DNA of 64,000 bases, taken from sequence record OQ420740.1. The stretch is one strand, 5' to 3'. Each line of letters starts with the position of its first letter. Position 1 is the first letter of the stretch. Below are positions 1 through 64,000 of this stretch, one piece after another. The translations under genes were made by a program, and so were the position numbers. The notes beneath the pieces were generated by a model. The model was not told where the DNA came from. It worked only from the letters and a program-made list of their open reading frames with translations, and did no database searches. The DNA is from Escherichia phage B9-1.

Positions 1-504
1 AATTAGGACAAAGCATCGCTCATCGAAACTACGACCACGAATGCTTTCAACTTCACAGATCTCGATACGACTGTTCTGACCATCTCCCAGCATTGCGGCA
101 AAAGCACCTTTGCCAACACGACGACAAATCGTGTCCATCATGCTTCTGAGATAGGGCCACAGTTTCTGCATTGCGTTTCCAGGTTTAAACCCTGAAGTCT
201 TTCCTGTCTGAACGTAAGGGCGTGCAACAATGATCTTATCAATCTCGTTCTTACGCAAAAGATCACCTGCATATGCGGATGCCATGAATGTCTTACCGGA
301 TCCAAACACACCGTTTACAATAATAATCTTACGCGATCCTAGATAATCAAGATACTTTTGCTGCTTTTTGTTCATTGGTCGGAGAGCTGGAGCTGTGTGC
401 TCTCGTTCGTCAGCAAATTTCTCAGCAGCCTTACGCAGGCGATCAGATTTGCGAGCCTCTCTGGCTTCATCACGCATGCGTTTTGTTTCTTTAGCTCGAC
501 CCAT
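1..504 (-). CDS. phoH: PhoH-like P-loop ATPase (3' end runs off the window start)
   Basis: Minus-strand ORF absent from the ORF track because it has no in-window stop; ATG at 504-502 with AGGAG upstream; Walker A 'GVFGSGKT' and PhoH-type C-terminal block 'IIVARPYVQTGKTSGFKPG...PYLRSMMD...IRGRSF'. Confidence 0.8.
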   Translation of the reverse strand, partial: MGRAKETKRMRDEAREARKSDRLRKAAEKFADEREHTAPALRPMNKKQQKYLDYLGSRKIIIVNGVFGSGKTFMASAYAGDLLRKNEIDKIIVARPYVQTGKTSGFKPGNAMQKLWPYLRSMMDTICRRVGKGAFAAMLGDGQNSRIEICEVESIRGRSFDERCFVLI

Positions 505-542
505 GTTGGGACTCCTTTCAGATTGAGATGTGTCAAGGACTT

Positions 543-893
543 TTACTGCAACAGTTTTTCAATAGCCGCTTCCATGCTGCTTGCAACAGCCTGAACTCGG
601 ATATTCATCTCTTCTTGGCGGATCAGCTCCTTAAGCTCTTTAACGGTGAATTCTTTAGAGAAACCTTCCACCATAATCTTGTGCAAGGCTTCTTGCGTGT
701 CTACTTGCAAGAACTTTTCCAGTTTGTTGGCAGAGGCCTCTAAATCGGCCCGAATACGTGGGTCATCTGTTCGGTTCAGCATTAGGCGTAAGCCATCAAG
801 ATTAGTAGAAATAGCGTCTGCATGTTGAGTAACCAACCGTGGCAAAATGAGATCTACAAACTTACTGGCTAAATCAATACGCTCTTGTGTCAC
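543..893 (-). CDS. hypothetical protein
   Basis: 116-aa ORF from the track, GTG start overlapping the stop of an upstream small ORF (GTGA); no recognisable motif. Confidence 0.4.
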   Translation of the reverse strand: MTQERIDLASKFVDLILPRLVTQHADAISTNLDGLRLMLNRTDDPRIRADLEASANKLEKFLQVDTQEALHKIMVEGFSKEFTVKELKELIRQEEMNIRVQAVASSMEAAIEKLLQ

Positions 894-1003
894 TGTTGCA
901 CCCCCTCTTCATCTTCATGATATTTCTTTTCACGCTTGTGTTTTTTCTTAAGCTCAAGCGCAATCTCTTTCTTGTACGCCTTCTTCAAGGCTTTTTTAGC
1001 CAT
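890..1003 (-). CDS. small lysine-rich protein (37 aa), hypothetical
   Basis: Below the track size cutoff; ATG at 1003-1001 preceded by GGAGGTG; hand translation MAKKALKKAYKKEIALELKKKHKREKKYHEDEEGVQQ; stop overlaps the downstream start. Confidence 0.3.
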   Translation of the reverse strand: MAKKALKKAYKKEIALELKKKHKREKKYHEDEEGVQQ

Positions 1004-1065
1004 TTGGCACCTCCTCTGCTTTCATTACGATAATTATAACCAACTTACCAAAGCTTTGTCAACGA

Positions 1066-1539
1066 TTAGTCAACCTGAACCCAGCCGCCTGCTACCTTTT
1101 TAAACATTCTTTGGTTATCGCTGCCTCGGAATGGTTTCTTTGTTGGTAAATCTTTTACATACTTGCCATCAATGATGATATCAGCCAGCTCAAGAACATC
1201 ACTAGAGATATGCTCAAATGTGAACCCAGTATACACAAGAATAGTTTTCTTGTCACCAAACTTTTCCTTAATTCTCCTCATAAGTTTAATAATACCGGGC
1301 TCATTATACGTAGCCAAAGGCTCTCCACCAAGCAAAGAAATACCGCATATAGATTCATTGTCCAAATCTGACAAAATTCTCTGCAAATCTTCTTCGGTGA
1401 ATTCTCTTCCCTTATCTTTGGACCAAAATGCTTGATTAAAGCAACCAGGACAAGCGTGTGGGCACCCAGATACCCACAAGGCCGTCCTGAGACCTGGCCC
1501 TTCGGTGTAGGATATTTCTGTGTATCCGACAATATTCAT
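1066..1539 (-). CDS. nrdG: anaerobic ribonucleotide reductase activating protein (radical SAM)
   Basis: 157 aa; N-terminal cysteine cluster 'CPHACPGC' and size typical of NrdG; sits immediately downstream of nrdD. Confidence 0.85.
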   Translation of the reverse strand: MNIVGYTEISYTEGPGLRTALWVSGCPHACPGCFNQAFWSKDKGREFTEEDLQRILSDLDNESICGISLLGGEPLATYNEPGIIKLMRRIKEKFGDKKTILVYTGFTFEHISSDVLELADIIIDGKYVKDLPTKKPFRGSDNQRMFKKVAGGWVQVD

Positions 1540-1652
1540 AAGTACTCCGCATCACATTTAGGACAATGCCAAATAAAATCATCCAGTGCCTTGCACCAAC
1601 GAAGATTGCAATGACAACCACACTTGCAAATTTTATAAATACCTGACGACAT
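1536..1652 (-). CDS. small cysteine-rich (zinc-ribbon-like) protein, 38 aa
   Basis: Below the track size cutoff; ATG at 1652-1650 preceded by AGGAGG; hand translation MSSGIYKICKCGCHCNLRWCKALDDFIWHCPKCDAEYL; its TGA overlaps the nrdG ATG (ATGA). Confidence 0.4.
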   Translation of the reverse strand: MSSGIYKICKCGCHCNLRWCKALDDFIWHCPKCDAEYL

Positions 1653-1715
1653 ACTGCACCTCCTAGTTTACTGTGTAACAACAATATGCCACATCCTTGT
1701 GGCTTTTGTCAAGTA

Positions 1716-3839
1716 TCAGCAACCACAGCTTCCGTAGTGCTTAACCCGTTCTATAACTTCCGCTTGCTTACCTTTGTTGTAAGGTCGGGAGTTTGGACTG
1801 GACAGATACCCAGATACACGTCTAATCACACTGATCGTTCCCTCTTCATGGTTTCCGCACTCTGGGCATACAAAGCCTTTAGCTGTTGCACTGAACTCAC
1901 CAGAGAATCCGCACTTAAGACATTTATCCACAGGTTGGTTAATACCAAAATACATAATGTGTTTATACCCGAAATCGACAAGGGATTCCAAAGCATCCAG
2001 GTTGTTTTTCAGGTTAGGTGTTTCTATGTATCCAATGTTACCGCCAGAAGAGATCATAGCAAAACCTTCCTCATACTTCCACTTGTCAAAAGGTGAGCTA
2101 TTGATCCACACGGGCTGGTGGAAACTGTTGGTAAGGTATTCGTGCTCGTGCTTCAACACTTCAGGATATTCACGATCTAGACATGTTGCAGCCTTATAGC
2201 ACAAGCTCTCTGAAGGAGTGCCGTACAAGCTGAATGCCAGACCACTTTCTTTTTTGTACCGATCACAAGCGTCTTTCATGTGCTGAAGGATCCCAAGAGC
2301 TAAGGACTTGTCTCCCTCTCTGCCTAAAATCTGGCAGGTTTCATACACACCAATATATCCAATACTTATGGAAGCATACCCGTCATAGAAGAGTTTATCA
2401 ATACTCTCTTCAGGATCCAGGCGAGCAAGAGCTCCTTCACACCACATGATGGGGTTCTGCCCTGCCTTTGTTCCTTTTAGACGGTTAACCCTTACAAGGT
2501 GAGCCTCGTATGCCAGATCCAAGTACTCGTCAAGAACTGCAAAGAAATCAACACCTTCCGTTTTAGCTTTTGCCGCAATCATTGGTAGGTTAAGGCTAAC
2601 AACACCTAAGTTAAATCTGCCAAGGTATTTCTCCTCTCCTGTTTCCAAGTCATTGTATTTGCTAAGAAAACTCCGGCAACCCATGCTTGTGACATTACCT
2701 TCTGTTGAACCTGTCACTTTTCTATTTAGTGGTACAGATACGAAGTCAGGATAAATCCGCTCTGCAGAGCATTCCAGAGCTAATCGTTTCAAATCATAGT
2801 TAGGATCCCCGGGGTTCATGTTGATACCTTCCTCCAGGAAGAACAGCACCTTAGGGAACACAGGTGTGATACGTTCTTCACCAAGACCCATTTTGTGGAC
2901 TTTCAGGTAGTTTTTGGTAATCATTCTACCAAAGATTGAGGTATCCAGTCCTAAACTTAATGTGATGAATGGGGTTTGCCCGTTGACAGAAGTTAACGTA
3001 TTGATTTGGTATAGCAAAGTTTGCATACTATCAAACACGTCTTTATCCGTCATTTGCATTGCAACAGTCTCAGCATCCGGCAACCAATGTTCCTGACAAA
3101 ATTTAAGATTCTTCTCATAGGTTGCTTCAGCATACTGCGCCAGATAATGATCAATATGGCTCATGGTCTGACCACCATATTGAGCACTAGCTACTGCACT
3201 AGAGATTTGGCTGAGGATTGTTGTTGCAACCCCTATTGACTTCGGCTTACTGACATGGGCGTTGCCAATGTTGAATCCGTTTTCCAGCATATCTGGATAA
3301 TTCACCAAACAGCAGTTTGTTAACGGACTGATCAGATAGTCAAGATCATGCACATGGATGAATCCCTTATGGTGCTCTTCGGAGACACGATCTGGCAGTA
3401 TCTGTGTTGATGCAAGGTGTTTGCTAAGGATACCTGCAAGCAGGTCACGATGAGTATGTACATGATTAGTGGGCTTATTTGCGTTTTCTTTTGTAAATTC
3501 ATCACAAGTTCGATCCAAGAAGCCACTAATATCTGCAAGCAGTTTTCCACCTGCCTCTCTGTTATTATCTCTTGTCTGTCTATACTGGATATATTCTCTG
3601 GCTGCACATTTTAAACCCATATCCATAAGAGCATCTTCAACAAGGATATGGATATTTTTTACAGAGATCGTGCACTGGTCGGTTGGTAGATTGTTGGCAA
3701 CAACTTCATTAACCGCACAAGCGATCCGGTAAGCTTCTTCTTCAGTATGCCCAGACTCAAGTAAGGCGGACTCTGCCGCCTTGATTACCTTAACTCCGTT
3801 ATAGACCTCTTCTCTACCGTCCCGTTTTACAACTTTCAC
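1716..3839 (-). CDS. nrdD: anaerobic ribonucleoside-triphosphate reductase (class III)
   Basis: 707 aa; N-terminal ATP-cone-like region, C-terminal zinc ribbon 'CLKCG...CPECG' and glycyl-radical-type motif 'RRVSGYL'. Confidence 0.9.
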   Translation of the reverse strand: MKVVKRDGREEVYNGVKVIKAAESALLESGHTEEEAYRIACAVNEVVANNLPTDQCTISVKNIHILVEDALMDMGLKCAAREYIQYRQTRDNNREAGGKLLADISGFLDRTCDEFTKENANKPTNHVHTHRDLLAGILSKHLASTQILPDRVSEEHHKGFIHVHDLDYLISPLTNCCLVNYPDMLENGFNIGNAHVSKPKSIGVATTILSQISSAVASAQYGGQTMSHIDHYLAQYAEATYEKNLKFCQEHWLPDAETVAMQMTDKDVFDSMQTLLYQINTLTSVNGQTPFITLSLGLDTSIFGRMITKNYLKVHKMGLGEERITPVFPKVLFFLEEGINMNPGDPNYDLKRLALECSAERIYPDFVSVPLNRKVTGSTEGNVTSMGCRSFLSKYNDLETGEEKYLGRFNLGVVSLNLPMIAAKAKTEGVDFFAVLDEYLDLAYEAHLVRVNRLKGTKAGQNPIMWCEGALARLDPEESIDKLFYDGYASISIGYIGVYETCQILGREGDKSLALGILQHMKDACDRYKKESGLAFSLYGTPSESLCYKAATCLDREYPEVLKHEHEYLTNSFHQPVWINSSPFDKWKYEEGFAMISSGGNIGYIETPNLKNNLDALESLVDFGYKHIMYFGINQPVDKCLKCGFSGEFSATAKGFVCPECGNHEEGTISVIRRVSGYLSSPNSRPYNKGKQAEVIERVKHYGSCGC

Positions 3840-4114
3840 TTTTTCTCTCCAAAACCATTCTTAACAAAAGAGATGAAATCGTCAGCACCACCTATGTGGA
3901 CACTATCAAGGTTGCTTTCCAAGAAGATCTGAGGCAACGTTCTGGGAACAAATGGACTACACTTCTCAATAAGCTCTTCTTTTGTGTATCCTTCACCGAG
4001 CGTCTTGTATACGAAAGGTATACCTTTGCTTGCTGCAAATTCTTTTGCTCTTACACAATGTGGGCAGTTATCCTTACCGTAGATGATAATGAAAAAAGAT
4101 TTTTCACAACTCAT
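3836..4114 (-). CDS. glutaredoxin/thioredoxin-like redoxin
   Basis: 92 aa with active-site 'CPHC' near the N-terminus; stop overlaps nrdD start; lies between nrdB and nrdD. Confidence 0.8.
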   Translation of the reverse strand: MSCEKSFFIIIYGKDNCPHCVRAKEFAASKGIPFVYKTLGEGYTKEELIEKCSPFVPRTLPQIFLESNLDSVHIGGADDFISFVKNGFGEKK

Positions 4115-4117
4115 ATA

Positions 4118-5206
4118 TTAAAACTCCCAAATTTCTTCTTCAGCGTCATTAACAGTTGTGTTGACGCGGTAGTCGGTGTTAGACATTTCCTGGTTAGCCG
4201 TCTGTTGCAGTGAAGGTTTCATCCACACCTGCATAAACGGTAACGGGTCCTTTGTTGGCGGCACAAAGTCTTTGTCGATGTTGTAGTAATCATAAATCGG
4301 TGAGCAGTTATAGTCAACCCATTCTTTAAGTAATGGTGAGTTAAGACCTATAATTGCTCTTCCTTCGCTGAAAATATAGTCACTCCAACCGTACTCCTTG
4401 ATTCGCACTTCGTCAAGAATTTCTTTTAACTCACCCTTAATCTCAAGAAAGCTTTGCTCCCATGCAGGATCATCAAGCAGGATATCGATGATAGCAAAAT
4501 CGCCTTTCGAATGCAGCATTTCATCAAGCATAATTTTTTGAACGAGTTGTGCAACTTGAACAAAAATACCTTGCTCAGCTACTGCGAACGTACATGCAAA
4601 ACTTGCAATAAACTCAATACTTTCTAGAGCTAAAAGTGCAAAAAGTGCTCTAAGGATACATTTCCGTACAACATCTTCTTCAACACTGGAAGGATCCAGT
4701 CGGTATTTTGCACCAATAACCTCAAGCTCTTGCATATATTTGACAATAACTCCAGATCTGCTCAGCACGTTCTGGTTTTCCTGAATCTCTTCTATAATCT
4801 CACGAGCATTAGGAAGGCATTGTCTAACAATCTCTGAGTAAGTTAGTGCATGGAGAACCTCAATCTCAGACTGCTTCATCAACAAGGTGAAAAGTTCACT
4901 ATTGGTGATAAATGGTGAAAACAGACAAATGATAGATCTTGCTGCAACACTGTCTGCCTCCCATTGCCACATAAGTGTCTGCACCATCACATCGTAAGTT
5001 GACTTTGAGCATGTTACGAAATCCGAAATAGACTGTGACAAATCTACTTCGTCCTCTGCCCAATCTTGCTCTTTTTGTTTTTTGTATAGTTCAAACAGCT
5101 GTGGGTACTTTTTGTTAATAGAGTCGTACATCCCCATCTGCTGTCCTAAAAACAGCGGATAATCACCAGTTTTATGAGCAGTGTTCTCAGTATTAAATAC
5201 AGCCAT
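4118..5206 (-). CDS. nrdB: ribonucleotide reductase small (beta) subunit, class Ia
   Basis: 362 aa; NrdB-like blocks 'ASFACTFAV', 'LDEMLHSKG', and T4-NrdB-like N-terminus 'MAVFNTEN'. Confidence 0.9.
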   Translation of the reverse strand: MAVFNTENTAHKTGDYPLFLGQQMGMYDSINKKYPQLFELYKKQKEQDWAEDEVDLSQSISDFVTCSKSTYDVMVQTLMWQWEADSVAARSIICLFSPFITNSELFTLLMKQSEIEVLHALTYSEIVRQCLPNAREIIEEIQENQNVLSRSGVIVKYMQELEVIGAKYRLDPSSVEEDVVRKCILRALFALLALESIEFIASFACTFAVAEQGIFVQVAQLVQKIMLDEMLHSKGDFAIIDILLDDPAWEQSFLEIKGELKEILDEVRIKEYGWSDYIFSEGRAIIGLNSPLLKEWVDYNCSPIYDYYNIDKDFVPPTKDPLPFMQVWMKPSLQQTANQEMSNTDYRVNTTVNDAEEEIWEF

Positions 5207-5223
5207 TATTCTACCTCTAAAAT

Positions 5224-5242
5224 GGGGCCGAAGCCCCTTTTT
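5224..5242 (-). other. GC hairpin between nrdA and nrdB (possible attenuator or processing site)
   Basis: ggggc-cgaa-gcccc stem; on the minus-strand transcript it is followed by only 'auuuu'. Confidence 0.35.
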
Positions 5243-5245
5243 AAA

Positions 5246-7561
5246 TTACAGTGCACAACTTTCGCAATACGGACCTTCAACTGAACTATCTGCAATCAAA
5301 GGATAGTTCTTTCTGGTTTCATCTTCAGCCTGTTTCTTCGCGTGAAGCTCCTCTGTCAAAGAGTCACCAGCACCAACCCGAGAGTTTAAGTAATACCATG
5401 TCTTCATCCCGAATTTAGTAGCACGGATAAGATACCCCAGCTGCTCCTTCATTGAAATTTTACCATCTTTCAACTTGGTGTAATCAATATATAGGTCAGC
5501 ACTGATTGCCTGTCCTGTGAATTTTTGAATCACAGCATACATATCAATCATGTCGTTAGTATCAACGTCCCAAGCCGAGGTATAATACTCTTTCAGTTCA
5601 TCATATTCAGGAACGATAAACAGCACCTGCCCTTGTGGCGACTTTTTAAAGATAATGTGCTCACGGACAGGATAAACCCCGTTAGTGGTGTTTGTTGCCA
5701 GCGAAGAGCTTTCATTAGGCATATATGCTTCAAGAACGCTATTACGTAGCCCACCATTTTCAATGATTTCTTTACGTAACCCTTCCCAATCCTGCTTAAG
5801 AGAAGGATCTTTCACCACACTATCGACCTCTTTGTTATAGGTGTCGATTGGTAACCAACCCTCCGGGTATTTTGTTTTATGCATCCACTCACAGACACCA
5901 CGCTCTTTTGCCAATCGTAAACTTGCCTTATGCAAGCTGTAGCTGTGGAGCTCTGCAAGATCGTGAACAAGCTGTTTACTTTCAGGAGACCCGTAAGCAA
6001 CCTTGTGGCTGGCAATAAAATGTGCAACATTGGTAAGGCCAACCCCGATGGATCTGCGTTTTTTAACAGTGCTCTCCATATTTTCATACGGATATGTCAT
6101 GATTTCCATAACATTGTCAATCATAAGCACAGTGTAGTATGCAACATCCTCATACTCCTCTGGGGTAACCCTTCCAGCTACAAGAGATGACAGGAAGCAC
6201 AATGCAACTTCGCCATCATCAACATCGTACTTGAAGATATTACGCATATCTGAATAGCCTTTTGTCGGGAGGGCTATTTCTGCACACAGGTTACTTGAAT
6301 AGATCACATCTTTAAAAGGTGTATGTCTATTCATCTCATCTGTCCAGTATACGTACAGCCTGCCAACCTCGGTACGCTGCGTGATCAGTTCAACAGCAAG
6401 GTCTCTAGCACGGATCCATGTTTTAGGAATGCTGTCATCTTTAGCAATACGATCAACCTCTGCATCAAACTCCTCCATAGACATGGTGAAGATACCCTCA
6501 TGCAGTTGAGGCGCGTGCTTATAAGAAACAAGCATCCAATCTAAATTCTTAGCCACACGGTTGATAAACGACCTATTAATACCTATAGAGTAGTCCATGG
6601 TGTTGATTCTTTTTGAAGCAACAGTCATAGGGTTTCTCAAACGGATTAGCTCATCAACCTGCGGGTCCAGTGCAAGGAATGATACTGTTGCAGAACCGCC
6701 ACGTGATTGTTGTCTGTTCTCCTTAACCCCAGCATCAATACCTCGATAATATGGAATCTTGCCCATATGTTTAATAGTGTTACCACGAACACCATCGCCT
6801 GCAGATCTTGATGATAAATAGTAGCCAATACCTGCTTGGTTAACCGTCATTGTGTATGCAACTTCACGTGCCACACCAATAGATTTTGCTGTATCGTCAG
6901 CTTTTATTACACAACAAGATGCATACCCTGTCTTGCCTGTGCGTAGACCGTTTAAGTACGGTGTCGGGGCATTGATCTTTAAGTCTGACAGATAAGTGTA
7001 TAATTTTACAACATCGTCAATACGGCGTTCTTTCGGCATATTTTTCATGACAGCCATCGCTATCCCCATAAACATCATCTGTGGAGATTCGAACAGGGTG
7101 TCTTTAAGAGTATCCTTGATCCCGTATTTGTCTCGAAACTGTTTAAGGACTGCATAGCCATAACCAAGGTCTTTACTGTGATCAATAACAGTGTCTAAAG
7201 TGTTTAACTCGGTAAAGCTATAGCCCATATCCTCCCAATACCCTTTATCAACCATGGTATTGTAAAATGATGGTAAGGAAGGGATCTTTGTGAATCCTCC
7301 AAAAGCCTCTTTATAAATCTGACCGATAAGAACACGACCAGCCATACGAGAATGTGCTTCGTCCTTACGGCTAACACAGGAGTCTATAATAGCTTGGTTA
7401 ACTTCTTTGGTTGTGCATCCATCATACAGCCGTTTGTATGCATCAAGTGCAATATGTGACCAATTGCCGTTACCGTCGTCACCGAAAATAGCTGCCTTAT
7501 TTAAACGTTCCGGATCGAATGCCACTTCACATCCGTTGCTTTTAATTACCTTGGTGATCAA
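5246..7561 (-). CDS. nrdA: ribonucleotide reductase large (alpha) subunit, class Ia
   Basis: 771 aa; N-terminal ATP-cone-like region 'VIKSNGCEVAFDPERL', C-terminal cysteine pair 'CESCAL'; adjacent to nrdB. Confidence 0.9.
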   Translation of the reverse strand: MITKVIKSNGCEVAFDPERLNKAAIFGDDGNGNWSHIALDAYKRLYDGCTTKEVNQAIIDSCVSRKDEAHSRMAGRVLIGQIYKEAFGGFTKIPSLPSFYNTMVDKGYWEDMGYSFTELNTLDTVIDHSKDLGYGYAVLKQFRDKYGIKDTLKDTLFESPQMMFMGIAMAVMKNMPKERRIDDVVKLYTYLSDLKINAPTPYLNGLRTGKTGYASCCVIKADDTAKSIGVAREVAYTMTVNQAGIGYYLSSRSAGDGVRGNTIKHMGKIPYYRGIDAGVKENRQQSRGGSATVSFLALDPQVDELIRLRNPMTVASKRINTMDYSIGINRSFINRVAKNLDWMLVSYKHAPQLHEGIFTMSMEEFDAEVDRIAKDDSIPKTWIRARDLAVELITQRTEVGRLYVYWTDEMNRHTPFKDVIYSSNLCAEIALPTKGYSDMRNIFKYDVDDGEVALCFLSSLVAGRVTPEEYEDVAYYTVLMIDNVMEIMTYPYENMESTVKKRRSIGVGLTNVAHFIASHKVAYGSPESKQLVHDLAELHSYSLHKASLRLAKERGVCEWMHKTKYPEGWLPIDTYNKEVDSVVKDPSLKQDWEGLRKEIIENGGLRNSVLEAYMPNESSSLATNTTNGVYPVREHIIFKKSPQGQVLFIVPEYDELKEYYTSAWDVDTNDMIDMYAVIQKFTGQAISADLYIDYTKLKDGKISMKEQLGYLIRATKFGMKTWYYLNSRVGAGDSLTEELHAKKQAEDETRKNYPLIADSSVEGPYCESCAL

Positions 7562-7788
7562 TTTGCTTCCTCCACTTCATCAACGTATTTATCAAGGCAG
7601 GTATCAGTATCTTGTTGGGTAAAGGTATCCTCTTCTACAGAGATATTTATAATTTTACCTGTATACTCGTCATAATAAACATCATCATACATTTTAATAT
7701 CGTTTGTCAGGCCATTGAACCAAAGCCAACCAACATATTCTGCCCGACTTGCAAAACCAAGATCCTTCCACTTGGAGTTATGACTCAT
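7558..7788 (-). CDS. hypothetical protein
   Basis: Track ORF 7558..7866; the internal ATG at 7788 has a better RBS (AAGGTGG), so that start is preferred. Confidence 0.3.
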   Translation of the reverse strand: MSHNSKWKDLGFASRAEYVGWLWFNGLTNDIKMYDDVYYDEYTGKIINISVEEDTFTQQDTDTCLDKYVDEVEEAN

Positions 7789-7798
7789 CTTCACCACC

Positions 7799-8299
7799 TT
7801 AGCTTTCAATACCGAATAATTTTTCCAGGCGATGCAGATCTTCAAAATTGAAAGGTTCATCAACAATATGAATATCTTCAGCCTTTTCAGATTGTTTTGT
7901 ATACTTTCTTACATTAACACGATCTTCTACAGGGATATCATATGGAAGATCTTGAACAAGCATTGTCTCACCGGGTGCTTTATCTACATCTAGAATATCT
8001 ACACCATTATACATTTGTGGGTATCTAAAGTCTGCACGCATGACACCAGCAAATACATCGGCCTTTCGATAATGAGTTGGTTTATTTTTGCATCTAACGT
8101 TTTTTCCACGAAGAACATCAATATTTTTTAAATCAAACCCTACGGCAAAGAGTGCAGCTCGAAGACCGTTTCGTGTGCGAACGTTAAACCCAGGAACGGT
8201 AGATAGGAAATCTAAAGTAACTGAAATAAATGTCTTTTTAGGAATCATAACATCACTCATATCTGTCTCCCTTTCTGGCTCACCAACAAAGTGAGCCAC
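7799..8299 (-). CDS. dUTPase/dCTP-deaminase-superfamily-like protein
   Basis: 166 aa; motif-like blocks 'VRTRNGL', 'GVMRADFRY', 'GETMLVQDL' in the order of dUTPase motifs 2-4; alternative ATG start at 8260. Confidence 0.45.
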   Translation of the reverse strand: MAHFVGEPERETDMSDVMIPKKTFISVTLDFLSTVPGFNVRTRNGLRAALFAVGFDLKNIDVLRGKNVRCKNKPTHYRKADVFAGVMRADFRYPQMYNGVDILDVDKAPGETMLVQDLPYDIPVEDRVNVRKYTKQSEKAEDIHIVDEPFNFEDLHRLEKLFGIES

Positions 8300-8358
8300 T
8301 ATTATAGATTATCTAATGCTATTAGTCAACACAAAAGTTACCTATCGCTGTGATAGGC

Positions 8359-9342
8359 TTACCCTTTCATGAAGTGGTTATTAAGCAACTGCCTGTGCTG
8401 AACCCACCCACAAAAGTTGGCAGACCAGAATTTACCATCACGGTCTTGATGGGTTACACCTTCCTGCCAAACACAACTATCTTGTGTAATTTCACATGAA
8501 GACAGGTAGTAGTTTAAACGTTCCATTGCATTATCGTGATCCATAGGTGTCGCCTGGTGCTCGTAAGGGCTTGCATGAATACGATCCCCACCAATCAATT
8601 TTTTAGCCACACTATCTGCTTTTTCAAACGTGCTGTCAATATTGCGATAAGATACTTGTGCACAGCAGCTCGCACTAATAGATAGAGCTTCTCCAGTATC
8701 GAGAATGCATAGCTTCCCTTCTGTGTCACGCACGGCATAGTTAAACTCACCGTCCAAATAAACGTGCTCTACATATGGGGTGTGCCATTGACCTGGTTTA
8801 AGGGTTTCAGGAGTGCTATTCATAAGAGCATCCCACATACAATTAGCCAGCATCTGAATCGTAGGATCAGCATCGTGCCAGCAACGCAGGTGGAAAAAAT
8901 TATTCCACTCGGTGCTTGTTACAACTGTTTTCATGCGCTGAAACGGCTCCACTAAGCGATTACATACTTGCTTATGGTAACCAGCAAGGGCGAACTTCTC
9001 TGCATGCCACGCGGCGTTTTTTGCAGCTTCTTTCCAAAACTCTTCAGGAGTTAACTCCATGTCGGTATACTCTACACGGATCTTTTGATCGTGTTCCCCA
9101 CCATCTTCCATCCCTCGCTTATTTACACCGAAGCGAACTGGCATTGCCGGATTCTCCACGATCTGCTGCAGCATCTTACCGACAGGAACTGCACGAGAAG
9201 ACATGGCGTTTCGGCTGAACACTCGATGTGTCATAAGCTCTGAATGAATAATTCGAGGATACTCTAGCTCAAAAGTGGTGATACGCTTACCTTTCTCGGA
9301 AATGCTGTCGGCAATAATCTTTGCAGTGCACAGTTTTAGCAT
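8359..9342 (-). CDS. thyX: flavin-dependent thymidylate synthase (ThyX)-like
   Basis: 327 aa; ThyX-like 'HRVFSRNAMSSR' (RHR-x7-S type), 'NFFHLRCWHDADPTIQ', 'HASPYEH'; motif order differs from canonical ThyX. Confidence 0.55.
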   Translation of the reverse strand: MLKLCTAKIIADSISEKGKRITTFELEYPRIIHSELMTHRVFSRNAMSSRAVPVGKMLQQIVENPAMPVRFGVNKRGMEDGGEHDQKIRVEYTDMELTPEEFWKEAAKNAAWHAEKFALAGYHKQVCNRLVEPFQRMKTVVTSTEWNNFFHLRCWHDADPTIQMLANCMWDALMNSTPETLKPGQWHTPYVEHVYLDGEFNYAVRDTEGKLCILDTGEALSISASCCAQVSYRNIDSTFEKADSVAKKLIGGDRIHASPYEHQATPMDHDNAMERLNYYLSSCEITQDSCVWQEGVTHQDRDGKFWSANFCGWVQHRQLLNNHFMKG

Positions 9343-9542
9343 TATTTAGCTCTCCTTGTTTTAATTTTGGAAATTTCGTCTGGGTTTATGTTGGCCTTAA
9401 ATGCAAGGTATCTGTTGAACATATCGGAGCACATATCTTGGGTGATCCTAGAAGCATACACCAGCTTACCACCCAGATCATACACCTCTAGCCAATCACC
9501 GTATCTGACTACAGGATCGCCACCCTTAGAACATCTGCCCAT
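9342..9542 (-). CDS. hypothetical protein
   Basis: 66-aa ORF in an operon-like tight array. Confidence 0.3.
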   Translation of the reverse strand: MGRCSKGGDPVVRYGDWLEVYDLGGKLVYASRITQDMCSDMFNRYLAFKANINPDEISKIKTRRAK

Positions 9543-9543
9543 T

Positions 9544-10137
9544 TCAAATACCTTCTAAAAACTTCCCTATTTTATACCAGCTGTTAGCGGTATAGTCAAC
9601 ACTAACCTTCAACTCCTCGAATTGCTCATAAGGGGTGTCTTTTAAGATTTTAATAACTTCAGGGCGTGAAGCGAATTGGTTCAGGTATTCATGCCTGTCG
9701 TCAATTATAACATCTACAGCCACATTACCTTTGAAATGTGTGGCGTAGAAGCCGTGACCCTGGGTGTGATCGTCCAGATCCATAAAATCGCTGGTCCAAC
9801 GCTTTAAGAACCTTGATTTAGATGCAAGGTGACCTTTCTTGCATACAGAGATGAATGCAAGCTTGTGACCACGAGCCACCAAATCTTTCATAACCTCAAT
9901 AGCCCCCTCTTCAGGCTTAAGAAAGTCGTAGAGGAACGGGTCACTCCAGAAATCAAAAGGCCCTATGATGTTTTCTTTGGGGCGATCAGGCCAATACTTT
10001 GACAGATCGTAATACATCAGTCCGTTAGAAGGTTTAGCAACTGTCTTACTGGCTGGACCATACAAACGCTCCAACCACTCCCACCATGCTGTTCCTGAGT
10101 CTACCAGTGTCAAATCTACATCAATTCCGATTAACAT
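9544..10137 (-). CDS. HAD-superfamily phosphatase (5'-deoxynucleotidase-like)
   Basis: 197 aa; N-terminal HAD motif I 'IGIDVDLTLVD'. Confidence 0.55.
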   Translation of the reverse strand: MLIGIDVDLTLVDSGTAWWEWLERLYGPASKTVAKPSNGLMYYDLSKYWPDRPKENIIGPFDFWSDPFLYDFLKPEEGAIEVMKDLVARGHKLAFISVCKKGHLASKSRFLKRWTSDFMDLDDHTQGHGFYATHFKGNVAVDVIIDDRHEYLNQFASRPEVIKILKDTPYEQFEELKVSVDYTANSWYKIGKFLEGI

Positions 10138-10745
10138 TCTTCTTGGGCCTCTTTAGCATCAATATACTTGCACACAATCTCCGATGCACATTCCCAAGGT
10201 GCACCTTCAGGGTTTACAACATCGAACTCAATTCCTTTTATTCCGTTCTTTTCCAGACTTAGATAGGTTCTGGAATCATTTCCCCAGTCATATCCGGCCC
10301 GGTGAATACGGAACAACAACAGATCTCCACCTGTGCTGTATGCGTACTCGCTAAGGCATGCCAGCTCCTCTTTGAATCCACCATCGGAATAAACAACAAC
10401 CCCTTTACCTTCTGGGAAATCTTTCTCCAGAGAAGCAACACTGGCCTTTCCGAAGGCATCACTGCCGAATACAGGTTTAATCAGGGCCTCGCTACAATGG
10501 ATCATCCACTCACGAGGAGAAACGTGCTTGCCATCGATCATCAAGAACGGGCACGGCTCTTCTTTATAGCGGCGATCATAGAATGCATTCCACAACTGTG
10601 GTGAAATACCTGCTGCCTTAATTGCCACGCTGAATAGCATTTCCTTTACCTCGCGGTGATGCGAGTTTGGAATAGCTTCCAACAAAAGATCTGCGATATG
10701 ATCTTTTCCAGAACTTGGTGGGGCATTAAGAACAATAATATCCAT
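10131..10745 (-). CDS. deoxynucleoside monophosphate kinase-like P-loop protein
   Basis: 204 aa; N-terminal 'LNAPPSSGKDH' resembles the T4 dNMP kinase P-loop 'GVKRSGKDT'. Confidence 0.45.
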   Translation of the reverse strand: MDIIVLNAPPSSGKDHIADLLLEAIPNSHHREVKEMLFSVAIKAAGISPQLWNAFYDRRYKEEPCPFLMIDGKHVSPREWMIHCSEALIKPVFGSDAFGKASVASLEKDFPEGKGVVVYSDGGFKEELACLSEYAYSTGGDLLLFRIHRAGYDWGNDSRTYLSLEKNGIKGIEFDVVNPEGAPWECASEIVCKYIDAKEAQEEC

Positions 10746-10948
10746 TAAAAACCTCCGTGATATTCTTCGACTGCATCAATAATACTTTTACACTTATCTA
10801 CCAGCTCGTTAGCCACTACAGCATCATCTTCCCAAACAGCTTCCTCAATCTGATCAAGCAGTGATCGCATCTTCCCCATCATCTCTGGAACAAAGTCTTC
10901 TGAAAAGCTGTCTGGAATTGTTAACTCTGGTGTCATTGCGGTCTCCAA
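10745..10948 (-). CDS. hypothetical acidic protein
   Basis: 67-aa ORF, start/stop overlap with neighbours. Confidence 0.3.
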   Translation of the reverse strand: METAMTPELTIPDSFSEDFVPEMMGKMRSLLDQIEEAVWEDDAVVANELVDKCKSIIDAVEEYHGGF

Positions 10949-10963
10949 TCATACTGTGCGTTA

Positions 10964-11422
10964 TTAGAAGTTTGTTTTTACACGTCCCTTTTCATCTACT
11001 TCGTTGTTAGCTAAAAGCGTTACAAAGTCTGTAAAACGAACATGAAGAACTCTTTTCTTATCTAGGTATCCTAAAGCCACACCTGAGAAATTTATCATCA
11101 AAGGGGCTAAAGAAGCTCTAGCACTAAAATGCTGCTGCTCCACTCTCCCAACACCCTTAGTATAAGAAGGGTTGAGATTGTAAGTTCTGAATCCAAGTTT
11201 TGTTGGAGCTTTAGAATTAAAAACAACTTTATAACGTTTCTTACTCAGCTTATGTTCCAGAATAAGCATACCCTTTTCACCCCGGATAAGCTGAAAATCT
11301 GTAAAATGCTCTTTTAAGACAAAAGGTAGTGCCAGCCCCATAGCCTGCCCCCTTTGCACGGCTGTCTCACCAAAAGCTTTTGCATCGGTAAGCTCTTTAG
11401 TCAAGTCTATGCTTTTGATCAT
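10964..11422 (-). CDS. hypothetical protein
   Basis: 152-aa ORF from the track; no motif recognised. Confidence 0.3.
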   Translation of the reverse strand: MIKSIDLTKELTDAKAFGETAVQRGQAMGLALPFVLKEHFTDFQLIRGEKGMLILEHKLSKKRYKVVFNSKAPTKLGFRTYNLNPSYTKGVGRVEQQHFSARASLAPLMINFSGVALGYLDKKRVLHVRFTDFVTLLANNEVDEKGRVKTNF

Positions 11423-12203
11423 ACCTGGTCTCCAAAATGTATTGTAGTTCTTTCTTGCCTATACTCTTCATTCCAGCAGTCTTACCTGCTTCTTCTTGAA
11501 AAGAAGAATAGCACTCAACAAACACTCTGTCAACACCATCAACTAAAGATTTTATGAAATATGTTGATTCTTCAGATTTTGGGTCATCATCTCCCAATAC
11601 TTTCCCAGCATTATACCCAACACGTCTTATACAGAAGTCGTAATCGTCCGGTGTGCTAAAAGAAAATAACTTATTCTCCCCGATCTCTACAGGGTCCCTA
11701 TTGCACACCTTTTTCTCCCAAATTTGGAAAACACATGGCACGTCATAAGGTTTGCCGTTAAGTAAAAACGAGTTCTTGGGGCACCTTTCGCTGTAAATAA
11801 GGTGCATCGACATGTCCAGTTTGTTTGCAAAAAATATTTTTTCAAAAGTCCGTGGCAAGATGAAGGCTATAGCTCCACCAGGCTCTAGCAATGATGCACA
11901 GTGGTTAAAGAACTTGCAAGCTAAAGACGAATTTTTGCCGAATGGAGGATTACCTATGAATACATCGGCCTTGGGGTACACCTCTAAGAAGTTTGCCTTA
12001 ATACACGGGGTTGGGCCTTCAAATTCAGGATCTGGTACCAAATCATACGACAGTATCTCTGAAAATAGTTTTGAAAAAGAACCCTTTCCAGCAGAAGGCT
12101 CAACGTATGCACAATTCCCATACTTACCTTTTACTTTACCAACAAGATATTCTGCATACTCGGGGTCTGTGTAATATTTGTCGTTGGACTCTTTCTTGCT
12201 CAA
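11397..12203 (-). CDS. N6-adenine DNA methyltransferase (orphan, gamma-like motif order)
   Basis: Motif I 'YVEPSAGKGSF' followed by motif IV 'GNPPFG'; the frame has no ATG upstream of the motifs, so a TTG start near 12203 is likely; track ORF extends to 12233 through a terminator hairpin. Confidence 0.75.
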   Translation of the reverse strand: MSKKESNDKYYTDPEYAEYLVGKVKGKYGNCAYVEPSAGKGSFSKLFSEILSYDLVPDPEFEGPTPCIKANFLEVYPKADVFIGNPPFGKNSSLACKFFNHCASLLEPGGAIAFILPRTFEKIFFANKLDMSMHLIYSERCPKNSFLLNGKPYDVPCVFQIWEKKVCNRDPVEIGENKLFSFSTPDDYDFCIRRVGYNAGKVLGDDDPKSEESTYFIKSLVDGVDRVFVECYSSFQEEAGKTAGMKSIGKKELQYILETRYDQKHRLD

Positions 12204-12210
12204 AGTGCCT

Positions 12211-12240
12211 CCAAAAGGAAAAGGGAGGCGCAAGCCTCCC
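12211..12240 (-). terminator. rho-independent terminator (minus strand) after the exonuclease gene
   Basis: Minus-strand reading: hairpin gggaggc-ttgc-gcctccc followed by 'ttttccttttgg'. Confidence 0.6.
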
Positions 12241-12248
12241 TCTACTTG

Positions 12249-13232
12249 TTAGATTATCTGAATAAGGGTGTTTTTCATCTCTTCCCTAGTACGGATGTTG
12301 TTACGATCACGAACAACAGATCCACAACTTTCGCAGCGGTATGTTTTAAATGCACTCAGCTGAGTATACGCCAAAGCTTCTTCCTCGTGAAGGTGTTCTC
12401 CACCACAACGTGGGCAACGAACTTTTGACTCCTCATCTTGGTAGTACAATGACATGTTAGGGTGCTGCTTAGCAAACGGACGCGCCAGCAAATACAGGCC
12501 TTCCAGAGACAAGATGTCCCCAACATTATACTCCCGCATCTGTTTAAACGCCTCAAGATCACCATGAACACACTTGATCCACATTTCAAATGTGTGGTCA
12601 ATTAGTTTCTGTCGGGCCAGTTGGAAGTATTTACATGCATACTCTAACGTGTTTGCATTCAAACGGAATGCCTTTTTAATCATCTTGAGGGTGTCAACCT
12701 CTTTGTATGGGCTTGTTGGCGGCAAACCGTGAAATGCAAATCGTTGGTTGGCCCACCCACAGTCAAAACCAGAGTTGTGCGCTACTGCGACATCACATTT
12801 ATCCAGATAATACCACAAATCTTGAATCAGTTCAAGATCGTTGTGGATATCCTCACCCCACATTTTGTAATCAGGAAGAGCACAGTCAACCACGCTAGGG
12901 CTGTCTAACCATTTACCTGCGAAAGTTAGCATATAAGGCATAATTTCAATACCGCAGGTTTGAATGTTGGTCTTATAGTGCCCAAAGAACCAGCCGTTTG
13001 TTGGGGATGTCTCTGTATCATACACCCAAACTTTAGCGCCCTTGTGTTCTTCAAGGAAGCGCTCCGTTGCCTCCCCTACAATCTCTGACATATTCTCTTG
13101 TGCACGTTTAAGCTGTAGCCGGATCCAGCTCTCACGTGACTCACGCCCTAAAAATTCACGAGCAATTTGTCTATTAGTGTATCCCTGTTGCTTTAGTGTT
13201 AAAATTTGCTCAAGAGTTAACTTTGTCATCAT
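12249..13232 (-). CDS. DnaQ-like 3'-5' exonuclease with C-terminal zinc ribbon
   Basis: 327 aa; Exo I 'VYDTETS', Exo II 'HNSGFDCGW', Exo III 'YNVGDI'; C-terminal 'CPRCGG...CESCG'. Confidence 0.6.
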   Translation of the reverse strand: MMTKLTLEQILTLKQQGYTNRQIAREFLGRESRESWIRLQLKRAQENMSEIVGEATERFLEEHKGAKVWVYDTETSPTNGWFFGHYKTNIQTCGIEIMPYMLTFAGKWLDSPSVVDCALPDYKMWGEDIHNDLELIQDLWYYLDKCDVAVAHNSGFDCGWANQRFAFHGLPPTSPYKEVDTLKMIKKAFRLNANTLEYACKYFQLARQKLIDHTFEMWIKCVHGDLEAFKQMREYNVGDILSLEGLYLLARPFAKQHPNMSLYYQDEESKVRCPRCGGEHLHEEEALAYTQLSAFKTYRCESCGSVVRDRNNIRTREEMKNTLIQII

Positions 13233-13244
13233 CGTTAAGATTCC

Positions 13245-13466
13245 TTAGTAAAACTGAAGAATGTCTTTTAAAGCGAAGTCACGGTATTCGCCCTTATCTA
13301 CGTCAAATGCATGCATCAACCACTGCTCTTCTTTATGATACTCTGTAGAGCCAAACCACAAATTAGGCTCAGTAACGCAGCGATCTGCAACAACACCTTT
13401 CCAGTTACGGTATTTCATCCTGATCAGAACTGAATCGCAAGGATTGAATACCTTTTTCGTCCCCAT
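13245..13466 (-). CDS. hypothetical protein
   Basis: 73-aa ORF. Confidence 0.3.
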   Translation of the reverse strand: MGTKKVFNPCDSVLIRMKYRNWKGVVADRCVTEPNLWFGSTEYHKEEQWLMHAFDVDKGEYRDFALKDILQFY

Positions 13467-13884
13467 AGAAATCTCTCTCCTCAGTTTTCTTTATAAACTC
13501 CTGCATGTAGGCCTCAATAGCCTCATGCTTGGTATACTCTGAATTAATGACAAGACCGAGATCTGATTCTGCACGTGCAATAATCGTAGCTTTAGAGCAT
13601 CTCCTCAAGAACTTTGTCATATCATCTCTGTAGTTTTTGTGGAGCGGGAAGTCGCTGTAGTCTTTCTCCAGGTAGTCAGCCATCCGGCGTAACGCCTCTG
13701 ATAAACTGCAATCTGTATACTCGTTACAGTATTTCATCCAGTATTTAAGCACATACCCCTCAAAGGTATTAGTGCATTGGGACAAAACACCCCTGCAACG
13801 ACCAGTCAGATGATCATGATCTAAACAAGGCTTACGAAGTGGTTCGCACAAGATTGGATCAAGACCATCCTGCTCTTCTGACAA
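13405..13884 (-). CDS. recombination endonuclease VII-like (Holliday junction resolvase)
   Basis: 159 aa; diagnostic 'CEPLRKPCLDHDHLTGRCRGVLSQCTN' matches the endonuclease VII zinc/HNH-like core. Confidence 0.7.
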   Translation of the reverse strand: MSEEQDGLDPILCEPLRKPCLDHDHLTGRCRGVLSQCTNTFEGYVLKYWMKYCNEYTDCSLSEALRRMADYLEKDYSDFPLHKNYRDDMTKFLRRCSKATIIARAESDLGLVINSEYTKHEAIEAYMQEFIKKTEERDFYGDEKGIQSLRFSSDQDEIP

Positions 13885-13961
13885 TTCTTTCCGAAAGTCG
13901 GCTATGTCCTTAGAATCTTTTAGCCACCCGCTATGGACGGGGGCTTTGACAGCTTTCTTTC

Positions 13962-14591
13962 TTATTTTACGCTTTGCGATAATCCCTCCAGATGCGCCCT
14001 ACCTATCCAATAAGCATCTGCGAGATCGGCCTTACCTTGTACCAAGTTGATCCCATCCAGGAACCCAGGTTCAGATACTTCGCAGGCCTTAACCATCAAC
14101 TTTTTATCCATCGTAACAGGTTTCTTCACAGTATGCTCTTTACCTGTCCTTTTGTCAAGCTTTTTCTTCTCCTCAAAAGCAAGTTCTTCAGGAAGATGAC
14201 TACGAGCAAACTTTTTGGCAGTTGTTGGTGTCACTGTGTGAACCTTAAACAGGCCGTCATTTTCACAATCTGCTAAAGCATCCCAAAGCATAACTTCAAG
14301 ACCGTAAAACAACCCAGCCAGTTCACGTGTGGCATCTCCTCGCGATCCGAAGGAGAGCCCTTCCATAACCACGGTGTCAACGCCGTGCGTGTGGATATAA
14401 TATCTAACCTGTTTGCAGATCCAGTCAATACGCTCAGCAGCTGTTGCAAAAGAAACCGTCCCTGGTTTCTTCTCTTTTGCAGATGAGCTTTGTGTGCGTA
14501 ACACAACCTTATGAACAGGCCTACCATCGTCCCATACAACACAGGCTGTGTGGGTAAGAGACTGGTCTATAGACAGCAGTCTTTCTCTCAT
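13962..14591 (-). CDS. RuvC-like crossover junction endonuclease
   Basis: 209 aa; N-terminal 'LSIDQSLTHTACVVW', later acidic blocks 'VVMEGLSFG' and 'ADLADAYWIGRAH' in RuvC-like order. Confidence 0.55.
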   Translation of the reverse strand: MRERLLSIDQSLTHTACVVWDDGRPVHKVVLRTQSSSAKEKKPGTVSFATAAERIDWICKQVRYYIHTHGVDTVVMEGLSFGSRGDATRELAGLFYGLEVMLWDALADCENDGLFKVHTVTPTTAKKFARSHLPEELAFEEKKKLDKRTGKEHTVKKPVTMDKKLMVKACEVSEPGFLDGINLVQGKADLADAYWIGRAHLEGLSQSVK

Positions 14592-14914
14592 GCTGTTTCC
14601 TCTTCATCTGGAGAATAAGCTTTGTCTTTGAATAGCACAAGAGAGCAAAGCTTAACGTCTGTTTCCACGCTGGTAAACATGCATAACCGCTCGCCCTCAA
14701 TCAGCTCGCAATCCTCTTTTAAAACAGCAGACCATACACGATCATCTGCGTAATCATCAGTATACAGGATGTATGCAATAGTGTCATCTTCATACAACCG
14801 CCACATACCTGTGGCAACAATAAATGTATTTTTTGTTTTAAGGGTCCCTGTTGTATGATCATCCTCAAAAACAGCTTCCATAATTGCATTATCTACAGAA
14901 TTTTTAGTCATCAA
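14588..14914 (-). CDS. hypothetical protein
   Basis: 108-aa ORF with overlapping start/stop in the array. Confidence 0.3.
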   Translation of the reverse strand: MMTKNSVDNAIMEAVFEDDHTTGTLKTKNTFIVATGMWRLYEDDTIAYILYTDDYADDRVWSAVLKEDCELIEGERLCMFTSVETDVKLCSLVLFKDKAYSPDEEETA

Positions 14915-16050
14915 ATTGCTCCAACATTTCTAAGAACGTTAACAAGTTTTGTTTGATCATTGAATGTTCGCTTCATATACAAACAGTCAAAAATTATACT
15001 CATCCACTGACCTACGGAAATCCTACGGTCGATACCATTGAAATCGGTATACTTAACAGCACCTTTCGGAAACCATTTTTTATACTGATCAATGATTGTT
15101 AACCACATCTCTTTCGGTGTGCTGCACTGGGACAGCAAGGAGAATGCAGATGCATCTCCAAACTTCCCTTTACCAATAAGACCTTGGTAAGGCTTAATAT
15201 TGTCAGCTGAGTCACCACATAGCATTTGATAACCGAAGAACAACATTCCATACCCACCAACATCGCCGTTTGGTTTCATGAATATGTTACCCATACCGTT
15301 ATCAATGAGCATAGGTGTCTCTCTTACAAAATCACCTTTATCGTTCCTCATCGGATCGAATACAAGCCCAGGAAGTGTTCGCTGGTCCTTATCTATAGAG
15401 ATAATAAACTTGTTGAACTTGCCTGTTTTCTGGTAGTGGTTCCAACCTTCAAATTGCTGGATAGCTAACCAGTCGTCAGCTTCAATACCGTTGATCACTT
15501 GAGCGTTATATTGCTTTTGGAGATACTGTCTTGCATCTTCAAGCAACAGTGGTCGAATAGTATTGTTACGGTTGGCTTTATATCGTTCCGGCATGGGAAG
15601 ATCTAGTCTGAAATTACCAGTACCCCCAAGCACTCCTACGCACCGATCTTCAGGAATACCTAGATAGTTAAGGACTGCATTAGCTTTACACTTAATTGTG
15701 TGCAAGCAGTTCTCTACAGGATCGGGGGTTTGGATATCCAAGACATCGAAATCTTCGCGTGTCCACGGAATAAACTCCTTGCCAGCTTTTTTACATGCAG
15801 CTTCACGGTTGGTGTTCTCAGCCTTTAACCAGCCGCCAACTGCGTTCTTCTGCCTCCCCCAAAACTCTGTTCGTGTTTTAAACACCTTCTTACGTCCTGA
15901 GGCTTTATGTGTTACCTCAATTGTCCTTTTTTCACAACTTGCTGCAGCTTGATATGCAACCTGATCGAAGTCATAATAAACTATAGCGTCAGGTTCAAGA
16001 AGATCAGCTAGACAATCTATGGACTCAATAAGCGGATATTCTCTACTCAA
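14911..16050 (-). CDS. FEN-family 5'-3' exonuclease / flap endonuclease
   Basis: 379 aa; 'GIEADDWLA' and 'LCGDSADNIKPYQGL' match FEN and Pol I 5'-exo signature blocks. Confidence 0.65.
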   Translation of the reverse strand: MSREYPLIESIDCLADLLEPDAIVYYDFDQVAYQAAASCEKRTIEVTHKASGRKKVFKTRTEFWGRQKNAVGGWLKAENTNREAACKKAGKEFIPWTREDFDVLDIQTPDPVENCLHTIKCKANAVLNYLGIPEDRCVGVLGGTGNFRLDLPMPERYKANRNNTIRPLLLEDARQYLQKQYNAQVINGIEADDWLAIQQFEGWNHYQKTGKFNKFIISIDKDQRTLPGLVFDPMRNDKGDFVRETPMLIDNGMGNIFMKPNGDVGGYGMLFFGYQMLCGDSADNIKPYQGLIGKGKFGDASAFSLLSQCSTPKEMWLTIIDQYKKWFPKGAVKYTDFNGIDRRISVGQWMSIIFDCLYMKRTFNDQTKLVNVLRNVGAI

Positions 16051-16351
16051 AGACCCTCCTGTTAGTTATTCTGCAAGATGGTTGGATGCTGTAATGGAAT
16101 GCATCATCACTCTCTGCAATAAGCGACTCAACATCCCAATATTTTTCAAAAAGGAACGGATTAGACCCCCAGTGGTGGGTTATTTTCATCAAGGAGTCTG
16201 GTATCAGATAGCCACAGATCTTAATTACATCGCCAGGTTGAATTGTGTTTTCATGAAGGTTGCTTGCCTTCTTCAGGATCATACCTTTATGATTCTCGTT
16301 TGCATACAACTGGACAATATCTTTATCTTCAACAATAAAAATTTTAAGCAT
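16043..16351 (-). CDS. hypothetical protein
   Basis: 102-aa ORF; a minus-strand promoter-like TTGACA-N17-ATATTA lies upstream at about 16374-16403. Confidence 0.3.
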   Translation of the reverse strand: MLKIFIVEDKDIVQLYANENHKGMILKKASNLHENTIQPGDVIKICGYLIPDSLMKITHHWGSNPFLFEKYWDVESLIAESDDAFHYSIQPSCRITNRRVFE

Positions 16352-16410
16352 GTCTAGTTCTCCTAGTTTATAAACATCTGACTGATAATATCAGATTAAT
16401 AGCACTTTTG

Positions 16411-16704
16411 TCAAGACTTTTTAGTCTTTCTTGGAGAGCTTTTTGTTGATCTTTTCCTTTTGTGGTAGATTCCAAGTGCGGCGTTTTCTTGGGCGCACGT
16501 TTTAACAGTTCTCAGACAAGAACTTTCAGCTTTAGGCAGGTTTAACTCCCACCAACCAAGCCAGTAAAGTTCTGATTCAGACAACTGCTCAGATTCAGCC
16601 TTTCGATACAGTGCTTGCATGCCTCTGATAATGTCGTCCAGAGGCGTATCAAATACAAAAGCTGTCTTATCGAATTTCTCTTTTACAGGTTTCTTAGCCA
16701 TCAA
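16411..16704 (-). CDS. hypothetical protein
   Basis: 97-aa ORF with basic C-terminal tail. Confidence 0.3.
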   Translation of the reverse strand: MMAKKPVKEKFDKTAFVFDTPLDDIIRGMQALYRKAESEQLSESELYWLGWWELNLPKAESSCLRTVKTCAQENAALGIYHKRKRSTKSSPRKTKKS

Positions 16705-17158
16705 GGTAACCCTCTATCCACGAAAAGTCAGTCTTCCATTCTGGAACTTTACTAAGCTCACGCCACTCTGCAAAGCAGTCTCGGTAATACGCCTCTGCCA
16801 TACCCTTGGTGATCTTATTCACCTTAGCCAACTGATTAACTGCCTGAGCATACTTTCCACGGATATTTGCTAACCCAGGATGCACCGATGTGTGACAATC
16901 TGGGCACAATGCTATCAGTCCGACAAGCCGGATCACTCCCTCTTCGAAAGTGTAAAGTTCATGACACTCCACCGGATGTTTGCTGCCTTTACCGCCGCAC
17001 ACCTCACAAGTATAGTTGGCTTCTCTGTAGCACTTCTTACGGATCTTATCCCACTCACTCCTCTTCACAGCGTTTCGGAGATTATTATACCAAGCTGTCT
17101 CTGGGATCAGCTGTACAATAAGCCTGCGTTCAGATTTCATTAAACGTCCGTCTTCCAC
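16694..17158 (-). CDS. zinc-finger protein, possibly HNH-like nuclease
   Basis: 154 aa; 'CEVCGGKGSKHPVECHE...CPDCH' cysteine/histidine cluster. Confidence 0.35.
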   Translation of the reverse strand: MEDGRLMKSERRLIVQLIPETAWYNNLRNAVKRSEWDKIRKKCYREANYTCEVCGGKGSKHPVECHELYTFEEGVIRLVGLIALCPDCHTSVHPGLANIRGKYAQAVNQLAKVNKITKGMAEAYYRDCFAEWRELSKVPEWKTDFSWIEGYLDG

Positions 17159-17167
17159 ATAACCCCC

Positions 17168-17374
17168 TCATTCAAAGAAATGGGTACGAGGGCAGGAACC
17201 TGCCTCACCTTGTTTCACAAGCTCATACAGCTCACCCTGACTCGTCTCATAAAGGCAAATACGTTTACCATTGTCCCGATATACATCTACAAGATACGCT
17301 GTTTCACCTGCAAACACGACACCACAGGCAAGGCATGCTGCCATGAACAAAATTGCCAACAGAAAATCTTTCAT
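17168..17374 (-). CDS. small secreted or lipoprotein-like protein
   Basis: 68 aa; hydrophobic N-terminus 'LLAILFMAACLACGVVFA' with cysteines in lipobox-like context; immediately downstream of the endolysin. Confidence 0.35.
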   Translation of the reverse strand: MKDFLLAILFMAACLACGVVFAGETAYLVDVYRDNGKRICLYETSQGELYELVKQGEAGSCPRTHFFE

Positions 17375-17437
17375 GGTTAAACTCTCCTTAACATTTTACT
17401 GGGTAACAATACCACATCCATGTGGTCATGTCAATGA

Positions 17438-17908
17438 TTAATCTAGAACAACACCGCCTGACTTTTTAAACACCTCGATCAACTTTTCGATCTTCTGTTC
17501 GTGCTGACCATACCCTGCACCAGGAAGGCTTGCCCATCGGGATCTGCAAAGATGGATGGCCTTATGAATACGACCTTCATCAATATCATCTAGCGCCTTG
17601 CACTCACGGATCAATTGTAGTGCGATCTTATCCTGACTGGCAGGGCCAAAATCTGGTAATCCTAACTGTTTCATATAGTGTTTAGCAAACTTCTCCAAAA
17701 CTTGGTAGCGCCCCGCAGCAGAGGAGGTAAGTTTAGCATTTAGCTTAACGTACACACCCGGATGCTTGCTGTAATCGCTAAACAGCTTGCCACCGACTAT
17801 GACATCATAGCCCCGATCCTTGGTAGGTTGTCTACCGTTATCTGTACCTTCTGAATATGCGATCATATCCAAGAAAGCTTTTCGTTGAACATTTTTATCA
17901 AGTTTCAT
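17438..17908 (-). CDS. endolysin, lambda R-like lytic transglycosylase
   Basis: 156 aa; near-colinear with lambda R: 'QRKAFLDMIAYSEGTDNGRQ', 'GYDVIVGG', 'AGRYQ', 'WASLPGAGYGQ'. Confidence 0.9.
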   Translation of the reverse strand: MKLDKNVQRKAFLDMIAYSEGTDNGRQPTKDRGYDVIVGGKLFSDYSKHPGVYVKLNAKLTSSAAGRYQVLEKFAKHYMKQLGLPDFGPASQDKIALQLIRECKALDDIDEGRIHKAIHLCRSRWASLPGAGYGQHEQKIEKLIEVFKKSGGVVLD

Positions 17909-18032
17909 TTTTCATACTCTCCAATTTACTCATAACTAACCCGATCAACAACACTGCATAATGTGGTTATGCAGGTGCCAATTGAAAAACCATCATTCAA
18001 TTGGCTACCGTTACCTACTAAACCTTCCTACA

Positions 18033-19316
18033 TCATTCCAGAACCTCCCAAGTGTCCGGGTTAACATTTCGGACGCAGATGCCGACAGGGAATTGGTAGT
18101 TGTTGTCTTCTGTCCTTGCTTGATATTTGAAGGTGACAAACTTGCCGATCATTTCCTGCATCCTGTCATAGCTACGCTCCTCGTGCGTACCTTTCATCTT
18201 CATTTTAACAACGATACCTTCCTTGTCAACACAGATAAGAACACCTTCATCATTCTTATCTTTCTCAACGTCAATAACTTTCACCTCAGCATCGTTGAAC
18301 TTTTTCCATTTCAATGCTTCAGATGTTCGCTGACCGTATTCGTATTTACCACAGAAGTTACGCATGATAGTACCTTCATATCCTTCGGACATGAATACAC
18401 CAACAGATTCTTCGCAATGATCAACTGTGTACGCAAGCTCTGCGTCAACAACCTTGATATGGTCAAGCATCAGAGTGGTAATGGTATCTTCTGCATCCAT
18501 AAGATCCTTGCATCGTCCAGATTCTGTTTCCGGATCCCACCATACCTTGTCACTAGGGATGTCGAAAATATGATACTCTAAGTCATAGCTACAGTACCCT
18601 CCGTAACGCAAATCATCACGAACAGGCTCAACATCAACAGGAATATCTACCTTATTGAAGTTTTTGTATGTTGATAAGCCTGCCTTAATTGCGGCATGAC
18701 GGCGTTTTTTATCTGCCTCGTAGTCTTTATCGATCTCGGCCTGAATCTCTTCCTGTGTGCGCCAACGTTTAGCAAGAGACACTATTTTCTGCAGAGGCAG
18801 ACCATGAATATAGATCTCTCCGTCAAGCTGTTTAATCCCAGTGGTGAAGTGGAAAGAACGAAGTTGCTCCAGAAGCTTTCCTTGAATAGGGTAGGACTTA
18901 TTACCACGGGAAATAAATTTAGGCTCACCGTTTTGGAAAACAACCAGTAGACGAAGGCCATCTAACTTACGCAAGATCCAGCAAGGTAATTTAAGTGCCT
19001 TTCCACGCTTCAGGTAGTCATGCACCAGCATGGGTAAAAGGTCAACACCCTGCTCGCAATCTTCCATATTTTCAACATACCCCAGACGGACTTGTTTTTC
19101 CCACTTACTGATCGCTTCCAGCTCAGCCTGTTGCTCAGCTGTAGTTTCATTGGCACGACCCACGTTCTTAGGTGTGCAGATCGTCTCTTTGTATTGCAGT
19201 TTACCATCAAGCTTGCCAAACTCTACAATAACCTTATCACCATCCGTGAATACTTTCCACTGTTGGTAGCTGCCATCTTTGTTCAGTGCGTACAGTGTTG
19301 TTTTGATCTGATGCAT
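18033..19316 (-). CDS. ATP-dependent DNA ligase
   Basis: 427 aa; adenylation motif I 'RKLDGLRLLVV' (KxDGxR). Confidence 0.75.
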   Translation of the reverse strand: MHQIKTTLYALNKDGSYQQWKVFTDGDKVIVEFGKLDGKLQYKETICTPKNVGRANETTAEQQAELEAISKWEKQVRLGYVENMEDCEQGVDLLPMLVHDYLKRGKALKLPCWILRKLDGLRLLVVFQNGEPKFISRGNKSYPIQGKLLEQLRSFHFTTGIKQLDGEIYIHGLPLQKIVSLAKRWRTQEEIQAEIDKDYEADKKRRHAAIKAGLSTYKNFNKVDIPVDVEPVRDDLRYGGYCSYDLEYHIFDIPSDKVWWDPETESGRCKDLMDAEDTITTLMLDHIKVVDAELAYTVDHCEESVGVFMSEGYEGTIMRNFCGKYEYGQRTSEALKWKKFNDAEVKVIDVEKDKNDEGVLICVDKEGIVVKMKMKGTHEERSYDRMQEMIGKFVTFKYQARTEDNNYQFPVGICVRNVNPDTWEVLE

Positions 19317-19585
19317 TACTCAGCCTCTTCCTTAAAAATTTTAAACATCTCTTCTTTGCTCATTACCAACCAGTCTCCCATAAAGTCAACTAACCAATCC
19401 CCTTGGTACAAGACCAGGTTACCAAACGGCTCGACAAGCTCACACATGCGAAGAATATCTCTGGTCCGAACAGGTGATGGTGCAAACACCCCTGTATCAA
19501 TCCACCGTTGCAGATCAGATACTGATGAAGAGCTTCCGTCAAACTGGTGTGCTTCTACAGGTTTAGCAAGATTAAATAACGGCAT
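19316..19585 (-). CDS. hypothetical protein
   Basis: 89-aa ORF. Confidence 0.3.
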   Translation of the reverse strand: MPLFNLAKPVEAHQFDGSSSSVSDLQRWIDTGVFAPSPVRTRDILRMCELVEPFGNLVLYQGDWLVDFMGDWLVMSKEEMFKIFKEEAE

Positions 19586-19880
19586 TGCAGTCCTCCTTCT
19601 CTAATAGGTCTTTTATCGGGTAAACAAGCAGGTGTGGATCGTAATAATTTATAGTTTTATTCTGCCACACTATGAACTTAATTACAACTAAATTTACCAC
19701 ATCTTTATCTCCATGTAGTCCAACACACAGATTTGTCCATATTTTGTGGTTGAATACTTTGCTGTCGATGTAGATCTTAGTGTCAAACTTATCCTCTATC
19801 CTACCTATAAGTTTAACCAATTCTTTCATCTGATCCCCAAACACAGCATCGTTTTCAAGATCTCTGGAGTGCTTGTACAT
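19572..19880 (-). CDS. hypothetical protein
   Basis: 102-aa ORF. Confidence 0.3.
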   Translation of the reverse strand: MYKHSRDLENDAVFGDQMKELVKLIGRIEDKFDTKIYIDSKVFNHKIWTNLCVGLHGDKDVVNLVVIKFIVWQNKTINYYDPHLLVYPIKDLLEKEDCNAVI

Positions 19881-19944
19881 AACTTTCTACCTCACTTGCA
19901 TACTTTCCGAAACAAGTAAAGCCGGGATCGCCCCGGCTATGTTA

Positions 19945-20658
19945 TTAAATATATTCTGTTACATCCTTGAAGCTTGAAGGCTTCATAATCTTACCTTTAC
20001 TATCAAGAAATATGATAACTTTATTTCCGTTGTAGAATTCTTCTTTAGCAACAAAACCTTCATAGCGACCATCAAAGCGTCGCTCAAGATCTTTAATCTC
20101 CAACTCGATGAGTTGTTCAGCAGGCATATCTGCACTGGCACCGTGTGAATATCGCAGATGGTTGACGCGTGCAAACTTGCTGTCATTAGATTTTAGAACC
20201 TTCCGCATCATCCCGCACACATCACCGCGAAGCTGGAACAGTAAAACCGTTGACAGCTCTGCTAAGCGGTAAGCAGACGCTCTTTGCTTAGAGGTATTTT
20301 TCGCAGCGATCAGTGTATCATAAAATTCACCGATCTTAAACTTAAGACCTCGCGGGTTATCAAACAGGTTTGACCACTTTTCATGGTTATCGTTAACAAG
20401 ATAAGCGGCATAACTTGTGACAACGTGAAGATCGCAAGCCTCTTTTAGGAGATGATCTCCACCATCACCTTTCTCCAACTCTTCCAAAACTTCATTAAAC
20501 TCTTCCTCAATGAAACTAAGCTGGAGTTCGAATGGTGTGTATGATTTTTTCACTTTAGCTGCTACACGGTTCCAATTTTCCACCCAGTTGGCAGACCAAA
20601 GGTAGTTTTCAGGTTGAGACAGTTTTTCCAGGTTGTCGATCAGTTTAGTATTCAGCAT
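19945..20658 (-). CDS. hypothetical protein, weak MazG-like signature
   Basis: 237 aa; acidic helix 'EEEFNEVLEELEK...LLKEACDLHVV' reminiscent of MazG-type NTP pyrophosphohydrolases; weak. Confidence 0.3.
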   Translation of the reverse strand: MLNTKLIDNLEKLSQPENYLWSANWVENWNRVAAKVKKSYTPFELQLSFIEEEFNEVLEELEKGDGGDHLLKEACDLHVVTSYAAYLVNDNHEKWSNLFDNPRGLKFKIGEFYDTLIAAKNTSKQRASAYRLAELSTVLLFQLRGDVCGMMRKVLKSNDSKFARVNHLRYSHGASADMPAEQLIELEIKDLERRFDGRYEGFVAKEEFYNGNKVIIFLDSKGKIMKPSSFKDVTEYI

Positions 20659-20672
20659 TAAAAGGCCTCCGC

Positions 20673-21434
20673 TTACAGTTCCATAAAGTTTTCTACGATG
20701 TCAATAAATGTTTTATCAGAGAAAGCGTCAACCGCCCCGTTAAACCAAACTGGGATGCCGCGATCCTCATACTGGTAAATGTCACTACGTGAAATGCCAT
20801 TCTCCCCTAAATGCTGTGAGTCGTATTTGTTAACGATCAGCAGTTTGGTCCCCTTATTACAGGCAGGGAATAGCTCCCAGTTAAAATTGATAACTGTGTT
20901 GGAGCACCCTACAAGGATAACCATATCATTGCTCGTCAGAGAAGTCAACAGGTCATACATGTCTGTATACTTTGGAGCTACTTCTCCGAAGAACACGACA
21001 TTAGGCTTAACCCAAGTATACTTGCTTGCATCTACCTCAGAGTATCCAATGTCTTTAATGACGTTACTCCCTTCATCATCCTCGTAGACTATTTCTGGCA
21101 AATATCCGTGGACATGTAAAATATCTTCATGTTTTACACCAGCACGCTCCAGCAAATCATCTACATTGGTTGTCAGGTTGATCACGCGACCAGACCAGCG
21201 GGAATACCATTCAGCGATCCGGAGATGTGCAAGGTTAGGATCAACACTGCCCAGAGCTACACGCCGTGCATTGTAAAAGTCATGAACCTTATAATAGTTC
21301 TTGGCAAAGGTGTGGATGTTACACACCTCATCGATGCTGAAATTCTCCCACATTGCAGTGCCACCAGATCGGAAAGTTGGGATACCAGATTCAGCGCTCA
21401 AACCAGCACCGGAGATAATGATCAGTCGTCGCAT
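20673..21434 (-). CDS. SIR2-family NAD-dependent protein (sirtuin-like, no zinc ribbon)
   Basis: 253 aa; 'GAGLSAESGIPTFRSGG', 'TTNVDDLLERAG', 'HVHG', 'VVFFGE' in canonical sirtuin order; CxxC zinc module not evident. Confidence 0.8.
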   Translation of the reverse strand: MRRLIIISGAGLSAESGIPTFRSGGTAMWENFSIDEVCNIHTFAKNYYKVHDFYNARRVALGSVDPNLAHLRIAEWYSRWSGRVINLTTNVDDLLERAGVKHEDILHVHGYLPEIVYEDDEGSNVIKDIGYSEVDASKYTWVKPNVVFFGEVAPKYTDMYDLLTSLTSNDMVILVGCSNTVINFNWELFPACNKGTKLLIVNKYDSQHLGENGISRSDIYQYEDRGIPVWFNGAVDAFSDKTFIDIVENFMEL

Positions 21435-21442
21435 AAGTGTCC

Positions 21443-21793
21443 TCAGTAGATGTTTTGTTTAATCTCTATTCCAAACTTTTTAAACGAGTCAGCAGCAAGC
21501 ATGAATTTACGAGCAGCTGATGGGTTAGAAGTATGCACGAAAATCTTCACGTTGTCAACTACAGGAGGCTTACCAAATACAAATTTTTCCTCCAGCATAG
21601 ATAGGCAATCGTACCCTTCAAATACCTCTCCAAGGTCGTTGTCCATGTGCCACTCAGAAACGCGCCTGTAGAGCTTTCCCTTATCGTTAATAAAATCCAT
21701 AAACTCAGAGGAATTCTTTAGCCAAAGAGCATCTGGGAGCCCATAATTTGACGGATCTCTCAAGTCATCCAGCCACACAATCAACTTCTTCAT
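21443..21793 (-). CDS. hypothetical protein
   Basis: 116-aa ORF between SIR2 and RNA ligase; stop overlaps next start. Confidence 0.3.
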   Translation of the reverse strand: MKKLIVWLDDLRDPSNYGLPDALWLKNSSEFMDFINDKGKLYRRVSEWHMDNDLGEVFEGYDCLSMLEEKFVFGKPPVVDNVKIFVHTSNPSAARKFMLAADSFKKFGIEIKQNIY

Positions 21794-22725
21794 TGCATAT
21801 AGTCCTCGTTGTGGAAATAGCAGTCAAGTATCTCACGGCGTTCCTGCTCCAGGAGGCAATTCCACACATCTTCTGTGTAGTTTCTACGAATGAAGTTTAC
21901 CATGCCGTAAAACTCTTCGTCAACACGTTTAAAGATATCATCATCCCAAATCTTCCAAGCTTTACCCCTCATTACGGCCTTCCGTGCCAAATAGTATGGA
22001 GACTTGATCTTCAGCTGAAGATCATAAGGGTAGTAAGGCTTACGAATCATATACCCTTCACCTCTTGTTTCTGCAGCTAATTCTTTTGCATAGCTGAACG
22101 GAATTTCACGCACAGTGTGAGGACGTTTTGCACCAAGGTATTTGGCAATCCCATCTAAAGCTGCTTCTGGTAGCATTATTCCGGAATCATTATATCTGCA
22201 ACCTATCAAATATGCGCCATGATCTTCCTGAACAATATGCGGATCTGAAGGGTGACAAATTTCAAACATGAATGTCATGTTTTCATGGCCCATAACCTTC
22301 TTGATAAGATCTAAATTACCACATTGCTCCTGGATGGTTTCCTTTGCAAGGTTACAATATGGAGAATCAAGAGACCCGGTTGTTGAAAACAATAGTTCAC
22401 CTTTATGAGATGATACCACACCAAGGAATCCGTTCTTTTTCTCTACCGCCGTCACAAGTTTATTGTCAGGCAGGTTGGTGGAGTTTTCTCCCAAATTAAA
22501 CACTTTTGTGAAGGGCCATGCCACAACATTTCCTTCATTACCGACAACAATGCCTCGGCACTCTAGTAAACGCGGAGACAAATGCCATAAATTGTTGTAG
22601 AATACTTTTCTGGCATATTTGTAGATCTTTAATCCAAGATCTGGGTAATATCTGCTGGTTACAAGACCTTTGTCAACCAGGTCGTCTGCATTAAAATACT
22701 TCATCATACATTCCTCATTTGTCAT
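21790..22725 (-). CDS. RNA ligase (Rnl1-like nucleotidyltransferase)
   Basis: 311 aa; motif I 'EKKNGFLG' (compare T4 Rnl1 'KEDGSL'), motif IV-like 'GEGYMIRK', motif V-like 'LKIK'; a separate KxDG DNA ligase exists at 18033-19316. Confidence 0.55.
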   Translation of the reverse strand: MTNEECMMKYFNADDLVDKGLVTSRYYPDLGLKIYKYARKVFYNNLWHLSPRLLECRGIVVGNEGNVVAWPFTKVFNLGENSTNLPDNKLVTAVEKKNGFLGVVSSHKGELLFSTTGSLDSPYCNLAKETIQEQCGNLDLIKKVMGHENMTFMFEICHPSDPHIVQEDHGAYLIGCRYNDSGIMLPEAALDGIAKYLGAKRPHTVREIPFSYAKELAAETRGEGYMIRKPYYPYDLQLKIKSPYYLARKAVMRGKAWKIWDDDIFKRVDEEFYGMVNFIRRNYTEDVWNCLLEQERREILDCYFHNEDYMQ

Positions 22726-22768
22726 TTTGTCCCTTTATTCTGCCACACAAATAACCTGGTGTCAACAC

Positions 22769-22797
22769 TTGAAATTAACAAAACAGTTAGGTATACT
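22769..22797 (+). promoter_or_regulatory. sigma70-like promoter (TTGAAA-N17-TATACT)
   Basis: -35 at 22769-74, 17-nt spacer, -10 at 22792-97, then RBS GGAGAG and ATG 22826. Confidence 0.5.
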
Positions 22798-22825
22798 ATC
22801 ATTAAAATTAAAACGGAGAGTTACT

Positions 22826-23236
22826 ATGTCTAAAATGCTATATATCGTGCGTGGTCTACCAGGGTCTGGCAAATCAACACTGGCAAATGCGCTATCTTTA
22901 GAAGGTCTGTATCCACATTTTGAGAACGATATGTTCTGGTACGACGATGACGGCAATTACAATTGGGATGCAAGTAAAGTAACACTTGCAGCAAAATGGT
23001 GCAAAGATAACGTAGAAGATATGATGCGTATGGGCTACGACCGTATCGTGGTAAGTAATACGTTTACAAAAGAAAAATATGTGCAAGAATATATTGACAT
23101 GGCGATCAGTCATGGATATAGTTATACCGTAATCGTGGTTGAAAACCGCCATGGTAATAAAAGCATTCATGATGTTCCAGACAGGGTTGTGGATCGTATG
23201 GAACGCCAGCTTAAAAACTGCATTAAACTTAAATGA
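22826..23236 (+). CDS. polynucleotide 5'-kinase-like P-loop protein
   Basis: 136 aa from the RBS-supported ATG; 'GLPGSGKST' (T4 Pnkp 'GCPGSGKST'), 'IVVSNTFT' (T4 'VIISDTNL'), 'VPDRVVDRM'. Confidence 0.7.
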   Translation: MSKMLYIVRGLPGSGKSTLANALSLEGLYPHFENDMFWYDDDGNYNWDASKVTLAAKWCKDNVEDMMRMGYDRIVVSNTFTKEKYVQEYIDMAISHGYSYTVIVVENRHGNKSIHDVPDRVVDRMERQLKNCIKLK

Positions 23237-23243
23237 GGAATGT

Positions 23244-23798
23244 ATGAAATACTTTGTAACAAGCGACACACACTTTCTCCACCAGCGGGTAATGGAGTTC
23301 GACTCATGTCAAAAACACAGATCTCAGTATGATCACAATCTTGACAGTATGAATGCGGGAATCATCACCAAGTGGAACTCTGTTGTGTCACCTGCAGACA
23401 CTGTGTTTCACTTGGGGGATATTGCGTGCACTAATGATAAGAATATCAACAAATTGCTTCCAGATGTTCTAAATATGCTGAACGGACATATTATTCTTGT
23501 TCGTGGTAACCATGACACAAGGACGACTGTCAGAATTATGAAAGAGTTCGGTCATGAGGTTGTAGATTATTACGAGCTTCGCCACAACAAGAATTTGATC
23601 TGTATGAGCCATTACCAGTTTGCAAAGTGGAACAGAAAGCCTCACGGATCAGTCCAACTGTTCGGTCATGCTCACGGAACCACACAGCAGTTGTTTGGCA
23701 GGCAGTTTGATGTCGGTTGGGATGTGTGGGGGAGACTCTTACCATTAGAAGAGGCATACCGTATTGCAATGAGTCTTGCTATTGACAGCGGGGAGTAA
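23244..23798 (+). CDS. calcineurin-like metallophosphoesterase
   Basis: 184 aa from ATG 23244; 'VTSDTHF', 'HLGDI', 'VRGNHD', 'GHAHG' metallophosphatase motifs. Confidence 0.75.
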   Translation: MKYFVTSDTHFLHQRVMEFDSCQKHRSQYDHNLDSMNAGIITKWNSVVSPADTVFHLGDIACTNDKNINKLLPDVLNMLNGHIILVRGNHDTRTTVRIMKEFGHEVVDYYELRHNKNLICMSHYQFAKWNRKPHGSVQLFGHAHGTTQQLFGRQFDVGWDVWGRLLPLEEAYRIAMSLAIDSGE

Positions 23799-23845
23799 TC
23801 CCTGCTATTTTAAAGAAAATTGCCACACAAGGAGAATCAGGAGAT

Positions 23846-24196
23846 ATGAAAGATGGGGATAAGCTGCTATATCTTAAAGTCCCCCTTGAAATACTGTCTA
23901 TGTCAAAAGTTTTGAATGACACAACTGGGGAGGTTGTTGTTCTTGACTTATATGACAAGATCGTATACTGCTACCTGCACAACTGGTACAAGCTTGGAGG
24001 AAATTCACGCTTCACACCCAGCACAAGGAAAATTGCAGCAGATGTTGGGATAAAGAAAACAAAAGCAGCAGCGTGCGTTAAAACTTTAGAATGTGCAGGA
24101 GTGGTTGAAATATCCACACAAGGGAGAGGTAAAAGATGCACATTTTCCAAAGTTTTGCCACCAGAAGAGGTTATTCGAATGTCAACAACTGGTTAG
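23846..24196 (+). CDS. hypothetical protein (possible DNA-binding)
   Basis: 116-aa ORF immediately upstream of the iteron array. Confidence 0.35.
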   Translation: MKDGDKLLYLKVPLEILSMSKVLNDTTGEVVVLDLYDKIVYCYLHNWYKLGGNSRFTPSTRKIAADVGIKKTKAAACVKTLECAGVVEISTQGRGKRCTFSKVLPPEEVIRMSTTG

Positions 24197-24270
24197 ACCA
24201 GTAAAAACTTAAATATCTGTACTATAAGGATTCGTATGTTTTATGTCCACCCCAGAGCAGAGGATAGTAA

Positions 24271-24354
24271 CTGTCCGTGATACGGACACTACTGTCCGTC
24301 ACGCGGACACATCTGCCCGTAATACGGACACTAACTGTCCGTGATACGGACACA
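24271..24354. repeat. four tandem palindromic 19-bp repeats (iteron/operator-like), about 21-bp period
   Basis: 'ctgtccgtgatacggacac' at 24271 and 24336 (identical), variants 'ctgtccgtcacgcggacac' at 24292 and 'ctgcccgtaatacggacac' at 24313; each carries inverted GTCCG/CGGAC half-sites. Confidence 0.7.
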
Positions 24355-24857
24355 TAAAGAATATAACTAAAATAACTAAATAATAAAAAATAAAAGATCT
24401 AGTACTTATGGTACTAAAGTGCATATACTTAACTTATGTAGAATATACTAGATCCTAAGTACCATGTTTTAAATTTATTACTTATTGTTGGTAGTGTCGG
24501 CCCTTCATTGGCACTCGCCTACGAGGGGCGAGATGCCGGGCCTCCATAGTGCACACAATGACAGAAGTGCATACATGCAGGACTGTTAACATGTGTGGTA
24601 GCGAAGCGATAGCGCAGGCCAAAGGCCTAGCACTAATGTGGACCACCGACGAAAGCTTGCCAGCGCCGGAAGGAGTCGGTTGAGAGACTCCCGCGCGAGT
24701 TCTGATAAAGTTTATGTGTGGAAACTGACAAGAAGGCTCCTAAATCGCTACACAGCTATATAAACTATACCAAGTAAGGCAATCGCACCAGTTTGATAGA
24801 AAAGCTCGTTACAAAGCGATACAGTGAGTTTTTCTATAACTTGAAGAGGAGTCTGCT

Positions 24858-25436
24858 ATGAGTTCACGCAAAGATGCCGGTGAAAAGATTGCAAAACGTT
24901 ATCAGAATGAAGAACAGATGGAGAAAACTTTCAAGTGGAAGCCAGGTTTCCAGCGTAATCATTCTAACGCTCGTGATCGTAAGCATCCTGATAAGTGGCT
25001 AACACCGCCAAATGATGGCATGCAGGTTGGTGATGAGAAGGAGCTATCACCTGGAAAAGATGGCAACTACATTCGCACTAAGGACGCTAGTCCAAAGGAT
25101 GACAGCTATCTTGTAGATAAGGTTCTTGATGGTATTGATGTAGATGTTGACACTGCACGAAACCTTTTTCTTGGTTGGTATCGTACAGGGTTTTTCGACA
25201 TCAAGGCCATTCGTCGTGTTTGTGATATTAAAAAGTCTGCATATGATGACGACTCGTTACATCGCACCCTGAGACAATATTCAGAAAGATATGGTCATCC
25301 GGTTATCACTCTTGACGATGTTAACGAAGTGATGTATCATGCAGAGGTTGTTGCAGGCAGATTTGGTGATGCATATCTTGATATCCTTTCTGCAAACGAT
25401 GAGGTAATGTTGAATAAGATTTACTATGAACGTTGA
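24858..25436 (+). CDS. hypothetical protein
   Basis: 192-aa ORF with RBS GAGGAG upstream. Confidence 0.4.
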   Translation: MSSRKDAGEKIAKRYQNEEQMEKTFKWKPGFQRNHSNARDRKHPDKWLTPPNDGMQVGDEKELSPGKDGNYIRTKDASPKDDSYLVDKVLDGIDVDVDTARNLFLGWYRTGFFDIKAIRRVCDIKKSAYDDDSLHRTLRQYSERYGHPVITLDDVNEVMYHAEVVAGRFGDAYLDILSANDEVMLNKIYYER

Positions 25437-25635
25437 GGAGAGCTTGATGAACAATCCGGTAGCAAAGAACTGTAATAAGTTCAACAAGTCTGCAATTCAC
25501 ACCGACAGGAAAAAGAGCTGGTCACCGGACATTGACGAGGAGCTTGAGAATTACTTTGAAGATCTAGTCACCAATGCAGGTGAGGTTGCGATTAAAGAAT
25601 ACGCAGACAGGAAGGATAAGGCCGGAATCTGTTGA
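25426..25635 (+). CDS. hypothetical protein
   Basis: 69-aa ORF. Confidence 0.25.
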   Translation: MNVEESLMNNPVAKNCNKFNKSAIHTDRKKSWSPDIDEELENYFEDLVTNAGEVAIKEYADRKDKAGIC

Positions 25636-25660
25636 CAAAAATAATGTTACCTGATAAGAT
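25632..25660 (+). promoter_or_regulatory. sigma70-like promoter (TTGACA-N17-TAAGAT)
   Basis: Consensus -35, 17-nt spacer, TG two bases upstream of the -10. Confidence 0.5.
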
Positions 25661-25711
25661 CTGCAATATGATGTGATACAATTTTAACTTACGAGGTCTA
25701 CAGGTAATGCT

Positions 25712-25954
25712 ATGTTTAAGGTTAAGCTCGTTTTCCGTTCCATGAATGAGGATTATTTAGAAGATGAAGGTGAATTTCGTGCACTAGATGATGCAATAGA
25801 TTTTGCCAACGACTTAGCTTGTATGAATACTGGTTATGGTTTATGTTGTTGGGATGGTGGTGTTCAGATTGGTGATAGCAAGATCTTCTACTTCTACCCT
25901 GAGCCCGATAACAAACAAATTAAGTATGTTTTATTTATTTGTGCTTTACAATGA
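25712..25954 (+). CDS. hypothetical protein
   Basis: 80-aa ORF with RBS. Confidence 0.3.
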   Translation: MFKVKLVFRSMNEDYLEDEGEFRALDDAIDFANDLACMNTGYGLCCWDGGVQIGDSKIFYFYPEPDNKQIKYVLFICALQ

Positions 25955-26245
25955 GGTTGTTTTCGTGTATCATGATGAATATCCAATTTAAAGATGAGTT
26001 TGATGGCTTTATCTCCGGATGCTTTGAAACAGGGTTCGGAGAAGTCTGAGTTCCCCTTAGAGGGCTTGATAGTGCACCACACTTAAAATGGTAGGGGCAG
26101 CCAGCACATGACGATGTGACCCCAGCCAACCTGTAATAAGGTCGAGCCTGAGAGCGGTAATGGGTATAGCTGGAAAACCCACTCGTTGGGTCTTGTTGGT
26201 CCAGGACGCTGGGCAAGTCGCAGGGAATACCACCCTGCGGCGAAC

Positions 26246-26290
26246 TTGACAATCAGTATTTGCCGTGATAAAATCCACCTATCACGTGAT
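26246..26290 (+). promoter_or_regulatory. sigma70 promoter (TTGACA-N17-TAAAAT) with downstream 10-bp palindrome
   Basis: -35 26246-51, -10 26269-74 with upstream TG; perfect palindrome 'atcacgtgat' at 26281-90 between the -10 and the RBS. Confidence 0.55.
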
Positions 26291-26302
26291 AATGGAGGAA
26301 AC

Positions 26303-26641
26303 ATGGCGGATACAACTAAAAAGCGTCGCCGTAGAGGCAGACCTCTGAAAGAGGAGTCCAACGCCATTCAGCTAGAGAAGAACATTCTTGATATGAAGGA
26401 ATCTTTTATAGCGATGGTTCCAGAAGCTCACAAAGTTTTAAGAGAGCTGATGTTGGACCCGAAAACCAAACAAAATATTCGTCAAAGCATTGCAGAGTAT
26501 GTTCTTGATAAGGCAGACCGAATGCAGGAAGAATATGATGAGATGTTTGGTGAAGAGGAAGAGGTGGTAGTAGAAGAGGCTGAAAAACCAGCACCTTTTA
26601 TGCCATTTACCACAGAAATACAGCCTGTTGGCAATAGTTAA
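26303..26641 (+). CDS. AT-hook-containing small acidic protein
   Basis: 113 aa from the RBS-supported ATG; N-terminal 'KKRRRRGRPLK' (RGRP AT-hook core) and acidic C-terminus. Confidence 0.4.
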   Translation: MADTTKKRRRRGRPLKEESNAIQLEKNILDMKESFIAMVPEAHKVLRELMLDPKTKQNIRQSIAEYVLDKADRMQEEYDEMFGEEEEVVVEEAEKPAPFMPFTTEIQPVGNS

Positions 26642-26650
26642 AATATTTTC

Positions 26651-26679
26651 TTGACAAACTTTGCTTAACAGTGTAATAT
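26651..26679 (+). promoter_or_regulatory. sigma70 promoter for the tRNA cluster (TTGACA-N17-TAATAT)
   Basis: Consensus -35 and near-consensus -10 about 60 bp upstream of the first tRNA. Confidence 0.55.
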
Positions 26680-26737
26680 TGTAAACATGGTCTCCCACCT
26701 TTTCTGGCGGCTCAGGTGTAAAAGAAAGCCACCCAGT

Positions 26738-26812
26738 GCCCTGTTAGCTTAGTGGATAAAGCAGCGGCCTTCTAAGCCGTTGACACTGGTTCGAGTCCAG
26801 TACGGGGTGCCA
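26738..26812 (+). tRNA. tRNA-Arg (anticodon UCU)
   Basis: Hand-folded cloverleaf: acceptor gccctgt/acggggt, D-stem gctt/aagc, anticodon loop CUUCUAA, T-loop TTCGAGT, encoded CCA. Confidence 0.75.
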
Positions 26813-26816
26813 AATT

Positions 26817-26903
26817 GGGGAGTTATCCCGTAGAGGTAGCGGTGTAGACTGTAAATCTATTGTCATTGCGACTCGGGTGGTTCGACTCCACCACTCCCCA
26901 CCA
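26817..26903 (+). tRNA. tRNA-Tyr (anticodon GUA), long variable arm
   Basis: Acceptor ggggagt/actcccc, anticodon loop CUGUAAA, T-arm ggtgg-TTCGACT-ccacc, encoded CCA, 87 nt. Confidence 0.7.
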
Positions 26904-27017
26904 AATTTATATTTTTAAATGCATAAATCATACAGATAATGACATTGATATTTATCGTCGTTTATACTAGTCACTAACTGCTCGAAAATCAGTGTCATTA
27001 TCAGTGTAATTTATAAA

Positions 27018-27108
27018 GGAGGGTAGGGAGCAATGGTGCTCAAGCGGTCTTGAAAACCGTCCCGTTGAGGATGACTCGATGATGGTTCGATTCCATTACT
27101 CTCCGCCA
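27018..27108 (+). tRNA. tRNA-Ser (anticodon UGA), long variable arm
   Basis: Acceptor ggagggt/actctcc, anticodon loop CUUGAAA, T-arm gatgg-TTCGATT-ccatt, encoded CCA, 91 nt. Confidence 0.7.
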
Positions 27109-27206
27109 CATTGTTGACCTTGTAATTAAGCGAAAGCCGGAAGCAGAACCGGATTATCAAATGTTACAGTCGTCATCGCCGACTAGCCACATGGTCAACA
27201 TATTTC

Positions 27207-27305
27207 GCTAGGTAAGCCCTTTGGCAAGGGCGAGGATTTTTAATCCTGAAAATAGACGAGGTAGTCGTTGAATACATAGGTGGTTCGATTCCATCACCTA
27301 GCACC
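27207..27305 (+). tRNA. atypical tRNA-like element (99 nt), identity unresolved
   Basis: Perfect 7-bp acceptor gctaggt/acctagc, D-arm gccc...gggc and T-arm ggtgg-TTCGATT-ccatc, but about 30 extra nt between anticodon region and T-arm; a possible UUU anticodon loop 'tttttaa' is non-canonical. Confidence 0.35.
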
Positions 27306-27309
27306 TTTT

Positions 27310-27385
27310 GCTGATGTAGCACAATTGGCAGTGCAATTGATTTGTAATCAATAGGTTGCAGGTTCAAGTCCTGCCATCAGCACCA
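27310..27385 (+). tRNA. tRNA-Thr (anticodon UGU)
   Basis: Acceptor gctgatg/catcagc, D-stem gcac/gtgc, anticodon loop UUUGUAA, T-loop TTCAAGT, encoded CCA. Confidence 0.75.
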
Positions 27386-27386
27386 T

Positions 27387-27461
27387 GGCCCTGTAGCTGG
27401 AAGGTTCAAGCAAGCGACTCATAATCGCCAGACGGTGGTTCAATTCCACCCAGGGCCACCA
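27387..27461 (+). tRNA. tRNA-Met (anticodon CAU; initiator, elongator or Ile2 type not distinguishable)
   Basis: Acceptor ggccctg/cagggcc, anticodon loop CUCAUAA, T-arm ggtgg-TTCAATT-ccacc, encoded CCA. Confidence 0.7.
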
Positions 27462-27472
27462 AATAATAAATA

Positions 27473-27549
27473 CTCCGCGTAGCTCAGCTTGGTAGAGCGC
27501 CTGATTTGGGATCAGGAGGTCGAGTGTTCGAATCACTCCGTGGAGACCA
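27473..27549 (+). tRNA. tRNA-Pro (anticodon UGG)
   Basis: Acceptor ctccgcg/cgtggag with C1-G72, D-arm gctc-agcttggta-gagc, anticodon loop UUUGGGA, T-loop TTCGAAT, encoded CCA. Confidence 0.75.
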
Positions 27550-27595
27550 CCTTTAGTTATACTTTAAATATATACACACAAAAGGAACCTTTAAA

Positions 27596-27865
27596 ATGTA
27601 TACACTTAAAATTGTAGAACGTGTAAATCCAACCCATACTGTAGATTTTCGTGAAGATTTCAACCCTCTTGCTGTAAATCTTCGAGAGTCGTATCATGAA
27701 CTAAGCTGCGATGCAGTTGTGGTCTTCTTTGAAGACAACTCTGAAGGGGCAGTAGCTTGTGTTGTTGATAGCGAGCAGAAGTTTTATATTTACAGAGATG
27801 TGGATGCTTACTTGATGAATGAGAATGCGGTTACTGTCAGAATCATCCACCGAGTGCCTCGATAA
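27596..27865 (+). CDS. hypothetical protein
   Basis: 89-aa ORF with RBS AAGGAA. Confidence 0.35.
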   Translation: MYTLKIVERVNPTHTVDFREDFNPLAVNLRESYHELSCDAVVVFFEDNSEGAVACVVDSEQKFYIYRDVDAYLMNENAVTVRIIHRVPR

Positions 27866-27971
27866 GTATTAGTCTCCTTTTAGTTAGTTTCGATCTATTT
27901 AGGTTACTCAATTTTAACCCGCCCCGTTAGCTGTATAGCTGCGGGGTTTTTTCGTTTCTGGAGCCTTAAAA

Positions 27972-28370
27972 ATGATTTCAGTTTTAACATTGATGAGTAA
28001 ACACAGAGGGATCATAAAAGGTTTAGTTTTTGCAGCGGCTATAGGCATGGCTTATCTTGGGGCCGTATATTGGTTTAACTCTAAGCTCAATGATGCTTAT
28101 CAAGAAGGTGTGTCAGCAACAGAGTTAAAGTGGGAACGGATCCTTGACCAACAACAAAAGCAGGCCGACAAAATTAAAATGGGCCACGCAGAGGAGGTTA
28201 AAAACCTTGAAAAATCTCTTTCTGATCTACAGGATAAATTAAATATGGCTGAGAAGGCAGGTAAAGAAAAGCAGATTATCTACCTCCAATCTCCTGAAGG
28301 TAAGAAGTCAACACTTCCTGATCAGCTAATAGATATTTATAATGAGAGTATCAATCAGGAGGTTCGATGA
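27972..28370 (+). CDS. i-spanin (Rz-like inner-membrane spanin)
   Basis: 132 aa; single N-terminal TM 'GLVFAAAIGMAYLGAVYWF' then charged coiled-coil-like periplasmic region; stop overlaps the next gene. Confidence 0.5.
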   Translation: MISVLTLMSKHRGIIKGLVFAAAIGMAYLGAVYWFNSKLNDAYQEGVSATELKWERILDQQQKQADKIKMGHAEEVKNLEKSLSDLQDKLNMAEKAGKEKQIIYLQSPEGKKSTLPDQLIDIYNESINQEVR

Positions 28371-28654
28371 GAGTTACTGCACTGGTTGTTTTGTGCTTGT
28401 TATTGTGTGGGTGTGCAACCAGCGTTGAGAGAGAATACAAGATTGACCCTCCGGATGTAGGAAGGTTGATTGTTAAACCTCCCGAGGGTGCTATGAAACC
28501 ACCTGCTAAAGCTATCCCTTTGAAGAAAGGTGCGCCAGATGCGGTGAATTCTGGCATTATGAGGGATAATAACCTGTCTTGTAGTAATGATAGAGCTAAA
28601 TTGATCATTTTGCAAGACTATATAAGAACACTGTTTCCAAAGGAGAGAGGTTAA
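28367..28654 (+). CDS. o-spanin (Rz1-like outer-membrane lipoprotein)
   Basis: 95 aa; signal peptide with lipobox-like 'LLLCGCAT', proline-rich mature region; ATGA overlap with the i-spanin. Confidence 0.55.
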   Translation: MRVTALVVLCLLLCGCATSVEREYKIDPPDVGRLIVKPPEGAMKPPAKAIPLKKGAPDAVNSGIMRDNNLSCSNDRAKLIILQDYIRTLFPKERG

Positions 28655-30201
28655 TGTCTAAGATTTACGGACCGTGTTCTGAAAAGCAGAAGATGATCCT
28701 AGAGAACGATGCAGATATTTTGGTGATCGGAGGTGCAGCTGGGTCTGGCAAGTCGTTCCTCTTGCAGCTAATGCCGCTTAAAATTATTGATGACCCGCAC
28801 AGCTCTGTGGTTATGTTCCGAAGAACAACTCCACAGTTGGAAGGTGAGGGTGGTCTATGGCCTAAAGCAGTAGCTATTTACAGTGATCTGCCTGAAAACA
28901 TTAAACCAAAGTTCAGAGAGAAGGATCATAAGTTTATTTTTCCACGGTTTGATCCGAGCACTGGCAAGTGGGACAGGAGCAAAAAAGGGGCCGTTGTAAA
29001 ATACTGCCACATGGAGTATGTCCAAGATAAGCTTAACCATCAAGGCCTTGAGTACACCATGGTTTGCTTCGATGAAGGCACGCAATTCGACTGGGAGCAG
29101 ATAGACTATTTGATGTCTCGTCTGCGATCTCCGTCAAAGTATCCGTCAAGAATGGTTATCAGTTGTAACCCCGACTCAGAACACATGCTTGCCAAACTGG
29201 TCAGGTGGTGGTTGGACGATGAAGGGTATCCAGATCCGGAGAAATGTGGTAAGAAAAGATATTTTATCCGACGCGACGGTGAATTTATTTGGGGAGACTC
29301 TAAAGAAGAGTTAATAGAGAAATACACCACGGTTAACGGACTGGGTGTGGAGATCAAGCCAAGACCGTTGTCATTCTCGTTTATAGGCGCAACAATTTTC
29401 GATAATCCTGTCTGCTTGAGAGACAACCCAGAATACCTTGCTTTCCTTGAAGGTCTGCCCGAGCTTGAAAAAGCCCAGCTTCTTCATGGCAACTGGTTTG
29501 CCAAACCTGAAGGTGCAAACTATTTCCAAAGATCTTTCCTTCGGGATGCCGATAGAGTACCTCTTGGATCAGTATCTTGCAGGGCATGGGATAAGGCAGG
29601 AACCGAGAGAACTTCCGGTAATAAATTTCCTGACTTTACCGCCAGTGTTAAGGTAAGTAAAGATAGCGACGGCTTTTATTACCTGTCCGGGGATTATTGT
29701 CCTGAGAACGTGGATGACGGTAGGTATTCCACGGGTCTGGAAGGCAAGTTCTGTAAAAAGGCTGGGGAACGAGATGTGATCATCAGGAAACAGGCGCAGT
29801 TTGATGGAGATGATTGCATAATCGTATTTTCTGTGGACCCCGGTCAGGCAGGTAAGAGTGAGTTCTTAACCTCGTCCAGATCCTTGCTCGCCGAAGGGTT
29901 CAGGGTTGAAGAAGATCCAATGCCTTCCAACAAATCTAAGCTGACAAGGTTCTCACCCTTTGCCAATCTTGCCCAACAAGGAATGGTGAGGATTGTAAAA
30001 TCCAGTTTCCATCCTGACACTCTGGAAGCATTTCTAACTGAACTTGAAAAGTTCAACGGGGAAAGATCAACATTTAACAGAAAAGACGACTGGGCCGACT
30101 GTGTAGCTTCTGCGATTAATTTCCTGGAGAAAGAGGAGGTAGCGCTGCCTTGTGTGATTCCATCAATCTCATCACCTTCTATGTTCAAGCGTTTTATCTA
30201 A
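28654..30201 (+). CDS. terL: terminase large subunit
   Basis: 515 aa; Walker A 'VIGGAAGSGKSF' near the N-terminus, size and position before the portal gene. Confidence 0.85.
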   Translation: MSKIYGPCSEKQKMILENDADILVIGGAAGSGKSFLLQLMPLKIIDDPHSSVVMFRRTTPQLEGEGGLWPKAVAIYSDLPENIKPKFREKDHKFIFPRFDPSTGKWDRSKKGAVVKYCHMEYVQDKLNHQGLEYTMVCFDEGTQFDWEQIDYLMSRLRSPSKYPSRMVISCNPDSEHMLAKLVRWWLDDEGYPDPEKCGKKRYFIRRDGEFIWGDSKEELIEKYTTVNGLGVEIKPRPLSFSFIGATIFDNPVCLRDNPEYLAFLEGLPELEKAQLLHGNWFAKPEGANYFQRSFLRDADRVPLGSVSCRAWDKAGTERTSGNKFPDFTASVKVSKDSDGFYYLSGDYCPENVDDGRYSTGLEGKFCKKAGERDVIIRKQAQFDGDDCIIVFSVDPGQAGKSEFLTSSRSLLAEGFRVEEDPMPSNKSKLTRFSPFANLAQQGMVRIVKSSFHPDTLEAFLTELEKFNGERSTFNRKDDWADCVASAINFLEKEEVALPCVIPSISSPSMFKRFI

Positions 30202-30204
30202 GTG

Positions 30205-30233
30205 TTGCCAATCTTAATTAGATGTGGTAGAAT
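30205..30233 (+). promoter_or_regulatory. sigma70-like promoter (TTGCCA-N17-TAGAAT)
   Basis: TG two bases upstream of the -10; upstream of the portal gene. Confidence 0.45.
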
Positions 30234-30303
30234 AGAGTAATCGGAGATACTGGCCCTCTGACACGAGGGCTATTTTGTTATACTGTTTTGAGGGGTAAAG
30301 CTT

Positions 30304-31860
30304 GTGTCCAAAAAGAACCGCAGGAAACACAACGCCACAGCCAAAACTGTGAATAAATCTGGGAACGCAGGCGCACCAACTCATAATGTTCGTATGAGTG
30401 AGATCGGTTCTGGCGCACTTTCCCAAATTATGGCAGAATCACAATCTATGATGGTTGAGGAATTGCGTTGGCCTCAGCTGATTGCCACAGTGGAGACTAT
30501 GAAATGTGATTCCACAGTTGCTACTGCCTTAGATACAAAATATGTTTTCATCACGAAAGCATTCAATGATTTTAAGATCCTTTATAATGTTAAAAGTGAA
30601 GACTCTAAGAAAGCTGCCGAGCTTATAGAGTATTCTTTGCGTAATTTGGCAAATCAACAAACTCTTCGAGATATTGCAAGAAGCGCAGCTACCTTTAACG
30701 AGTATGGTTTTTCACTGTTTGAGAAAGTATACCGCAGAGAGAAAGAAGGTAAATATGCCGGGATGCTTCTTATTGATAAAATTGCATTCCGACCACAGGC
30801 CAGTTTGTCCAGATCAGAGCCGTTTGTCTTTGACAAGAATAGTAGAACACTGACAGGTATTTATCAATCACCTAATGCATTTCTAAACACGCAGAATGCA
30901 CGCTGGGCTGGCCCTCTTGCTGCAATGCCTTCAAAAGGCTTTAATGAGCCTGAAATTTTCATCCCTGCTAAAAAGCTTATGCTCATGACTCTGTCAGGAA
31001 CAGAATCTAACCCTGCAGGTGTGTCACCGATGATAGGTTGCTACAGATCTTTCCGTGAGAAAGTTTTGATTGAAAACCTTGAGGTTGTTGGCTGCTCCAA
31101 AGACCTTGGTGGTGTGCTTGAGCTGAAAATTCCTTCCAATATTTTGAACAAGGCCAGCATTGACCCGAATTCGATGGAAGGGAGAATGGTTGCAGATCTT
31201 ATGTTGGACGCAGCAAACGCCCATAGTGGGGAGCAAAGTTTCTTTATACTTCCGTCTGATAGAGATAAATCTGGTAAAGAGCTTTACTCCATGACCCTGA
31301 AGGGGGTTGATGGTATGGGTAAGCAGTATTCCACTAAAGATTTGATTGATGCCCGTAAGAAGGCGATTCTTGACCGTTTCGGTGCTGGCTTTATTAACCT
31401 CGGTAACGATAACGTCGGATCCTTCTCCCTGTCTGAGTCAAAACAGTCTATCCATGGTCATTTTGTTCAGCGTGATATAGATATTATCACTGAGGCCTTC
31501 AATAAAGATCTTATTCCACAGCTTCTGGCATTGAATGGTATCATCCTTGAAGATGATGATATGCCTAAACTGAAACCTGGCCTGATTGAAGAGGTGGACA
31601 TGGAGAGCTTCTCCAAGTTTGTCCAGAGGATCGGTGCTGTAGGTTACTTGCCAAAAACTCCTGCAGTAATTAATAAGATTCTTGAAGTAGGTGGGTTTGA
31701 TGAAAGATTTGACGAGGACATGGATCAGGAAGAGCTAATGAAGCTCTTGGGTCAGGACATCAGTAGGGCTGGCGATGGAATGGCTGCAGGATCCACTGGC
31801 AACGGCACTTCTAAGATGTCATCAACCAGAGATAATTCCATATCCAACATGGAAAATTAA
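30304..31860 (+). CDS. portal protein (putative)
   Basis: 518 aa directly downstream of terL; call is by size and position. Confidence 0.6.
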   Translation: MSKKNRRKHNATAKTVNKSGNAGAPTHNVRMSEIGSGALSQIMAESQSMMVEELRWPQLIATVETMKCDSTVATALDTKYVFITKAFNDFKILYNVKSEDSKKAAELIEYSLRNLANQQTLRDIARSAATFNEYGFSLFEKVYRREKEGKYAGMLLIDKIAFRPQASLSRSEPFVFDKNSRTLTGIYQSPNAFLNTQNARWAGPLAAMPSKGFNEPEIFIPAKKLMLMTLSGTESNPAGVSPMIGCYRSFREKVLIENLEVVGCSKDLGGVLELKIPSNILNKASIDPNSMEGRMVADLMLDAANAHSGEQSFFILPSDRDKSGKELYSMTLKGVDGMGKQYSTKDLIDARKKAILDRFGAGFINLGNDNVGSFSLSESKQSIHGHFVQRDIDIITEAFNKDLIPQLLALNGIILEDDDMPKLKPGLIEEVDMESFSKFVQRIGAVGYLPKTPAVINKILEVGGFDERFDEDMDQEELMKLLGQDISRAGDGMAAGSTGNGTSKMSSTRDNSISNMEN

Positions 31861-31879
31861 AAATTATCAACACAGGGGG

Positions 31880-31908
31880 TTGCAAAACCTCCTTTGGCGT
31901 GATAAAAT
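31880..31908 (+). promoter_or_regulatory. sigma70-like promoter (TTGCAA-N17-TAAAAT)
   Basis: Shares the 'gcgtgaTAAAAT' extended -10 context with the promoter at 26246. Confidence 0.45.
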
Positions 31909-31927
31909 AATCCACATGGGGAATAAG

Positions 31928-32347
31928 ATGCCACAGGAAGAAATGATTTCCTACGAAATCATCTACGAACCGGACACTAAAGACGCTCACGGTGAGTGGA
32001 TGAGTAAAGACACCATCAAAAAGGCTAAAGATAATTGGGACGCAGCATACGCCGCAGGCCTAGTTTCTGAAAACCTTTTCCACTTGACCTCTACAGATGC
32101 TTTCACTATTGAAAAGACGTGGATTCAAGAAGAGTTTGATGTTGTAGTAATTGGTACTGAGCAGGTCATCAAGGCTGGCTCTTGGGTTGCTAAAGTTAAA
32201 TACAATAATCCTGAATTATGGGAAGCTAAGAAGGCTGGCATTGTTGGTGGCCTAAGCATTCAGGCAACAGGTAATGTTGATGAAGAGACGGGCGAAATTA
32301 CCAATGTAAATTTCGGGATCAGTGTTGTAGAAGAGGGCAATGAATAA
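31928..32347 (+). CDS. head morphogenesis protein (possible prohead protease/accessory)
   Basis: About 139 aa from the RBS-supported ATG 31928 (track ORF starts further upstream inside the portal gene); call is by position only. Confidence 0.3.
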   Translation: MPQEEMISYEIIYEPDTKDAHGEWMSKDTIKKAKDNWDAAYAAGLVSENLFHLTSTDAFTIEKTWIQEEFDVVVIGTEQVIKAGSWVAKVKYNNPELWEAKKAGIVGGLSIQATGNVDEETGEITNVNFGISVVEEGNE

Positions 32348-33324
32348 TGTCTGAAAAAACAATCACTATTAAAGAGAAGGGGATTGCCCTGTGCCATAAG
32401 GCGCAAGGCTATAGCGCTAACAACAGACCTGTATCTCTTTTGATGAAGAGTGATCTTCAGCCTGAGCAGTTAACAGACGATATTGTTAAGGCACTTCGCC
32501 AAGTTACTGTGGAGCTGAGTTTTGAAGAATACCTGCGTCGTTTCTTCGATATGTGGTATGACGATGCCAAAGCACTCGCACACATGCTTGGTTTTGAGAT
32601 TGAAGAGGAGGCTTGGGCTAAAGAGCATCCTGATTGGGAATGGGCGCAAGCTGACGCAGAGTCTTGTATTGCATGGCTGGAAGAGCGTTGTGATAACGTG
32701 ACCATTCATAAAGCTGCAAAAGAAGGCAAGCAGCTTAGTGTGGTAGATCAGTACAGTCTGTTAAAAACACAACAGATTTTTGAACAAGTAACCGCTGATC
32801 TCTTCGATAAAGAAGGGAACCTGATCAAGGCGGTACAGGAACCTGCTGAGGTGGATAAAACTACCGAGGTGGATGATGTTGCAAAATCCGCAAATACCGA
32901 GGAGAATCCGGTGGACGTAACCAAAACTAAAGAGTATCTGGATCTGCTGAAGCAAGTAGAAGAGCTGAAAGCAACCCAGAGTAAAGCTGAAGAAATCATC
33001 AAGGCCCAGATTGAAGTTGAAAAAGCTAAAATGCTGGCTAAGGCTCAAGCTTTAAGCTTTGTTAGTGAAGAAGATCATGCAACACTGGTTGACTTCATGC
33101 TGGAAAAAGCTAACGAACCTATCGTAGCTATGCTAGAGAAAGCTCAAGCCAAAATTAAAGAGCTTGAAGCAGAAGTGCATAAAACTAAAGAAGAGTTTGC
33201 CACCACTGAACATGGTAATGATGGCGAACCTGTTGTGGATGATATTGCAAAATCCGCAGAAGAAGTTCTTGCTGAAAACGTTGCAAAAGCACTTGCTCGT
33301 GCACGTGCAGAATCTGCCAAATAA
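32347..33324 (+). CDS. scaffolding protein (putative)
   Basis: 325 aa, highly charged E/K/A-rich, helical-looking, positioned between portal and capsid genes. Confidence 0.45.
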   Translation: MSEKTITIKEKGIALCHKAQGYSANNRPVSLLMKSDLQPEQLTDDIVKALRQVTVELSFEEYLRRFFDMWYDDAKALAHMLGFEIEEEAWAKEHPDWEWAQADAESCIAWLEERCDNVTIHKAAKEGKQLSVVDQYSLLKTQQIFEQVTADLFDKEGNLIKAVQEPAEVDKTTEVDDVAKSANTEENPVDVTKTKEYLDLLKQVEELKATQSKAEEIIKAQIEVEKAKMLAKAQALSFVSEEDHATLVDFMLEKANEPIVAMLEKAQAKIKELEAEVHKTKEEFATTEHGNDGEPVVDDIAKSAEEVLAENVAKALARARAESAK

Positions 33325-33344
33325 GACATTAACGGGGGAAATAA

Positions 33345-33734
33345 ATGATTACCACTCAATATTCTGATATCGTGCTCGGCAAAGTTGATTCTAGCGATGC
33401 TGGCTACAATTTTAAAGAGATGGAAATTACACTGACAGAGCATCACCACGCTGGCACGGTTGTGACCAAAGATGGTAGCATTGCCAATCAGGACGGTTCA
33501 GACGCTTACGGCGTTCTGGTGGATCGTGCTTTAATTCCAGACTCCTCTGGTAAAGTGCATATCGCTGAACCTCTTGGCACAAAGAAATATAAACTGGTTG
33601 TTGCTGTGCGTGGTGTTACTTTTGCCAAGGATAAATTGCTGGCAACTGGTGGCGCTAAAGCAGCACAGGCTGTGTTAGACAAGCTTGAGGCTCTGGGTAA
33701 CAAGGTTCAAGTCCAGACCCTTGGTGATGAGTAA
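33345..33734 (+). CDS. head decoration/auxiliary capsid protein (putative)
   Basis: 129-aa ORF immediately upstream of the major capsid gene, the position lambda gpD occupies. Confidence 0.35.
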   Translation: MITTQYSDIVLGKVDSSDAGYNFKEMEITLTEHHHAGTVVTKDGSIANQDGSDAYGVLVDRALIPDSSGKVHIAEPLGTKKYKLVVAVRGVTFAKDKLLATGGAKAAQAVLDKLEALGNKVQVQTLGDE

Positions 33735-33781
33735 GCCCTAAATTGTTCGGGAAATATTTAAGTTTTACTTTGGAGAAATAA

Positions 33782-34789
33782 ATGATTACTCGTAAAGATG
33801 AATTTGGCATTGTTGATTTAGGTGCTACTCTGGAACTTGTTCCGCGCCAATTCCGACTGATTACTGGTATGGATCTGTTCGAAACCCGTCTCGGCACCTC
33901 AACGATTGCTCAGATCGAGCGTGTTGATGAAGTTGTAACCGACATTCCGGCACGCCGTCGTGGTGGTGAGCGTAACTACGTCGGTAGTGAACGTGCCCAG
34001 GTTAAAAACCTGAACATCCCGTTCTTCCCTCTGGACAAAGGCATCACTGCCGCAGATGTTCAGAACTTCCGTCGTTACTTCACCCCTGATGCTCCGAAAA
34101 CTGTTCAGGACGTAGTAACCCGCGTTGTTCGCCGTATCCGTGTTTCTCATGAAGCACTGCGTGAGAAAGCACTGTTCCAGGCTATTCTGGGTAAATCCTA
34201 TGCACCTGGTGACACCACCTGTCAGTATGACTACTACACTCTGTGGGGTGTTGAACAGAAATCTGTTGAGATTGACCCTGCAAAAGCAGATCAGGATCCT
34301 ATGGAGGTTCTGGAAGAGGCTCGTCTGCACATCGCGCTGCAAGCTGGTGATAACGCAGCTGGCTATCGCATTGTAGCTCTGTGCTCACCGGAGTTCTTCA
34401 GTGCTATTACCCATCACCCACTGGTAGAACTGGCATACACCTATTACGGCTCTGCTCAGGAACCTCTGCGTCGCCGTCTGGGTGCTGGCGGTCAAGACAG
34501 CGTATACCGCGTGTTTGAACATAAAGGTATCACCTTTATCGAAGATATCTCTGGCAATATTCCTAAGAAAGAAGCTCGCATCCTGCCGATGGGTATTGAT
34601 CAGATGTTCCAGCTGCACTTTGCTCCGGCAGATGATGTTAACGAAGCAAACACCCCTGCACAGGAACTGTACATGTGGTATAAACACTCTGCATACCTGC
34701 GTGAAGAGAAGATTGAATCTGAAACTTCAATGCTGGCAGTTAACACCCGCCCAGAGCTGGTTGTTAAAGCAACTCTGAAAGGTGACTAA
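33782..34789 (+). CDS. major capsid protein (lambda gpE-like)
   Basis: 335 aa (lambda E is 341), strong RBS, followed by a strong intrinsic terminator; call by size/position and loose similarity only. Confidence 0.6.
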   Translation: MITRKDEFGIVDLGATLELVPRQFRLITGMDLFETRLGTSTIAQIERVDEVVTDIPARRRGGERNYVGSERAQVKNLNIPFFPLDKGITAADVQNFRRYFTPDAPKTVQDVVTRVVRRIRVSHEALREKALFQAILGKSYAPGDTTCQYDYYTLWGVEQKSVEIDPAKADQDPMEVLEEARLHIALQAGDNAAGYRIVALCSPEFFSAITHHPLVELAYTYYGSAQEPLRRRLGAGGQDSVYRVFEHKGITFIEDISGNIPKKEARILPMGIDQMFQLHFAPADDVNEANTPAQELYMWYKHSAYLREEKIESETSMLAVNTRPELVVKATLKGD

Positions 34790-34813
34790 TCACTAAGGTG
34801 ATTCATCCCATAT

Positions 34814-34845
34814 GGGGAGGGGGTTCTCCCCTCCCCTTTTTATTT
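34814..34845 (+). terminator. rho-independent terminator after the capsid gene
   Basis: Hairpin ggggaggggg-ttct-cccctcccc followed by 'tttttattt'. Confidence 0.8.
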
Positions 34846-34869
34846 ATTAGGGTTTAACAGGAGTGTCCC

Positions 34870-35724
34870 GTGAAGAGAGCCGTATATCCAGTCGAGTATG
34901 ATCCTCTATTAAGAGTTTTCAACAATCAGTTAAGTTTTTATCAATTTTTAGCACAATACAATCCAGAAATCAATGTTGGTTTATCAGCCCTGCTGCCACC
35001 AACAGAATTCGTTATTGGCAGTGTTCACTATCCGTGCAGAACGATTGTAGACTTCTTCGAGAAGATTGCAAAACACACAGGCCTGCCAATTGATACTGGT
35101 ATCTCAACTATCCGTATGGGTGTTATTCTTCTGTTCTTCACAGAGAACCTTGATGAAAGCACTTTAACACTGCAAAGCGGTGATGTCAATATCACACTCA
35201 CCCCGTCAGTGTTTAAAGAGGTAGATGCCGCTTTCAAAGTTTCAGTGGCAGAAGGTCATCTGTGGGACCCTGAAGGGATGCCCAAAAAAGTGACCATAAA
35301 CGATGAGCAATGCGATGTTGCTTATGCAGAAGATACCCAGACTTTCACCATTGAGTGGCCTAAGAAACGTTCCCAGGTTGTAAATCTTGGGCTGACTTCT
35401 ACAGTGGCCCCAGAACCTGAACCAGAGCCGGAGCCACCTGTAGGCCCTACTGAACCTGGTGGTGGCAGTGAGGAATCACCAGGTCCGACCGCACCGGAGG
35501 GTACGGAAGGTACTGAGCAGGATCCTGAACAGGCACAAGAATCAAGATCTTCTCACGGCGATGTTGATGCCATACTGCAGCAAGCCGCAGCTCTTAACAA
35601 CGAAGATGACAAGAGTGGTTCGAAAGATGCACTCCAAACCTTCGCTAAAGAGCACGGTGTTACCTTAAGTAAGGCAAAAACTTTCCAAAATATGATGAAA
35701 GATTTTGAGGCTGCACTGGCATAA
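34870..35724 (+). CDS. structural protein with Pro/Glu-rich linker
   Basis: 284 aa, GTG start with RBS AGGAGTG; internal 'PEPEPEPEPP...PTEPGGGSEESPGPTAPEGTEGTE' linker. Confidence 0.35.
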   Translation: MKRAVYPVEYDPLLRVFNNQLSFYQFLAQYNPEINVGLSALLPPTEFVIGSVHYPCRTIVDFFEKIAKHTGLPIDTGISTIRMGVILLFFTENLDESTLTLQSGDVNITLTPSVFKEVDAAFKVSVAEGHLWDPEGMPKKVTINDEQCDVAYAEDTQTFTIEWPKKRSQVVNLGLTSTVAPEPEPEPEPPVGPTEPGGGSEESPGPTAPEGTEGTEQDPEQAQESRSSHGDVDAILQQAAALNNEDDKSGSKDALQTFAKEHGVTLSKAKTFQNMMKDFEAALA

Positions 35725-35783
35725 TTTTGTTAAGGCCCCTTCCAAATCAGGAATGGGGCTTTATTTTTACGAGGTATTTTCAA

Positions 35784-36404
35784 ATGGCATGGTATGAAGA
35801 TGAAGAGATTATCCCGTCACCGCCTAACCATGATGGTGTAGTCGATACCCCAGAAGAACCACCAAAAGAAGATCCTGTGCCTCCGGAACCTGATCCAGAC
35901 CAACCTCTTATCGATATTATGAGGTTATTGCTTGGCAATGTTGATGAGGAAACACTCCCTGATGAGGTAATTAAAACATTCCTTGACATGGAGAAGCTGA
36001 AACTAAACTATCCTGCAGACCCCGATAAGCTACCCCTGCTTAAGTACAATGTGCTTGTGCAGCTTGTGCGGTGGCTGATGATGCAGGAAGTTTCCAGCGG
36101 TAATGCAAGTATAACTTCTCGTCTGGAAAAAATAGGTGATGAGACCATAGAGATTCGTGGTGGATCTTCCTACGCTCAGTGGAAAGATTTTCTTGATTGG
36201 TTGCTGGCACACCCAGATTATGTAGACTCTGAGCTAGATGCTTATAGCAGAATGATTATCATCGGTGGTGTTCGTGTAGACGAGGGAATTCGGGTTAAAT
36301 TTAATGAAAACAGTAACGGCCCGTTCGATGTTCAAGGGATTACACCTATCAGTGGTCTAAATAATCAACCTCCTCGCCACCCAAGACGCAAACGCAGTTT
36401 TTAA
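35784..36404 (+). CDS. hypothetical head/neck protein
   Basis: RBS-supported ATG at 35784 within track ORF 35727..36404; acidic N-terminus. Confidence 0.3.
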   Translation: MAWYEDEEIIPSPPNHDGVVDTPEEPPKEDPVPPEPDPDQPLIDIMRLLLGNVDEETLPDEVIKTFLDMEKLKLNYPADPDKLPLLKYNVLVQLVRWLMMQEVSSGNASITSRLEKIGDETIEIRGGSSYAQWKDFLDWLLAHPDYVDSELDAYSRMIIIGGVRVDEGIRVKFNENSNGPFDVQGITPISGLNNQPPRHPRRKRSF

Positions 36405-36410
36405 AAATTG

Positions 36411-36439
36411 TTGCTTTTGATGTATCTTTGTGGTAAAAT
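36411..36439 (+). promoter_or_regulatory. sigma70-like promoter (TTGCTT-N17-TAAAAT)
   Basis: Extended -10 'tggTAAAAT'. Confidence 0.45.
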
Positions 36440-36457
36440 ACATTAGTGAGGAATATA

Positions 36458-36916
36458 ATGCTAAAGGTTAAATGTCAAACAAGGTTCAACCTAAAGCGTT
36501 TAGATCGCTTTTATAAAGACCTTGTGAAACTTGAAAGCAAAACAATAACCTACGGCTTTTATGATGAACCTCACCCGTCAGGCTTAAATATGGCAACATT
36601 GGCAGCTATTCACAACTTCGGTTGGAACGGGCTGCCTGTTCGCAATTTCATGGAGACGGCCTTTGCATTTCACAGCACGCAACTACAGACCTTGACAGAA
36701 AAATTGTTGAGAGCTATGGCTAGAGGATCAAGTGCAGAGGCTGTTCTTAGGCAGATGGGGGACACAGGGGCCAAAGCTATCCAGTTTGTTATTGAGGCTG
36801 GTCAGTTTAGTAACCCTACTGTTAGTGAGCAGTGGGCACAAGAGAAGGGCTTCAACGAGGCTATGCGGCATTACGATGTGCTGCTTGAATCTGCAACCTT
36901 TAAAATTGGACAGTAA
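36458..36916 (+). CDS. head-tail joining protein (putative)
   Basis: ATG 36458 with RBS GTGAGGAA; about 152 aa; call by position. Confidence 0.3.
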   Translation: MLKVKCQTRFNLKRLDRFYKDLVKLESKTITYGFYDEPHPSGLNMATLAAIHNFGWNGLPVRNFMETAFAFHSTQLQTLTEKLLRAMARGSSAEAVLRQMGDTGAKAIQFVIEAGQFSNPTVSEQWAQEKGFNEAMRHYDVLLESATFKIGQ

Positions 36917-36934
36917 AAATAAGGGGGTGGTTGA

Positions 36935-37360
36935 GTGGCAGCAGGTTATAAGCTGATAGGAAAGAACAGGCTAATACCTCGTAAAACATTCAAAGGTCGC
37001 CACAGAGTGTATAACAAAACAGTTGGCAGTCCTTTTGCTAACGAGGGGTTAGAACTTGAGTATGAAGAGTTTGATGTCTTAGAGTGTGTTGTGCAGCCGT
37101 TGACAGGAAGAGCAGCTAAAGATTACTCCTCCCAGATAAATCCTGAGGGTGACAGACAGTACGAGGCTTTTACAGTTTACTCCTCAACCAAGTTGTATAG
37201 TCCAGACGAAGGAACATATGCAATGGCTGATCAAATTCAACTGCCTGACATCCGTGGTGACCTGAAGTGGTTTACCGTTTTAAAATGCGATTCTTATGTC
37301 ACGTCTGGTGGTGGAAGATACAGATTTTTTGTGGTAGAAGAGCCTGAAGGAGAAAACTGA
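36935..37360 (+). CDS. neck/head completion protein (putative)
   Basis: 141-aa ORF in the structural array. Confidence 0.3.
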   Translation: MAAGYKLIGKNRLIPRKTFKGRHRVYNKTVGSPFANEGLELEYEEFDVLECVVQPLTGRAAKDYSSQINPEGDRQYEAFTVYSSTKLYSPDEGTYAMADQIQLPDIRGDLKWFTVLKCDSYVTSGGGRYRFFVVEEPEGEN

Positions 37361-37911
37361 TGGAAGCTTTCGAAAAAGTTTTTTCTGATCTTGAAACAAC
37401 CATCGCTAAGCTTGTCAAGGTTGCCACAGGAAGAACTGTAGTTCTGGCAGAAAGCTCTACCATACCGAAGCCGGAAGGTGAGTTTGTACTTTTGCAAACC
37501 CTGGCGATCAATCCCACCACTTGGGAAGATAATGAGTTTCAAGATGCGGAGGGTAATGCTTACGTCACCCACAGTTACACTGTCACTTATCTGTTAACAG
37601 CTTATCGCGGCAGGGCATATGCTGCACTTAGCAGAGTATTGCAAGCAATAAACCTTCCAATGTTTTATGACAAGTATTTCCCTCTGGGGTCGTGCTTTGC
37701 CTACTCTAACAATTCGACAATTTCACCTCAAAGGGTGCCGTTGAATAAGCAGACGTATGAAAATAGAGCCACCGTAATGCTGACATTTAACGTAAGGTTT
37801 GTTGAGACAGACATTGGGGCTTTTGAGGATCTTCAGGGAATTAAGGCTGAAATAACCACACACTTCCCTTCACCCAATTCTGGTAAAGCGGTTACAGACA
37901 GTGGTCAGTAA
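37360..37911 (+). CDS. neck/tail completion protein (putative)
   Basis: 183-aa ORF, ATGA overlap with the upstream gene. Confidence 0.3.
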   Translation: MEAFEKVFSDLETTIAKLVKVATGRTVVLAESSTIPKPEGEFVLLQTLAINPTTWEDNEFQDAEGNAYVTHSYTVTYLLTAYRGRAYAALSRVLQAINLPMFYDKYFPLGSCFAYSNNSTISPQRVPLNKQTYENRATVMLTFNVRFVETDIGAFEDLQGIKAEITTHFPSPNSGKAVTDSGQ

Positions 37912-37983
37912 TCGTTATAATTGTGTAGTGTAATGATTACACTGCGTGTTTGATATCCGTGCACAGATATTAAGAGGAAACAA

Positions 37984-39360
37984 ATGCCATATTTAGATAA
38001 AGTGGTAGATGTTACAGTTAACCTCGGAACCCAACCTATTGACACTGTAGGTTTCGAAACTCCCCTGTTCATCGCTATCCACAACAACTTTACTGAGCGA
38101 GCTCGCGTATATGCGGAGCTGGATCAGATGGTGGAAGATGGTTTCGCACAAGGCTCTGCAGCGTATGAGTTTGCAGCAAAAGCTTTTGGTGGTGTATTCC
38201 CTCCACAATATGTTATGATCGGCAGACAGGCCAAAGAAAAAACCACTGTAGACTTTAAAGGTATTGCTGCCGCAGCCGATACCGATGTCGTAATGACTAT
38301 TGCAAAAGGTGGCTACAATACCTCTCTGATAGTGCCTATCTCTGGTGGAACAGGTGCAACTCAGATTGCAGAGTCAATGAAGACTAAAATCGAAGCAGAT
38401 GATAATTTGGACGGTATCACTGTAGAGGCTGAAGAAGGTGTTATCACCATCACTGGTAACTGCACTGTTGGTTATCATACTGGTAACTATACAATCAAGA
38501 ATATTGCCAATTCTGAAAAACCTTCTACAGTAGTTGATAAGATCAATGCTGAGCGGGACAATTGGTACTTCCTGTGCCATGAAGACCACACCGACATTGA
38601 AGCATGTGCTAAGTGGGCTCAGGCCAACTACAAGCTGCACGTCTACTCTACTGCAGAAGATGTGACTGGCAAAGATAGTAACATCGCTACCAAACTGAAA
38701 GCTGCACAATATGACAGTGTTGGCATGTACGATCCTCGTGCAGATAAGGACTTCCCGGAGGGTGGTATCATAGGTGCTATGGCATCCAACGATCCGTCCT
38801 ACGGTGACAGCTTGCACTTAAAACAGATGCCAGGTGTGATTGCACCATCTCTGACTTTAACTCAGCGTATGGCTATTTGGGAAAACCACGTTAACTTCTA
38901 CAGAATGATTAACGGTGTTGGCGCTTTCTGGGAAGGTAAGTGTGCTTCAGGTCAGTATGCAGACGCTATTCGTTTTGCACACTGGATCAAGTTCAGATCT
39001 GAAGAATCCATGTTTGGGTACATGCATCGCCGCTCCAATATGGGTTTAAGCATGAAGATGTCTGATGATGATCTTCCGGTTATCAAGTCTGTTCTGATGA
39101 ACAACCCGATCAATACTGGCATTAAGAATGGCGCGATCCTGACAGGTTTTGACGAAGACAACAATGTGTTCTACGACCCGATCATCACAGTTCCTAAACG
39201 TGCAGAGATCCCAACCAATCAGTTGGCTGCTCGTGTTCTGGAAGGTGTGAAAGTAGAACTGGTGTATAACAACGCCCTGCACTTCGTTCGTATCCGGATC
39301 AACGTCCTTCTGGACAAAGTTGGTTCTAAATCCACCAATGCTGTTGCAATGACTGAATAA
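37984..39360 (+). CDS. major tail protein, tail-sheath-sized
   Basis: 458 aa with RBS, followed by a tube-sized gene, chaperone pair and tape measure in the layout typical of contractile tails; no motif confirmation. Confidence 0.4.
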   Translation: MPYLDKVVDVTVNLGTQPIDTVGFETPLFIAIHNNFTERARVYAELDQMVEDGFAQGSAAYEFAAKAFGGVFPPQYVMIGRQAKEKTTVDFKGIAAAADTDVVMTIAKGGYNTSLIVPISGGTGATQIAESMKTKIEADDNLDGITVEAEEGVITITGNCTVGYHTGNYTIKNIANSEKPSTVVDKINAERDNWYFLCHEDHTDIEACAKWAQANYKLHVYSTAEDVTGKDSNIATKLKAAQYDSVGMYDPRADKDFPEGGIIGAMASNDPSYGDSLHLKQMPGVIAPSLTLTQRMAIWENHVNFYRMINGVGAFWEGKCASGQYADAIRFAHWIKFRSEESMFGYMHRRSNMGLSMKMSDDDLPVIKSVLMNNPINTGIKNGAILTGFDEDNNVFYDPIITVPKRAEIPTNQLAARVLEGVKVELVYNNALHFVRIRINVLLDKVGSKSTNAVAMTE

Positions 39361-39370
39361 GGAAGACTAG

Positions 39371-39844
39371 ATGGAAACTCAAATTTTAACTCCTTATGCT
39401 TATGACCCTAAAAAGGTCAAACTGTACCTGATGCAGCAGCGTGTCACTGGCTTCGCTGCTGACACCAAGATCGTTGTTTCAAGAAACGAAGACAACATCT
39501 ACCCTCATGTTGGTGTGGATGGCGAAATGTCTGCGGCCCTGTCTCGTAACCAATCCGGTGTTATGACTGTGTCTTTGCAGAACACTTCTGTATGGAACGC
39601 TTACCTTTCTGACTGGCAGAAACAGGCATCTATTACTGGTCTGGTATTCTTCCCGGTTCTGCTGGAAGGTAGCCAGGGTCCTGGTATTGCTACAATCGGT
39701 TGGATCCAAAAACAGCCTGACCTCACTTACGGAACTGAAGTAGGTCAGCTGGACTGGGATATCGGTATTCTGGATGCATGGCTCAACCGTGACAACATCA
39801 CTGGTGCCCTCACTGGCCTCGCAGGTCTTGCAGGTATTATCTAA
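39371..39844 (+). CDS. tail tube protein (putative)
   Basis: 157 aa directly after the sheath-sized gene and followed by a strong terminator. Confidence 0.35.
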   Translation: METQILTPYAYDPKKVKLYLMQQRVTGFAADTKIVVSRNEDNIYPHVGVDGEMSAALSRNQSGVMTVSLQNTSVWNAYLSDWQKQASITGLVFFPVLLEGSQGPGIATIGWIQKQPDLTYGTEVGQLDWDIGILDAWLNRDNITGALTGLAGLAGII

Positions 39845-39862
39845 GGGCACACTTTAGTATAA

Positions 39863-39890
39863 GCCTCACCTTCGGGTGGGGCTTTTTTGC
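39863..39890 (+). terminator. rho-independent terminator
   Basis: Hairpin gcctcacc-ttcg-ggtggggc followed by 'ttttttgctttt'. Confidence 0.8.
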
Positions 39891-39935
39891 TTTTATGGTT
39901 TTGACAAACTCTTTTGGATTGCTTGAAAGGTTAAA

Positions 39936-39964
39936 TTGACAATGCACCATAATCATGGTAAAAT
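39936..39964 (+). promoter_or_regulatory. sigma70 promoter (TTGACA-N17-TAAAAT)
   Basis: Consensus -35, extended -10 'tggTAAAAT', upstream of the chaperone gene. Confidence 0.55.
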
Positions 39965-40007
39965 ACACAAATATGGTGCACAACATGACTAATAAGGATG
40001 CTATAAA

Positions 40008-40481
40008 ATGGCTATAAACTTTAGACCTACAACAGAGATTGATTTAGCAGGGCACAACTTTGTGATCACCCACTGGGGACCGATGAAAGCAATGAAAAAC
40101 ATGCCTAAAATCGGTAAGATTGTGGCTGTCCCGCTAGGTGCTGTCGGTGGATCTATTCTCTCAGGTGGTCAAAATATGGCAGAGGTCCTTCCTACAGCCT
40201 TGGCTTACCTGTTCCAAGAACTCGATGATAACTCTATTGAAGAGTTATTTAAAATCTTGTTCGAAGATATTACCGTGGATGGTGTGGATAAGCTTAACCC
40301 TGATGTTGTGTTTGCAGGGCATTTGCTGGAGATGATTAAGCTGGCAGGTAAGGTTCTGGAGGTTAACTACGGCTGTTTTTTCACACAAGACGGTTTAGGA
40401 AGCCTTCTGGAGATGTTACAGCAGATGGGTATGATCCAGCAGGTGAACAATCTGGATCAGACTCCGGAAGAGCAGGAATAA
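40008..40481 (+). CDS. tail assembly chaperone (G-like, in-frame product)
   Basis: 157 aa immediately upstream of the tape measure gene; contains a slippery heptamer near its 3' end. Confidence 0.5.
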   Translation: MAINFRPTTEIDLAGHNFVITHWGPMKAMKNMPKIGKIVAVPLGAVGGSILSGGQNMAEVLPTALAYLFQELDDNSIEELFKILFEDITVDGVDKLNPDVVFAGHLLEMIKLAGKVLEVNYGCFFTQDGLGSLLEMLQQMGMIQQVNNLDQTPEEQE

Positions 40482-40741
40482 GCAAGGTTGTTGTGAGGGC
40501 CAGTGAGTGGGCAGCCAAGAACAGTTCACTTAACTGGTTCGACTTTCTTTGGTGCAGGGTGCTCAAGAATTTCAAAGGGGAAAATTTTGAATCGCTAAAT
40601 CTTGCAGATATGGCGTATTTCCTGAAACTCTGTGAGTATCTTGATATCGAAGAATTCCTAGATACCGTCCAAAACAGGGAAATGGAGCGGGAGCAGAAGG
40701 CTGCCGCAGCTGCTGCGAAAGCTAAGCGCAGGAGAGGATAA
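40008..40741 (+). CDS. tail assembly chaperone, predicted -1 frameshift-extended form (GT-like)
   Basis: Slippery heptamer T_TTT_TTC at 40376-40382 in the zero frame; the -1 frame opens at 40367 and runs to 40741. Confidence 0.45.
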
Positions 40742-40746
40742 TCTAA

Positions 40747-40783
40747 GGGCCGGATTCCTTTTCTGGGATCTGGCCCTTTTTAT
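40747..40783 (+). terminator. intrinsic terminator-like hairpin
   Basis: gggccggat...atctggccc stem with one mismatch followed by 'tttttatt'. Confidence 0.5.
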
Positions 40784-40795
40784 TATGAGGAAAGC

Positions 40796-43132
40796 ATGGC
40801 TACAAACAAAATAGTTGCCACAACAGTCAACAAGATTGGCTTTGAGATAGAGAACTCCTCCTACAAAAAAGCTGTAGAGAAAATTCGCAGTATTGGGAGG
40901 GAGTTCAGGAAACTGGGCGAGGATTTTAACTCAGCCAACCCAATGAGTAGATGGCAGGCAGTGGCTGTTAAAACCCAGCAAACAATGCAGCGGGTTGCCA
41001 GGCAGCAATCTCAGGCAAATGCTAAACTGCACAGGGAGAGCGTAACACAAGCCAAGAAAGAGGCTGCAGTAAGGGCTGCAATAGAACGTAGGGAGAACGC
41101 GAGACGTAAACAAGCTGTGGGTAATCTTACCGCTAAAAATCCAGAAATGGCTAGGATGCGTAAGTTCTACCAGCAGCAAGCTAAAGAGGCCAAAAAGGCT
41201 GCCAAATCTGCACCAGTGTCTTACGGCGGGTATAAGGCACCTAAGGCAAGAGTTTTGGCTAATGCCAAATCTTTCAAATATATCCCCGGTAACCCTAACA
41301 TGGGTGGTGTGGCTTCCGACCCTAATCTTGTGAAAGCTCAGACAGCGGCTATGAACCGTTACCATAGGCAGCTAAGAAGGGACAGTAAAGCTGGTATGGA
41401 TAATAGGCTTATGTCGGATCGTGAGGCAAGAAGAACCCACCTCTACAACTCTGCGATAAGACTTTCTGCCAAGTATGGGGCTGGATTCCGTGGAAGCTTG
41501 CCAGGATACTCAGAGTTAGAGTCCAGGTTTGCTCGCGGAGAGATGAAAAAGTCAACCTTTAACGCCCACCTGTCAGCTCTGCAGTCTGGGTTTAAAAGCG
41601 CCACCAGCCAAACGCTTACACTAGGCGATGCCCTGAGAGACTTACGTAGATCTGTTATTAATGCAACAGCTGCGTATACAGCTTTTTCTGGATTTGCTGC
41701 GGTGAACAGATCCGGTCACATGATGGAGGGGGCAAGTGCTGCTCTTACTGCTGTTACTGGAGATCCAAACAAAGCCAACAGTGAAGTTGCGTTTGTCCAG
41801 CAGGAGGCTATGCGTCTTGGTTTTGATCTCAAATCTGGTCTTCAGGGTTATTCTCAGATGGCGGTGAACGCCAAAAATCAGATGACAAACCAAGAGGTCC
41901 ATGAGCTATTCTCTGCATACTCACAGTATGCTGCTGCTTATGGTGCCGATGAGGTAAAATACCAGCGCGGTATTATGGCAATCCAGCAAATGCTTGGTAA
42001 AGGACAGGTAATGTCCGAAGAACTTAAGCAACAACTTGCTGAAGCGTTACCTGGGGCATATGAACCTTTTATCAAGGCCACCAAAGAGGCTTTTGGTCTT
42101 TCTGAACTCTCCATGGATCAGTTCATGGACATGATGAAGAAAGGCGAGGTTAAAACAGCCAAGATCATGAAGTATGTAGCTAAGTACATGAACGAGGCAT
42201 CTGCAGCTGGTTATGAAAGAATGCAGAAGTCTAACGTGCTGGCAGAAAACAGGCTGAAAACCTTCATCGAACTGTCTCGTCAGAAACTGTTCACCCGTTG
42301 GGCTGACGAACTAACAGAGTTCTATTATACACTGATCCGCACTGGTGAGACTTTGCAATTTGTGTGGGATGCCTCTGGTGATTTTGTTAGCGGGTTTGTG
42401 AGAGGTCTTAACTGGGTAGTTGGTGAACTGAACAACACTATAGTCAAGATCCGCATGTTTTTCCTTGAATGGGGGATTAAATGGGGATTCATAACAGCTA
42501 AGACGAAGGAATATTCTGAAGAGCTTCATGACACCTTTAGCTATGCTAAATGGGCAGGGTTTGCTGCTGCCATCATGCTGGTCGTCAACGCACTGACAAA
42601 AGGTTTTGTCATGGCATCCATGCTTGTAAAAACCTTTAAATTCCTTAGTTCTCTAAGAGGTGCAGCTGGAGCAGCAGGTGCAGCCACTGCAGAAGGATCT
42701 GGTGGCGGCGGCGCGGCAGGAAAAGGTGGAGGTGGCCTCAAAACACCTGGTGGTAAAGTTGGCATACTTGGCAAGCTGGGTATTATCGGCACAATATTAA
42801 GTGCCGGAGAGTTATTTAATGACCGTTTCAACCCGCTGAGTGAAAGAAATCAGCAACTGGATACTATCAGCGATATGATTCGCAAAGATATTATATCTGG
42901 AGGTAACGGGTTTGTTGATCCTTTGGACACCTTACCGGGCGGTACTCTTCCGTTGCCGGGTGGCCCTGGTTTTGCTTCTCAATTAAGAACTATGGAAATG
43001 CTCCCTTTAGAGATTAGTGATGGTAAAATCACGATTTCAATAGATGAGGGTGAGTTTAGCAAAATACTTGATGCAAAACTTGAGTGGGAGAACAACAAAG
43101 ATATTAACTTTATGTCAACAGATCTTTGGTAA
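40796..43132 (+). CDS. tail tape measure protein
   Basis: 778 aa; long helical charged N-terminal half, hydrophobic segments, Gly-rich tract 'GAAGAAGAATAEGSGGGGAAGKGGGG'; downstream of the chaperone frameshift pair. Confidence 0.75.
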   Translation: MATNKIVATTVNKIGFEIENSSYKKAVEKIRSIGREFRKLGEDFNSANPMSRWQAVAVKTQQTMQRVARQQSQANAKLHRESVTQAKKEAAVRAAIERRENARRKQAVGNLTAKNPEMARMRKFYQQQAKEAKKAAKSAPVSYGGYKAPKARVLANAKSFKYIPGNPNMGGVASDPNLVKAQTAAMNRYHRQLRRDSKAGMDNRLMSDREARRTHLYNSAIRLSAKYGAGFRGSLPGYSELESRFARGEMKKSTFNAHLSALQSGFKSATSQTLTLGDALRDLRRSVINATAAYTAFSGFAAVNRSGHMMEGASAALTAVTGDPNKANSEVAFVQQEAMRLGFDLKSGLQGYSQMAVNAKNQMTNQEVHELFSAYSQYAAAYGADEVKYQRGIMAIQQMLGKGQVMSEELKQQLAEALPGAYEPFIKATKEAFGLSELSMDQFMDMMKKGEVKTAKIMKYVAKYMNEASAAGYERMQKSNVLAENRLKTFIELSRQKLFTRWADELTEFYYTLIRTGETLQFVWDASGDFVSGFVRGLNWVVGELNNTIVKIRMFFLEWGIKWGFITAKTKEYSEELHDTFSYAKWAGFAAAIMLVVNALTKGFVMASMLVKTFKFLSSLRGAAGAAGAATAEGSGGGGAAGKGGGGLKTPGGKVGILGKLGIIGTILSAGELFNDRFNPLSERNQQLDTISDMIRKDIISGGNGFVDPLDTLPGGTLPLPGGPGFASQLRTMEMLPLEISDGKITISIDEGEFSKILDAKLEWENNKDINFMSTDLW

Positions 43133-43145
43133 CAAACAGCACATA

Positions 43146-43169
43146 GGGGGCTCCGGCCCCCTTTATTTT
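43146..43169 (+). terminator. rho-independent terminator
   Basis: Hairpin gggggc-tccg-gccccc followed by 'tttatttt'. Confidence 0.7.
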
Positions 43170-43176
43170 ATCGGTG

Positions 43177-43205
43177 TTGTAAAAACGGCTATTTTATGAT
43201 ACAAT
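43177..43205 (+). promoter_or_regulatory. sigma70-like promoter (TTGTAA-N17-TACAAT)
   Basis: TG two bases upstream of the -10. Confidence 0.45.
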
Positions 43206-43238
43206 ATCTAGATGGTATCGGAGTGTCCTGGAGAGGTT

Positions 43239-44123
43239 ATGCCAAGCAATATAGTTGATGAAAAAGACCTGTACAAGCCTCAAGAGGTTAAATCTCCAAA
43301 GGCTGAAAAGGCAGAGCAGCAAACTGAAAGCGATGTAAAGTACACTATGTTTGTCAGTGGTCTTAACTACGGTGGTCGTAATACGGAGATGAAGGGTAAA
43401 AACTTTACTAACGATCTTGCCATTATCTTCGATCAGGTTGAGAACTACTCTTTCAAACATTCTGTTGATAAAACTAGTTTTGCAGTGGAAGATAAATCTA
43501 CCCTGTCAGACCACGCTGTAATTAAAGATGGTGTATTTTCTTTTACTGGTAGGGTAAATACATCTCCACATATAATTTATGAGCAAAACTACATTGATAG
43601 AAACACTGACTCTAAAAACCCTGCAGCATCTATGCGACCAGGCACTGCATTGGAGGCTTTGACTGAGATTATCAATAAGCGACAGTTGGTTTCTTTGGTT
43701 ACCGAGGAGAGACTTCTTGAGAACTACATCATAACCAGTCTTTCTGCCAACAAGTCTGTTGGTGAAGGCGCTGCAATGGTGTTTGATGTAGAGCTTACAG
43801 AGTTCCGCACATTCTACTTGAATAAGGTTGTTAATGCAACTGTATACAGCAATCCTAAGAAAGTAGGCAAGACCCAGCAAAAGGGCGCTGTCAACGATTG
43901 TAAGAATGGCAGTAACGTGGGTAACAAAAGGGACACAGGAGCATTTGCAGACACTGCATCCACAAATGCCGCAGAAGAATGGCAGCCATACAAATCTATG
44001 ATGTGGACGGATGAAAACGGTGTTACTCAATCTGCTGCGGATTGGTATTATCAGGAATATGGAAGACCTTCTACCATAGTCCCATCTGAGCAGGGAAACT
44101 ACAACAAAGTTAACGGAAAATAA
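43239..44123 (+). CDS. tail/baseplate protein (putative)
   Basis: RBS-supported ATG 43239 within the track ORF; about 295 aa. Confidence 0.3.
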   Translation: MPSNIVDEKDLYKPQEVKSPKAEKAEQQTESDVKYTMFVSGLNYGGRNTEMKGKNFTNDLAIIFDQVENYSFKHSVDKTSFAVEDKSTLSDHAVIKDGVFSFTGRVNTSPHIIYEQNYIDRNTDSKNPAASMRPGTALEALTEIINKRQLVSLVTEERLLENYIITSLSANKSVGEGAAMVFDVELTEFRTFYLNKVVNATVYSNPKKVGKTQQKGAVNDCKNGSNVGNKRDTGAFADTASTNAAEEWQPYKSMMWTDENGVTQSAADWYYQEYGRPSTIVPSEQGNYNKVNGK

Positions 44124-44134
44124 GGGGGCGTGCA

Positions 44135-44515
44135 ATGGAGCTTAAAGATTGGTGCATAATCACCTTTGTGTGGGACATTGACGGCTTTCCTGATCAAACC
44201 ATGCGTGTTGTTTTAGACAATGAAACGTATGAAATGCGTATGCAATGGAATGAGAGGGATGAGTCTTGGTGGTTATCCCTTGGTCCGGTAGGTGACAGCC
44301 CTTTAGTAATCAGAAAAGTAACAGCTTGTCAAGATATCTTAGACGGACTGCATTACAGAGACGATTTACCGAAAGGTAGATTGATGGCGCTGTCGTTTAA
44401 AGATGATCAATATTGGGGCAGGGTTGGAAGATACAACCTTGGAGCAAGATCCGAGCTACAGCTTGTATACGGCACCCCAGTTGATCTTTACAAGGAACAG
44501 CAAGGGTTAGAATAA
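44135..44515 (+). CDS. tail/baseplate protein (putative)
   Basis: 126-aa ORF, tightly packed. Confidence 0.3.
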   Translation: MELKDWCIITFVWDIDGFPDQTMRVVLDNETYEMRMQWNERDESWWLSLGPVGDSPLVIRKVTACQDILDGLHYRDDLPKGRLMALSFKDDQYWGRVGRYNLGARSELQLVYGTPVDLYKEQQGLE

Positions 44516-45513
44516 TGGCAGAGTACAGACGTAGAACATGGCGATTATTATTTGGTCGTCCTGTAGAGCATGGCGGTAAATCAAAAACCAATATCCCAAA
44601 ATCTGTTGAAAAGAAAGGAGAGAGTGATTCCGGAGTTTATGAGATTAGCTCGGACACTGGTGCTGCCAATATAGAGTTTGACATACAAAAGGACAATACC
44701 AAAGAGCCAAACAAAGGCTATGTGACAGTTTACAACCTGTCTGACGATACAGTTAACTATCTGGATATGCATCAAGCTGATGCTCTTGCAGTTATGTTTG
44801 AGGCTGGCTATGATAATGAGAACCAGTTGATATTCTCAGGAACTGTAGAGTTTGTTGAGGACAGATGGGAAGGTCCGACCAGAAAAACTAAGTTCATCTT
44901 TGGGGATGGCACTGAGAACATCATTAAGTGCCAAAGCACAAGGTCTTATCAGAAAGGTACACCTCTGAACTCTGTGCTTAATGACCTGCTGAAGGATATG
45001 AACTTGCCAAAAGGCAGGGTTGTTGGTTTTGGAAACCAGACTTTACAATACTCTATGGCTTTCTCTGGGAACACTGCAGAGAACCTCCGCAGGTTTGCAA
45101 GGCTGACAAACTCAACATTCAGCGTTCAGGACGGTGCTCTATATTGGACCAAGGTTGGAAAAAGGTTCAAGGACTCTGTATTTGAAATAAGTGCAGAGTC
45201 TGGGATGCACGGATCACCCACACCTAAAAACCCAGAACCTGCTAAAAAACGAAAAGCTAAAGCTGCTGCGAAAGGTGGCACAAGTAAGAAAAAGAAAAAC
45301 CCGAGAGAGGATGTTGGTCTTACTGTAACCACATGTCTTAACGGGGCTATCCTCCCAGAGTCCACCATTTATCTTAAAAGCAGGCAATACACAGGCTTCT
45401 ATAAGGTGATCACAGTCCATCATAAGGGCACCATAGAAGGCGGTGATTACACTACAGAGCTTGGCCTTGGGGAAACAATAGGTGGAGTTGTTGACAAAAC
45501 TGAGGAGGTATAA
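44515..45513 (+). CDS. tail/baseplate protein (putative)
   Basis: 332 aa with a basic stretch 'KKRKAKAAAKGGTSKKKK'. Confidence 0.3.
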   Translation: MAEYRRRTWRLLFGRPVEHGGKSKTNIPKSVEKKGESDSGVYEISSDTGAANIEFDIQKDNTKEPNKGYVTVYNLSDDTVNYLDMHQADALAVMFEAGYDNENQLIFSGTVEFVEDRWEGPTRKTKFIFGDGTENIIKCQSTRSYQKGTPLNSVLNDLLKDMNLPKGRVVGFGNQTLQYSMAFSGNTAENLRRFARLTNSTFSVQDGALYWTKVGKRFKDSVFEISAESGMHGSPTPKNPEPAKKRKAKAAAKGGTSKKKKNPREDVGLTVTTCLNGAILPESTIYLKSRQYTGFYKVITVHHKGTIEGGDYTTELGLGETIGGVVDKTEEV

Positions 45514-46190
45514 TGGCAATAAATAGGAAAGATGCTGCTGTAAGATCCTTTATAGAAAAAATAATGAGGGACTACCACACCAGTATCAGGGCCAGAGTTG
45601 TCAGTGTAGATTACAGTATCCCTTCTGCAGCCGTGCAGCCGATAGCTGAAACCACGTTTGATGACGGAGATGTTGAGAGATACCCTCTTATCTATGATGT
45701 TCCAATCCAGGTGATGTCTGCAAACAGTGGGAAGGCAAGGTTAACACTACCAATTAAGGCTGGGGATGTTGTAGGGTTGCAGTTTTCAGAGAGAAATGAA
45801 AACAATAACGATGATCAACAAACTCACGGCCTATTTCCAGGGTGGGCAATAACCTCTGTTCATTCAGACTCGAATGCTTTGCAGATCGATCCTGATAATG
45901 TAGAGTTATGGAATGATAGGGTTTATTTTAAGCTAACACCCTCTGGTGATTTTGAGCTTCAAACACCTGGTGGGACATTACGGTGCGACAGTAGCGGGGA
46001 GTTTTCTTTCACCAACGGGGCTGCCAATTTACGAGCTGCTGTGGATGGAAATATCAGAATGAATGGTGCCACAATAGACCCATCAGGTAGAATTATAACG
46101 GCTGCTGGTGTGGATTTGGACTCATTCTATGCAGAATATAAAGGTCATACCCACTCTTGCCCTGATGGCGAGACAAGTGGACCGCACTAA
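45513..46190 (+). CDS. baseplate spike/hub-like protein (putative)
   Basis: 225 aa; C-terminal 'HTHSCPDGETSGPH' metal-site-like tip; call by position. Confidence 0.3.
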   Translation: MAINRKDAAVRSFIEKIMRDYHTSIRARVVSVDYSIPSAAVQPIAETTFDDGDVERYPLIYDVPIQVMSANSGKARLTLPIKAGDVVGLQFSERNENNNDDQQTHGLFPGWAITSVHSDSNALQIDPDNVELWNDRVYFKLTPSGDFELQTPGGTLRCDSSGEFSFTNGAANLRAAVDGNIRMNGATIDPSGRIITAAGVDLDSFYAEYKGHTHSCPDGETSGPH

Positions 46191-46202
46191 TAGAGGGCTT
46201 GA

Positions 46203-46919
46203 ATGGCTACGCTTTATAGTGATATATTGATGGACCCACAGACAGGTGATTTGGCGATAGACAAAGGTCTTGAGTTGATAGATTCAAACCAAGTAAGTCT
46301 GCGCCAGCGCCTGTGGATGAGGTTTAATACATGGAAGGGGAGCTGGTACTTTGATGAGTTGTTTGGCTTCCCTTATATGGACTTTCTCAGTAAGAAGGTC
46401 ATGAAGACTGTTCTTGATAACAAGATTATGGAAGTGGCAAGACAAGAGCCAGATGTGCTAAACATCATAAACTTCCAGTCCACTATGGATCGAAGATCGA
46501 GGACATACCAAGCGTTCTTTGAGGTTGTTACCAAGGAGAACGAGATTGTAAGGCTGGCTTTCGTAGGTCTTGATCAGTTTACCTACCCACAGCCTGATGA
46601 CGGGGCAACCTCTCTTTGTGATGATGAAGGTTGGATTAAGTGGGCTAATAAACTGTACTACCTGATCAACTTCAGATTGCCTAGAACTGGAGATGCTACG
46701 TGGTGGAACCAGTATGCTGGTCCTGAGATGGAAAACCCGATCCCTGTAGGTTCTCTGTTGACTCAGGATAAAGATCTGCTGATGACTGATGCAGAACAAA
46801 CCATTAACCGCAATACCTGGACGCTTGCTCCAGATGAGCGCGAATATTCTGGTGTTATTGCTACCTCTAATGATGAGGCTATTGCCAACCAGTCTGGTCG
46901 TGCTATTGATGTTAACTAA
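46203..46919 (+). CDS. baseplate wedge-like protein (gp25/W-like N-terminus, tentative)
   Basis: 238 aa; N-terminal 'LIDSNQVSLRQRLWMRFNTWKGSWYFDELFGFPY' resembles the gpW/gp25 pattern. Confidence 0.3.
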   Translation: MATLYSDILMDPQTGDLAIDKGLELIDSNQVSLRQRLWMRFNTWKGSWYFDELFGFPYMDFLSKKVMKTVLDNKIMEVARQEPDVLNIINFQSTMDRRSRTYQAFFEVVTKENEIVRLAFVGLDQFTYPQPDDGATSLCDDEGWIKWANKLYYLINFRLPRTGDATWWNQYAGPEMENPIPVGSLLTQDKDLLMTDAEQTINRNTWTLAPDEREYSGVIATSNDEAIANQSGRAIDVN

Positions 46920-46928
46920 GGAGAAATC

Positions 46929-47597
46929 ATGGCTGTAGCTTATCCTACAATACCAATCCCAGATCTTGAAGATGCAGAAACAGTCTTGAGTGATGACTTC
47001 TTGGTTGTCAACCAGACTGACGGGACAAGAAAGGCTAAGATTGATGATGTTGTCAATGATCTTAGCATTACTAAAATAGTTTATTTCACAGAGGGCGGTT
47101 ATCTTAAGAGCAAGAAGGATTTTGCTTATGATCCGGAAACTAAGCGCTACTACACATGGAATGGAGATTATCCTAAAATAATCCTCCCGGATTCTACTGT
47201 AGAGGGTGCCGGAGGTGTGTCTGCAAAAGCATGGTCTGTTTTTGGAGAGCTTGCTGCAACTTCTTCAGGTAGGATAGTTGATTACGGCTCTATTGGTGGT
47301 CAACTTGACATGGATCTTGACGTTGCAGACACGTTTAAAGTTCGGCTCACTTCAAACACCACAATCTCTTTTGAAAATCAAACAGAAGGGCTCGACGGAG
47401 TGGCAAGAACTATAACTGTATGCATAACGCAGACCTCGGGTGGTAACAAAGTTTATTGGCCTGACAATGTTAAATGGGCCTACGGAAGAGATCCTATCCT
47501 AACATTTACAGCTGGTGCAACAGACATTTTCAAGTTGGAAACATATGATAATGGACTAACTTGGTACGGGGCACTGATCATCGCAGGAGCTATCTAA
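46929..47597 (+). CDS. tail fiber-related protein sharing an N-terminal domain with the 1479-aa fiber
   Basis: 222 aa; 'LVVNQTDGTRKAKIDDVV...FTEGGYLKSKKDFAYDPE' parallels 'LVVQQPDLTRRVKIGDVV...FKEGGKLNGPMDFAYFEE' in ORF 50232-54671. Confidence 0.4.
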   Translation: MAVAYPTIPIPDLEDAETVLSDDFLVVNQTDGTRKAKIDDVVNDLSITKIVYFTEGGYLKSKKDFAYDPETKRYYTWNGDYPKIILPDSTVEGAGGVSAKAWSVFGELAATSSGRIVDYGSIGGQLDMDLDVADTFKVRLTSNTTISFENQTEGLDGVARTITVCITQTSGGNKVYWPDNVKWAYGRDPILTFTAGATDIFKLETYDNGLTWYGALIIAGAI

Positions 47598-47598
47598 G

Positions 47599-50196
47599 AT
47601 GCGTATTCAACACAACATTGATAACGTATTTCAGATGATCGAGGGGCACAGGAAGTGCCTCGATAACAACACAGGTATTACCAATCTCCCTACACAGAAC
47701 AAACTGGTAAACCAGGATGGACTTATAGCGTCAGGTTGGTCAGGAAGTAAGATAAACAATGATTGGGCAATGCATGAGTCCCAAGCTGTGTTGATTCTGG
47801 GATACATTGAGGCATACAGGGCATCAAAAAGCGATTTTTATCTAGACAGGGCCAAAGAGGCTTGGGAAGCCTACAACAGTCATCTTCTGGGCGTATATGC
47901 AGTAGAAAGTAAAATGCAAAGATTGTCCCACTACCCGTTATCCACAGATGGGGTTCCATCGCATGGTGGGTTTAAAGATGTGGTTGTGTCTTTTAACAAA
48001 GGTAGAGGAAAAATCCCAGCAGGATCCCCGACATGGGGAGAATACTTGGACAAGGCTTTTCAGGCGTATAACGGTGTTTTAGGAAGAAACACTGTAGACT
48101 CTGATGTTTACGGCGGCACAGATGCTAATCCTAATTGGACAACTTCCGGATTAAGTTGGTGGGTTGAGTGGTATATAGCATGGGATGGTAACCGCTATTG
48201 GGCCAACGGTAGCATAGCCGACAGTGGTCATACGTCTGCAGAGTTCGGCACAATCCAACTGCAAGATAAGGGTGTTACAGGCAACCATAAGGTCACCTAT
48301 TGTGTGAGATTGCCTCAAGAGCAGGGAGGATCGGTGATACCTGCTGGATCCCCTGTAATTGTAAATCCTATAAATGTGGTTGCAGACAATCAAGCCCCAG
48401 AGTTAGACGGGGAAGAGATGTGGTGTGACGCTTGCTATCAACTCTATACCTTGACAGGTGAGGAAAAGTATTACACCGCGTTTAAGCAGTCTTACAACAA
48501 GCTGCTTAATTTCAGTGATATAAATGCCTACGACAAACTGTTTAGAAAAACCACGTTAATTAAGGCACCGTTCACGGATGGTACTTGTCTCGTCGCAGGA
48601 ACAGTTCCTGTCATGAGTAGGGACAGTGACGGGTATATCAATTTTAGAATGAACGCTCGCCAGCCTTGCGAAATAATCCAAAAAGGGACTACATACAAAA
48701 TAGGCAGAGATGCTGAAATTGTTATGAATTTCGGAGGGGAAGGGGTTCTGTTCCAGCCACATTTCATCCTTAATGATGGCAACAATAACAAAAAACAGTA
48801 CAGAATAGGTGTCCCTTTCGGAGGAGCAGAGGTAACAGAAACAGTTGCCAAGGTTACTGATTTTGTAGAGGTGGTTGGTAAAGACGGTAACCCATATCTC
48901 TTGCCAAAAGAGGAAAACATTGCCGTAAGCGGTGGCGCTAGTGTTAGTATGCAGTATGATACCGACATTTACAACCACTCTGACAACTTCACCCGTTGCA
49001 ATATAGTAAAAGGCAAAGTAACTTTCAATTTTGGAAGAGAGATTTCTTTAAACTCAGTAACTTATCGATCAGATGATGAGATGGTAAGGGTCAAATTTCT
49101 TGACAAAGACCGTTGGTTATGGTATGCTGATCTATATGCCACTAATGGACAATGGATAACAGAAACTCTTACTCTGGGAGATTTTAAACTAGACCCTACA
49201 CAACCTCATCACACCGAAGAGGAGATTAAACCTTTCTTTGCTAACACCAAAGGGATCACCTCCGTAGATTTCAGTCTGAGCGACAGGCAGATAGGCAATG
49301 GCTTGTTTGATCTGTATTGCGTCAACACACTGCCGCAATTTTATATTGCTGATAGGGATGCTTACCTGATCTGGTTTAGTGTATGGATGGCAAGCAATAC
49401 AGAATCAACCGCTAAGGTTGGCGATTGTTATGTCAGAAACTACAAGCAAGGTGCATACAGGCACACGCCGGGTGTGTTCCCTGCCGGAAAGGTGATAGAT
49501 AAGGAAAATTATCTCTTAGAGGAAAGGCCAAGTTGGCCCTATCCTGGTATGCAATACCCAGCAGTCTACTGCATGGGTGCAGAAAACATAGACCGCCATA
49601 GATTGTCAAATACAATAGGCTTTCTGTATGACTCTCAAGTCTGGTATAACAATACATTTAAGACAGAGGGTCCAGTTGCCTCACGTTATGTATGGCAGAG
49701 AGGTAATGAAGGGTTGACTGGTTGGTGGGAGATGGTAGATAACTCTAAACTCCAGTCAAGATCTTTTGTTGCTGCGTGCCGCACAATATATGAGCTAAAG
49801 AAACATAAAGAGCCTGTTGATGAAAGACTATTCCTGTTCTGCCAGAAATGGGCATGGTTCCTCAACAGATTCCAGTCATCCCATTCAGGAAATTTGCCTA
49901 CAGACTTTAACACCTCTGGTGGATACTCTTATCAAGATAGAGGAGATAGGATGTGGGTGGTAGGTGAATGGCTTGCAGGTTGCTGCTGGCTAGGTCTGTG
50001 CGGGTATTCAGAAACAATACCTCAAATAGATATTGTTGTAGAAGCCTGTATGAAGCTACTGCAAAAGCACCACTTTATTAATGGGGATAATGTTTTAAAT
50101 GGCTGCTGGGCAGTTTCTGATCCGGTAGGCTATCACTCTGGCGAAATCCTTCGCGGTCTTGGCCTTTATGCTCAATACCGTGGATTGTACCTTTAA
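47599..50196 (+). CDS. large tail/baseplate protein (putative)
   Basis: 865-aa ORF between the two fiber-related genes. Confidence 0.35.
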   Translation: MRIQHNIDNVFQMIEGHRKCLDNNTGITNLPTQNKLVNQDGLIASGWSGSKINNDWAMHESQAVLILGYIEAYRASKSDFYLDRAKEAWEAYNSHLLGVYAVESKMQRLSHYPLSTDGVPSHGGFKDVVVSFNKGRGKIPAGSPTWGEYLDKAFQAYNGVLGRNTVDSDVYGGTDANPNWTTSGLSWWVEWYIAWDGNRYWANGSIADSGHTSAEFGTIQLQDKGVTGNHKVTYCVRLPQEQGGSVIPAGSPVIVNPINVVADNQAPELDGEEMWCDACYQLYTLTGEEKYYTAFKQSYNKLLNFSDINAYDKLFRKTTLIKAPFTDGTCLVAGTVPVMSRDSDGYINFRMNARQPCEIIQKGTTYKIGRDAEIVMNFGGEGVLFQPHFILNDGNNNKKQYRIGVPFGGAEVTETVAKVTDFVEVVGKDGNPYLLPKEENIAVSGGASVSMQYDTDIYNHSDNFTRCNIVKGKVTFNFGREISLNSVTYRSDDEMVRVKFLDKDRWLWYADLYATNGQWITETLTLGDFKLDPTQPHHTEEEIKPFFANTKGITSVDFSLSDRQIGNGLFDLYCVNTLPQFYIADRDAYLIWFSVWMASNTESTAKVGDCYVRNYKQGAYRHTPGVFPAGKVIDKENYLLEERPSWPYPGMQYPAVYCMGAENIDRHRLSNTIGFLYDSQVWYNNTFKTEGPVASRYVWQRGNEGLTGWWEMVDNSKLQSRSFVAACRTIYELKKHKEPVDERLFLFCQKWAWFLNRFQSSHSGNLPTDFNTSGGYSYQDRGDRMWVVGEWLAGCCWLGLCGYSETIPQIDIVVEACMKLLQKHHFINGDNVLNGCWAVSDPVGYHSGEILRGLGLYAQYRGLYL

Positions 50197-50231
50197 CATA
50201 GGGGGCTGTTTGCCCCCTTTCAGGAGAAAGA

Positions 50232-53200
50232 ATGGCTGATATTAAAGTTGTCAGAATTGAATCTCTTCCTGCCACTACCGCAGTGACAGAGGATGATTAC
50301 CTGGTTGTTCAACAACCAGACCTGACCCGTCGTGTGAAAATTGGCGATGTTGTCCATGTGGATGGGACTGTTTCTCATGTAATCTCCTTTAAGGAAGGTG
50401 GTAAGTTAAACGGCCCAATGGATTTTGCCTACTTCGAAGAGGAAGATCTATACCTGCGTTGGAAAGGCGAATTTCCACACACTGTTCCTGCACTGTCTTC
50501 ACCATATTCTGATGGTGGGATTACCGATGCTGCATGGATGGTATATACAGACCCGTCCTTAAGGGAGGAGCTGGAGTCTACCATTGGTGCGTCTATGATT
50601 ATGACAGCCGAAGGGCAGTCTGTCCAGGATGTAATGGATGTTACTGTTCAGACAGCCAACGATGCTAAAGCACTTGCACAGCGGGTAGATTTTGGTACAG
50701 TACATACTGTGGGCGATGTTGTTCACCTTGTCAACTTTGTTGGCCCTGCAGTTATTGAAGAGGGACGAACCACTAACTATCCTTCCGTAGCAGCTGGTGA
50801 AAAATTTCTGAATGGTGTGGTATCTCGTCGTGATACTACAACTGTTGATGGTATTTTCCGTGGCGCTACTTCCGGAGCCATGTATACCATTGCAGTAACA
50901 AACGGTGTGGTAACAACAAAAAGAATAGCCCTTCGTGATGAATTTAAACGCCTGGAGGCAAATAATCCAACAAGAACAGTTATCCGTGCTGGGGATGATG
51001 TAAACACAGCAGGGTACTTGCAGCTTGATGCAACAGGCCGTTGGGGTATGTGGAACCAACAGACAGCTTCGTGGCAACCTCTTGCTATAGAGCAGGGCGG
51101 CACAGGAGCTAGAGATGCCGCAGGTGCACGCATTAACCTAGGTGCTTTCTATAAGCAACGTGCAGCCCTTGAGGCAAATTTCAATATCAATAACCTGACT
51201 GGTAATCAGGATGGTGTATACTACCAGCCTATGACTGCTAATGCAACTGAGGCAAATGGTTACCCTGCGGGTTCTGGTGCGGGTCACCTAATTGTTTGGC
51301 AGAACAATGCTAACGGCGGCACAGGCTGTCGTCAGGAATACTACCCATTCTCTAACGTAGATGTTTGGTATTTGAGAACCTATCAGGCCAACACAAACCA
51401 GTGGACTGCATGGCAGCCGATGGTCAGACCTCGTAACGATGAGACCTTTAGATCGCACATCGGTCTTGGGTCTAGGAATTCTCCTACCTTCGGGCACCTT
51501 TACTTATCTCAAAGTTCTGCTGATGTCAAGTCGGCATCTGGCATTGTTAACGGGGACAAGTACAGTGCTGACGGTGTCCTTGAGCATGGGTATAGGATCT
51601 ATTCCGAGGTAAGAAACGACAATAAGGCGTGGTTAACAATCCACCTGCACAAAGGTGCAAAAGGATCTGAAACTCATAGATATTTAGGTTTCCGCGAAGA
51701 CGGCGTATTAGACTGCCCTAAATACATGCAGGTTGGGGATCTTACTGGTCAGCTGACAAACTGGGGACTCGGAGAATGGATCCGTAGTTCAGGAGCAGAA
51801 AGAGGGTTCTGGGGATCCAAGAAAGCCGCCAAGATGGTCATCTGGGATGGCGGGATGGATGAATCCGGTAATGGTACTCTAGAATGGGGTGTTTATAACA
51901 ACCGGAAGGCCAAGTGGGAACCTTTACCTCAAGCCGCAGGTGGTACTGGGGCTACAACTCTAGCAGATGCTCAGAATCTGTTCAAAGTTCCTATAGCAGC
52001 AGGTGTAAAAGACTTCTTAACACTGCCAAGAACCGCAGGAATGGAAGATGGGAAATACTACCCGATCATCGTCAGAACAGATCCGTACTATGCTCCAGCA
52101 ACTGGCACTGATATTACCATAGTTACCAGATCGTCATCTGGAAATGACCCTATGAACTGTGCTACCTTACAGTGTCACTATAGAACTGGAGGATGGACAG
52201 ACAGAGGAGGCTCTTTCTACGGGGTAGTAAATTTCTACCAGAATGAAAAAGCAATTCTTGGGATGGTTGCTCCAACAAGGGGTAAACAAGAGTATGTTGC
52301 TTTCTATGTGGAGGCTCGTGCTTTCCCTGTCAGCATATACGCAAGTAGAAATGTTGTCGAAGTGTTTACCAGAGAGCAAGATTATCAGGTCGGCTCTGTA
52401 ACAAACAATCAGGACGGTGTTAAGTTCGTTTCACCTCTCCAGTCGGCAGACTTGAATCTTGCTATTCTTGGAGATAACAATACAAACACCAGACCTATTG
52501 TTGACTTCAAAGGCACCTCTGGGTTCTACACTGGCGGCGGCACACAGTGGCACTATATAGGCACTGCTGAGCGCTATGCAGTGATGAGCAAAATGAACAT
52601 GCCAAAAGTCGAGCTATGGGCAGACGGTCTTGACTATTTGTGCTACGGCAGTCCTAGAAAGGCGTTATTCTCTAATGCAGGATTCCAGTGTGCATCAGAC
52701 GGGACAGAAGACCTGACTAACGGTACGTTTACCTCTAAATGCGGTAATGGTGCTGGCCTCAAAGGACAGGCAGAGTTCAGATCTACTCCAGAAGCTGGTC
52801 AAGTTATTGTTCGTGATGTTGTAGGTTCTGCTCACAGATTCTACAATTTCAACAAAGATGGTACTTTCTCAGCACCGGGTGGTTTTGTATGTCATACTGG
52901 TGCAGATTGGAACAATCAGTTCGGGAATAATAATCCGTCCAAAATACTGGCTGGCAATGTCAACGGACCTGAAGGTTCAATGGTTGTTGGCGGGTTGTCT
53001 GTGGCATTTTCTGGAAACTATGCTTTCCAGATGGCAGGCCGTTTAGATCAGCTGTACACCCGTTCCATAGAGCAGGGTAACCACAGAGCGTGGAACAAAG
53101 TTATTCAGCACCGTGGTCAAGGGTTGGGTACTAGTGACCTTAACGATTACAAAGCGGATCGCGAAGGTATTTACCATCAAGAGGCAAATGCCAACGCCAC

Positions 53201-54671
53201 AGCGGAAAGACACTATCCACCAGGGCAGCAGATGGCTGGTACGCTGATCGTGCTTAGAAACTCTGCCAACGAGGGTACTGGGTGTGTCCAGATATATAAA
53301 ATGTATCTTGGTGGGACGTGGGAAAGGTATTATAATAACACTGGCAGTGGGATGAACTGGAGCCCTTGGAAGAGAACTAGCTTCCCAGAAAGTACAACTG
53401 CCCCAGTTATGCCAGATCTGTGGCTACCTTTAACCTCTAACCTGAAACCTGTGTTAGGTGAGGGGGAGATGATCTTCTCCAGACCTTCTACCGCAACCTA
53501 TTTCACTAAGCGTGGTGTTATGGCTGTTGCACAAGCAAACCAACCACGTTTCGAAAGAGATGGGCTGCTTATTGAAGGGCAAAGGACAAACCTAATGCTT
53601 AATAGTGAGGACCCAAGTAAGTGGGGGGCAAGTCAACAGATCACTGTTGGTAGCACTGTAACAAACACTAATGGAACAAAAGGTGCAAGATTTACAGTAA
53701 ACACCATATCCGGTGTAGAAACAACAGCGTTAAACCTAGCTACGGTTCCAGCCACCAGGGGTGCCGATGTAACAGGTGCTGAGAAATTCTGTACTGGGTC
53801 TATTATTGCAAGGGGCGGTAAAGCTCACCAAAGACTGCGTGTAAGATTCGACATGTACGACGGGTCCACCACAGTATTTCAAGGTGATGCTTATGTCAAC
53901 CTGTCAACACTTGAAGTTAAAACAACAGGTGTCGCAGCTGGGAGAATTAAAGTAAAAGCTGAGAGATGGCAAACAGCCGGACCTGCTTGGATAAGAGTTG
54001 TTGCTACGTTTGAGGCAGTGGACTCTGACATGAATATTGGGTGCCAGTTCCAGATTGCCCCACCGGATGGTTCTCAACATGCCGTAGGGGATTGGGTTGA
54101 CGTCGCAATACCTCAGTTTGAGTTAGGATCTTGTGAGTCCTCGTTTATCCCTACAGGGTCTTCACCAGTGACTAGGGCAGCAGACCTTTGTAAATTCCCA
54201 ATGACTGATAATTTAGCACCTAGACCGTTCACCATCGCCGCTACGGTGGATGCCAACTGGAGAGGTTGGGGAAAAGCTCCTAACGCAGCTCCTAGAGTTA
54301 TTGATACAGAGGGCCACCAATCAGGTGCTGCATTTATCATGGGATTTGGCTCTGCAGCAAATATTGCAGAAGATGGTTATCCATATTGTGATATTGGCGG
54401 TTCAAACAGACGTGTCTATGAGATGGCTAAAACACGTAAATTGAAAATTGGGTTCAGGATAAAAGATGACGGTAAAACCTGCTCTTTTGCTAACGGATTG
54501 GTGAGTACGGAAACGCAATCTTCTTGGGAATTCCTGGCAGGAGGCGCTCTCATCCGTCTCGGAGGTCAAACGGCGACAGGTGAAAGACATTTGTTTGGTC
54601 ATATTAAAGATGTAAGAGTTTGGAACTCTGCATTGACCGACACCCAGCTTATGATGGAGAGTGTTGAATAA
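50232..54671 (+). CDS. long tail fiber protein
   Basis: 1479 aa; internal duplicated blocks 'NANATEANGYPAGSGAGHLIVWQNNANGGTGC' and 'EANANATAERHYPPGQQMAGTLIVLRNSANEGTGC', and two 'GGTGA' collar-like motifs. Confidence 0.6.
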   Translation: MADIKVVRIESLPATTAVTEDDYLVVQQPDLTRRVKIGDVVHVDGTVSHVISFKEGGKLNGPMDFAYFEEEDLYLRWKGEFPHTVPALSSPYSDGGITDAAWMVYTDPSLREELESTIGASMIMTAEGQSVQDVMDVTVQTANDAKALAQRVDFGTVHTVGDVVHLVNFVGPAVIEEGRTTNYPSVAAGEKFLNGVVSRRDTTTVDGIFRGATSGAMYTIAVTNGVVTTKRIALRDEFKRLEANNPTRTVIRAGDDVNTAGYLQLDATGRWGMWNQQTASWQPLAIEQGGTGARDAAGARINLGAFYKQRAALEANFNINNLTGNQDGVYYQPMTANATEANGYPAGSGAGHLIVWQNNANGGTGCRQEYYPFSNVDVWYLRTYQANTNQWTAWQPMVRPRNDETFRSHIGLGSRNSPTFGHLYLSQSSADVKSASGIVNGDKYSADGVLEHGYRIYSEVRNDNKAWLTIHLHKGAKGSETHRYLGFREDGVLDCPKYMQVGDLTGQLTNWGLGEWIRSSGAERGFWGSKKAAKMVIWDGGMDESGNGTLEWGVYNNRKAKWEPLPQAAGGTGATTLADAQNLFKVPIAAGVKDFLTLPRTAGMEDGKYYPIIVRTDPYYAPATGTDITIVTRSSSGNDPMNCATLQCHYRTGGWTDRGGSFYGVVNFYQNEKAILGMVAPTRGKQEYVAFYVEARAFPVSIYASRNVVEVFTREQDYQVGSVTNNQDGVKFVSPLQSADLNLAILGDNNTNTRPIVDFKGTSGFYTGGGTQWHYIGTAERYAVMSKMNMPKVELWADGLDYLCYGSPRKALFSNAGFQCASDGTEDLTNGTFTSKCGNGAGLKGQAEFRSTPEAGQVIVRDVVGSAHRFYNFNKDGTFSAPGGFVCHTGADWNNQFGNNNPSKILAGNVNGPEGSMVVGGLSVAFSGNYAFQMAGRLDQLYTRSIEQGNHRAWNKVIQHRGQGLGTSDLNDYKADREGIYHQEANANATAERHYPPGQQMAGTLIVLRNSANEGTGCVQIYKMYLGGTWERYYNNTGSGMNWSPWKRTSFPESTTAPVMPDLWLPLTSNLKPVLGEGEMIFSRPSTATYFTKRGVMAVAQANQPRFERDGLLIEGQRTNLMLNSEDPSKWGASQQITVGSTVTNTNGTKGARFTVNTISGVETTALNLATVPATRGADVTGAEKFCTGSIIARGGKAHQRLRVRFDMYDGSTTVFQGDAYVNLSTLEVKTTGVAAGRIKVKAERWQTAGPAWIRVVATFEAVDSDMNIGCQFQIAPPDGSQHAVGDWVDVAIPQFELGSCESSFIPTGSSPVTRAADLCKFPMTDNLAPRPFTIAATVDANWRGWGKAPNAAPRVIDTEGHQSGAAFIMGFGSAANIAEDGYPYCDIGGSNRRVYEMAKTRKLKIGFRIKDDGKTCSFANGLVSTETQSSWEFLAGGALIRLGGQTATGERHLFGHIKDVRVWNSALTDTQLMMESVE

Positions 54672-55003
54672 TGAATACTTTTACCCTTGGGTTTACTGGT
54701 AGGGAGGATTTTAACGGTTTCATGGACGAAATCGGCTTTTACGAGAATGAGGTGTTGCAAAACACCCTTCTTGTAGAGGTTGTCGGGTTCATTTACACAG
54801 AAACTGAAGACACTTATGAGGCCGAGGATGAGTTTGGCAACATGGTTGTCTACCCAGTTTGCGAGAAAAGTAAATTGTTTTATGTCAACGTTCTGGCTCT
54901 GGACGAAGATGCAGAAAATATCATCTCTAAAAGCGGAAAAATTGTAGATCCGATAAGGTTGAACATGTTCGACCCATCAGTATCTACCTTGGAAGCACTT
55001 TAA
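54671..55003 (+). CDS. hypothetical acidic protein (possible fiber assembly factor)
   Basis: 110 aa, ATGA overlap with the fiber gene stop. Confidence 0.3.
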   Translation: MNTFTLGFTGREDFNGFMDEIGFYENEVLQNTLLVEVVGFIYTETEDTYEAEDEFGNMVVYPVCEKSKLFYVNVLALDEDAENIISKSGKIVDPIRLNMFDPSVSTLEAL

Positions 55004-55016
55004 AGTATAAAGTATT

Positions 55017-55045
55017 GCCCTCGCTTCGGCGAGGGCTTTTTGTTT
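55017..55045 (+). terminator. rho-independent terminator
   Basis: Hairpin gccctcgc-ttcg-gcgagggc followed by 'tttttgtttg'. Confidence 0.8.
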
Positions 55046-55048
55046 GTA

Positions 55049-55077
55049 TTGCGTATTAACTTAAAATCTGGTAAAAT
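55049..55077 (+). promoter_or_regulatory. sigma70-like promoter (TTGCGT-N17-TAAAAT)
   Basis: Extended -10 'tggTAAAAT'. Confidence 0.45.
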
Positions 55078-55108
55078 AACTATCATAATTGTTTAACCTG
55101 GAGGCATA

Positions 55109-55699
55109 ATGTTTTTATGGGAAAGACCTAGATATCTTCCAGATATTAGATTGGAGTTGCTGGCAGATATTGTTACGTTTAAAAGCCCGTTTACAGGTAA
55201 GACGCAAAAAGTAACCTATGCCACGCCCAACTGGAAAGGAACTTTGACGGTTTCCAATATAAGTGAGTCCCAGCTATTGGAGCTTAAAAGTTTTGTTGAT
55301 CAGGTTTACAAAGATGGAAACATTTTTCTTATCAAGGCTTATGGTCATTCAGTTACTTCCAATGAGCCAATCGCTCTAGGACCAACTGGTAATGACGATT
55401 TTTTGAAGACGGTTGGTTGGGAACCGAACAGAGATATAGTCAGGGCTGGGGATAAAATATCTGTCAATGATGAGTTGAAAGTTGTGACATCCTCAGTGCG
55501 AAGTGATGGTGTGGGGGCAGCTGTTATAAACATATCACCAAGACTTAGAAAACCTATTGCCGCAGGGGATACTATGAAGATAATAACTCAATCTCCGAAG
55601 GGTAGATTTCATATCAGGGATCTCTATAAGATTAAGCAAAAGGTTGATGCTATGCAGAAAGGTGATAATATAGTTATCAACTTTTTTGAGGATTTCTAA
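55109..55699 (+). CDS. tail tip/baseplate protein (putative)
   Basis: 196-aa ORF. Confidence 0.3.
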   Translation: MFLWERPRYLPDIRLELLADIVTFKSPFTGKTQKVTYATPNWKGTLTVSNISESQLLELKSFVDQVYKDGNIFLIKAYGHSVTSNEPIALGPTGNDDFLKTVGWEPNRDIVRAGDKISVNDELKVVTSSVRSDGVGAAVINISPRLRKPIAAGDTMKIITQSPKGRFHIRDLYKIKQKVDAMQKGDNIVINFFEDF

Positions 55700-56252
55700 G
55701 ATGATAAGAGCGCCATTAGATAATTTATTTCTTGAAAAGCTAGAGCTTGATAGTGTTGAGATCTTAATTGCCGCAAAGCTAGAGCTGCCAACAGGAACTG
55801 TCAGGGTGTGCTCAGGCACTGGTGTTGTGGTGATTGAGGGGCAGCATTTTATAGGGATAGGTGGATCAGCAACATTGACTGCTGTATCTGAGAAAGATGC
55901 CACCAACTTTGGGTCTGTGGTAGCAACATTGAACGGGTTTGATCCCAAGTATGTAGGTGATCTGCTGAAGACGGAGTATTCGGGTTGTCGTGCCACGTTG
56001 TATATCACGGCTATGGAGAATGGTTTACCTGTTACAACCAATGGCTTGTTTGACGGCCTTATAACAGACATGGCTATTCAGACAGGGGAGAATAGTGCTT
56101 TGTCCATATCCATATCTTCCATCTTCAACAGCTGGTTAAGAGGTTTTCCTTATCGATACACAGAGGAGAGCCATAGCTCAAGAAACGATAATGACAGATT
56201 TTTTAAATATGTGGATCAGGTGGCAAGCCGCCCGATCATTTGGGAGGTTTAA
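55686..56252 (+). CDS. tail tip/baseplate protein (putative)
   Basis: 188-aa ORF overlapping its neighbours. Confidence 0.3.
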   Translation: MRISKMIRAPLDNLFLEKLELDSVEILIAAKLELPTGTVRVCSGTGVVVIEGQHFIGIGGSATLTAVSEKDATNFGSVVATLNGFDPKYVGDLLKTEYSGCRATLYITAMENGLPVTTNGLFDGLITDMAIQTGENSALSISISSIFNSWLRGFPYRYTEESHSSRNDNDRFFKYVDQVASRPIIWEV

Positions 56253-56677
56253 TGAGCACACACCCTCGTTTAGTGGACTGGCAAGAAAGATTGTGGAAAG
56301 TGTTTGACGAAGAAGCCACCGTCCCGTTTGAATGGGGATTCCACGATTGCTGCACTTTTGCGGCTAAGTGTGTTGATGCCCAATACGGAACAGATTTTCT
56401 TTCTAACTTTGAAGGAACGTATAAAACAGAGTTGGAAAGCAAAAGATGGTGCATGCTTCGTTTCAAAACCACACATCTGCCTACTATTTTTGATCTCTTT
56501 TTGACTCGACTGGATACTCCTAAACAGGTTCAGCGTGGTGATATTGTTATTTTCGAAGGTCTGAACGGGCTCACCGCTGGTGTGTTCTGGAACAACCAGA
56601 TTTGGGCGAAAGGTGATAAAGGGATCTTTATGTTCGACATGAAAGATTCTATCGTTGTTGATGTCTGGAGGTATTAA
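56240..56677 (+). CDS. tail protein with NlpC/P60-like Cys-His signature (tentative)
   Basis: 145 aa; 'WGFHDCCTFAAKCV' and downstream 'GDIVIFEG' resemble the papain-like fold of lambda gpK-type proteins. Confidence 0.3.
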   Translation: MGGLMSTHPRLVDWQERLWKVFDEEATVPFEWGFHDCCTFAAKCVDAQYGTDFLSNFEGTYKTELESKRWCMLRFKTTHLPTIFDLFLTRLDTPKQVQRGDIVIFEGLNGLTAGVFWNNQIWAKGDKGIFMFDMKDSIVVDVWRY

Positions 56678-59600
56678 TGCCAATTGCAATGATTGATAAC
56701 ATCGTTGCTTCTGCAAGATCTTCGAGCTATGACTGGAACGCATCCAAGGCAGCTCTGGCTGACAGCCTGAACACTGTTACCACCAGAACCCTTGATAAGA
56801 TTTTCGAAGGCAACAAATCTTACAGAAGTCAACAAGATAGACAAAAACTTCTCAGATCTTCTGCTGCACCTTGCTCTGTAGTATATGGGAAGACACGCAC
56901 ATCTGGATTGCTTGCGTTTTTAGAGCAGGACAGGGACAGAACCCTTCATTGTGCTATTGTTCTTGCCAATCATCCCTTGGAAGGTATAGAAGATATACTT
57001 ATCGACGGTAATCCTATTTCCTCGTATGGGGATTTGGTATCGTGGGAGTTGCATAATGACAGGAAAACCTCTGATCCTTTCATGGGCACACACTGCCCTT
57101 CGTGGTCACCAGACATGATAGGTAGAGGGATCAGTTGGCTACGTGCCAGCTTTAAGTTTGACCCTAACAAGTTTCCTTTTGGGTTGCCAAACGTTACACT
57201 CGTCAAGGTTGGTAAAAAATGTTATGATCCTCGTATCAGTAAAGAGGTGTATACCAACAACGCTGCCTTGGTGATTCTGGACTATCTAAGAACGTACCTT
57301 AAATGTCCTGACGAAACCATCAACTGGGAGTCCTTCAAGGAAGCTGCCAACATATGCGACGAGGCTGTAAAAAACGCGGACGGAACCAGTGAGCGCCGTT
57401 ACACCATTAATGGTGAGTTCGACATGGACGAAGCACCAGCAAGTATTATGGCAGAAATGCTGAAGGCTTGTGGTGCAGACCTTAGCTATGTAGCTGGCAA
57501 ATACGGTCTGCTGGTAGGTGCATACTATGGCCCGGCAACAATGACACTGAGTGAGGACTGTGTTTGCGGTGAGGTTAAGATCTATCCTGAAGCCTCCTTC
57601 GACAAAAGATCAAACACAATAACTGGGAGATTCACCAGTCCAACCAAAGGGTATTCTGAAACAGACTTCCCATCGGTGTTCGTACCTGAATGGGTAGAGA
57701 AGGACGGAGAAAGAAAGATAATTGATATAGATTATCGTTTTGTTACCAGTCCTTATCAGGCTCAGCGTGTTTCCGCAATATTCTTAAGACGTGCCAGAGC
57801 TGGCAGGATTATTGAAGTAACCTGCAATATGAGGGGTTTTAAATTTAAGCCTGGGCGTTACGTTACGATGGACCTCCCAAGTATTGGTATAGTGGGCCAA
57901 GAAATGAGGGTTCTTGAATGGGAGTTCACCAAAAAGGGCGGTGTCAAGGTAAAACTCCGTCAAGATGCTAAAGAGTGGAATGATGCCACAGGGCAACTTC
58001 CGGATTCTGGAGATGTGGATATTCCGATATCCCCGTCCGGTGTAGCTCAACCGCAAAACTTCAGATACTCTGTTCTTCAAGCTGGGGAAGTAACTCATGG
58101 TGTTTTGGCTTGGGACAACGTTGGAACTTATGCTCAAAATATTGTGCAGGTAAGAAAGAACGGAGAGATTATTTGGACAGCACAAACAGTCGAGCAGTTT
58201 GTCCGCGTAGAAGGATTGACCAAAGGGTCATACACAGCAACCGTGGTTGCAACATCTTATAAGGGTGGTGTATCTCCAGAAGCCTACTGCGAGTTCAACA
58301 TTCAAGCACCTGAAGCTCCTGTTTCTGTAGAAGTTAAGCAGGGATACTTTGCTATCACCTTGATTCCGCACAGCAGGGACTTAGCAAGTGTAAGCACCCA
58401 GTATGATTTTTGGACATCTGGTATGACAAGGTTGCCGGACACAAGTGATGCAACCGTTACTTCAAAAGCCACCCGTATGGGTGTTGGTTCAACTTGGACA
58501 TCTGAAGGTCTGCAGAACGATAAGATTTATTATTGGTATATTCGAACCACAAACGCTTTTGGTAGTTCTCAGTTTGTAGAATGCGCTGCACGCTGCTACA
58601 CCTCTATTGAAGATTTGATGCCTCAGATAGATGCTGAATTTAAAAAGACAGAAACTTATAAAGAGTTGATGAGCACTTTAGATTCCTCTATCGAGGAGGT
58701 TGAAAATCGTGTCACAGAGCTTAACAAGTACATGGACGGAAGGGTAGATGAGGCATTCCAACAACTTGGAGATAGGATAGGTGCGGTAGTTACAGAGACA
58801 ACTCAGAAGTTTGAGGATGTCAATGGAAATATCACAGCTCTGGATAGGAAACTTGTTGCTGCACAGAACAAGTTCACCAACGATCTGAACACTGAAAGTG
58901 GAAGACTGGCATCCCTGATCGAGACAACCAATAAAGCAACCACTGATCTTCTGAACAAAAAGACAGAGGCTTTAGACGAGAAATTGGTTGCAGCCAAAGG
59001 GGAGTTGGTAGAACAAATAAGTGGTGTGGAGAGCGGATACCTTGCCGGAGATAAAACTCTAGATGGCAAGATCAATACCCAGAGAACGGAACTTGATGCA
59101 AGCATCTTAAGCACCAACCAGGCGACAGTGGATCTTCTCAACAGGACATCTGAAACTCTGGATCAAAAGATCAGTCAGACAAACGCGACGGTATCTAAGA
59201 ACTATACCACCCTTGATGGTAAGATAACTACCGCAAAAACTGATCTCAATACCTTGATTGCCAATACCAACAAGGCCACCACAGATTTGTTGAATCAGAA
59301 AACCTCTGCACTGTCGGAGCAGATAACTTCTGCACGTGGGGAAATTTCTACCAACAAACAGGCGATTAAGGATTTAGATGGGAAGCTGACCTCCACAAAA
59401 ACAGCACTGGACGCTACAATCTCCGATACCAACAAAGCAACCGTGGATCTTATTAACGGCACAGCGTCAGCTATTCGTCAAGAACTTGCTGTTGCTAAGC
59501 AGGAGATCATTGATGATGTCGGTGATGTGTCAGAGCTTAGAGCTGCAGTAGCTACAACATCTAAGGCTGTGACAGACTTAGAGGGCAAAGTAAATGCTCA

Positions 59601-60516
59601 ATGGGGCACAAAAATACAGGTAGACTCCGCAGGGAATAAGTATGTGGCAGGTATCCAGTTAGGCATGGAAGGCTCTGGAGGCCAAGTTCAGTCATATTTC
59701 ATGGTTAGCGCAAACAACTTTGCGGTATACAACCCAGGCAATGGAACAGCAACCCTTGCTTTCGCAATCAAGAACAACCAAGCGTTCTTGAAAGACGCTT
59801 TTATAGAGAACGGCACGATCTCTTCTGCCAAGATCGCGCAAGAAATTTCGTCAAACAACTACGATGGCAATGGGTACCACAAATACGGTTGGTATATTAA
59901 CAAGAACGGGCACGCCCAGTTTATGGATGTGTGGGTGAAAGGTAACATCAACGCTAGTGCAGGTAACTTCACAGGGGCAGTTAACGCCACCAGTGGTACC
60001 TTCCGTGGGGATGTTTATGCCAACAATGGTAGCTTTAGAGGGACCATAGATGCAACAGGAGGTACATTCCGTGGACGTGTAGAAGCTTCCGTTATCCGTG
60101 CTAACCAGTTCGAAGGTGCGATTGTTGCACACAGGACTTACGGAGATTGTGCTCCAGTATATAACTCGCAGCAAAGGGTTTGCCGTTGGAGGTGGAGATA
60201 TGTGGACAACGTGCAAGGCCAAGGTAAAAACGTAACATTCTTCTTTAAACTGAACGGTACACTTGCTAATTCTCAATTAAACGCGTGGATAGCAGGTCAT
60301 CAGCTGCTTGCTGGCAAGAAGTATTTTAATAACAACGATGGCATGTGTGCAGTTGGGATAACAGGTCTAGGTGAACAAACTATAGACATTATTATCGAGA
60401 TTTACACACCCTGGTCAACAGGGAACGTGACAGGAGTTACAATATCTTGTCCTACAGTCGTTGTAAGTCGTTCTAACTCAAGTTTCCAGGGACCTTGGAA
60501 CGAGTCTCACGACTAA
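56677..60516 (+). CDS. tail fiber/host-specificity protein with lambda gpJ-like domains
   Basis: 1279 aa; 'KYVAGIQLGMEGSGGQVQSYFMVSANNFAVYNPGNGT' parallels lambda J '[37 protein letters not shown]'; also 'IYYWYIRTTNAFG' versus J 'YYFYIRSVNTVG'. Confidence 0.65.
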   Translation: MPIAMIDNIVASARSSSYDWNASKAALADSLNTVTTRTLDKIFEGNKSYRSQQDRQKLLRSSAAPCSVVYGKTRTSGLLAFLEQDRDRTLHCAIVLANHPLEGIEDILIDGNPISSYGDLVSWELHNDRKTSDPFMGTHCPSWSPDMIGRGISWLRASFKFDPNKFPFGLPNVTLVKVGKKCYDPRISKEVYTNNAALVILDYLRTYLKCPDETINWESFKEAANICDEAVKNADGTSERRYTINGEFDMDEAPASIMAEMLKACGADLSYVAGKYGLLVGAYYGPATMTLSEDCVCGEVKIYPEASFDKRSNTITGRFTSPTKGYSETDFPSVFVPEWVEKDGERKIIDIDYRFVTSPYQAQRVSAIFLRRARAGRIIEVTCNMRGFKFKPGRYVTMDLPSIGIVGQEMRVLEWEFTKKGGVKVKLRQDAKEWNDATGQLPDSGDVDIPISPSGVAQPQNFRYSVLQAGEVTHGVLAWDNVGTYAQNIVQVRKNGEIIWTAQTVEQFVRVEGLTKGSYTATVVATSYKGGVSPEAYCEFNIQAPEAPVSVEVKQGYFAITLIPHSRDLASVSTQYDFWTSGMTRLPDTSDATVTSKATRMGVGSTWTSEGLQNDKIYYWYIRTTNAFGSSQFVECAARCYTSIEDLMPQIDAEFKKTETYKELMSTLDSSIEEVENRVTELNKYMDGRVDEAFQQLGDRIGAVVTETTQKFEDVNGNITALDRKLVAAQNKFTNDLNTESGRLASLIETTNKATTDLLNKKTEALDEKLVAAKGELVEQISGVESGYLAGDKTLDGKINTQRTELDASILSTNQATVDLLNRTSETLDQKISQTNATVSKNYTTLDGKITTAKTDLNTLIANTNKATTDLLNQKTSALSEQITSARGEISTNKQAIKDLDGKLTSTKTALDATISDTNKATVDLINGTASAIRQELAVAKQEIIDDVGDVSELRAAVATTSKAVTDLEGKVNAQWGTKIQVDSAGNKYVAGIQLGMEGSGGQVQSYFMVSANNFAVYNPGNGTATLAFAIKNNQAFLKDAFIENGTISSAKIAQEISSNNYDGNGYHKYGWYINKNGHAQFMDVWVKGNINASAGNFTGAVNATSGTFRGDVYANNGSFRGTIDATGGTFRGRVEASVIRANQFEGAIVAHRTYGDCAPVYNSQQRVCRWRWRYVDNVQGQGKNVTFFFKLNGTLANSQLNAWIAGHQLLAGKKYFNNNDGMCAVGITGLGEQTIDIIIEIYTPWSTGNVTGVTISCPTVVVSRSNSSFQGPWNESHD

Positions 60517-60525
60517 CCTTTAAAG

Positions 60526-60552
60526 CCCCGCTTCGGCGGGGTTTATTTTTAT
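60526..60552 (+). terminator. rho-independent terminator
   Basis: Hairpin ccccgc-ttcg-gcgggg followed by 'tttatttttat'. Confidence 0.8.
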
Positions 60553-60559
60553 GCTCAGA

Positions 60560-60588
60560 TTGACTATTGTTACAAAATTTGGTAAAAT
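60560..60588 (+). promoter_or_regulatory. sigma70-like promoter (TTGACT-N17-TAAAAT)
   Basis: Extended -10 'tggTAAAAT'. Confidence 0.5.
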
Positions 60589-60621
60589 ACCTTGTAGAGA
60601 TTTTCATACCGGAGGAGTGAC

Positions 60622-62112
60622 GTGGCTAAGTATGGATTGACAGAGGCTGGTTTCGTTATACCAACTCTAAATGACCTAATCGTTGAAACTAAGCAAAGCC
60701 TGATCCGTGCTTTTGGCGAAAACTTCAACGTACAAAGTAACTCCGTTGCAGATAAGCTGACCACTATCTTCAACGAGCGAGAGTATCAACTTATTCTTAT
60801 GGCAGCATCTGTATACGCATCGCAGACGCTGTATGGGGCAGAAGGTATTTACCTTGATGAACTTCTTGGAAGGCAAGGTATTTATCGAAGAGGCCGTTCT
60901 AAATCATCAGGTACTTGCCAGTTGACAATTAACACAACTGTGCCGTACAATATGATTTATGATTCCAAAACCTACACGCTGGACAGTGGCAACTTTGTTC
61001 TTAGCAACGATGTGCAGGTGGCGGGAAATCTTATTGCTCACAGAATAAACGCTCCAGACCTAAGAATTGGGAAATACAACTTTCAAATTACCAACCAGAC
61101 AGATGGAAGTATCAAAACAAAAAGTCTGGTTTTAACAGATAAGGCTCTGGACTCTTCTGATTTGCCAAGCTTTTACGGCGAGATTAAGCAATTCATTGTC
61201 GATAATACAACCCTGCTGAATGATGATTTAATTCAGATAGATATGTTGACAGGGACGTTGTGGATAGGGTACAATTCGAATCTTGATCAAGTTGGACTTA
61301 ATAGCAGGGTAGATTTCAGAGTATCCCCGATTGTAGGGGAAAGAACTATCACCCTAGATGTTATCGCTAACGAGGCTGGTGAGCTGTCAAGAGAGGCAGA
61401 AACCGTGACAACAATGTCACCTACTCCCAGTGGATTTATCAAGCTTACCAACCGAGAAAGATTCAATGAGGGCAGGGATGTTGAGAAAGACTCTGAGTAT
61501 CGCCTAAGAGCTTCCAGCACTAAGCAGTTAACATCTAAAGCTACCCGCCCTGCAATTCTTAGCGCTGTAAGCGAGGTGAAAGGTGTTGAGAAAGTAAGAG
61601 TGTTCTCCAACAACACCGATAAAACGGATGCGAAAGGTATACCACCTTATAAGTTTCAAGTGGTGGTGTTTGGTGGTGCAACAGAGGATATCTGTCAGGC
61701 GCTGTATCAAACCATAGCTTGCACAAACAGAACTTATGGGAATATCTTCTACGATATTACCACATCGGACGGTCAGACTGAAAGGATTTATTACTCCAAG
61801 GCAAATACCTACCGCCTAGATGTAAGAATTACCTACTCAGGTGCTGCGCTTTCCACAACCGAAAAAGATGCCATTGTAGAGGCTCTTTTGCAGGTTGTTA
61901 ACGGACTGGATGTTGCAGATACGTTGTACAATATTCAATTGGTTGGTGCTGCATCGGCTGCTGTGTCAATAGGCAGATTTAACAGACTTGTAATTCAAGT
62001 CAAACCTGTGGGGGCCTCTGATGAAGCTTACACCACAAACGATATTGTTGCAAACATGACTGAGGTGTTTGATCTAGACGAAAGTAATATAACTTTCCAA
62101 CAAACTATTTAA
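60622..62112 (+). CDS. baseplate J-like protein (contractile-tail baseplate wedge family)
   Basis: 496 aa; C-terminal half 'RDVEKDSEYRLRA...AILSAVSEVKGVEKVRV...PPYKFQVVVFGG' follows the baseplate-J pattern. Confidence 0.5.
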   Translation: MAKYGLTEAGFVIPTLNDLIVETKQSLIRAFGENFNVQSNSVADKLTTIFNEREYQLILMAASVYASQTLYGAEGIYLDELLGRQGIYRRGRSKSSGTCQLTINTTVPYNMIYDSKTYTLDSGNFVLSNDVQVAGNLIAHRINAPDLRIGKYNFQITNQTDGSIKTKSLVLTDKALDSSDLPSFYGEIKQFIVDNTTLLNDDLIQIDMLTGTLWIGYNSNLDQVGLNSRVDFRVSPIVGERTITLDVIANEAGELSREAETVTTMSPTPSGFIKLTNRERFNEGRDVEKDSEYRLRASSTKQLTSKATRPAILSAVSEVKGVEKVRVFSNNTDKTDAKGIPPYKFQVVVFGGATEDICQALYQTIACTNRTYGNIFYDITTSDGQTERIYYSKANTYRLDVRITYSGAALSTTEKDAIVEALLQVVNGLDVADTLYNIQLVGAASAAVSIGRFNRLVIQVKPVGASDEAYTTNDIVANMTEVFDLDESNITFQQTI

Positions 62113-62123
62113 GGCGGTGAGAT

Positions 62124-62810
62124 ATGGCAGAGATTAAGTCGGATGTCAACCACATCCACACTCTGCCAGATTTTGTTCAGGGAGGTCTTGATTACCTCCC
62201 TGGGGATTTTCTGGCTGAGAAGGTTAATTTAGTCACATTCTTAACCGTGTACCTTAAAAGGTTGGAGAATGTTGATAAAATGCTGGTAGGCTTGGCTGAA
62301 GGAAGACTGCTTAACAATGCCAGCGGGAGATACCTTGACGAAGTTGGTAATCAACTTGGTATTCTTAGGAATGGTCTTTCAGACGCGGATTTTCGTGCTA
62401 CGCTGATTATTCAGCAGGCAGCATCATCAAGAGGTGGTACTCGCGAAGATGTCATCTCCACCTTACGACAGTTGTTCGGAAGAGATAATTTCGATACGTG
62501 GAAAGGTGACAATTTCAGGTTTGACATAAACATTAGAAAAACTTGCTTTGACATATTGCAGTCTATCGACCAGATCTTAGATATGCTGCCATTGCCTTGT
62601 CATTTGCGTCTTACGGAGTCGCAAGGGCAAGCTTTTGGTTTTGAAGGAGACTCTACAGCTCTCGGCTTCGGATCAGTGTGGGAAGAAAACCAGTTCGGGG
62701 TTGGTGGGCTGGCTACTTTGCTATATGTTCCTGACGTAAGACCTGATTGGGATACCACAACTATTTATTGTGAAAGTATTACAGTAAACGCAACTAGACA
62801 GGAGGGTTAA
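62124..62810 (+). CDS. baseplate/tail protein (P2 gpI-like position)
   Basis: 228-aa ORF immediately after the baseplate J-like gene. Confidence 0.35.
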   Translation: MAEIKSDVNHIHTLPDFVQGGLDYLPGDFLAEKVNLVTFLTVYLKRLENVDKMLVGLAEGRLLNNASGRYLDEVGNQLGILRNGLSDADFRATLIIQQAASSRGGTREDVISTLRQLFGRDNFDTWKGDNFRFDINIRKTCFDILQSIDQILDMLPLPCHLRLTESQGQAFGFEGDSTALGFGSVWEENQFGVGGLATLLYVPDVRPDWDTTTIYCESITVNATRQEG

Positions 62811-64000
62811 TGGCAACAGCTGTTTTTAAACCTTACCGTGATTACTCTACGATGGCTGCACGGTTTCATTACCGCACAGTTCAGGATACTGCAGTTCCGG
62901 GTAGGGATTATGATCATGTTGAGGGTGATGTAACTATCCCGGTTGGGGCAACCAGTATTGAGATCCCTGTAGAAATTGTTGACAAATTGCCAAACAGGTT
63001 GCCAAGAAGCTTCTTTATGGAGTTTTCATCAAACTCCCAAGGGGTTATGATTGGAACACAAAGAGCGAAATGTACAATAGTTTCAGATGAGAATCTTGAC
63101 AGAATATCTTGGGATACCGTTGAGGAGAGAATGTTTCACCCAAGATACTGGGTTACAACCACGCAGCAGACTGAAAGCACCTGTATTGTTGCGGATAATA
63201 ACTGCTGTATTAACCGTTTAGTGTCAAGAACATATGGAGGCATGGCTGGGTGCATTTGGGAAACAGTTGACAAGTATGACCATTTCGGCATTGGATTTGA
63301 TGATCACTACGAGATGAGAAACACCAAGCTTTGGTTCAGAATGTCAATAACCAATGCCAGCAACTTCTCCACCCCTGAAAAGATGATTATGACTGTAGAC
63401 CTTGTTGATGGTACAATCATCTATGTTCCTTTAGCTCAATATGCTGTCAGCATCTCAGAGGATAAGAATGTTGCAGAAATTCATATTGATTTCGAGGACT
63501 GCGTCGGGATGGACCAGAACAACAACATGATGGGTGTTGATCCTCGGCAGGTGAGAAGGATTTTAATACCGCTTATGCCTAAAGATTGGGTAAGTAATAG
63601 CACAGACCCAAGAACGGAAAATGTAGAGTGTGAGCTGCGTCTAGATCTGCTTCAGCCGGACACAGGCTGGAAAATGATGCAACTTAACAATATCCAGGTG
63701 AAAGAGCACGACGTCGGGATCTGCACAGCATATGACGATATGTGGAACGTATCCCCTTTAAGGGTGTTGAGCAATATCAAGCGTCTGGGCTATACCGGAA
63801 CCATAAATCATTATGTTGGTATGAGTCATTATTATGACTACACATGGTCAGGAACCCAATGGTCTATAAACAAAACAGGAGCTCTAAACGCTGCAGCTTA
63901 TAAATGGCATGATGATTTTATGTACAATGCCAAACGACATGACTTCGACGTTATGCAGTCTGTAAGCTTTGAGCTTTATAGCGATGCCTGCCCGTTGGAA
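62810..64000 (+). CDS. tail fiber/baseplate-associated protein (3' end runs off the window)
   Basis: ATG at 62810 overlapping the upstream stop, RBS GGAGGG; frame open to the window end. Confidence 0.35.
   Translation, partial: MATAVFKPYRDYSTMAARFHYRTVQDTAVPGRDYDHVEGDVTIPVGATSIEIPVEIVDKLPNRLPRSFFMEFSSNSQGVMIGTQRAKCTIVSDENLDRISWDTVEERMFHPRYWVTTTQQTESTCIVADNNCCINRLVSRTYGGMAGCIWETVDKYDHFGIGFDDHYEMRNTKLWFRMSITNASNFSTPEKMIMTVDLVDGTIIYVPLAQYAVSISEDKNVAEIHIDFEDCVGMDQNNNMMGVDPRQVRRILIPLMPKDWVSNSTDPRTENVECELRLDLLQPDTGWKMMQLNNIQVKEHDVGICTAYDDMWNVSPLRVLSNIKRLGYTGTINHYVGMSHYYDYTWSGTQWSINKTGALNAAAYKWHDDFMYNAKRHDFDVMQSVSFELYSDACPLE

Follow-up and report, generated by a model that had tools for sequence, protein, structure and literature searches.

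What is a sirtuin doing among the RNA-repair genes of a coliphage? The window, by which we mean the whole 64,000-nucleotide stretch of DNA that was analysed, comes from a Vequintavirus of the rV5/FV3 type, with 99% identity to GenBank phages, and is 90–99% identical to 121 GenBank records. Three minus-strand ORFs of 237, 253 and 116 aa lie where the preliminary description had placed them, and the four motifs that it quoted from the 253-aa product occur there in the order given: GAGLSAESGIPTFR at residues 9–22, TTNVDDLLERAG at 88–99, HVHG at 107–110 and VVFFGE at 146–151. This product, a class III-like sirtuin without zinc ligands (20673..21434, minus strand; Pfam SIR2 and AF2/Foldseek), is encoded by the third of four genes in an operon whose order is T4 Rnl1-family RNA ligase (21790..22725, minus strand, 311 aa), cREC (cyclic-phosphate-processing receiver) protein (21443..21793, minus strand, 116 aa), sirtuin, and MazG-like protein (19945..20658, minus strand, 237 aa). 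The ligase stop codon overlaps the cREC start, and gaps of 8 nt and 14 nt separate cREC from sirtuin and sirtuin from the MazG-like gene, respectively. Divergent from the operon, on the plus strand, are a polynucleotide-kinase-like P-loop kinase (22826..23236, 136 aa), whose start at 22826 is preceded by a GGAGA ribosome-binding site, and a calcineurin-like metallophosphoesterase (23244..23798, 184 aa). The four-gene unit is flanked by promoter-like and terminator-like sites, both located by consensus scan only. A divergent promoter-like region between ligase and kinase (22737..22797) comprises TTGACA-17-CAGAAT (minus strand, 22765-22737) and TTGAAA-17-TATACT (plus strand, 22769-22797). Immediately past the stop codon of the MazG-like gene, a minus-strand hairpin (19920..19938) with an 8-bp stem, six GC pairs and a T-rich tail is likely to mark the end of the unit.

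The RNA_lig_T4_1, AAA_33 (PNK-like), Metallophos and cREC assignments (Pfam/PHROG) all fall inside 3.9 kb. In the modular syntax of RNA repair set out by Burroughs and Aravind, a ligase is combined with a kinase, a phosphatase and accessory components. Judged by its gene content, the locus is a predicted modular RNA-repair system in which an RNA ligase, a 5'-kinase and an end-phosphate-processing enzyme are co-located. The preliminary description had correctly noted RNA-repair genes nearby but took them for mere neighbours; the sirtuin sits inside the repair module, as it also does in the type 2 sirtuin-centred phage RNA-repair system of Iyer, Burroughs, Aravind et al. 2022 (Viruses 14:1977; PMC9503650, section 3.7.3). 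An odd 97-nt tRNA near the operon was considered as a carrier of an anticodon-loop intron in need of splicing-type ligation, and this was rejected because the insertion sits in the variable region.

The two genes that flank the sirtuin gene had been called unassigned, which was wrong. The 116-aa protein matches Pfam cREC_REC (PF20274, E = 4.5e-14); it has a receiver fold with a conserved Asp (acidic active site), Thr/Ser and Lys and no histidine kinase partner, and a search of the PDB with its profile gave only chance-level matches to acyl carrier proteins. The 237-aa protein, which finds its match in PHROG 671, "nucleotide pyrophosphohydrolase" (E = 5.5e-22), has the invariant residues Glu52, Glu53, Glu56, Asp76, Ser157, Asn158, Asp159 and Lys161; in the second part of the expected EExxE...ExxD motif, Asp76 is invariant and the Glu varies. 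Its match to Pfam PRA-PH is below threshold (E = 0.084, 13.7 bits versus a cut-off of 21.3), and its profile finds HisE (E = 0.034) and MazG (E = 1.5) weakly in the PDB, over the EExxE..D segment only. It may be a MazG/HisE-like all-alpha NTP pyrophosphohydrolase whose C-terminal extension is conserved, an assignment that is weak at the Pfam and PDB levels. The RNA ligase (RNA_lig_T4_1, E = 8.3e-15; PHROG 562, E = 2.7e-66) shows the lysine motif EKKNG, and the kinase (AAA_33, E = 2.9e-10; PHROG 2071, E = 8.6e-59), which also matches PHROG 505, "polynucleotide kinase" (E = 3.3e-10), carries the Walker A motif GLPGSGKST. Likewise, the metallophosphoesterase (Metallophos_2, E = 1.7e-6; PHROG 547, E = 5e-51; PDB entry 1xm7, E = 7e-11) has DxH, GD and GNHD motifs. 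PDB sequence searches with the ligase, kinase and MazG-like proteins returned nothing useful.

Is the 253-aa protein a working sirtuin? Its assignment to the SIR2 family was upheld, with a Pfam SIR2 match far beyond chance (PF02146, E = 1.1e-26, 94.3 bits versus a cut-off of 24, profile positions 1–178 of 180) and a match to PHROG 2162 (E = 9e-109), and with a fold check that likewise identifies a sirtuin. The best phmmer matches in the PDB are SIRT5, CobB and Sir2Af1 (E about 5e-21). With the AF2 model (pLDDT 90.3, pTM 0.88) as query, Foldseek returned 295 PDB matches at E ≤ 0.001, the top 50 of which are sirtuins without exception, led by CobB (6rxq/1s5p, TM 0.83). Alignment with CobB shows that the phage protein keeps GAGxS, FR, Tyr54/Arg57, Asn90, Asp92, His109 and FGE, and in 60 clade members Ser16, Phe21, Arg22, Asn90, Asp92, His109, Gly110, Phe149, Glu151, Gly176 and Ser178 are invariant. 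The catalytic His and the NAD-pocket residues, whose conservation the preliminary description had proposed to check, are thus retained; the lone exception among the conserved pocket positions is the Gln of TQN, which is Thr. The protein is predicted to be a catalytically competent, NAD+-using sirtuin. It is acidic (pI 4.9, net charge about −13), as is its clade (median pI 5.1 over 120 homologues).

The zinc module is missing, as had been noted. The sirtuin has only three Cys residues (Cys38, Cys177 and Cys192) and none between His109-Gly110 and Val146; the 35 residues between HG and VVFFGE contain no Cys, whereas E. coli CobB has four there. The ribbon Cys residues are also absent from the aligned SP15, phi92, SE131 and KVP40 sirtuins and from 43 of the 146 sequences that could be scored among 150 cluster representatives. 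The zinc-less ribbon is still modelled as a beta hairpin with pLDDT above 95 (AF2). Loss of the zinc ligands goes with a residue other than Gln in TQN (Fisher p = 1.8e-15), a value for which sequences were counted regardless of shared ancestry and which, the sequences being related, is not a count of independent events.

How widely is the sirtuin linked to RNA-end enzymes? Among 56 IMG/VR loci encoding a relative, 13 have the ligase, kinase and phosphoesterase set within some 4 kb; these 13 show no fewer than three gene orders and sirtuin identities of 44–94%. In another 29, a gene for a HAD "Swiss-army-knife" RNA-repair phosphatase lies about 1 kb away or less. The linkage recurs, with reshuffled order, in several phage lineages and is absent in others: in phi92-like and SE131-like phages, KVP40 and some others, no gene for an RNA ligase, cREC or a HAD protein lies within 7–10 kb of the sirtuin gene. 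No Macro-domain partner was found among the scanned sirtuin neighbours. Some other clade members adjoin NAD+-regeneration genes, which fits a genuine consumer of NAD+. The suggestion that the two flanking genes could be partners of the sirtuin gene agrees with their overlapping or near-abutting coding regions and with a linkage kept across phage genera.

We tentatively propose, at somewhat less than an even chance, that the sirtuin operon and the divergent gene pair form a phage tRNA/RNA break-repair module in which the sirtuin removes 2'-phosphates. The damage would be done by ribonucleases of the host whose cuts end in 2',3'-cyclic phosphate and 5'-OH. In the scheme of Iyer et al. 2022, which we follow here, the kinase would phosphorylate the 5'-OH end, cREC and/or the metallophosphoesterase would open the cyclic phosphate, and the ligase would seal the break. 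The sirtuin would then move the leftover 2'-phosphate onto NAD+, yielding nicotinamide and ADP-ribose 1'',2''-cyclic phosphate, which would be KptA/Tpt1 chemistry performed by a protein of unrelated fold. Nucleotide by-products may be cleared by cREC and the MazG-like enzyme. In sirtuin chemistry, a substrate oxygen attacks C1' of the nicotinamide ribose, and a His-activated 2'-OH then attacks the substrate centre. This chemistry fits the 2'-phosphate scheme because Tpt1 uses the same two steps. The RNA-repair reading draws on the identity and intact active site of the sirtuin, the operon layout, the recurring linkage, the receiver fold and conserved catalytic positions of cREC, and a context without Macro partner or defence-system match. 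It also draws on the Tyr-x-x-Arg anion site of CobB (Tyr92/Arg95) and SIRT5, whose invariance in the clade (Tyr54/Arg57) indicates a pocket that accepts anionic groups, on the NAD+-regeneration genes beside other clade members, and on PMC9503650, which arrived independently at this prediction. A further-reaching version, which we hold with slightly more reserve, is that the zinc-less TTN phage sirtuins would be the first with a physiological RNA substrate, stripping 2'-phosphates from healed or ligated tRNA breaks with NAD+ in place of Tpt1/KptA; that cREC, acting before or after the sirtuin, would represent a novel cyclic phosphodiesterase independent of metal; and that the joint loss of zinc and Gln would mark the change of substrate.

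Several observations weigh against 2'-phosphate removal. No sirtuin is known to work with a phosphate as nucleophile. A T4-type kinase, phosphoesterase and Rnl1 remove the cyclic phosphate fully, with no need for a 2'-phosphotransferase, and the acidity of the clade is unlike that of the RNA-binding Tpt1 enzymes. KptA is already present in the host, several phage lineages carry the sirtuin without RNA-repair neighbours, and the nearest solved relatives are protein deacylases, whose acyl-specificity residues the phage protein keeps. In a reading that we consider unlikely, if still substantial, the protein is an ordinary lysine deacylase of the CobB/SIRT5 type that prefers acidic acyl groups (succinyl, malonyl) and, during infection, resets the acylation of host or phage proteins, with translation factors or the repair enzymes perhaps among its targets. 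If so, the gene would sit in the operon for the sake of co-expression and not of shared RNA chemistry. The best sequence and structure matches (SIRT5, CobB and Sir2Af1), the clade-wide invariance of the pair equivalent to CobB Tyr92/Arg95, an acidity shared with CobB, the lineages without RNA-repair neighbours and the annotation of E. coli CobB as a deacetylase/desuccinylase/lipoamidase all speak for it. However, CobB is already supplied by the host, the clade lacks the zinc ligands and no longer has the conserved Gln of TQN, the canonical GTSxxVxPA segment has diverged, RNA-end-processing genes are neighbours in 42 of the 56 loci, and the gene context suggests no target protein.

We think it improbable that the enzyme is an ADP-ribosyltransferase that attaches ADP-ribose to a macromolecule and leaves it there without net removal of a 2'-phosphate, whether to cap or mark RNA or DNA ends or to alter a nuclease or translation factor of the host. 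An intact NAD pocket and His109 would allow it, the replacement of Gln by Thr close to the nicotinamide-ribose pocket might affect the second reaction step, a DNA ligase gene is also consistently near the sirtuin gene, and some sirtuins ADP-ribosylate proteins (cited in PMC9503650). Against it, the sequence points to no target, and none of the adjacent genes encodes a Macro, ARG or NADAR eraser, as PMC9503650 notes too. Far less probable still is a counter-defence device that serves as a decoy for host SIR2 immunity, acts as a free NADase or breaks down immune signals derived from NAD. Phages do fight NAD-centred immunity, for example with NARP3 (PMC13464706), and the NAD+-regeneration genes beside some clade members could be read this way. 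However, the protein is unlike the defence SIR2 families: no PADLOC family matches it at E ≤ 0.01, and Pfam SIR2_2 is below threshold (E = 0.047, 14.2 bits versus a cut-off of 24.5). Invariance of all catalytic residues would be unnecessary in a decoy, and a free NADase would be detrimental to a phage whose genome, over most of its length, has no NAD+-salvage genes annotated; NAPRTase, PRPP synthetase and NadR-like queries gave no tblastn match in the window, and the FV3 annotation, which covers about 92 of 137 kb (record 44750-136947), lists no NAD+-salvage genes. We rejected a defence-type SIR2, decoy or NADase as the main reading, as PADLOC gave no match. Nothing supports the decoy, NAD-salvage enzyme or take-over factor that the preliminary description had envisaged; the protein resembles housekeeping class III sirtuins and not defence effectors.

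If the prediction in PMC9503650 of 2'-phosphate removal is true, sirtuin chemistry would extend from acyl-lysine to RNA phosphate. Removal of 2'-phosphates by a sirtuin would be a second, convergent answer to the 2'-phosphate problem in RNA repair, and it would show how common coliphages (rV5-like, T5-like and Mydovirus) withstand the tRNA-cleaving defences of their hosts. The system is tractable, as its proteins are small and it is present in E. coli phages of the BASEL collection. In the literature on phage sirtuins we found two in silico papers from the Aravind group, besides unrelated work, and no experiment on this clade.

How does the phage sirtuin compare with known systems? It shares its fold with CobB and SIRT5 (1s5p, 6rxq and 3riy; TM 0.75–0.84), as well as the GAGxS, FR, N, D, catalytic His and FGE block. 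Similarly, the Tyr-x-x-Arg site for acidic acyl groups is equivalent in the three proteins (phage Tyr54/Arg57, SIRT5 Tyr102/Arg105 and CobB Tyr92/Arg95), and FYNARR of the phage protein aligns with FYHYRR of SIRT5 and FYNARR of CobB. In contrast to CobB and SIRT5, the phage sirtuin lacks the Zn(Cys)4 site, has TTN for TQN, GCS for GTS and VINF for VYPA, carries a C-terminal extension of about 30 residues and is encoded in an RNA-repair operon; its ribbon is about seven residues shorter than that of CobB. With KptA/Tpt1, it would share the proposed reaction, NAD+-dependent removal of an RNA 2'-phosphate, a likeness that would be purely functional; both also belong to a similar type of pathway (ligase, kinase and cyclic phosphodiesterase). 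KptA/Tpt1 has an unrelated ART-superfamily fold (Pfam PTS_2-RNA), of which the sirtuin-fold phage protein is no member. KptA occurs in 98 phage records, mostly of jumbo phages, and two KptA neighbourhoods, inspected for operons with KptA in place of the sirtuin, contained no homologues of the repair genes in the window, 10 neighbours having no Pfam match. The defence SIR2 NADases (ThsA, DSR1/2, SIR2-HerA and SIR2-pAgo) have the Rossmann core and the use of NAD+ in common with the phage sirtuin, and they likewise are not known to have a zinc ribbon. Unlike them, the phage protein has no sensor and no HerA, TIR or pAgo partner domain, and its nearest structures are housekeeping sirtuins, not these NADases.

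Finally, the arrangement is real, and it was already described and interpreted in silico in 2022 (PMC9503650), with a predicted function. The type 2 gene set given there comprises a sirtuin, a T4-like tRNA ligase, cREC, a nucleotide kinase, a pyrophosphatase of the MazG superfamily and a calcineurin-like phosphoesterase, with "Escherichia phage V5 / Proteus phage Mydo" as examples and with the prediction that the sirtuin strips RNA 2'-phosphates with NAD+, like KptA/Tpt1. Going by that section, the window has the same gene content and belongs to the same phage group; it encodes that system. The preliminary description had rated the find as new; however, hundreds of phage records carry an annotation of the gene and the neighbourhood is published, so that as a finding it adds little. 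The loss of the zinc ligands, the Gln-to-Thr change, the Tyr-x-x-Arg pair and the acidic pI are details that the section of PMC9503650 on this system does not mention and that are new here. New as well is the distribution of the linkage to RNA-end enzymes, which several phage lineages show, with the genes rearranged, and others do not.

What kind of protein is encoded by the middle ORF (20673-21434), and what do its neighbors say about its function? The window derives from an E. coli myovirus of the genus Vequintavirus (rV5/FV3-like), and 121 GenBank phage records match positions 19000-24000 at 90-99% identity, with ECP32 the best (99.0%). The three ORFs outlined in the preliminary description (19945-20658, 20673-21434, and 21443-21793) were recovered with unchanged limits, all on the minus strand. 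The 253-residue product of the middle ORF matches Pfam SIR2 (E=1.1e-26) and PHROG 2162 'Sir2' (E=9e-109), while its matches to the NCBIfam CobB-type models fall well under the equivalog cut-offs. Its top PDB matches by phmmer are SIRT5, E. coli CobB, and Sir2Af1 (E ~5e-21). An AlphaFold2 model built from an alignment of 60 homologues is confident (pLDDT 90.3, pTM 0.88), and with this model Foldseek ranks CobB first (6rxq, 1s5p; TM 0.83 on target), followed by Sir2Af1 and SIRT5. Family profiles, sequence search, and fold comparison thus bear out the original SIR2-family call; public records already label the gene 'Sir2-like' or 'NAD-dependent deacetylase'.

Alignment with CobB (sequence from the MG1655 record) revealed that the phage sirtuin retains GAGxSxxSG, FR, PNxAH, N90 and D92 of the TQNxD block, VVFFGE, GxS, and the catalytic His, which is H109 in HVHG. 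None of the four CobB zinc-module cysteines has a counterpart, so the earlier remark that a CxxC module is lacking was correct. The zinc-module segment is ~7 residues shorter than in CobB, yet the model still folds it into a beta hairpin (strands 110-118 and 124-128, pLDDT >95); the modelled ribbon is retained and the metal ligands alone are lost. Orthologues in SP15 (T5-like), phi92, SE131, and KVP40 likewise keep the ribbon without its cysteines, and in the phage clade Thr takes the place of the TQN-motif Gln. An exhaustive HMMER search returned 5614 matches at E<=0.001, and 146 of 150 cluster representatives were scored for motif and ribbon: 79 combine Gln with at least three ribbon cysteines, 43 combine a non-Gln residue with two or fewer, and 24 are mixed (Fisher p=1.8e-15 for the association of non-Gln motif and cysteine loss, uncorrected for shared ancestry). 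Phage residues Tyr54 and Arg57 (FYNARR), invariant across the clade, align with CobB Tyr92 and Arg95 and with SIRT5 FYHYRR; in CobB and SIRT5 this Tyr-x-x-Arg pair binds acidic acyl groups. The clade is itself acidic (pI 4.9 for the window sirtuin, median 5.1 over 120 homologues). A close zinc-containing, TQN-type relative (P0202; contig L066, 82-2226) is flanked by genes for an ankyrin-repeat protein and a diacylglycerol kinase; this context looks cellular rather than phage and points to small cellular CobB-like sirtuins as the likely source of the zinc-less phage clade.

Both flanking proteins, previously considered unassigned, can be named. The 116-residue protein matches Pfam cREC_REC, 'cyclic-phosphate processing receiver domain' (E=4.5e-14), a family defined in a 2021 jumbo-phage paper from the group that published the 2022 Viruses analysis (PMC7824862). 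Its receiver active-site positions are conserved among 48 homologues, in which D51, D53, S89, K96, R12, H87, N90, and P91 are invariant and D9, D10, N52, and T88 nearly so (>=90%). The 237-residue protein matches PHROG 671 'nucleotide pyrophosphohydrolase' (E=5.5e-22), with invariant E52, E53, E56, D76, and an SNDSK motif; since its links to HisE and MazG are weak at the Pfam and PDB level, we call it only MazG-like. Its gene is linked to the ATP-dependent DNA ligase gene (18033-19316, minus strand) no less tightly than to the sirtuin gene. The MazG-like and DNA ligase genes were always close together in the window and in loci L007 and L031-L062. This includes phi92-like phages, in which the sirtuin is distant, so the MazG-like protein may work for the ligases and not for the sirtuin.

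Upstream of cREC, profile searches identified a T4 Rnl1-family RNA ligase (21790-22725) and, on the opposite strand, a P-loop, PNK-like kinase (22826-23236) and a calcineurin-like phosphoesterase (23244-23798). The ligase and cREC genes overlap at the stop of the first and the start of the second, and gaps of 8 and 14 nt separate cREC from the sirtuin and the sirtuin from the MazG-like gene. Consensus scanning alone placed divergent promoter-like sites between ligase and kinase, and a GC-rich hairpin with a T-rich tail directly 3' of the MazG-like stop.

A cluster of seven tRNA genes (26738-27549, plus strand) lies ~3 kb downstream of the kinase/phosphoesterase pair: Arg-TCT, Tyr-GTA, Ser-TGA, an odd Lys-like gene, Thr-TGT, Met/Ile-CAT, and Pro-TGG. 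The odd member (27207-27303, plus strand) was left untyped by ARAGORN ('tRNA-???', 4-base anticodon); it scores 35.5 bits against the Rfam tRNA model, which assigns it the anticodon loop UUUUUAA, hence anticodon UUU (Lys), and a ~26-nt insertion in the variable region, and its RudolfGeigy orthologue is annotated tRNA-Lys. tRNA-Lys(UUU) is the classic anticodon-nuclease target. This gene may supply a cleavage-resistant replacement and so complement the repair operon, from which it is 4.4 kb distant. The replication/repair region is dotted with HNH homing-endonuclease genes, among them 16694-17158 (minus strand) in the window and 17718-18401 in the FV3 locus (L009). FV3 and RudolfGeigy carry an extra one between endolysin and membrane protein genes; the corresponding window stretch (17375-17437) contains no ORF of >=50 residues.

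How constant is this context? By tblastn the clade occurs in 1012 phage records, spanning Vequintavirus, T5-like, phi92-like, Mydovirus, SE131-like, KVP40-like, and jumbo phages. A jackhmmer survey of 10-kb flanks covered 56 IMG/VR loci, which represent merely a handful of independent lineages. The RNA-ligase/kinase/phosphoesterase set lies within ~4 kb of the sirtuin in 13 (in two of these the contig is short or cut and the ligase itself was not found), with at least three gene orders, cREC absent in some, and sirtuin identities of 44-94%. A HAD 'Swiss-army-knife' RNA-repair phosphatase (Pfam HAD_SAK_2, E=5e-20) follows ~1 kb downstream in 29 loci, two have a metallophosphoesterase only, and 12 have none of these within 10 kb. 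In phi92-like phages the MazG-like gene comes after the DNA ligase and cREC is elsewhere; for example, in a 152-kb contig (L007, 3376-8342) cREC adjoins neither sirtuin nor RNA ligase, and its neighbors are a metallophosphoesterase and an NAD+-regeneration pair of NAPRTase-family and PRPP-synthetase genes. On marine metagenome contigs (L068, 8001-9888; L069, 531-4423) the gene for a zinc-less sirtuin of the TTN type (P0180) overlaps that for a 389-residue NadR-like protein of NAD+ synthesis (CTP_transf_like plus CoaE/AAA_18 kinase), with a HAD_SAK_2 phosphatase a few genes downstream. Recent work showed that phages can have their NAD+ restored by NadR-like enzymes (NARP3, PMC13464706).

We tentatively favor, as the best single reading, a sirtuin that would act like KptA/Tpt1 inside a tRNA-repair module. 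The operon layout recurs with reshuffled gene order, the NAD+ chemistry appears intact and the pocket anion-binding as judged from conserved residues, and by established enzymology sirtuin and Tpt1 chemistries run parallel in two steps. Against this role, no sirtuin is known to act on phosphate, KptA is already present in E. coli, the phage protein is acidic, several sirtuin-bearing lineages lack RNA-repair neighbors, and kinase, phosphoesterase, and Rnl1 can carry out tRNA repair that leaves no 2'-phosphate. Moreover, its closest relatives deacylate proteins, and it keeps their specificity residues. An ordinary acidic-acyl lysine deacylase is the main rival, somewhat less probable than the KptA/Tpt1-like role. 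A macromolecular ADP-ribosyltransferase would also use the intact NAD+ chemistry and is unlikely; the absence of a Macro-domain partner favors the KptA/Tpt1-like role. A counter-defence decoy, as raised in the preliminary description, or an NADase is very improbable, and none of the PADLOC defence models matches the sirtuin. What that description observed stands, and its interpretation is upheld only in part.

In the literature searched we found no experimental test of the predicted phage sirtuin role, and this chemistry is an interesting and directly testable biochemical question. The gene is already known and widely annotated, and the system is published as a prediction. In the passages searched of Iyer, Burroughs, Aravind et al. 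(Viruses 2022; PMC9503650), the Gln-to-Thr change, the Tyr54/Arg57 conservation, and the acidic pI go unmentioned. Section 3.7.3 of that paper describes three sirtuin-centred phage neighborhoods and proposes that the sirtuin, KptA-like, strips RNA 2'-phosphates; opening of the cyclic phosphate, or processing of ADP-ribose cyclic phosphate, is assigned to the accessory enzymes. The third type is the SP15 sirtuin with HAD; the V5/Mydo type, to which our operon corresponds, comprises sirtuin, T4-like tRNA ligase, cREC, nucleotide kinase, and MazG pyrophosphatase, joined in some cases by a calcineurin-like phosphoesterase (PMC9503650).

Follow-up and report, generated by a model that had tools for sequence, protein, structure and literature searches.

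Organization of the locus

The stretch of DNA analyzed here (the window) comprises 64,000 nucleotides of Escherichia phage B9-1 (OQ420740.1) and shares 97-99% identity with many rV5-like phages. Three intact adjacent genes at 21790-23798, initially annotated as an RNA end-healing and sealing cassette, are present as open reading frames with small boundary corrections, and the motifs quoted for the ligase, kinase and phosphoesterase that they encode fall on family-invariant positions. The three genes stand, while the extent of the cassette is larger than proposed, since the genes for cREC, a Sir2-family protein and a MazG-like protein share the ligase operon. The features of the region are as follows:

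18033-19316: separate phage DNA ligase
19945-20658, minus strand: MazG-like nucleotide pyrophosphohydrolase (phrog_671), at the end of the tight ligase-cREC-Sir2 run and loosely linked to it
20673-21434, minus strand: Sir2-family protein (PF02146), accessory gene in the ligase operon
21443-21793, minus strand: cREC (cyclic-phosphate-processing receiver-like) protein (PF20274)
21790-22725, minus strand: Rnl1-family ATP-dependent RNA ligase, 311 aa, predicted nucleophile K96
22726-22825: divergent control region, 100 bp, with back-to-back sigma-70-like sites (consensus matches only)
22826-23236, plus strand: P-loop kinase of the polynucleotide-kinase type, encoded on its own, 136 aa, predicted to act on RNA 5'-OH ends
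23244-23798, plus strand: metallophosphoesterase of the binuclear type, 184 aa, predicted to act on RNA 3' ends as a 2',3'-cyclic phosphodiesterase and 2'/3'-phosphomonoesterase
26738-27549: tRNA cluster, 7 genes (ARAGORN) or 6 (Rfam)

Both arms of the cassette are tightly packed. The metallophosphoesterase frame begins 7 nt past the kinase stop, and a GGAG sits 8 nt 5' of the kinase ATG. On the opposite strand the ligase stop and the cREC start overlap by 4 nt (ATGA), which couples cREC translationally to the ligase; the Sir2 gene starts 8 nt after cREC in the same leftward operon. Other genes intervene between the cassette and the tRNA cluster 3 kb away.

The ligase gene and the kinase-phosphoesterase pair had been described as divergent from a shared 100-bp region with a near-consensus promoter. 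The layout holds, and promoter-like sites are found on the plus strand (TTGAAA-17-TATACT, 22769-22797) and on the minus strand (TTGACA-17-CAGAAT with an upstream TG, 22765-22737), both being consensus matches only. Eighteen such sites were counted in 3 kb, versus 8.0 +/- 3.0 in shuffled sequence. Divergence is not a general trait of these loci: it is limited to the window and a single close relative in IMG/VR, while in the other IMG/VR loci a kinase or phosphoesterase gene, where separate, is co-directional with the ligase.

Protein families of the three core enzymes

The 311-aa protein belongs to the Rnl1/Trl1 clade of RNA ligases, as profile and structure searches agree. It scores 55.7 bits against PF09511 (RNA_lig_T4_1; cutoff 28.3) and covers the entire model (1-227). 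Motifs I (K96-x-N98-G99), IV (E223-G224) and V (K239/K241) align with KEDG, EGY and KIK of T4 Rnl1, and the motif III column E155 with its FEF; the K96, E155, E223-G224 and K239/K241 columns do not vary in 35 relatives. The residues invariant across relatives (R57, K74, F76, K96, G99, E155, E223, G224, K239 and K241) align with essential positions of T4 Rnl1. The fold lies nearer to Rnl1/Trl1 than to Rnl2, Rnl3, Rnl5, DNA ligases or capping enzymes. Structure searches thus ruled out a DNA ligase or capping enzyme, and a separate DNA ligase is present in the window. A single-sequence search of the PDB with the ligase gave nothing useful, and a family profile was required; this sequence profile detected T4 Rnl1 only and not Trl1. 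The protein is about 20% identical to T4 Rnl1 and falls far under the cutoff of the T4 RnlA equivalog TIGR02308 of NCBIfam (38.9 bits versus 242.25). Its C-terminal region is also much shorter, with about 65 residues past motif V, whereas the all-helical tRNA-specificity domain of T4 Rnl1 spans about residues 255-374, roughly 120 residues. The true start is probably M7 or M8 (22707 or 22704), because a GAGGA ribosome-binding site precedes it, residues 1-7 are modeled with pLDDT below 50, and the orthologue of phage Bas54 is annotated with 305 aa.

The kinase had been said to track the kinase domain of T4 Pnkp, and by both profile and structure it does group with polynucleotide and RNA kinases. 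It matches PF13671 (AAA_33; E=2.7e-10), phrog_2071 (E=2.2e-58) and phrog_505, 'polynucleotide kinase' (E=3.1e-10). As with the ligase, a single-sequence PDB search was uninformative and a family profile was required, which returned PSTK (4.7e-5), Pnkp1 (4.9e-5), T4 Pnk (1.2e-4) and C. thermocellum Pnk (6.8e-4), all with modest E-values; adenylate kinases matched this profile at the P-loop only. In a Foldseek search with the AF2 model (pLDDT 84.5), T4 Pnk (1LY1) and C. thermocellum Pnk came out on top, and TM-scores were 0.72-0.76 for Pnk-type kinases versus about 0.50-0.54 for NMP kinases. Profile and Foldseek comparisons therefore rule out a dNMP or adenylate kinase. Since the phage encodes a DNA ligase elsewhere and a near-identical phage carries an annotated dNMP kinase, those roles are already filled.

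The P-loop (G10-T18, with K16 and S17) and D35, which aligns with D35 of T4 Pnk, do not vary in 40 relatives. The invariant residues are K16, D35, T79 and R108, where T79 is equivalent to T86 of T4 and R108, in an invariant ENRH motif, is the candidate lid arginine. No equivalent was aligned to R38 of T4 Pnk, the arginine that contacts the phosphate on the 3' side of the acceptor nucleoside; residues 38-42 of T4 Pnk are an insertion relative to the profile, and no invariant arginine lies there. A polynucleotide is therefore no more than a putative phosphate acceptor of this kinase.

The product of the third gene is a calcineurin-type metallophosphoesterase. It scores above the cutoffs of PF12850 (28.5 versus 27) and PF00149 (27.8 versus 21.5), matches phrog_547 (E=5e-51) and has a complete metal site, whose ligands D8, H10, D59, N89, H90, H123, H142 and H144 do not vary in 28 relatives. 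The initial annotation had likened it to the phosphatase of bacterial Pnkp, which is correct at the level of the superfamily only. Among all PDB sequences its family profile recovered 1XM7 (aq_1665 of Aquifex, 7.5e-25) and, weakly, GpdQ (4e-4) and the Metallophos protein 6UNC (2e-3) and no others, hence neither the C. thermocellum Pnkp phosphatase nor lambda phosphatase; placement in the Pnkp/lambda-phosphatase clade is unsupported by this search. We know of no characterized member of the aq_1665-like family. The NCBIfam matches, PdeM and YfcE, are both sub-threshold, and all of the top 120 relatives are stand-alone proteins of 171-235 aa without fusions.

Linkage of the three genes across viral lineages

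We surveyed 80 ligase-centered IMG/VR loci, whose ligases are 36-89% identical to that of the window, with their flanks within 10 kb; clustering at 70% ligase identity gave 41 lineages. Within 10 kb of the ligase, a kinase was present in 73 loci, a phosphoesterase in 62 and both in 59, which corresponds to 37, 35 and 33 of the 41 lineages, respectively. Kinase-ligase fusion proteins of 421-432 aa exist in two lineages (11 loci). That the trio stays together in 33 of the 41 viral lineages, and is partly fused in two, indicates that the three genes are functionally linked. Sir2 (4 lineages), MazG (4) and cREC (3) are found beside the ligase far less often. The ligase-kinase-phosphoesterase trio is thus a conserved core, to which certain lineages have added sirtuin, cREC and MazG. 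Our analysis establishes to which family and fold each protein belongs, that the catalytic residues are intact, how the operon is built and that the trio is strongly coupled in evolution. The kinase and phosphoesterase families have thousands of members each. In unrelated freshwater phage contigs a phosphoesterase gene likewise lies directly 3' of the kinase, and in unrelated phage contigs the pair adjoins Rnl2-type RNA ligases. A PADLOC search for known defence-system proteins returned weak P-loop matches only.

The neighborhoods also bear on a possible role in DNA replication or repair, in which kinase and phosphoesterase would process DNA termini with 5'-OH and 3'-phosphate groups, as is known of mammalian PNKP and T4 Pnkp, and the presence of the 'RNA ligase' would be a coincidence. 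Mammalian PNKP is among the structural matches of the kinase, an ATP-dependent DNA ligase is the top neighbor of the trio elsewhere (9 of 149 neighboring ORFs, 34 loci), and PdeM, a DNA-damage-response enzyme associated with a ligase, is a weak match of the phosphoesterase. Yet the PdeM match is far under its cutoff (20.6 bits versus 150), and the closest partner, fusions included, is an Rnl1-family RNA ligase, which makes DNA-end processing very improbable.

Accessory genes and the NAD+-dependent alternative

The cREC protein matches PF20274 with 53.3 bits against a cutoff of 27 (E=4.5e-14), and its invariant residues D9, D10, D51, N52, D53, S89 and K96 (11 sequences) form a Rec-like acidic pocket; its catalytic role is a prediction (PMC7824862; PMC9503650). 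The Sir2 protein matches PF02146 (E=1.1e-26) with an invariant GAGxS motif and H109, and falls under every NCBIfam CobB equivalog cutoff. The MazG-like product matches phrog_671 (E=5.5e-22) and has no match in Pfam or NCBIfam; in 4 of the 41 lineages its gene is 1-6 kb away from that of the ligase. As accessory genes, Sir2 and MazG are restricted to the rV5-like phages and related ones.

These genes are central to a published proposal of an NAD+-dependent, yeast-type pathway (Iyer et al., 2022; PMC9503650). There, cREC would open the cyclic phosphate and leave a 2'-phosphate and a 3'-OH, the kinase and an Rnl1/Trl1-like ligase would seal the break, Sir2 would transfer the junction 2'-phosphate onto NAD+ in the manner of Tpt1/KptA, and the metallophosphoesterase and MazG would clear the resulting ADP-ribose cyclic-phosphate. 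The single operon with its overlapping ligase and cREC genes and adjoining Sir2 gene speaks for this pathway, as do the retained acidic pocket of cREC and the NAD-binding motif and catalytic histidine of Sir2. Furthermore, cREC also adjoins an unrelated Rnl2-type ligase (contig L096), and NAD+ salvage genes are the commonest non-ligase neighbors of the trio in other phages. The distribution of the genes argues against it, with Sir2 in 4 and cREC in 3 of 41 lineages versus 35 for the phosphoesterase. Beside the orthologous ligases of the other lineages no Sir2 or cREC was seen within 10 kb on either side and no Tpt1 or 2H enzyme within 3 kb, the latter two being missing from the 25 commonest neighbor families; these counts refer to flanks and not to whole genomes. 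Orthologous ligases would therefore work without Sir2, cREC, Tpt1 or 2H in the searched flanks. In addition, the ligase profile recovers only T4 Rnl1 and not Trl1, and we know of no sirtuin with 2'-phosphotransferase activity. Altogether we consider the yeast-type pathway unlikely as an account of the cassette.

A narrower version, in which the ligase-cREC-Sir2 operon of rV5-like phages would provide a second, NAD+-consuming repair branch, appears rather doubtful as well. Here cREC would act as a metal-independent cyclic phosphodiesterase leaving a 2'-phosphate, and Sir2 as an RNA 2'-phosphotransferase with Tpt1 chemistry. If true, this would be a new sirtuin reaction and would tie phage RNA repair to the NAD+ salvage genes that often neighbor the trio in other phages, an idea already published as a prediction (PMC9503650).

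A predicted heal-and-seal pathway

The reading that we favor, and consider reasonably likely, is that the trio constitutes a phage three-enzyme 'heal-and-seal' pathway for RNA. We infer its substrates, the order of its steps, tRNA as its target and its role in counter-defence. The metallophosphoesterase would open and strip a 2',3'-cyclic (or 2'/3') phosphate to yield a 3'-OH, and in the rV5-like lineage cREC may assist in opening the cyclic phosphate. The Pnk-type kinase would use an NTP to phosphorylate the 5'-OH, with D35 as the putative general base and K16/S17 in the P-loop. The ligase, adenylylated on K96, would then transfer AMP to the 5'-phosphate, and attack by the 3'-OH would reseal the strand. 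Agreeing predictions have been made before (PMC9503650, section 3.7.3; PMC7824862, section 3.4.9; PMC12846349). Several features count against it, namely the missing R38 counterpart in the kinase, a phosphoesterase whose profile finds no known RNA 3'-end phosphatase, and the low RnlA score and short C-terminal region of the ligase.

Transposon data and host dependence

Transposon data exist for Bas54, a 97%-identical phage: on K-12 only cREC is scored as 'Intermediate', and the remaining five of the six genes as non-essential. Between K-12 and a clinical isolate no significant change was seen for the six genes (log2FC +0.13 to +0.43, adjusted p >= 0.75). The K-12 calls fit the heal-and-seal reading, because an accessory or conditional module is expected to behave so, and the lack of change between the hosts speaks against it. 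In the same screen the T-even pseT orthologue was conditionally required in a clinical isolate, so repair genes of this kind matter on some hosts. Also against the reading, the tRNA-cleaving retron Eco2 is reported still to restrict Vequintavirinae.

Transposon insertions also bear on the name under which the ligase appears in many GenBank records, which was carried over from T4 RnlA/gp63 and would make it mainly a tail-fibre attachment catalyst. In T4 and Bas37 insertions in rnlA are depleted, and the transposon-screen paper ascribes to it an essential N-terminal domain. The Bas54 orthologue, by contrast, is hit at 56 of its 60 TA sites and scored as non-essential, on which ground we reject tail-fibre attachment as the main function. 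The ligase gene, moreover, lies apart from the tail genes, sharing an operon with cREC and Sir2 within the arm for replication and nucleotide metabolism, and in other phages it is fused to the kinase, which likewise renders this role barely credible.

A housekeeping role in phage RNA processing, be it maturation or rejoining of the tRNA-cluster transcript or repair of collateral cuts by phage RNases, could also be envisaged. The six genes are located at the junction of the early/replication arm with the arm carrying the tRNA cluster, the cluster contains an odd tRNA-like gene of 97-99 nt, and in Bas54 no host-dependent phenotype was seen. Nevertheless, the K-12 calls in Bas54, with cREC no more than 'Intermediate', imply that no obligatory processing step relies on the six genes. 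No splicing endonuclease was identified, and an unsystematic inspection found the trio in phages without an adjacent tRNA cluster in the searched flanks. We thus regard housekeeping as quite improbable.

Comparison with known repair systems

The cassette as such is already known, from computational prediction (PMC9503650) and from annotation in more than 100 phage genomes in GenBank. Iyer, Burroughs, Anantharaman and Aravind (2022; Viruses 14:1977, PMC9503650, section 3.7.3) described the same locus in phage V5, their prototype of a predicted RNA-repair system, and in Proteus phage Mydo. The six genes in 19945-23798 correspond to their type 2 neighborhood, composed of a sirtuin, a T4-like ligase, cREC, a nucleotide kinase and MazG, to which a calcineurin-like phosphoesterase may be added. 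That study places the sirtuin at the center and treats the phosphoesterase as occasional, whereas in our survey the trio with its phosphoesterase is the core in 33 of 41 lineages.

Three further systems offer comparison. T4 Pnkp (PseT) and Rnl1 reverse the damage done to tRNA-Lys by the anticodon nuclease PrrC. They share with the cassette a 5'-kinase, a 3'-end phosphatase and an Rnl1-family ligase, and T4 Rnl1 and T4 Pnk are the best sequence and structure matches of our ligase and kinase. Here, however, the kinase is a separate 136-aa protein, and the phosphatase is a binuclear metallophosphoesterase instead of a HAD (DxDxT) domain. The bacterial Pnkp/Hen1 and Pnkp1-Rnl-Hen1 systems (Clostridium thermocellum; Capnocytophaga gingivalis) also combine a Pnk-type kinase, a calcineurin-type phosphoesterase and an RNA ligase, but in one polypeptide or a fixed complex with the 2'-O-methyltransferase Hen1. 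In the phage cassette the genes are separate, the phosphoesterase clade differs, and no Hen1 was noted among the annotated neighbors. Fungal and plant Trl1 with Tpt1 rely on a 2H cyclic phosphodiesterase and need a 2'-phosphate that Tpt1 later removes, while here the metallophosphoesterase is the constant partner, with no 2H or Tpt1 seen in the flanks.

As a sequence finding, our analysis is a small gain over existing annotation and publications. Immunity by tRNA cutting is now regarded as widespread and includes PrrC, RloC, PARIS, several retrons, Cas13 and HEPN toxins, and T4 Pnkp with Rnl1 is, to our knowledge, the only phage repair answer backed by experiment. The rV5-like phages are a tractable E. 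coli group for which saturated transposon libraries exist. Demonstrated activity would give both cREC and the aq_1665-like phosphoesterase family a function and, if a cognate host nuclease were shown as well, RNA-repair counter-defence would reach far past the T-even phages.

Gene organisation and phage lineage

A search with 2.5 kb of the window (21400-23900) as query matched 119 phage records, and in 117 of these the match covers 80% or more of the query. The closest relatives are Escherichia phages ECP2303 and ECP2309 (99.4% identity), and rV5 derivatives and the BASEL phage Bas54 (MaxBurger) follow at ~97%; this high identity to rV5-type records places the window in an rV5-like myovirus (Vequintavirus). 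As proposed in the initial annotation, three open reading frames occupy 21790-23798, with the ligase gene divergent from the kinase and phosphoesterase genes across a 100-bp spacer. The three genes stand, but the extent given for the cassette was too short: it overlooked the leftward run of the ligase into cREC (cyclic-phosphate-processing receiver), Sir2 and MazG-like genes.

19945-20658, minus strand: MazG-like gene, 14 nt beyond Sir2
20673-21434, minus strand: Sir2 gene, 8 nt beyond cREC
21443-21793, minus strand: cREC gene (PF20274, E=4.5e-14), its start overlapping the ligase stop
21790-22725, minus strand: Rnl1-family RNA ligase, 311-aa ORF
22726-22825: spacer between ligase and kinase, 100 bp
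22826-23236, plus strand: kinase, 136-aa ORF
23244-23798, plus strand: metallophosphoesterase, 184-aa ORF, 7 nt past the kinase stop, with GAGGA upstream

By consensus match alone, the spacer carries a promoter-like site on each strand, TTGAAA-17-TATACT on the plus strand and a TG-extended TTGACA-17-CAGAAT on the minus strand, and the -35 boxes of these opposed sites lie 3 bp apart. The true start of the ligase is probably M7 or M8, because GAGGA lies just upstream, residues 1-7 are disordered in the structural model and the Bas54 annotation gives 305 aa.

Enzymes of the module

The ligase was rightly recognised as Rnl1-like. It exceeds the cutoff of Pfam RNA_lig_T4_1 (55.7 vs 28.3 bits), and PHROGs groups it with T4 RnlA-type proteins (E=2.7e-66). 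A PDB search with the single sequence gave no match; a 35-sequence family profile retrieved T4 Rnl1 (E=3.3e-13) and no other ligase. The family-invariant residues of this profile (R57, K74, F76, K96, G99, E155, E223-G224 and K239/K241) align, in the same order, with R54, K75, F77, K99, G102, E159, E227-G228 and K240/K242 of T4 Rnl1, which we take to be the essential residues known from mutagenesis in the Shuman laboratory. T4 Rnl1 is also the best Foldseek match (E=1.3e-12) of the AlphaFold model (pLDDT 89.6). Only ~65 residues follow motif V. Orthology to T4 RnlA itself was ruled out, the TIGR02308 score of 38.9 bits being far short of the 242-bit cutoff. The phage has its own ATP-dependent DNA ligase, encoded separately at 18033-19316.

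Pfam assigns the kinase to AAA_33, and PHROGs to phrog_2071 and, more weakly, to 'polynucleotide kinase'. Its family of stand-alone proteins of ~130 aa is very large, with all but 12 of 8000 scored candidates at E<=1e-3. A 40-sequence profile matches PSTK, Capnocytophaga Pnkp1, T4 Pnk and the C. thermocellum Pnkp kinase domain over the full length (E=5e-5 to 7e-4), while adenylate and shikimate kinases align near the P-loop only. D35 aligns with the catalytic D35 of T4 and T79 with T86; T4 R38 lacks an aligned counterpart in this profile, and the lid arginine may be supplied by the family-invariant motif E106-N107-R108-H109. In fold, the model (pLDDT 84.5) is nearest to T4 Pnk and C. thermocellum Pnk (TM 0.72-0.76), NMP kinases being poorer (TM ~0.5), so that the suggested kinship with the T4 Pnkp kinase domain is borne out. 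A separate dNMP kinase is annotated in the 97%-identical phage HMD-6.

The phosphoesterase passes the cutoffs of both Metallophos Pfam models and matches phrog_547 (E=5e-51); its metal ligands D8, H10, D59, N89, H123, H142 and H144 are invariant in 28 relatives (28-50% identity). In the PDB, the family profile finds Aquifex aq_1665 (1XM7; no assigned function) at E=7.5e-25, together with GpdQ (weakly) and the unnamed Metallophos protein 6UNC; the Pnkp phosphatase of C. thermocellum and lambda phosphatase are not among its hits. The earlier description of a calcineurin-type enzyme 'as in bacterial Pnkp' thus holds for the superfamily but not for the clade. The family exceeds 7000 members, and the best 120 are all stand-alone proteins. 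At one viral locus (L095, 4001-5085), which has no kinase close by, the gene for a phosphoesterase of this family runs into the start of a gene for a SpoU-family RNA 2'-O-methyltransferase, an arrangement reminiscent of methylation by Hen1 in bacterial RNA repair.

Conservation across viral loci

A ligase-profile scan of IMG/VR yielded 80 loci with flanks of up to 10 kb and ligases 36-89% identical, in which ORFs were called and searched by jackhmmer with the window's proteins. The kinase is present in 73 of the 80 loci, the phosphoesterase in 62 and both in 59. After clustering of the ligases at 70% identity into 41 lineages, the kinase is retained in 37, the phosphoesterase in 35 and both in 33. 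Sir2 and MazG each occur in 4/41 lineages and cREC in 3/41, all in phage genomes of ~90-150 kb resembling rV5-like phages. Loci sampled by way of the kinase or of the phosphoesterase agree with this picture. Most commonly the order is phosphoesterase-ligase-kinase or kinase-ligase-phosphoesterase on a single strand; apart from the window, a single close IMG/VR relative has the kinase-phosphoesterase pair inverted. At 11 loci from two lineages, kinase and ligase are fused, kinase N-terminal, in one ORF of 421-432 aa, and the 10 kb around these fusions yielded no phosphoesterase of the window's family.

L059, 9527-10825: kinase-ligase fusion ORF (also in L046, L047, L050, L052-L054, L056, L061 and L062)

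In freshwater phage contigs the kinase-phosphoesterase pair is directly adjacent with an Rnl2-type ligase nearby, and in one such contig a cREC gene adjoins an Rnl2-type ligase. This conservation shows that the trio of ligase, kinase and phosphoesterase is a conserved module, whose healing pair is able to combine with different ligases. Conserved co-occurrence gives a joint heal-and-seal function its strongest computational support.

Proposed repair pathway and possible links to NAD+

A T4/Pnkp-like pathway is the most economical reading: the metallophosphoesterase would remove the 2',3'-cyclic phosphate, the kinase would phosphorylate the 5'-OH, and the ligase would seal via a K96-AMP intermediate. 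According to a published alternative (Iyer et al., 2022; PMC9503650), cREC makes a 2'-phosphate end and Sir2 strips the junction 2'-phosphate with NAD+. The operon coupling of cREC and Sir2 to the ligase in this phage speaks for such a route, as does the ligase's equal structural distance to Trl1; yet most lineages carry an orthologous ligase and the phosphoesterase without any Sir2 or cREC in the flanks that were searched, and sequence profiles detect T4 Rnl1 only. We consider the alternative unlikely for this lineage, although the NAD+ route could act as an additional branch. The observation in the initial annotation is confirmed and its reading borne out in part: the predicted enzymology of the trio is well supported by computation, and its proposed biological role is plausible.

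Genes flanking the ligase were tallied in 34 representative lineages without Sir2 and cREC, most with the full trio, which gave 149 ORFs up to 3 kb away. The commonest Pfam families among them are DNA ligase 9, NAPRTase 8, Pribosyltran_N 6, NAMPT_N 5, NUDIX 3, cytidylyltransferase-like 3, Macro 2, HAD_SAK_2 2 and Rnl2-type ligase 2; Tpt1/KptA, 2H and cREC are absent from the 25 commonest families. The cassette thus often adjoins NAD+ salvage genes. In many phages, salvage or reconstitution genes (NAPRTase/NAMPT, PRPP-synthetase-like, NMNAT-like, NUDIX, Macro) lie by the trio, and they may be a sign of anti-defence islands or of a genuine link between NAD+ and RNA repair.

L004, 1-2595: NAD+ salvage genes beside the trio
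L005, 6931-10927: NAD+ salvage genes beside the trio
A3 (34 loci): Pfam tally with NAD+ salvage families among the commonest neighbours

Dispensability in a close relative

Bas54 (MZ501093; 97.1% identity to the query) was mutagenised in the HIDEN-SEQ preprint (10.1101/2025.11.20.689424). In its reference library, insertions hit 35/40 TA sites of the MazG-like gene, 48/51 of the sirtuin, 56/60 of the RNA ligase, 33/36 of the kinase and 26/27 of the phosphoesterase, all called 'Non-essential'. Among the six Bas54 orthologues, only cREC (bas54_0208) is called otherwise: with 16/21 sites hit and lower read counts it ranks as 'Intermediate' in the reference library, and the first-attempt library rates it 'Strong fitness defect', a cost that could stem from polarity or from toxicity of an unbalanced pathway. 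Between K-12 and a clinical isolate the six genes showed no significant change (log2FC +0.13 to +0.43, adjusted p >=0.75), and the anti-defence hits reported for Bas54 are other genes, while the Bas37 pseT orthologue is conditionally important in a clinical strain (10.1101/2025.11.20.689424). Insertions are depleted in rnlA of T4 and Bas37 but tolerated in the rV5-type ligase, for which an essential tail-fibre role was thus ruled out. The module behaves as accessory. The tRNA-cleaving retron Eco2 still restricts Vequintavirinae.

Flanking genes

The tRNA cluster expected ~3 kb downstream lies at 26738-27549, with seven genes by ARAGORN, six confirmed by Rfam; HMD-6 is annotated with just three.

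27018-27108, plus strand: tRNA-Ser(TGA), an ARAGORN call under the Rfam gathering score
27207-27305, plus strand: tRNA-like gene of unusual length (97-99 nt), unannotated in HMD-6
23846-24196, plus strand: DUF6945/HTH_36 protein, directly downstream of the phosphoesterase
28654-30201, plus strand: large terminase, single intact 515-aa ORF

ARAGORN gives the tRNA-like gene a 4-base anticodon (atcc), and Rfam scores it as tRNA at 35.5 bits only. It folds with acceptor, D-like and T arms and a long extra arm; its anticodon loop is ambiguous, UUUUUAA being readable as UUU. GenBank names for the DUF6945/HTH_36 protein vary (transcriptional regulator, replication initiation protein, DsrC-like). Its orthologue bas54_0212 has ~13 transposon reads vs 140-400 in neighbours, so that this gene may matter for growth. 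The terminase is annotated as two pieces in HMD-6 and as a first piece followed by a homing-endonuclease gene in Bas54, which suggests a mobile insertion absent from the window phage.

Relation to earlier descriptions

The RNA-repair system of rV5-like phages is already known, as a prediction. Matching records carry the names 'RNA ligase', 'polynucleotide kinase' or 'AAA/ATPase', and 'phosphoesterase', and one labels cREC as a 'cyclic-phosphate processing receiver domain-containing protein'. 'Escherichia phage V5' is the named prototype of precisely this gene neighbourhood (Iyer et al., 2022; PMC9503650), and both the cREC-ligase linkage and the occasional replacement of HAD by calcineurin-like phosphatases in phage RNA repair have been described (Iyer et al., 2021; PMC7824862). 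A Pakpunavirus kinase-ligase pair was read as tRNA repair in a 2025 genome paper (PMC12846349); from the gene context in Pseudomonas phage PE09, we infer that this pair (the Adele proteins) probably belongs to the same module. What is new here is modest: kinase-ligase fusions exist, the phosphoesterase belongs, by its profile, to an aq_1665-like clade that is uncharacterised, only this phage lineage has the divergent layout, and the trio, rather than the sirtuin, is the conserved core.

Follow-up and report, generated by a model that had tools for sequence, protein, structure and literature searches.

The window analysed here is a stretch of 64,000 nucleotides from Escherichia phage B9-1 (OQ420740.1), in which a compact module, with early promoters of the sigma-70 type on one side and the tRNA/late region on the other, comprises a small gene, a tandem array of palindromes and an A+T-rich block. 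The features of this module and of its immediate surroundings are, in order:

23782..23811, + strand: promoter-like site of the sigma-70 type, TTGACA-18-TATTTT, with TG before the second hexamer
23846..24196, + strand: gene of a 116-aa winged-helix protein (gp79; ORF79/gp075 in rV5), the candidate iteron-binding initiator
24271..24289, no strand: iteron 1, CTGTCCGTGATACGGACAC, a perfect TGTCCG-N5-CGGACA palindrome
24292..24310, no strand: iteron 2, CTGTCCGTCACGCGGACAC
24313..24331, no strand: iteron 3, CTGCCCGTAATACGGACAC, with one half-site mismatch
24335..24353, no strand: iteron 4, CTGTCCGTGATACGGACAC, identical to iteron 1 and adjoining the A+T-rich block
24354..24484, no strand: A+T-rich block with an A-rich top strand, a candidate DNA unwinding element
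24492..24715, + strand: conserved G+C-rich block of ~220 nt, between the A+T-rich block and ORF77
24858..25436, + strand: ORF77, 192 aa, with no assigned function, a possible part of the module

Both direct reading of the sequence and a repeat finder resolve the array into four tandem 19-bp palindromes with the core TGTCCG-N5-CGGACA, starting at 24271, 24292, 24313 and 24335. A sequence-only reading of the window had already noticed four palindromic 19-bp repeats; it had put the fourth copy at 24336, one base off, and its period of 21 bp holds for the first two start-to-start intervals (21 and 21 bp), the third being 22 bp. With 21-22 bp between centres, all four palindromes lie on one face of the helix. 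When GTCCGYNNNRCGGAC is searched with at most one mismatch, the 64-kb window gives four matches, all within the array, against 0.14 expected, and four or more were obtained in none of 100 shuffles. Whole-genome scans were run on the closest relative, MZ501061, a complete genome of 131.5 kb. The same reading had raised the prospect of a motif scattered frequently or randomly over the genome; in MZ501061, TGTCCG-N5-CGGACA with up to two mismatches was found in the array and at one additional site with two mismatches. GenBank records annotate the array solely as 'repeat_region', and it is near-invariant across the rV5-like phages (Vequintavirus). The half-sites do not vary among six aligned phages, the most divergent relatives included; the sole variation in iteron 2 among aligned relatives is a T/C exchange at its innermost position (24299), and the iteron 3 half-site reads TGTCCG in JEP1 and EduardKellenberger. 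The array is also unchanged between relatives whose gp79 proteins share 86-91% identity, and the segment directly upstream of it (24245-24268) is hypervariable among aligned relatives. Judged from these alignments, the array is under constraint.

The sequence-only reading had placed an AT-rich segment with its own inverted repeats downstream of the array, and the details bear this out: an inverted repeat AGTAC-N5-GTACT lies at 24401-24415 and two TATACT motifs start at 24424 and 24444. GC content falls to 15-30% over about 24350-24480, with an AT skew of up to +0.41. A+T makes up 83% of the 60 nt that follow iteron 4, compared with 56% of the window as a whole, and at 60, 100 and 120 nt alike the block ranks first for A+T content within the 131.5 kb of MZ501061. 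It is near-invariant across relatives, and it contains tandem 9-mers (ATAACTAAA, twice, at 24363-24380) and, on the minus strand at 24387-24399, GATCTTTTATTTT, where the one exact match of the genome to GATCTNTTNTTTT is found. Unwinding elements of the E. coli oriC type carry three tandem 13-mers (GATCTnTTnTTTT) beside DnaA boxes. An assignment to this type was rejected, the 13-mer here being single and unrepeated, with no DnaA box in 24100-24900; neither DnaA nor IHF sites were found near the array.

Beyond the A+T-rich block, the G+C-rich block (GC 50-62%) shows high conservation, rV5 lacking 18 nt of it. Folded as RNA, either strand of the block gives a z-score of -3.07, no covariation was detected among six sequences, and a search of Rfam at gathering and permissive thresholds returned tRNAs only, the intergenic region having no match. 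This block may be part of the origin proposed below or a non-coding RNA. ORF77, which follows it, matches phrog_12226 (function unknown) and no Pfam family, and by tblastn it is confined to the same ~119 Vequintavirus records as the module. The idea that ORF77 could be a split-off C-terminal domain of an initiator was discarded, since a comparison with the C-terminal domains of O-like proteins revealed no similarity. The module as a whole is restricted to Vequintavirus sensu stricto; the sister genera have the same set of polymerase and primase-helicase, the module is absent from them and the neighbourhood is rearranged, so that they offer no analogous array for a comparison of synteny.

Just upstream of the array, the 116-aa ORF at 23846-24196 is present as the sequence-only reading had described it; its stop codon ends at 24196, and the first iteron begins 75 bp downstream, at 24271. 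The promoter-like site ahead of this gene (10 of 12 consensus matches) corresponds to the promoter 'P76', which the RefSeq entry of rV5, NC_011041, annotates as regulatory, and the scan detected no terminator-like site between it and the array. Two Pfam families come close to their cut-offs with gp79, HTH_36 (PF13730; 24.5 bits, cut-off 25) and DUF6945 (PF22182; 27.1 bits, cut-off 28), and for a protein 98% identical to it (P0001) PF13730 is listed in the precomputed table. Among PHROG families, gp79 matches phrog_12838 'replication initiation protein' and, weakly, phrog_8102, 428 and 270. An AF2 model built with a 16-sequence alignment as input (pLDDT 81.5; the single-sequence model, at pLDDT 42, was unusable) does not extend past the wing and a single short helix. 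Foldseek places an uncharacterised Vibrio domain (4ro3) first for this model, followed by the RepA_N N-terminal domains 4pql, 4pt7 and 5kbj, which according to their PDB titles are N-terminal domains of initiators, one of them in a Rep-DNA complex; the MarR, CodY and ArsR regulators score more weakly than the RepA_N domains. The family itself is small, with five word-index matches and 10 members among 1.84 billion representative proteins, and a search by protein retrieved no relatives in viral contigs.

Nineteen unrelated viral contigs and 38 contigs from bacteria carry the tandem TGTCCG-N5-CGGACA motif. At four of the bacterial loci and in at least 17 of the viral contigs, the motif is within a gene that codes for an N-terminal winged helix, or follows such a gene directly. 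Fourteen of the 16 such ORFs scanned match a 'replication initiation' or 'O-like' PHROG family, and the ORF of locus L049 matches phrog_277, the family of lambda O itself, at E 8.5e-15 and phrog_391 at E 4e-22. In gene sense, the order at these loci is a winged-helix coding part, then iterons (from codon ~108-186; 117 in lambda), then an A+T-enriched stretch, the 60 nt after the iterons exceeding the contig mean by 10-27 points of A+T in nine of ten loci. At L026 a stand-alone 120-aa HTH_36 protein is encoded, with the array 3 nt past its stop codon, and a layout in which the array stands outside the gene is thus not unique to rV5-like phages. The neighbours of the O-like genes in other loci were mostly uninformative; at L044 a ParA gene adjoins. 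In the remote homologues L010 and L011 the palindromic array is absent. These two loci have an A+T-rich stretch with a pair of AGGTACA repeats, spaced by 22 bp, close to it, an arrangement that is suggestive and not comparable with the array.

The proteins of the array-bearing loci can be linked to gp79 by profile. In hhalign the gp79 family aligns with the N-terminal domains of array-bearing O-like proteins (93.9%, E 1.6e-7), its direct comparison with lambda O not being significant, and a profile made from the array-bearing O-like proteins alone matches a single ORF of the phage genome, which is gp79 (E 2.7e-6). No ORF of the phage genome resembles lambda O or the O-like C-terminal domains. 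These comparisons show gp79 to be homologous to the N-terminal origin-binding domains of O-like initiators and make it a candidate binder of the iterons. The occurrence of the motif within or beside O-like initiator genes elsewhere is the decisive evidence, a comparative one, for reading the locus as an origin.

The same features have to be weighed against a role in transcription, in which gp79 would be a regulator (repressor, roadblock or activator) acting through four cooperative sites on transcription that leads from the early genes to ORF77, to the tRNA cluster and to the genes of late morphogenesis, either by read-through or from a non-consensus promoter. Lambda OR/OL, too, have tandem palindromes of 17-19 bp placed about two helical turns apart, several GenBank records name gp79 'putative transcriptional regulator', and its winged-helix fold resembles, more weakly, the MarR, CodY and SlyA regulators. 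The position of the module between the early promoters and the tRNA/late region would suit such a control point, as would the phage group of L031, where 1.6 kb separate the module from the terminase gene downstream of it. At the bacterial locus L075 the motif flanks a sigma-54 activator gene with a Fis-type HTH, and beside such bacterial genes it is probably a transcription site. Against this stands the architecture of the phage locus itself: the sigma-70-type scan gave no + strand promoter-like site in 24197-24857, the single - strand hit is outside the array and its -35 hexamer is not conserved, and the lists of the rV5 authors contain no predicted promoter or terminator in the intergenic region downstream of the gp79 gene, although a promoter outside the sigma-70 class may be present. 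The sites also lie past the gp79 stop codon and not at the gp79 promoter, the genome holds no further sites apart from the two-mismatch match in MZ501061, and the homologous proteins with the same sites are O-like initiators. We therefore regard an operator array as improbable. Between the two functions that the sequence-only reading had offered, the origin, made of iterons and an A+T unwinding element, is better supported than the operator region by a motif confined to the array, by the extreme A+T content and by the O-like gene context.

A role in packaging is suggested by the wider neighbourhood. The rV5-like genomes are circularly permuted and packaged by the headful mechanism (PMC3606486, PMC8407724, PMC13211470), and no small terminase is annotated beside TerL. 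The array could thus be a pac site, its repeats bound by a small-terminase-like winged-helix protein that would start headful packaging. In lambda, repeated R sites are bound by gpNu1, which has a winged helix. Here, as in the L031 group, the packaging genes lie downstream of the module, at L047 the array comes directly after the TerL gene, and one GenBank entry, the unverified MG065672, has its opening point exactly 3 nt ahead of repeat 1. The simple alternative for that record is an assembly break at an exact 21-nt repeat, and the other ~117 records are not opened at the array. In B9-1 the array is ~4 kb from TerL, which lies downstream beyond five ORFs, seven tRNA genes and two spanin genes; the profile and fold relatives of gp79 are replication initiators, with no terminase family among the matches, and most arrays elsewhere are inside initiator genes, which argues against a pac role. 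Taken together, a packaging site seems very unlikely.

Even less credence can be given to an element acting at the RNA level, in which the palindromes, once transcribed into the gp79 mRNA, would fold into hairpins in tandem and serve, for instance, to stabilise its 3' end or to signal processing or attenuation. Each iteron unit can indeed form a 7-bp stem, and the units come after the gp79 stop codon, where transcription from the upstream promoter reaches them without passing a terminator. Exact phasing at 21-22 bp is, however, a feature of DNA in its double-stranded form, a common exchange of T to C at 24316 in site 3 breaks the stem without compensation, none of the hairpins is followed by a T-tract, and elsewhere the same motif lies inside coding sequence.

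Nucleotide skew, which the sequence-only reading had suggested as a check, was computed for the window and for the whole genome, and all GC and AT skew extrema fall at coding-strand switches (see also PMC3606486). The array locus is not singled out by GC skew beyond the nearby coding-strand switch, and this coincidence makes the analysis uninformative, speaking neither for nor against an origin. In the rV5 genome paper, an origin was likewise sought by skew analysis, which revealed transcription switches only (PMC3606486). MZ501061 also has a 2.5-kb non-coding region at 89,968-92,520, which would be another conceivable place for initiation.

On this evidence, the array and the A+T-rich block are best read as a lambda-type iteron origin of Vequintavirus with gp79 as its initiator, to which we assign a probability of roughly 0.68. 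Several results count against this reading: the confinement of the module to Vequintavirus sensu stricto, the missing C-terminal domain of gp79, the non-significant comparison with lambda O, the Pfam scores just under their cut-offs, a GC skew that does not single out the locus, and the presence of the motif beside bacterial sigma-54 activator genes and, in one case, between the genes of a terminase and a head protease. In the proposed mechanism, gp79 would be made early from its own sigma-70-type promoter, its dimers would bind the four 17-bp palindromes on the same helix face, and the resulting O-some-like complex would bend or strain the DNA and open the adjacent A+T-rich element. The T7-gp4-like primase-helicase and the DNA polymerase of the phage, both encoded elsewhere in the genome, would then begin synthesis, and read-through transcription from the upstream promoter may assist, as at lambda ori. 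We infer in this way that gp79 binding, DNA unwinding, helicase loading and the start of replication would take place at the array locus. A more specific and doubtful version of this origin would have gp79 as a minimal initiator, a lone 116-aa winged helix without a helicase-recruiting domain whose iterons are extragenic, so that a lambda-type complex would be combined with a primase-helicase that loads itself, in the style of T7 and T4, on the A+T-rich element once this is opened or transcribed; the G+C-rich block would then possibly serve as a primer or an R-loop-forming transcript. A corollary would be that the iteron 'word' TGTCCG-N5-CGGACA is common to very divergent O-like initiators, those carrying it being found in coliphages, Actinoplanes, Treponema and a Parachlamydiaceae MAG. 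An initiator cut down to its DNA-binding domain also raises the question of how the helicase reaches the origin. No paper in the literature searched connects rV5-like phages with iterons. Among coliphages, these phages are some of those most often isolated and used in therapy, and genome engineering, rebooting and studies of replication control would benefit from a defined origin and initiator; gp79 and the array form a directly testable protein-DNA pair, and a DNA-motif search can reveal origins across unrelated phages.

Several known systems share part of this design. The upstream activator sites of sigma-54 bacterial enhancer-binding proteins (bEBP) have the same palindrome, in tandem and 20 bp apart, beside genes of Burkholderiales and Symbiobacterium (identified as a bEBP gene by Pfam at L075 only), but they are usually two in number and are bound by a Fis-type HTH_8 and not by a winged helix; neither a Fis-type HTH_8 protein nor a sigma-54 context is present in the phage. 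In lambda OR/OL, dimers bind cooperatively to three or four tandem palindromes of 17-19 bp. Those operators overlap promoters, whereas no promoter was found overlapping the rV5-like array, and the protein family at the latter is, unlike theirs, initiator-like. The origins oriF and oriG of T4 and the primary origin of T7 have an A+T-rich unwinding element downstream of a promoter or activator site, and both phages are virulent and have their own replisome, with a helicase that can load without a loader of the lambda P type. They differ from the rV5-like locus in having no known iteron array or dedicated winged-helix binder, and in the promoter beside the origin, none having been identified beside the rV5 array. 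The RepA_N initiators of Gram-positive multiresistance plasmids align with the gp79 model over 112-115 columns (E 4e-4 to 2e-3), whereas phmmer against the RepA chains of the PDB gives E ~1.2 and there is no Pfam RepA_N match; RepA proteins also carry a C-terminal domain that gp79 does not have, and host range and replicon type differ.

The closest comparison is with lambda, from which the rV5-like phages differ in being virulent myoviruses of 131-140 kb with their own primase-helicase and polymerase. The lambda iterons lie midway through the O gene and not 75 bp past a stop codon, their half-site is TCCCTC with a 6-bp spacer in place of TGTCCG with a 5-bp spacer, and gp79, at 116 aa, has no counterpart of the C-terminal domain by which lambda O recruits the helicase loader; a P-like loader, present in lambda, has not been identified in the rV5-like phage. 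In lambda a winged-helix coding part is followed by the iterons and these by an A+T-rich tract (PMC7466680; also measured directly), and in both systems the DNA-binding part is an N-terminal winged helix coded just upstream of the repeats. There are four repeats of 18-19 bp in tandem in each case, with dyad symmetry and a distance of about two helical turns (20, 24 and 23 bp in lambda, 21, 21 and 22 bp here, measured in the same way), and an A-rich, A+T-rich tract comes straight after the last repeat (PMC7466680). Read-through transcription from an upstream promoter is possible at both loci, and the relatives of gp79 share with lambda O the PHROG families 391, 678 and 345.

The sequence-only reading had described four palindromic repeats, and these were confirmed both by reading the sequence and by a repeat finder. 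Its first identical copy stands at 24271, while the second begins at 24335 rather than 24336, and the 21-bp period it gave holds for the first two spacings (21 and 21), the third being 22 bp.

Features of the locus in window coordinates
23782-23811, + strand, predicted strong sigma-70-type promoter belonging to the gp79 gene
23846-24196, + strand, 116-aa ORF left of the intergenic region (rV5 ORF79; its product is gp79)
24197-24857, intergenic region holding the array, 660 bp
24271, site 1, CTGTCCGTGATACGGACAC
24292, site 2, CTGTCCGTCACGCGGACAC
24313, site 3, CTGCCCGTAATACGGACAC
24335, site 4, CTGTCCGTGATACGGACAC, identical to site 1
24363-24380, two tandem ATAACTAAA 9-mers in the A+T-rich block
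24387-24399, - strand, GATCTTTTATTTT in the A+T-rich block
24858-25436, + strand, 192-aa ORF right of the intergenic region, no assigned function (rV5 ORF77)

The core shared by all sites is a 17-bp palindrome, TGTCCG-N5-CGGACA. With at most one mismatch, GTCCGYNNNRCGGAC has four matches in the 64-kb window, all in the array (0.14 expected; none of 100 shuffles reached four). The genome-wide search that had been proposed, run on the complete 131.5-kb genome of the closest relative, Escherichia phage EduardKellenberger (MZ501061), found the palindrome neither frequent nor random: matches with up to two mismatches are confined to the array and one two-mismatch site, and isolated half-sites are scattered at background frequency. 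When the window was aligned with five relatives, including the most divergent, Aya (88.8% protein identity), sites 1, 2 and 4 kept both six-base half-sites unchanged in all six phages, and variation within the array was limited to position 24316 in site 3 and the five-base centres of the sites. Directly upstream (24245-24268), 18 of the 24 positions were variable, so that the array stands out as the most constrained segment of the intergenic region. This pattern fits a protein site with a spacer that is not read. As an alternative, RNA hairpins are barely credible in view of the DNA-type phasing of the sites and an uncompensated stem mismatch. MG065672.1, an unverified record named 'Campylobacter phage A141' that is actually a Vequintavirus, has TGACCG in site 2 and is linearised at 24267|24268, exactly 3 nt before repeat 1; the end may be genuine, or the assembly may have broken there at an exact 21-nt repeat.

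Over the 1.2 kb surrounding the array, identity is 99% to MZ501061 and 90-99% to about 118 GenBank entries from rV5-like phages (genus Vequintavirus); GenBank records tag the array only as 'repeat_region' and label ORF79 either 'putative transcriptional regulator' or 'replication initiation protein'. An attempt in the rV5 paper to place the replication origin was unsuccessful (PMC3606486), and our literature search found no paper connecting rV5-like phages with iterons. A divergent coding-strand switch lies 1.5 kb to the left of the array region and a tRNA cluster about 2 kb to the right, followed by spanin, terminase and structural genes. At 27207-27305 ARAGORN reports a 'tRNA-???' 99 nt long whose anticodon has four bases (atcc); it scores only 35.5 bits with Rfam and is annotated tRNA-OTHER or tRNA-Lys in relatives; the tRNA-Ser at 27018-27108 is not picked up by Rfam at the gathering threshold. 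The gp79-array-ORF77 module is confined to Vequintavirus sensu stricto, being absent from the sister genera compared, where the neighbourhood is rearranged. In Mydovirus, Seunavirus and Justusliebigvirus a single strand carries the phosphoesterase, RNA ligase, kinase, Sir2 and DNA ligase genes in colinear order, whereas in Vequintavirus (window ~22725-24200) the kinase and phosphoesterase genes have the opposite orientation to those for RNA ligase and Sir2, and the module is located at that rearranged boundary.

The A+T-rich segment reported downstream of the array is indeed present (GC 15-30% over ~24350-24480, top strand strongly A-rich), as is its AGTAC-N5-GTACT palindrome, and it is the single most A+T-rich window of the MZ501061 genome at 60, 100 and 120 nt. 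Its GATCTTTTATTTT is the sole exact match in the genome to GATCTnTTnTTTT, which we take to be the E. coli oriC 13-mer consensus and treat as a lead, not a test. No DnaA boxes or IHF sites were found near the array. A second hypervariable patch besides 24245-24268 occurs at 24485-24491 (7 of 7 columns variable among six phages); flanking the array and the A+T-rich block, the two patches look like boundaries of a constrained cassette. Beyond it, within the A+T-rich intergenic region, lies a G+C-rich block of about 220 nt (24492-24715, 50-62% GC), highly conserved in rV5-like phages except that rV5 itself lacks a stretch of 18 nt. Folded as RNA, either strand of the block gives a z-score of -3.07; no Rfam match and, among six sequences, no covariation were found. 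Some records call ORFs of 31-56 aa here, with frames that vary; the block may represent a non-coding RNA or belong to an origin. The GC-skew analysis suggested earlier discriminated nothing, as each extremum coincides with a coding-strand switch. Outside the window, MZ501061 89,968-92,520 comprises 2.5 kb devoid of annotated genes where two transcription blocks converge, and it matches what the rV5 paper calls 'non-coding'. In A+T richness its stretches rank second in the genome, and the GC-skew maximum falls within it, which makes it a candidate terminus or second origin.

Public collections were searched with two adjacent TGTCCG-N5-CGGACA sites 2-8 nt apart (24 specified bases), for which we estimate about 1e-5 chance matches in 596 Gb. 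The tandem motif occurred in 19 viral and 38 bacterial contigs, in arrays of 2-7 sites with a 20-25 bp period, and in at least 17 of the 19 viral contigs the array is contained in, or immediately follows, an ORF whose N-terminus is a winged helix.

Proteins at array loci in other genomes
L031 type, nine related viral contigs: 225-aa ORF, passes Pfam HTH_36, matches phrog_270, 345, 391 and 678
L027, L029, L032, L035, viral: match phrog_270
L024, viral: matches O-like phrog_345
L023, viral: matches phrog_16167 and phrog_18020
L020, viral: layout as in the other array loci, by inspection
L026, viral: stand-alone 120-aa HTH_36 protein, array 3 nt past the stop codon
L042, Actinoplanes: matches phrog_270, 391 and 678
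L044, Treponema: HTH_36 1.4e-9, ParA gene nearby
L045, bacterial: HTH_36 1.9e-11
L049, Parachlamydiaceae: phrog_391 4e-22, phrog_277 8.5e-15

Relative to gene orientation the order is constant, with the winged-helix coding part, then iterons from about codon 108-186 (codon 117 in lambda; not every ORF call in high-GC contigs is exact), then an A+T-rich stretch; in 9 of 10 loci the 60 nt after the iterons are 10-27 points above the contig mean in A+T. This tract is itself built of short direct repeats in other phages (TTAGACTCTTC three times in L024, 6505-6550; AAATCTAAGAAGAT-like repeats in L027, 6967-7010, and homologues), echoing the tandem 9-mers of the window. Seven arrays of 3-5 sites have no O-like gene to account for them: L047 (3522-3601, between large terminase and head protease genes), L050 (upstream of a Mg-chelatase/ComM-like ATPase gene), and L041, L039, L074, L037 and L025, where the adjoining ORFs have no family match. 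A packaging (pac) site would suit headful packagers such as the rV5-like phages (PMC3606486, PMC8407724, PMC13211470), whose annotation lacks a small terminase; in the L031 type the module lies 1.6 kb upstream of the large terminase gene (TerL), the L047 array directly follows a TerL gene, and MG065672.1 opens beside repeat 1. However, 4 kb and many genes separate our array from TerL and no terminase similarity was found, making a pac site highly unlikely. Ten further loci (L043, L046, L048, L052, L054, L056, L059, L066, L071, L075), mostly from Burkholderiales MAGs, carry two or three sites, mostly exactly 20 bp apart, just past genes ending in a Fis-type HTH, several beside branched-chain amino-acid ABC transporter genes. 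L075 alone is confirmed as a sigma-54 activator (Sigma54_activat and HTH_8); the arrays of this group probably serve as upstream activator sites, which would mean that the same DNA word is used by a different protein fold.

For both HTH_36 and DUF6945, the score of the candidate binder, gp79, falls slightly under the Pfam cut-off. The family phrog_12838 ('replication initiation protein') is defined by gp79, which also has weak matches to phrog_8102, 428 and 270 of the same name, PHROG names being annotations, not tested functions. Its family is very small (10 matches at E <= 1e-3 among 1.84 billion representative proteins), the nearest relatives being phage proteins of 180-230 aa and about 30% identity. 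Their genes are located at a divergent early-gene switch, and one of them is flanked by primase-helicase and family-A polymerase genes. Two such phages (L010 5440-5520, L011 5440-5525) have, in the divergent intergenic region upstream of the gene, an A+T-rich stretch and then AGGTACA twice at a 22-bp distance, and the heptamer recurs at two positions further upstream; this may be the counterpart site for that branch. The AlphaFold model of gp79 (16-sequence alignment) is a confident winged helix (pLDDT 81.5). Its top Foldseek match in the PDB is 4ro3, a Vibrio domain of unknown function, followed, over the whole length and at E 4e-4 to 2e-3, by structures of RepA_N plasmid-initiator N-terminal domains (4pql, 4pt7 and 5kbj, the last a Rep-DNA complex); MarR, CodY, ArsR and LexA-type regulators matched more poorly and over fewer columns. 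When the N-terminal domains of eleven proteins from array loci were aligned with gp79 left out, this alignment matched the gp79 family in hhalign over helices 1-3 and the wing (probability 93.9%, E 1.6e-7), and its HMM, run against every ORF of 50 codons or more in the whole phage genome, found only gp79 (E 2.7e-6), which is thus the sole protein there of the kind accompanying this iteron sequence elsewhere. The geometry would equally suit an operator array, and the motif flanks sigma-54 activator genes in bacteria, but no predicted promoter overlaps the array, the sites lie behind the gp79 gene rather than at its promoter, and gp79 homologues are initiators; an operator role is accordingly unlikely.

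On the origin reading, to which we give roughly two chances in three, this computational analysis suggests the following course. Made early from its own promoter, gp79 would fill the four sites as dimers on one helix face in an O-some-like complex, the strain of which would open the adjoining A+T-rich element; the phage T7-gp4-like primase-helicase and polymerase (MZ501061 65.5-70.4 kb) would then be loaded and begin synthesis. Transcription through the origin may assist, since no terminator separates the promoter from the array, as it does in lambda (PMC7466680).

Lambda O belongs to phrog_277 and also matches phrog_391, 678, 345, 5810 and 18020. Like lambda-type origins, the window locus has the defining DNA features and an O-like binding domain; unlike the lambda family proper, its iterons lie outside the gene and gp79 ends after the DNA-binding domain, with nothing similar to the O-like C-terminal domain in the genome, ORF77 included. 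The locus is therefore filed as a putative lambda-type-like iteron origin in variant form, a short form with the array outside the gene that, as L026 shows, is not unique to rV5-like phages.
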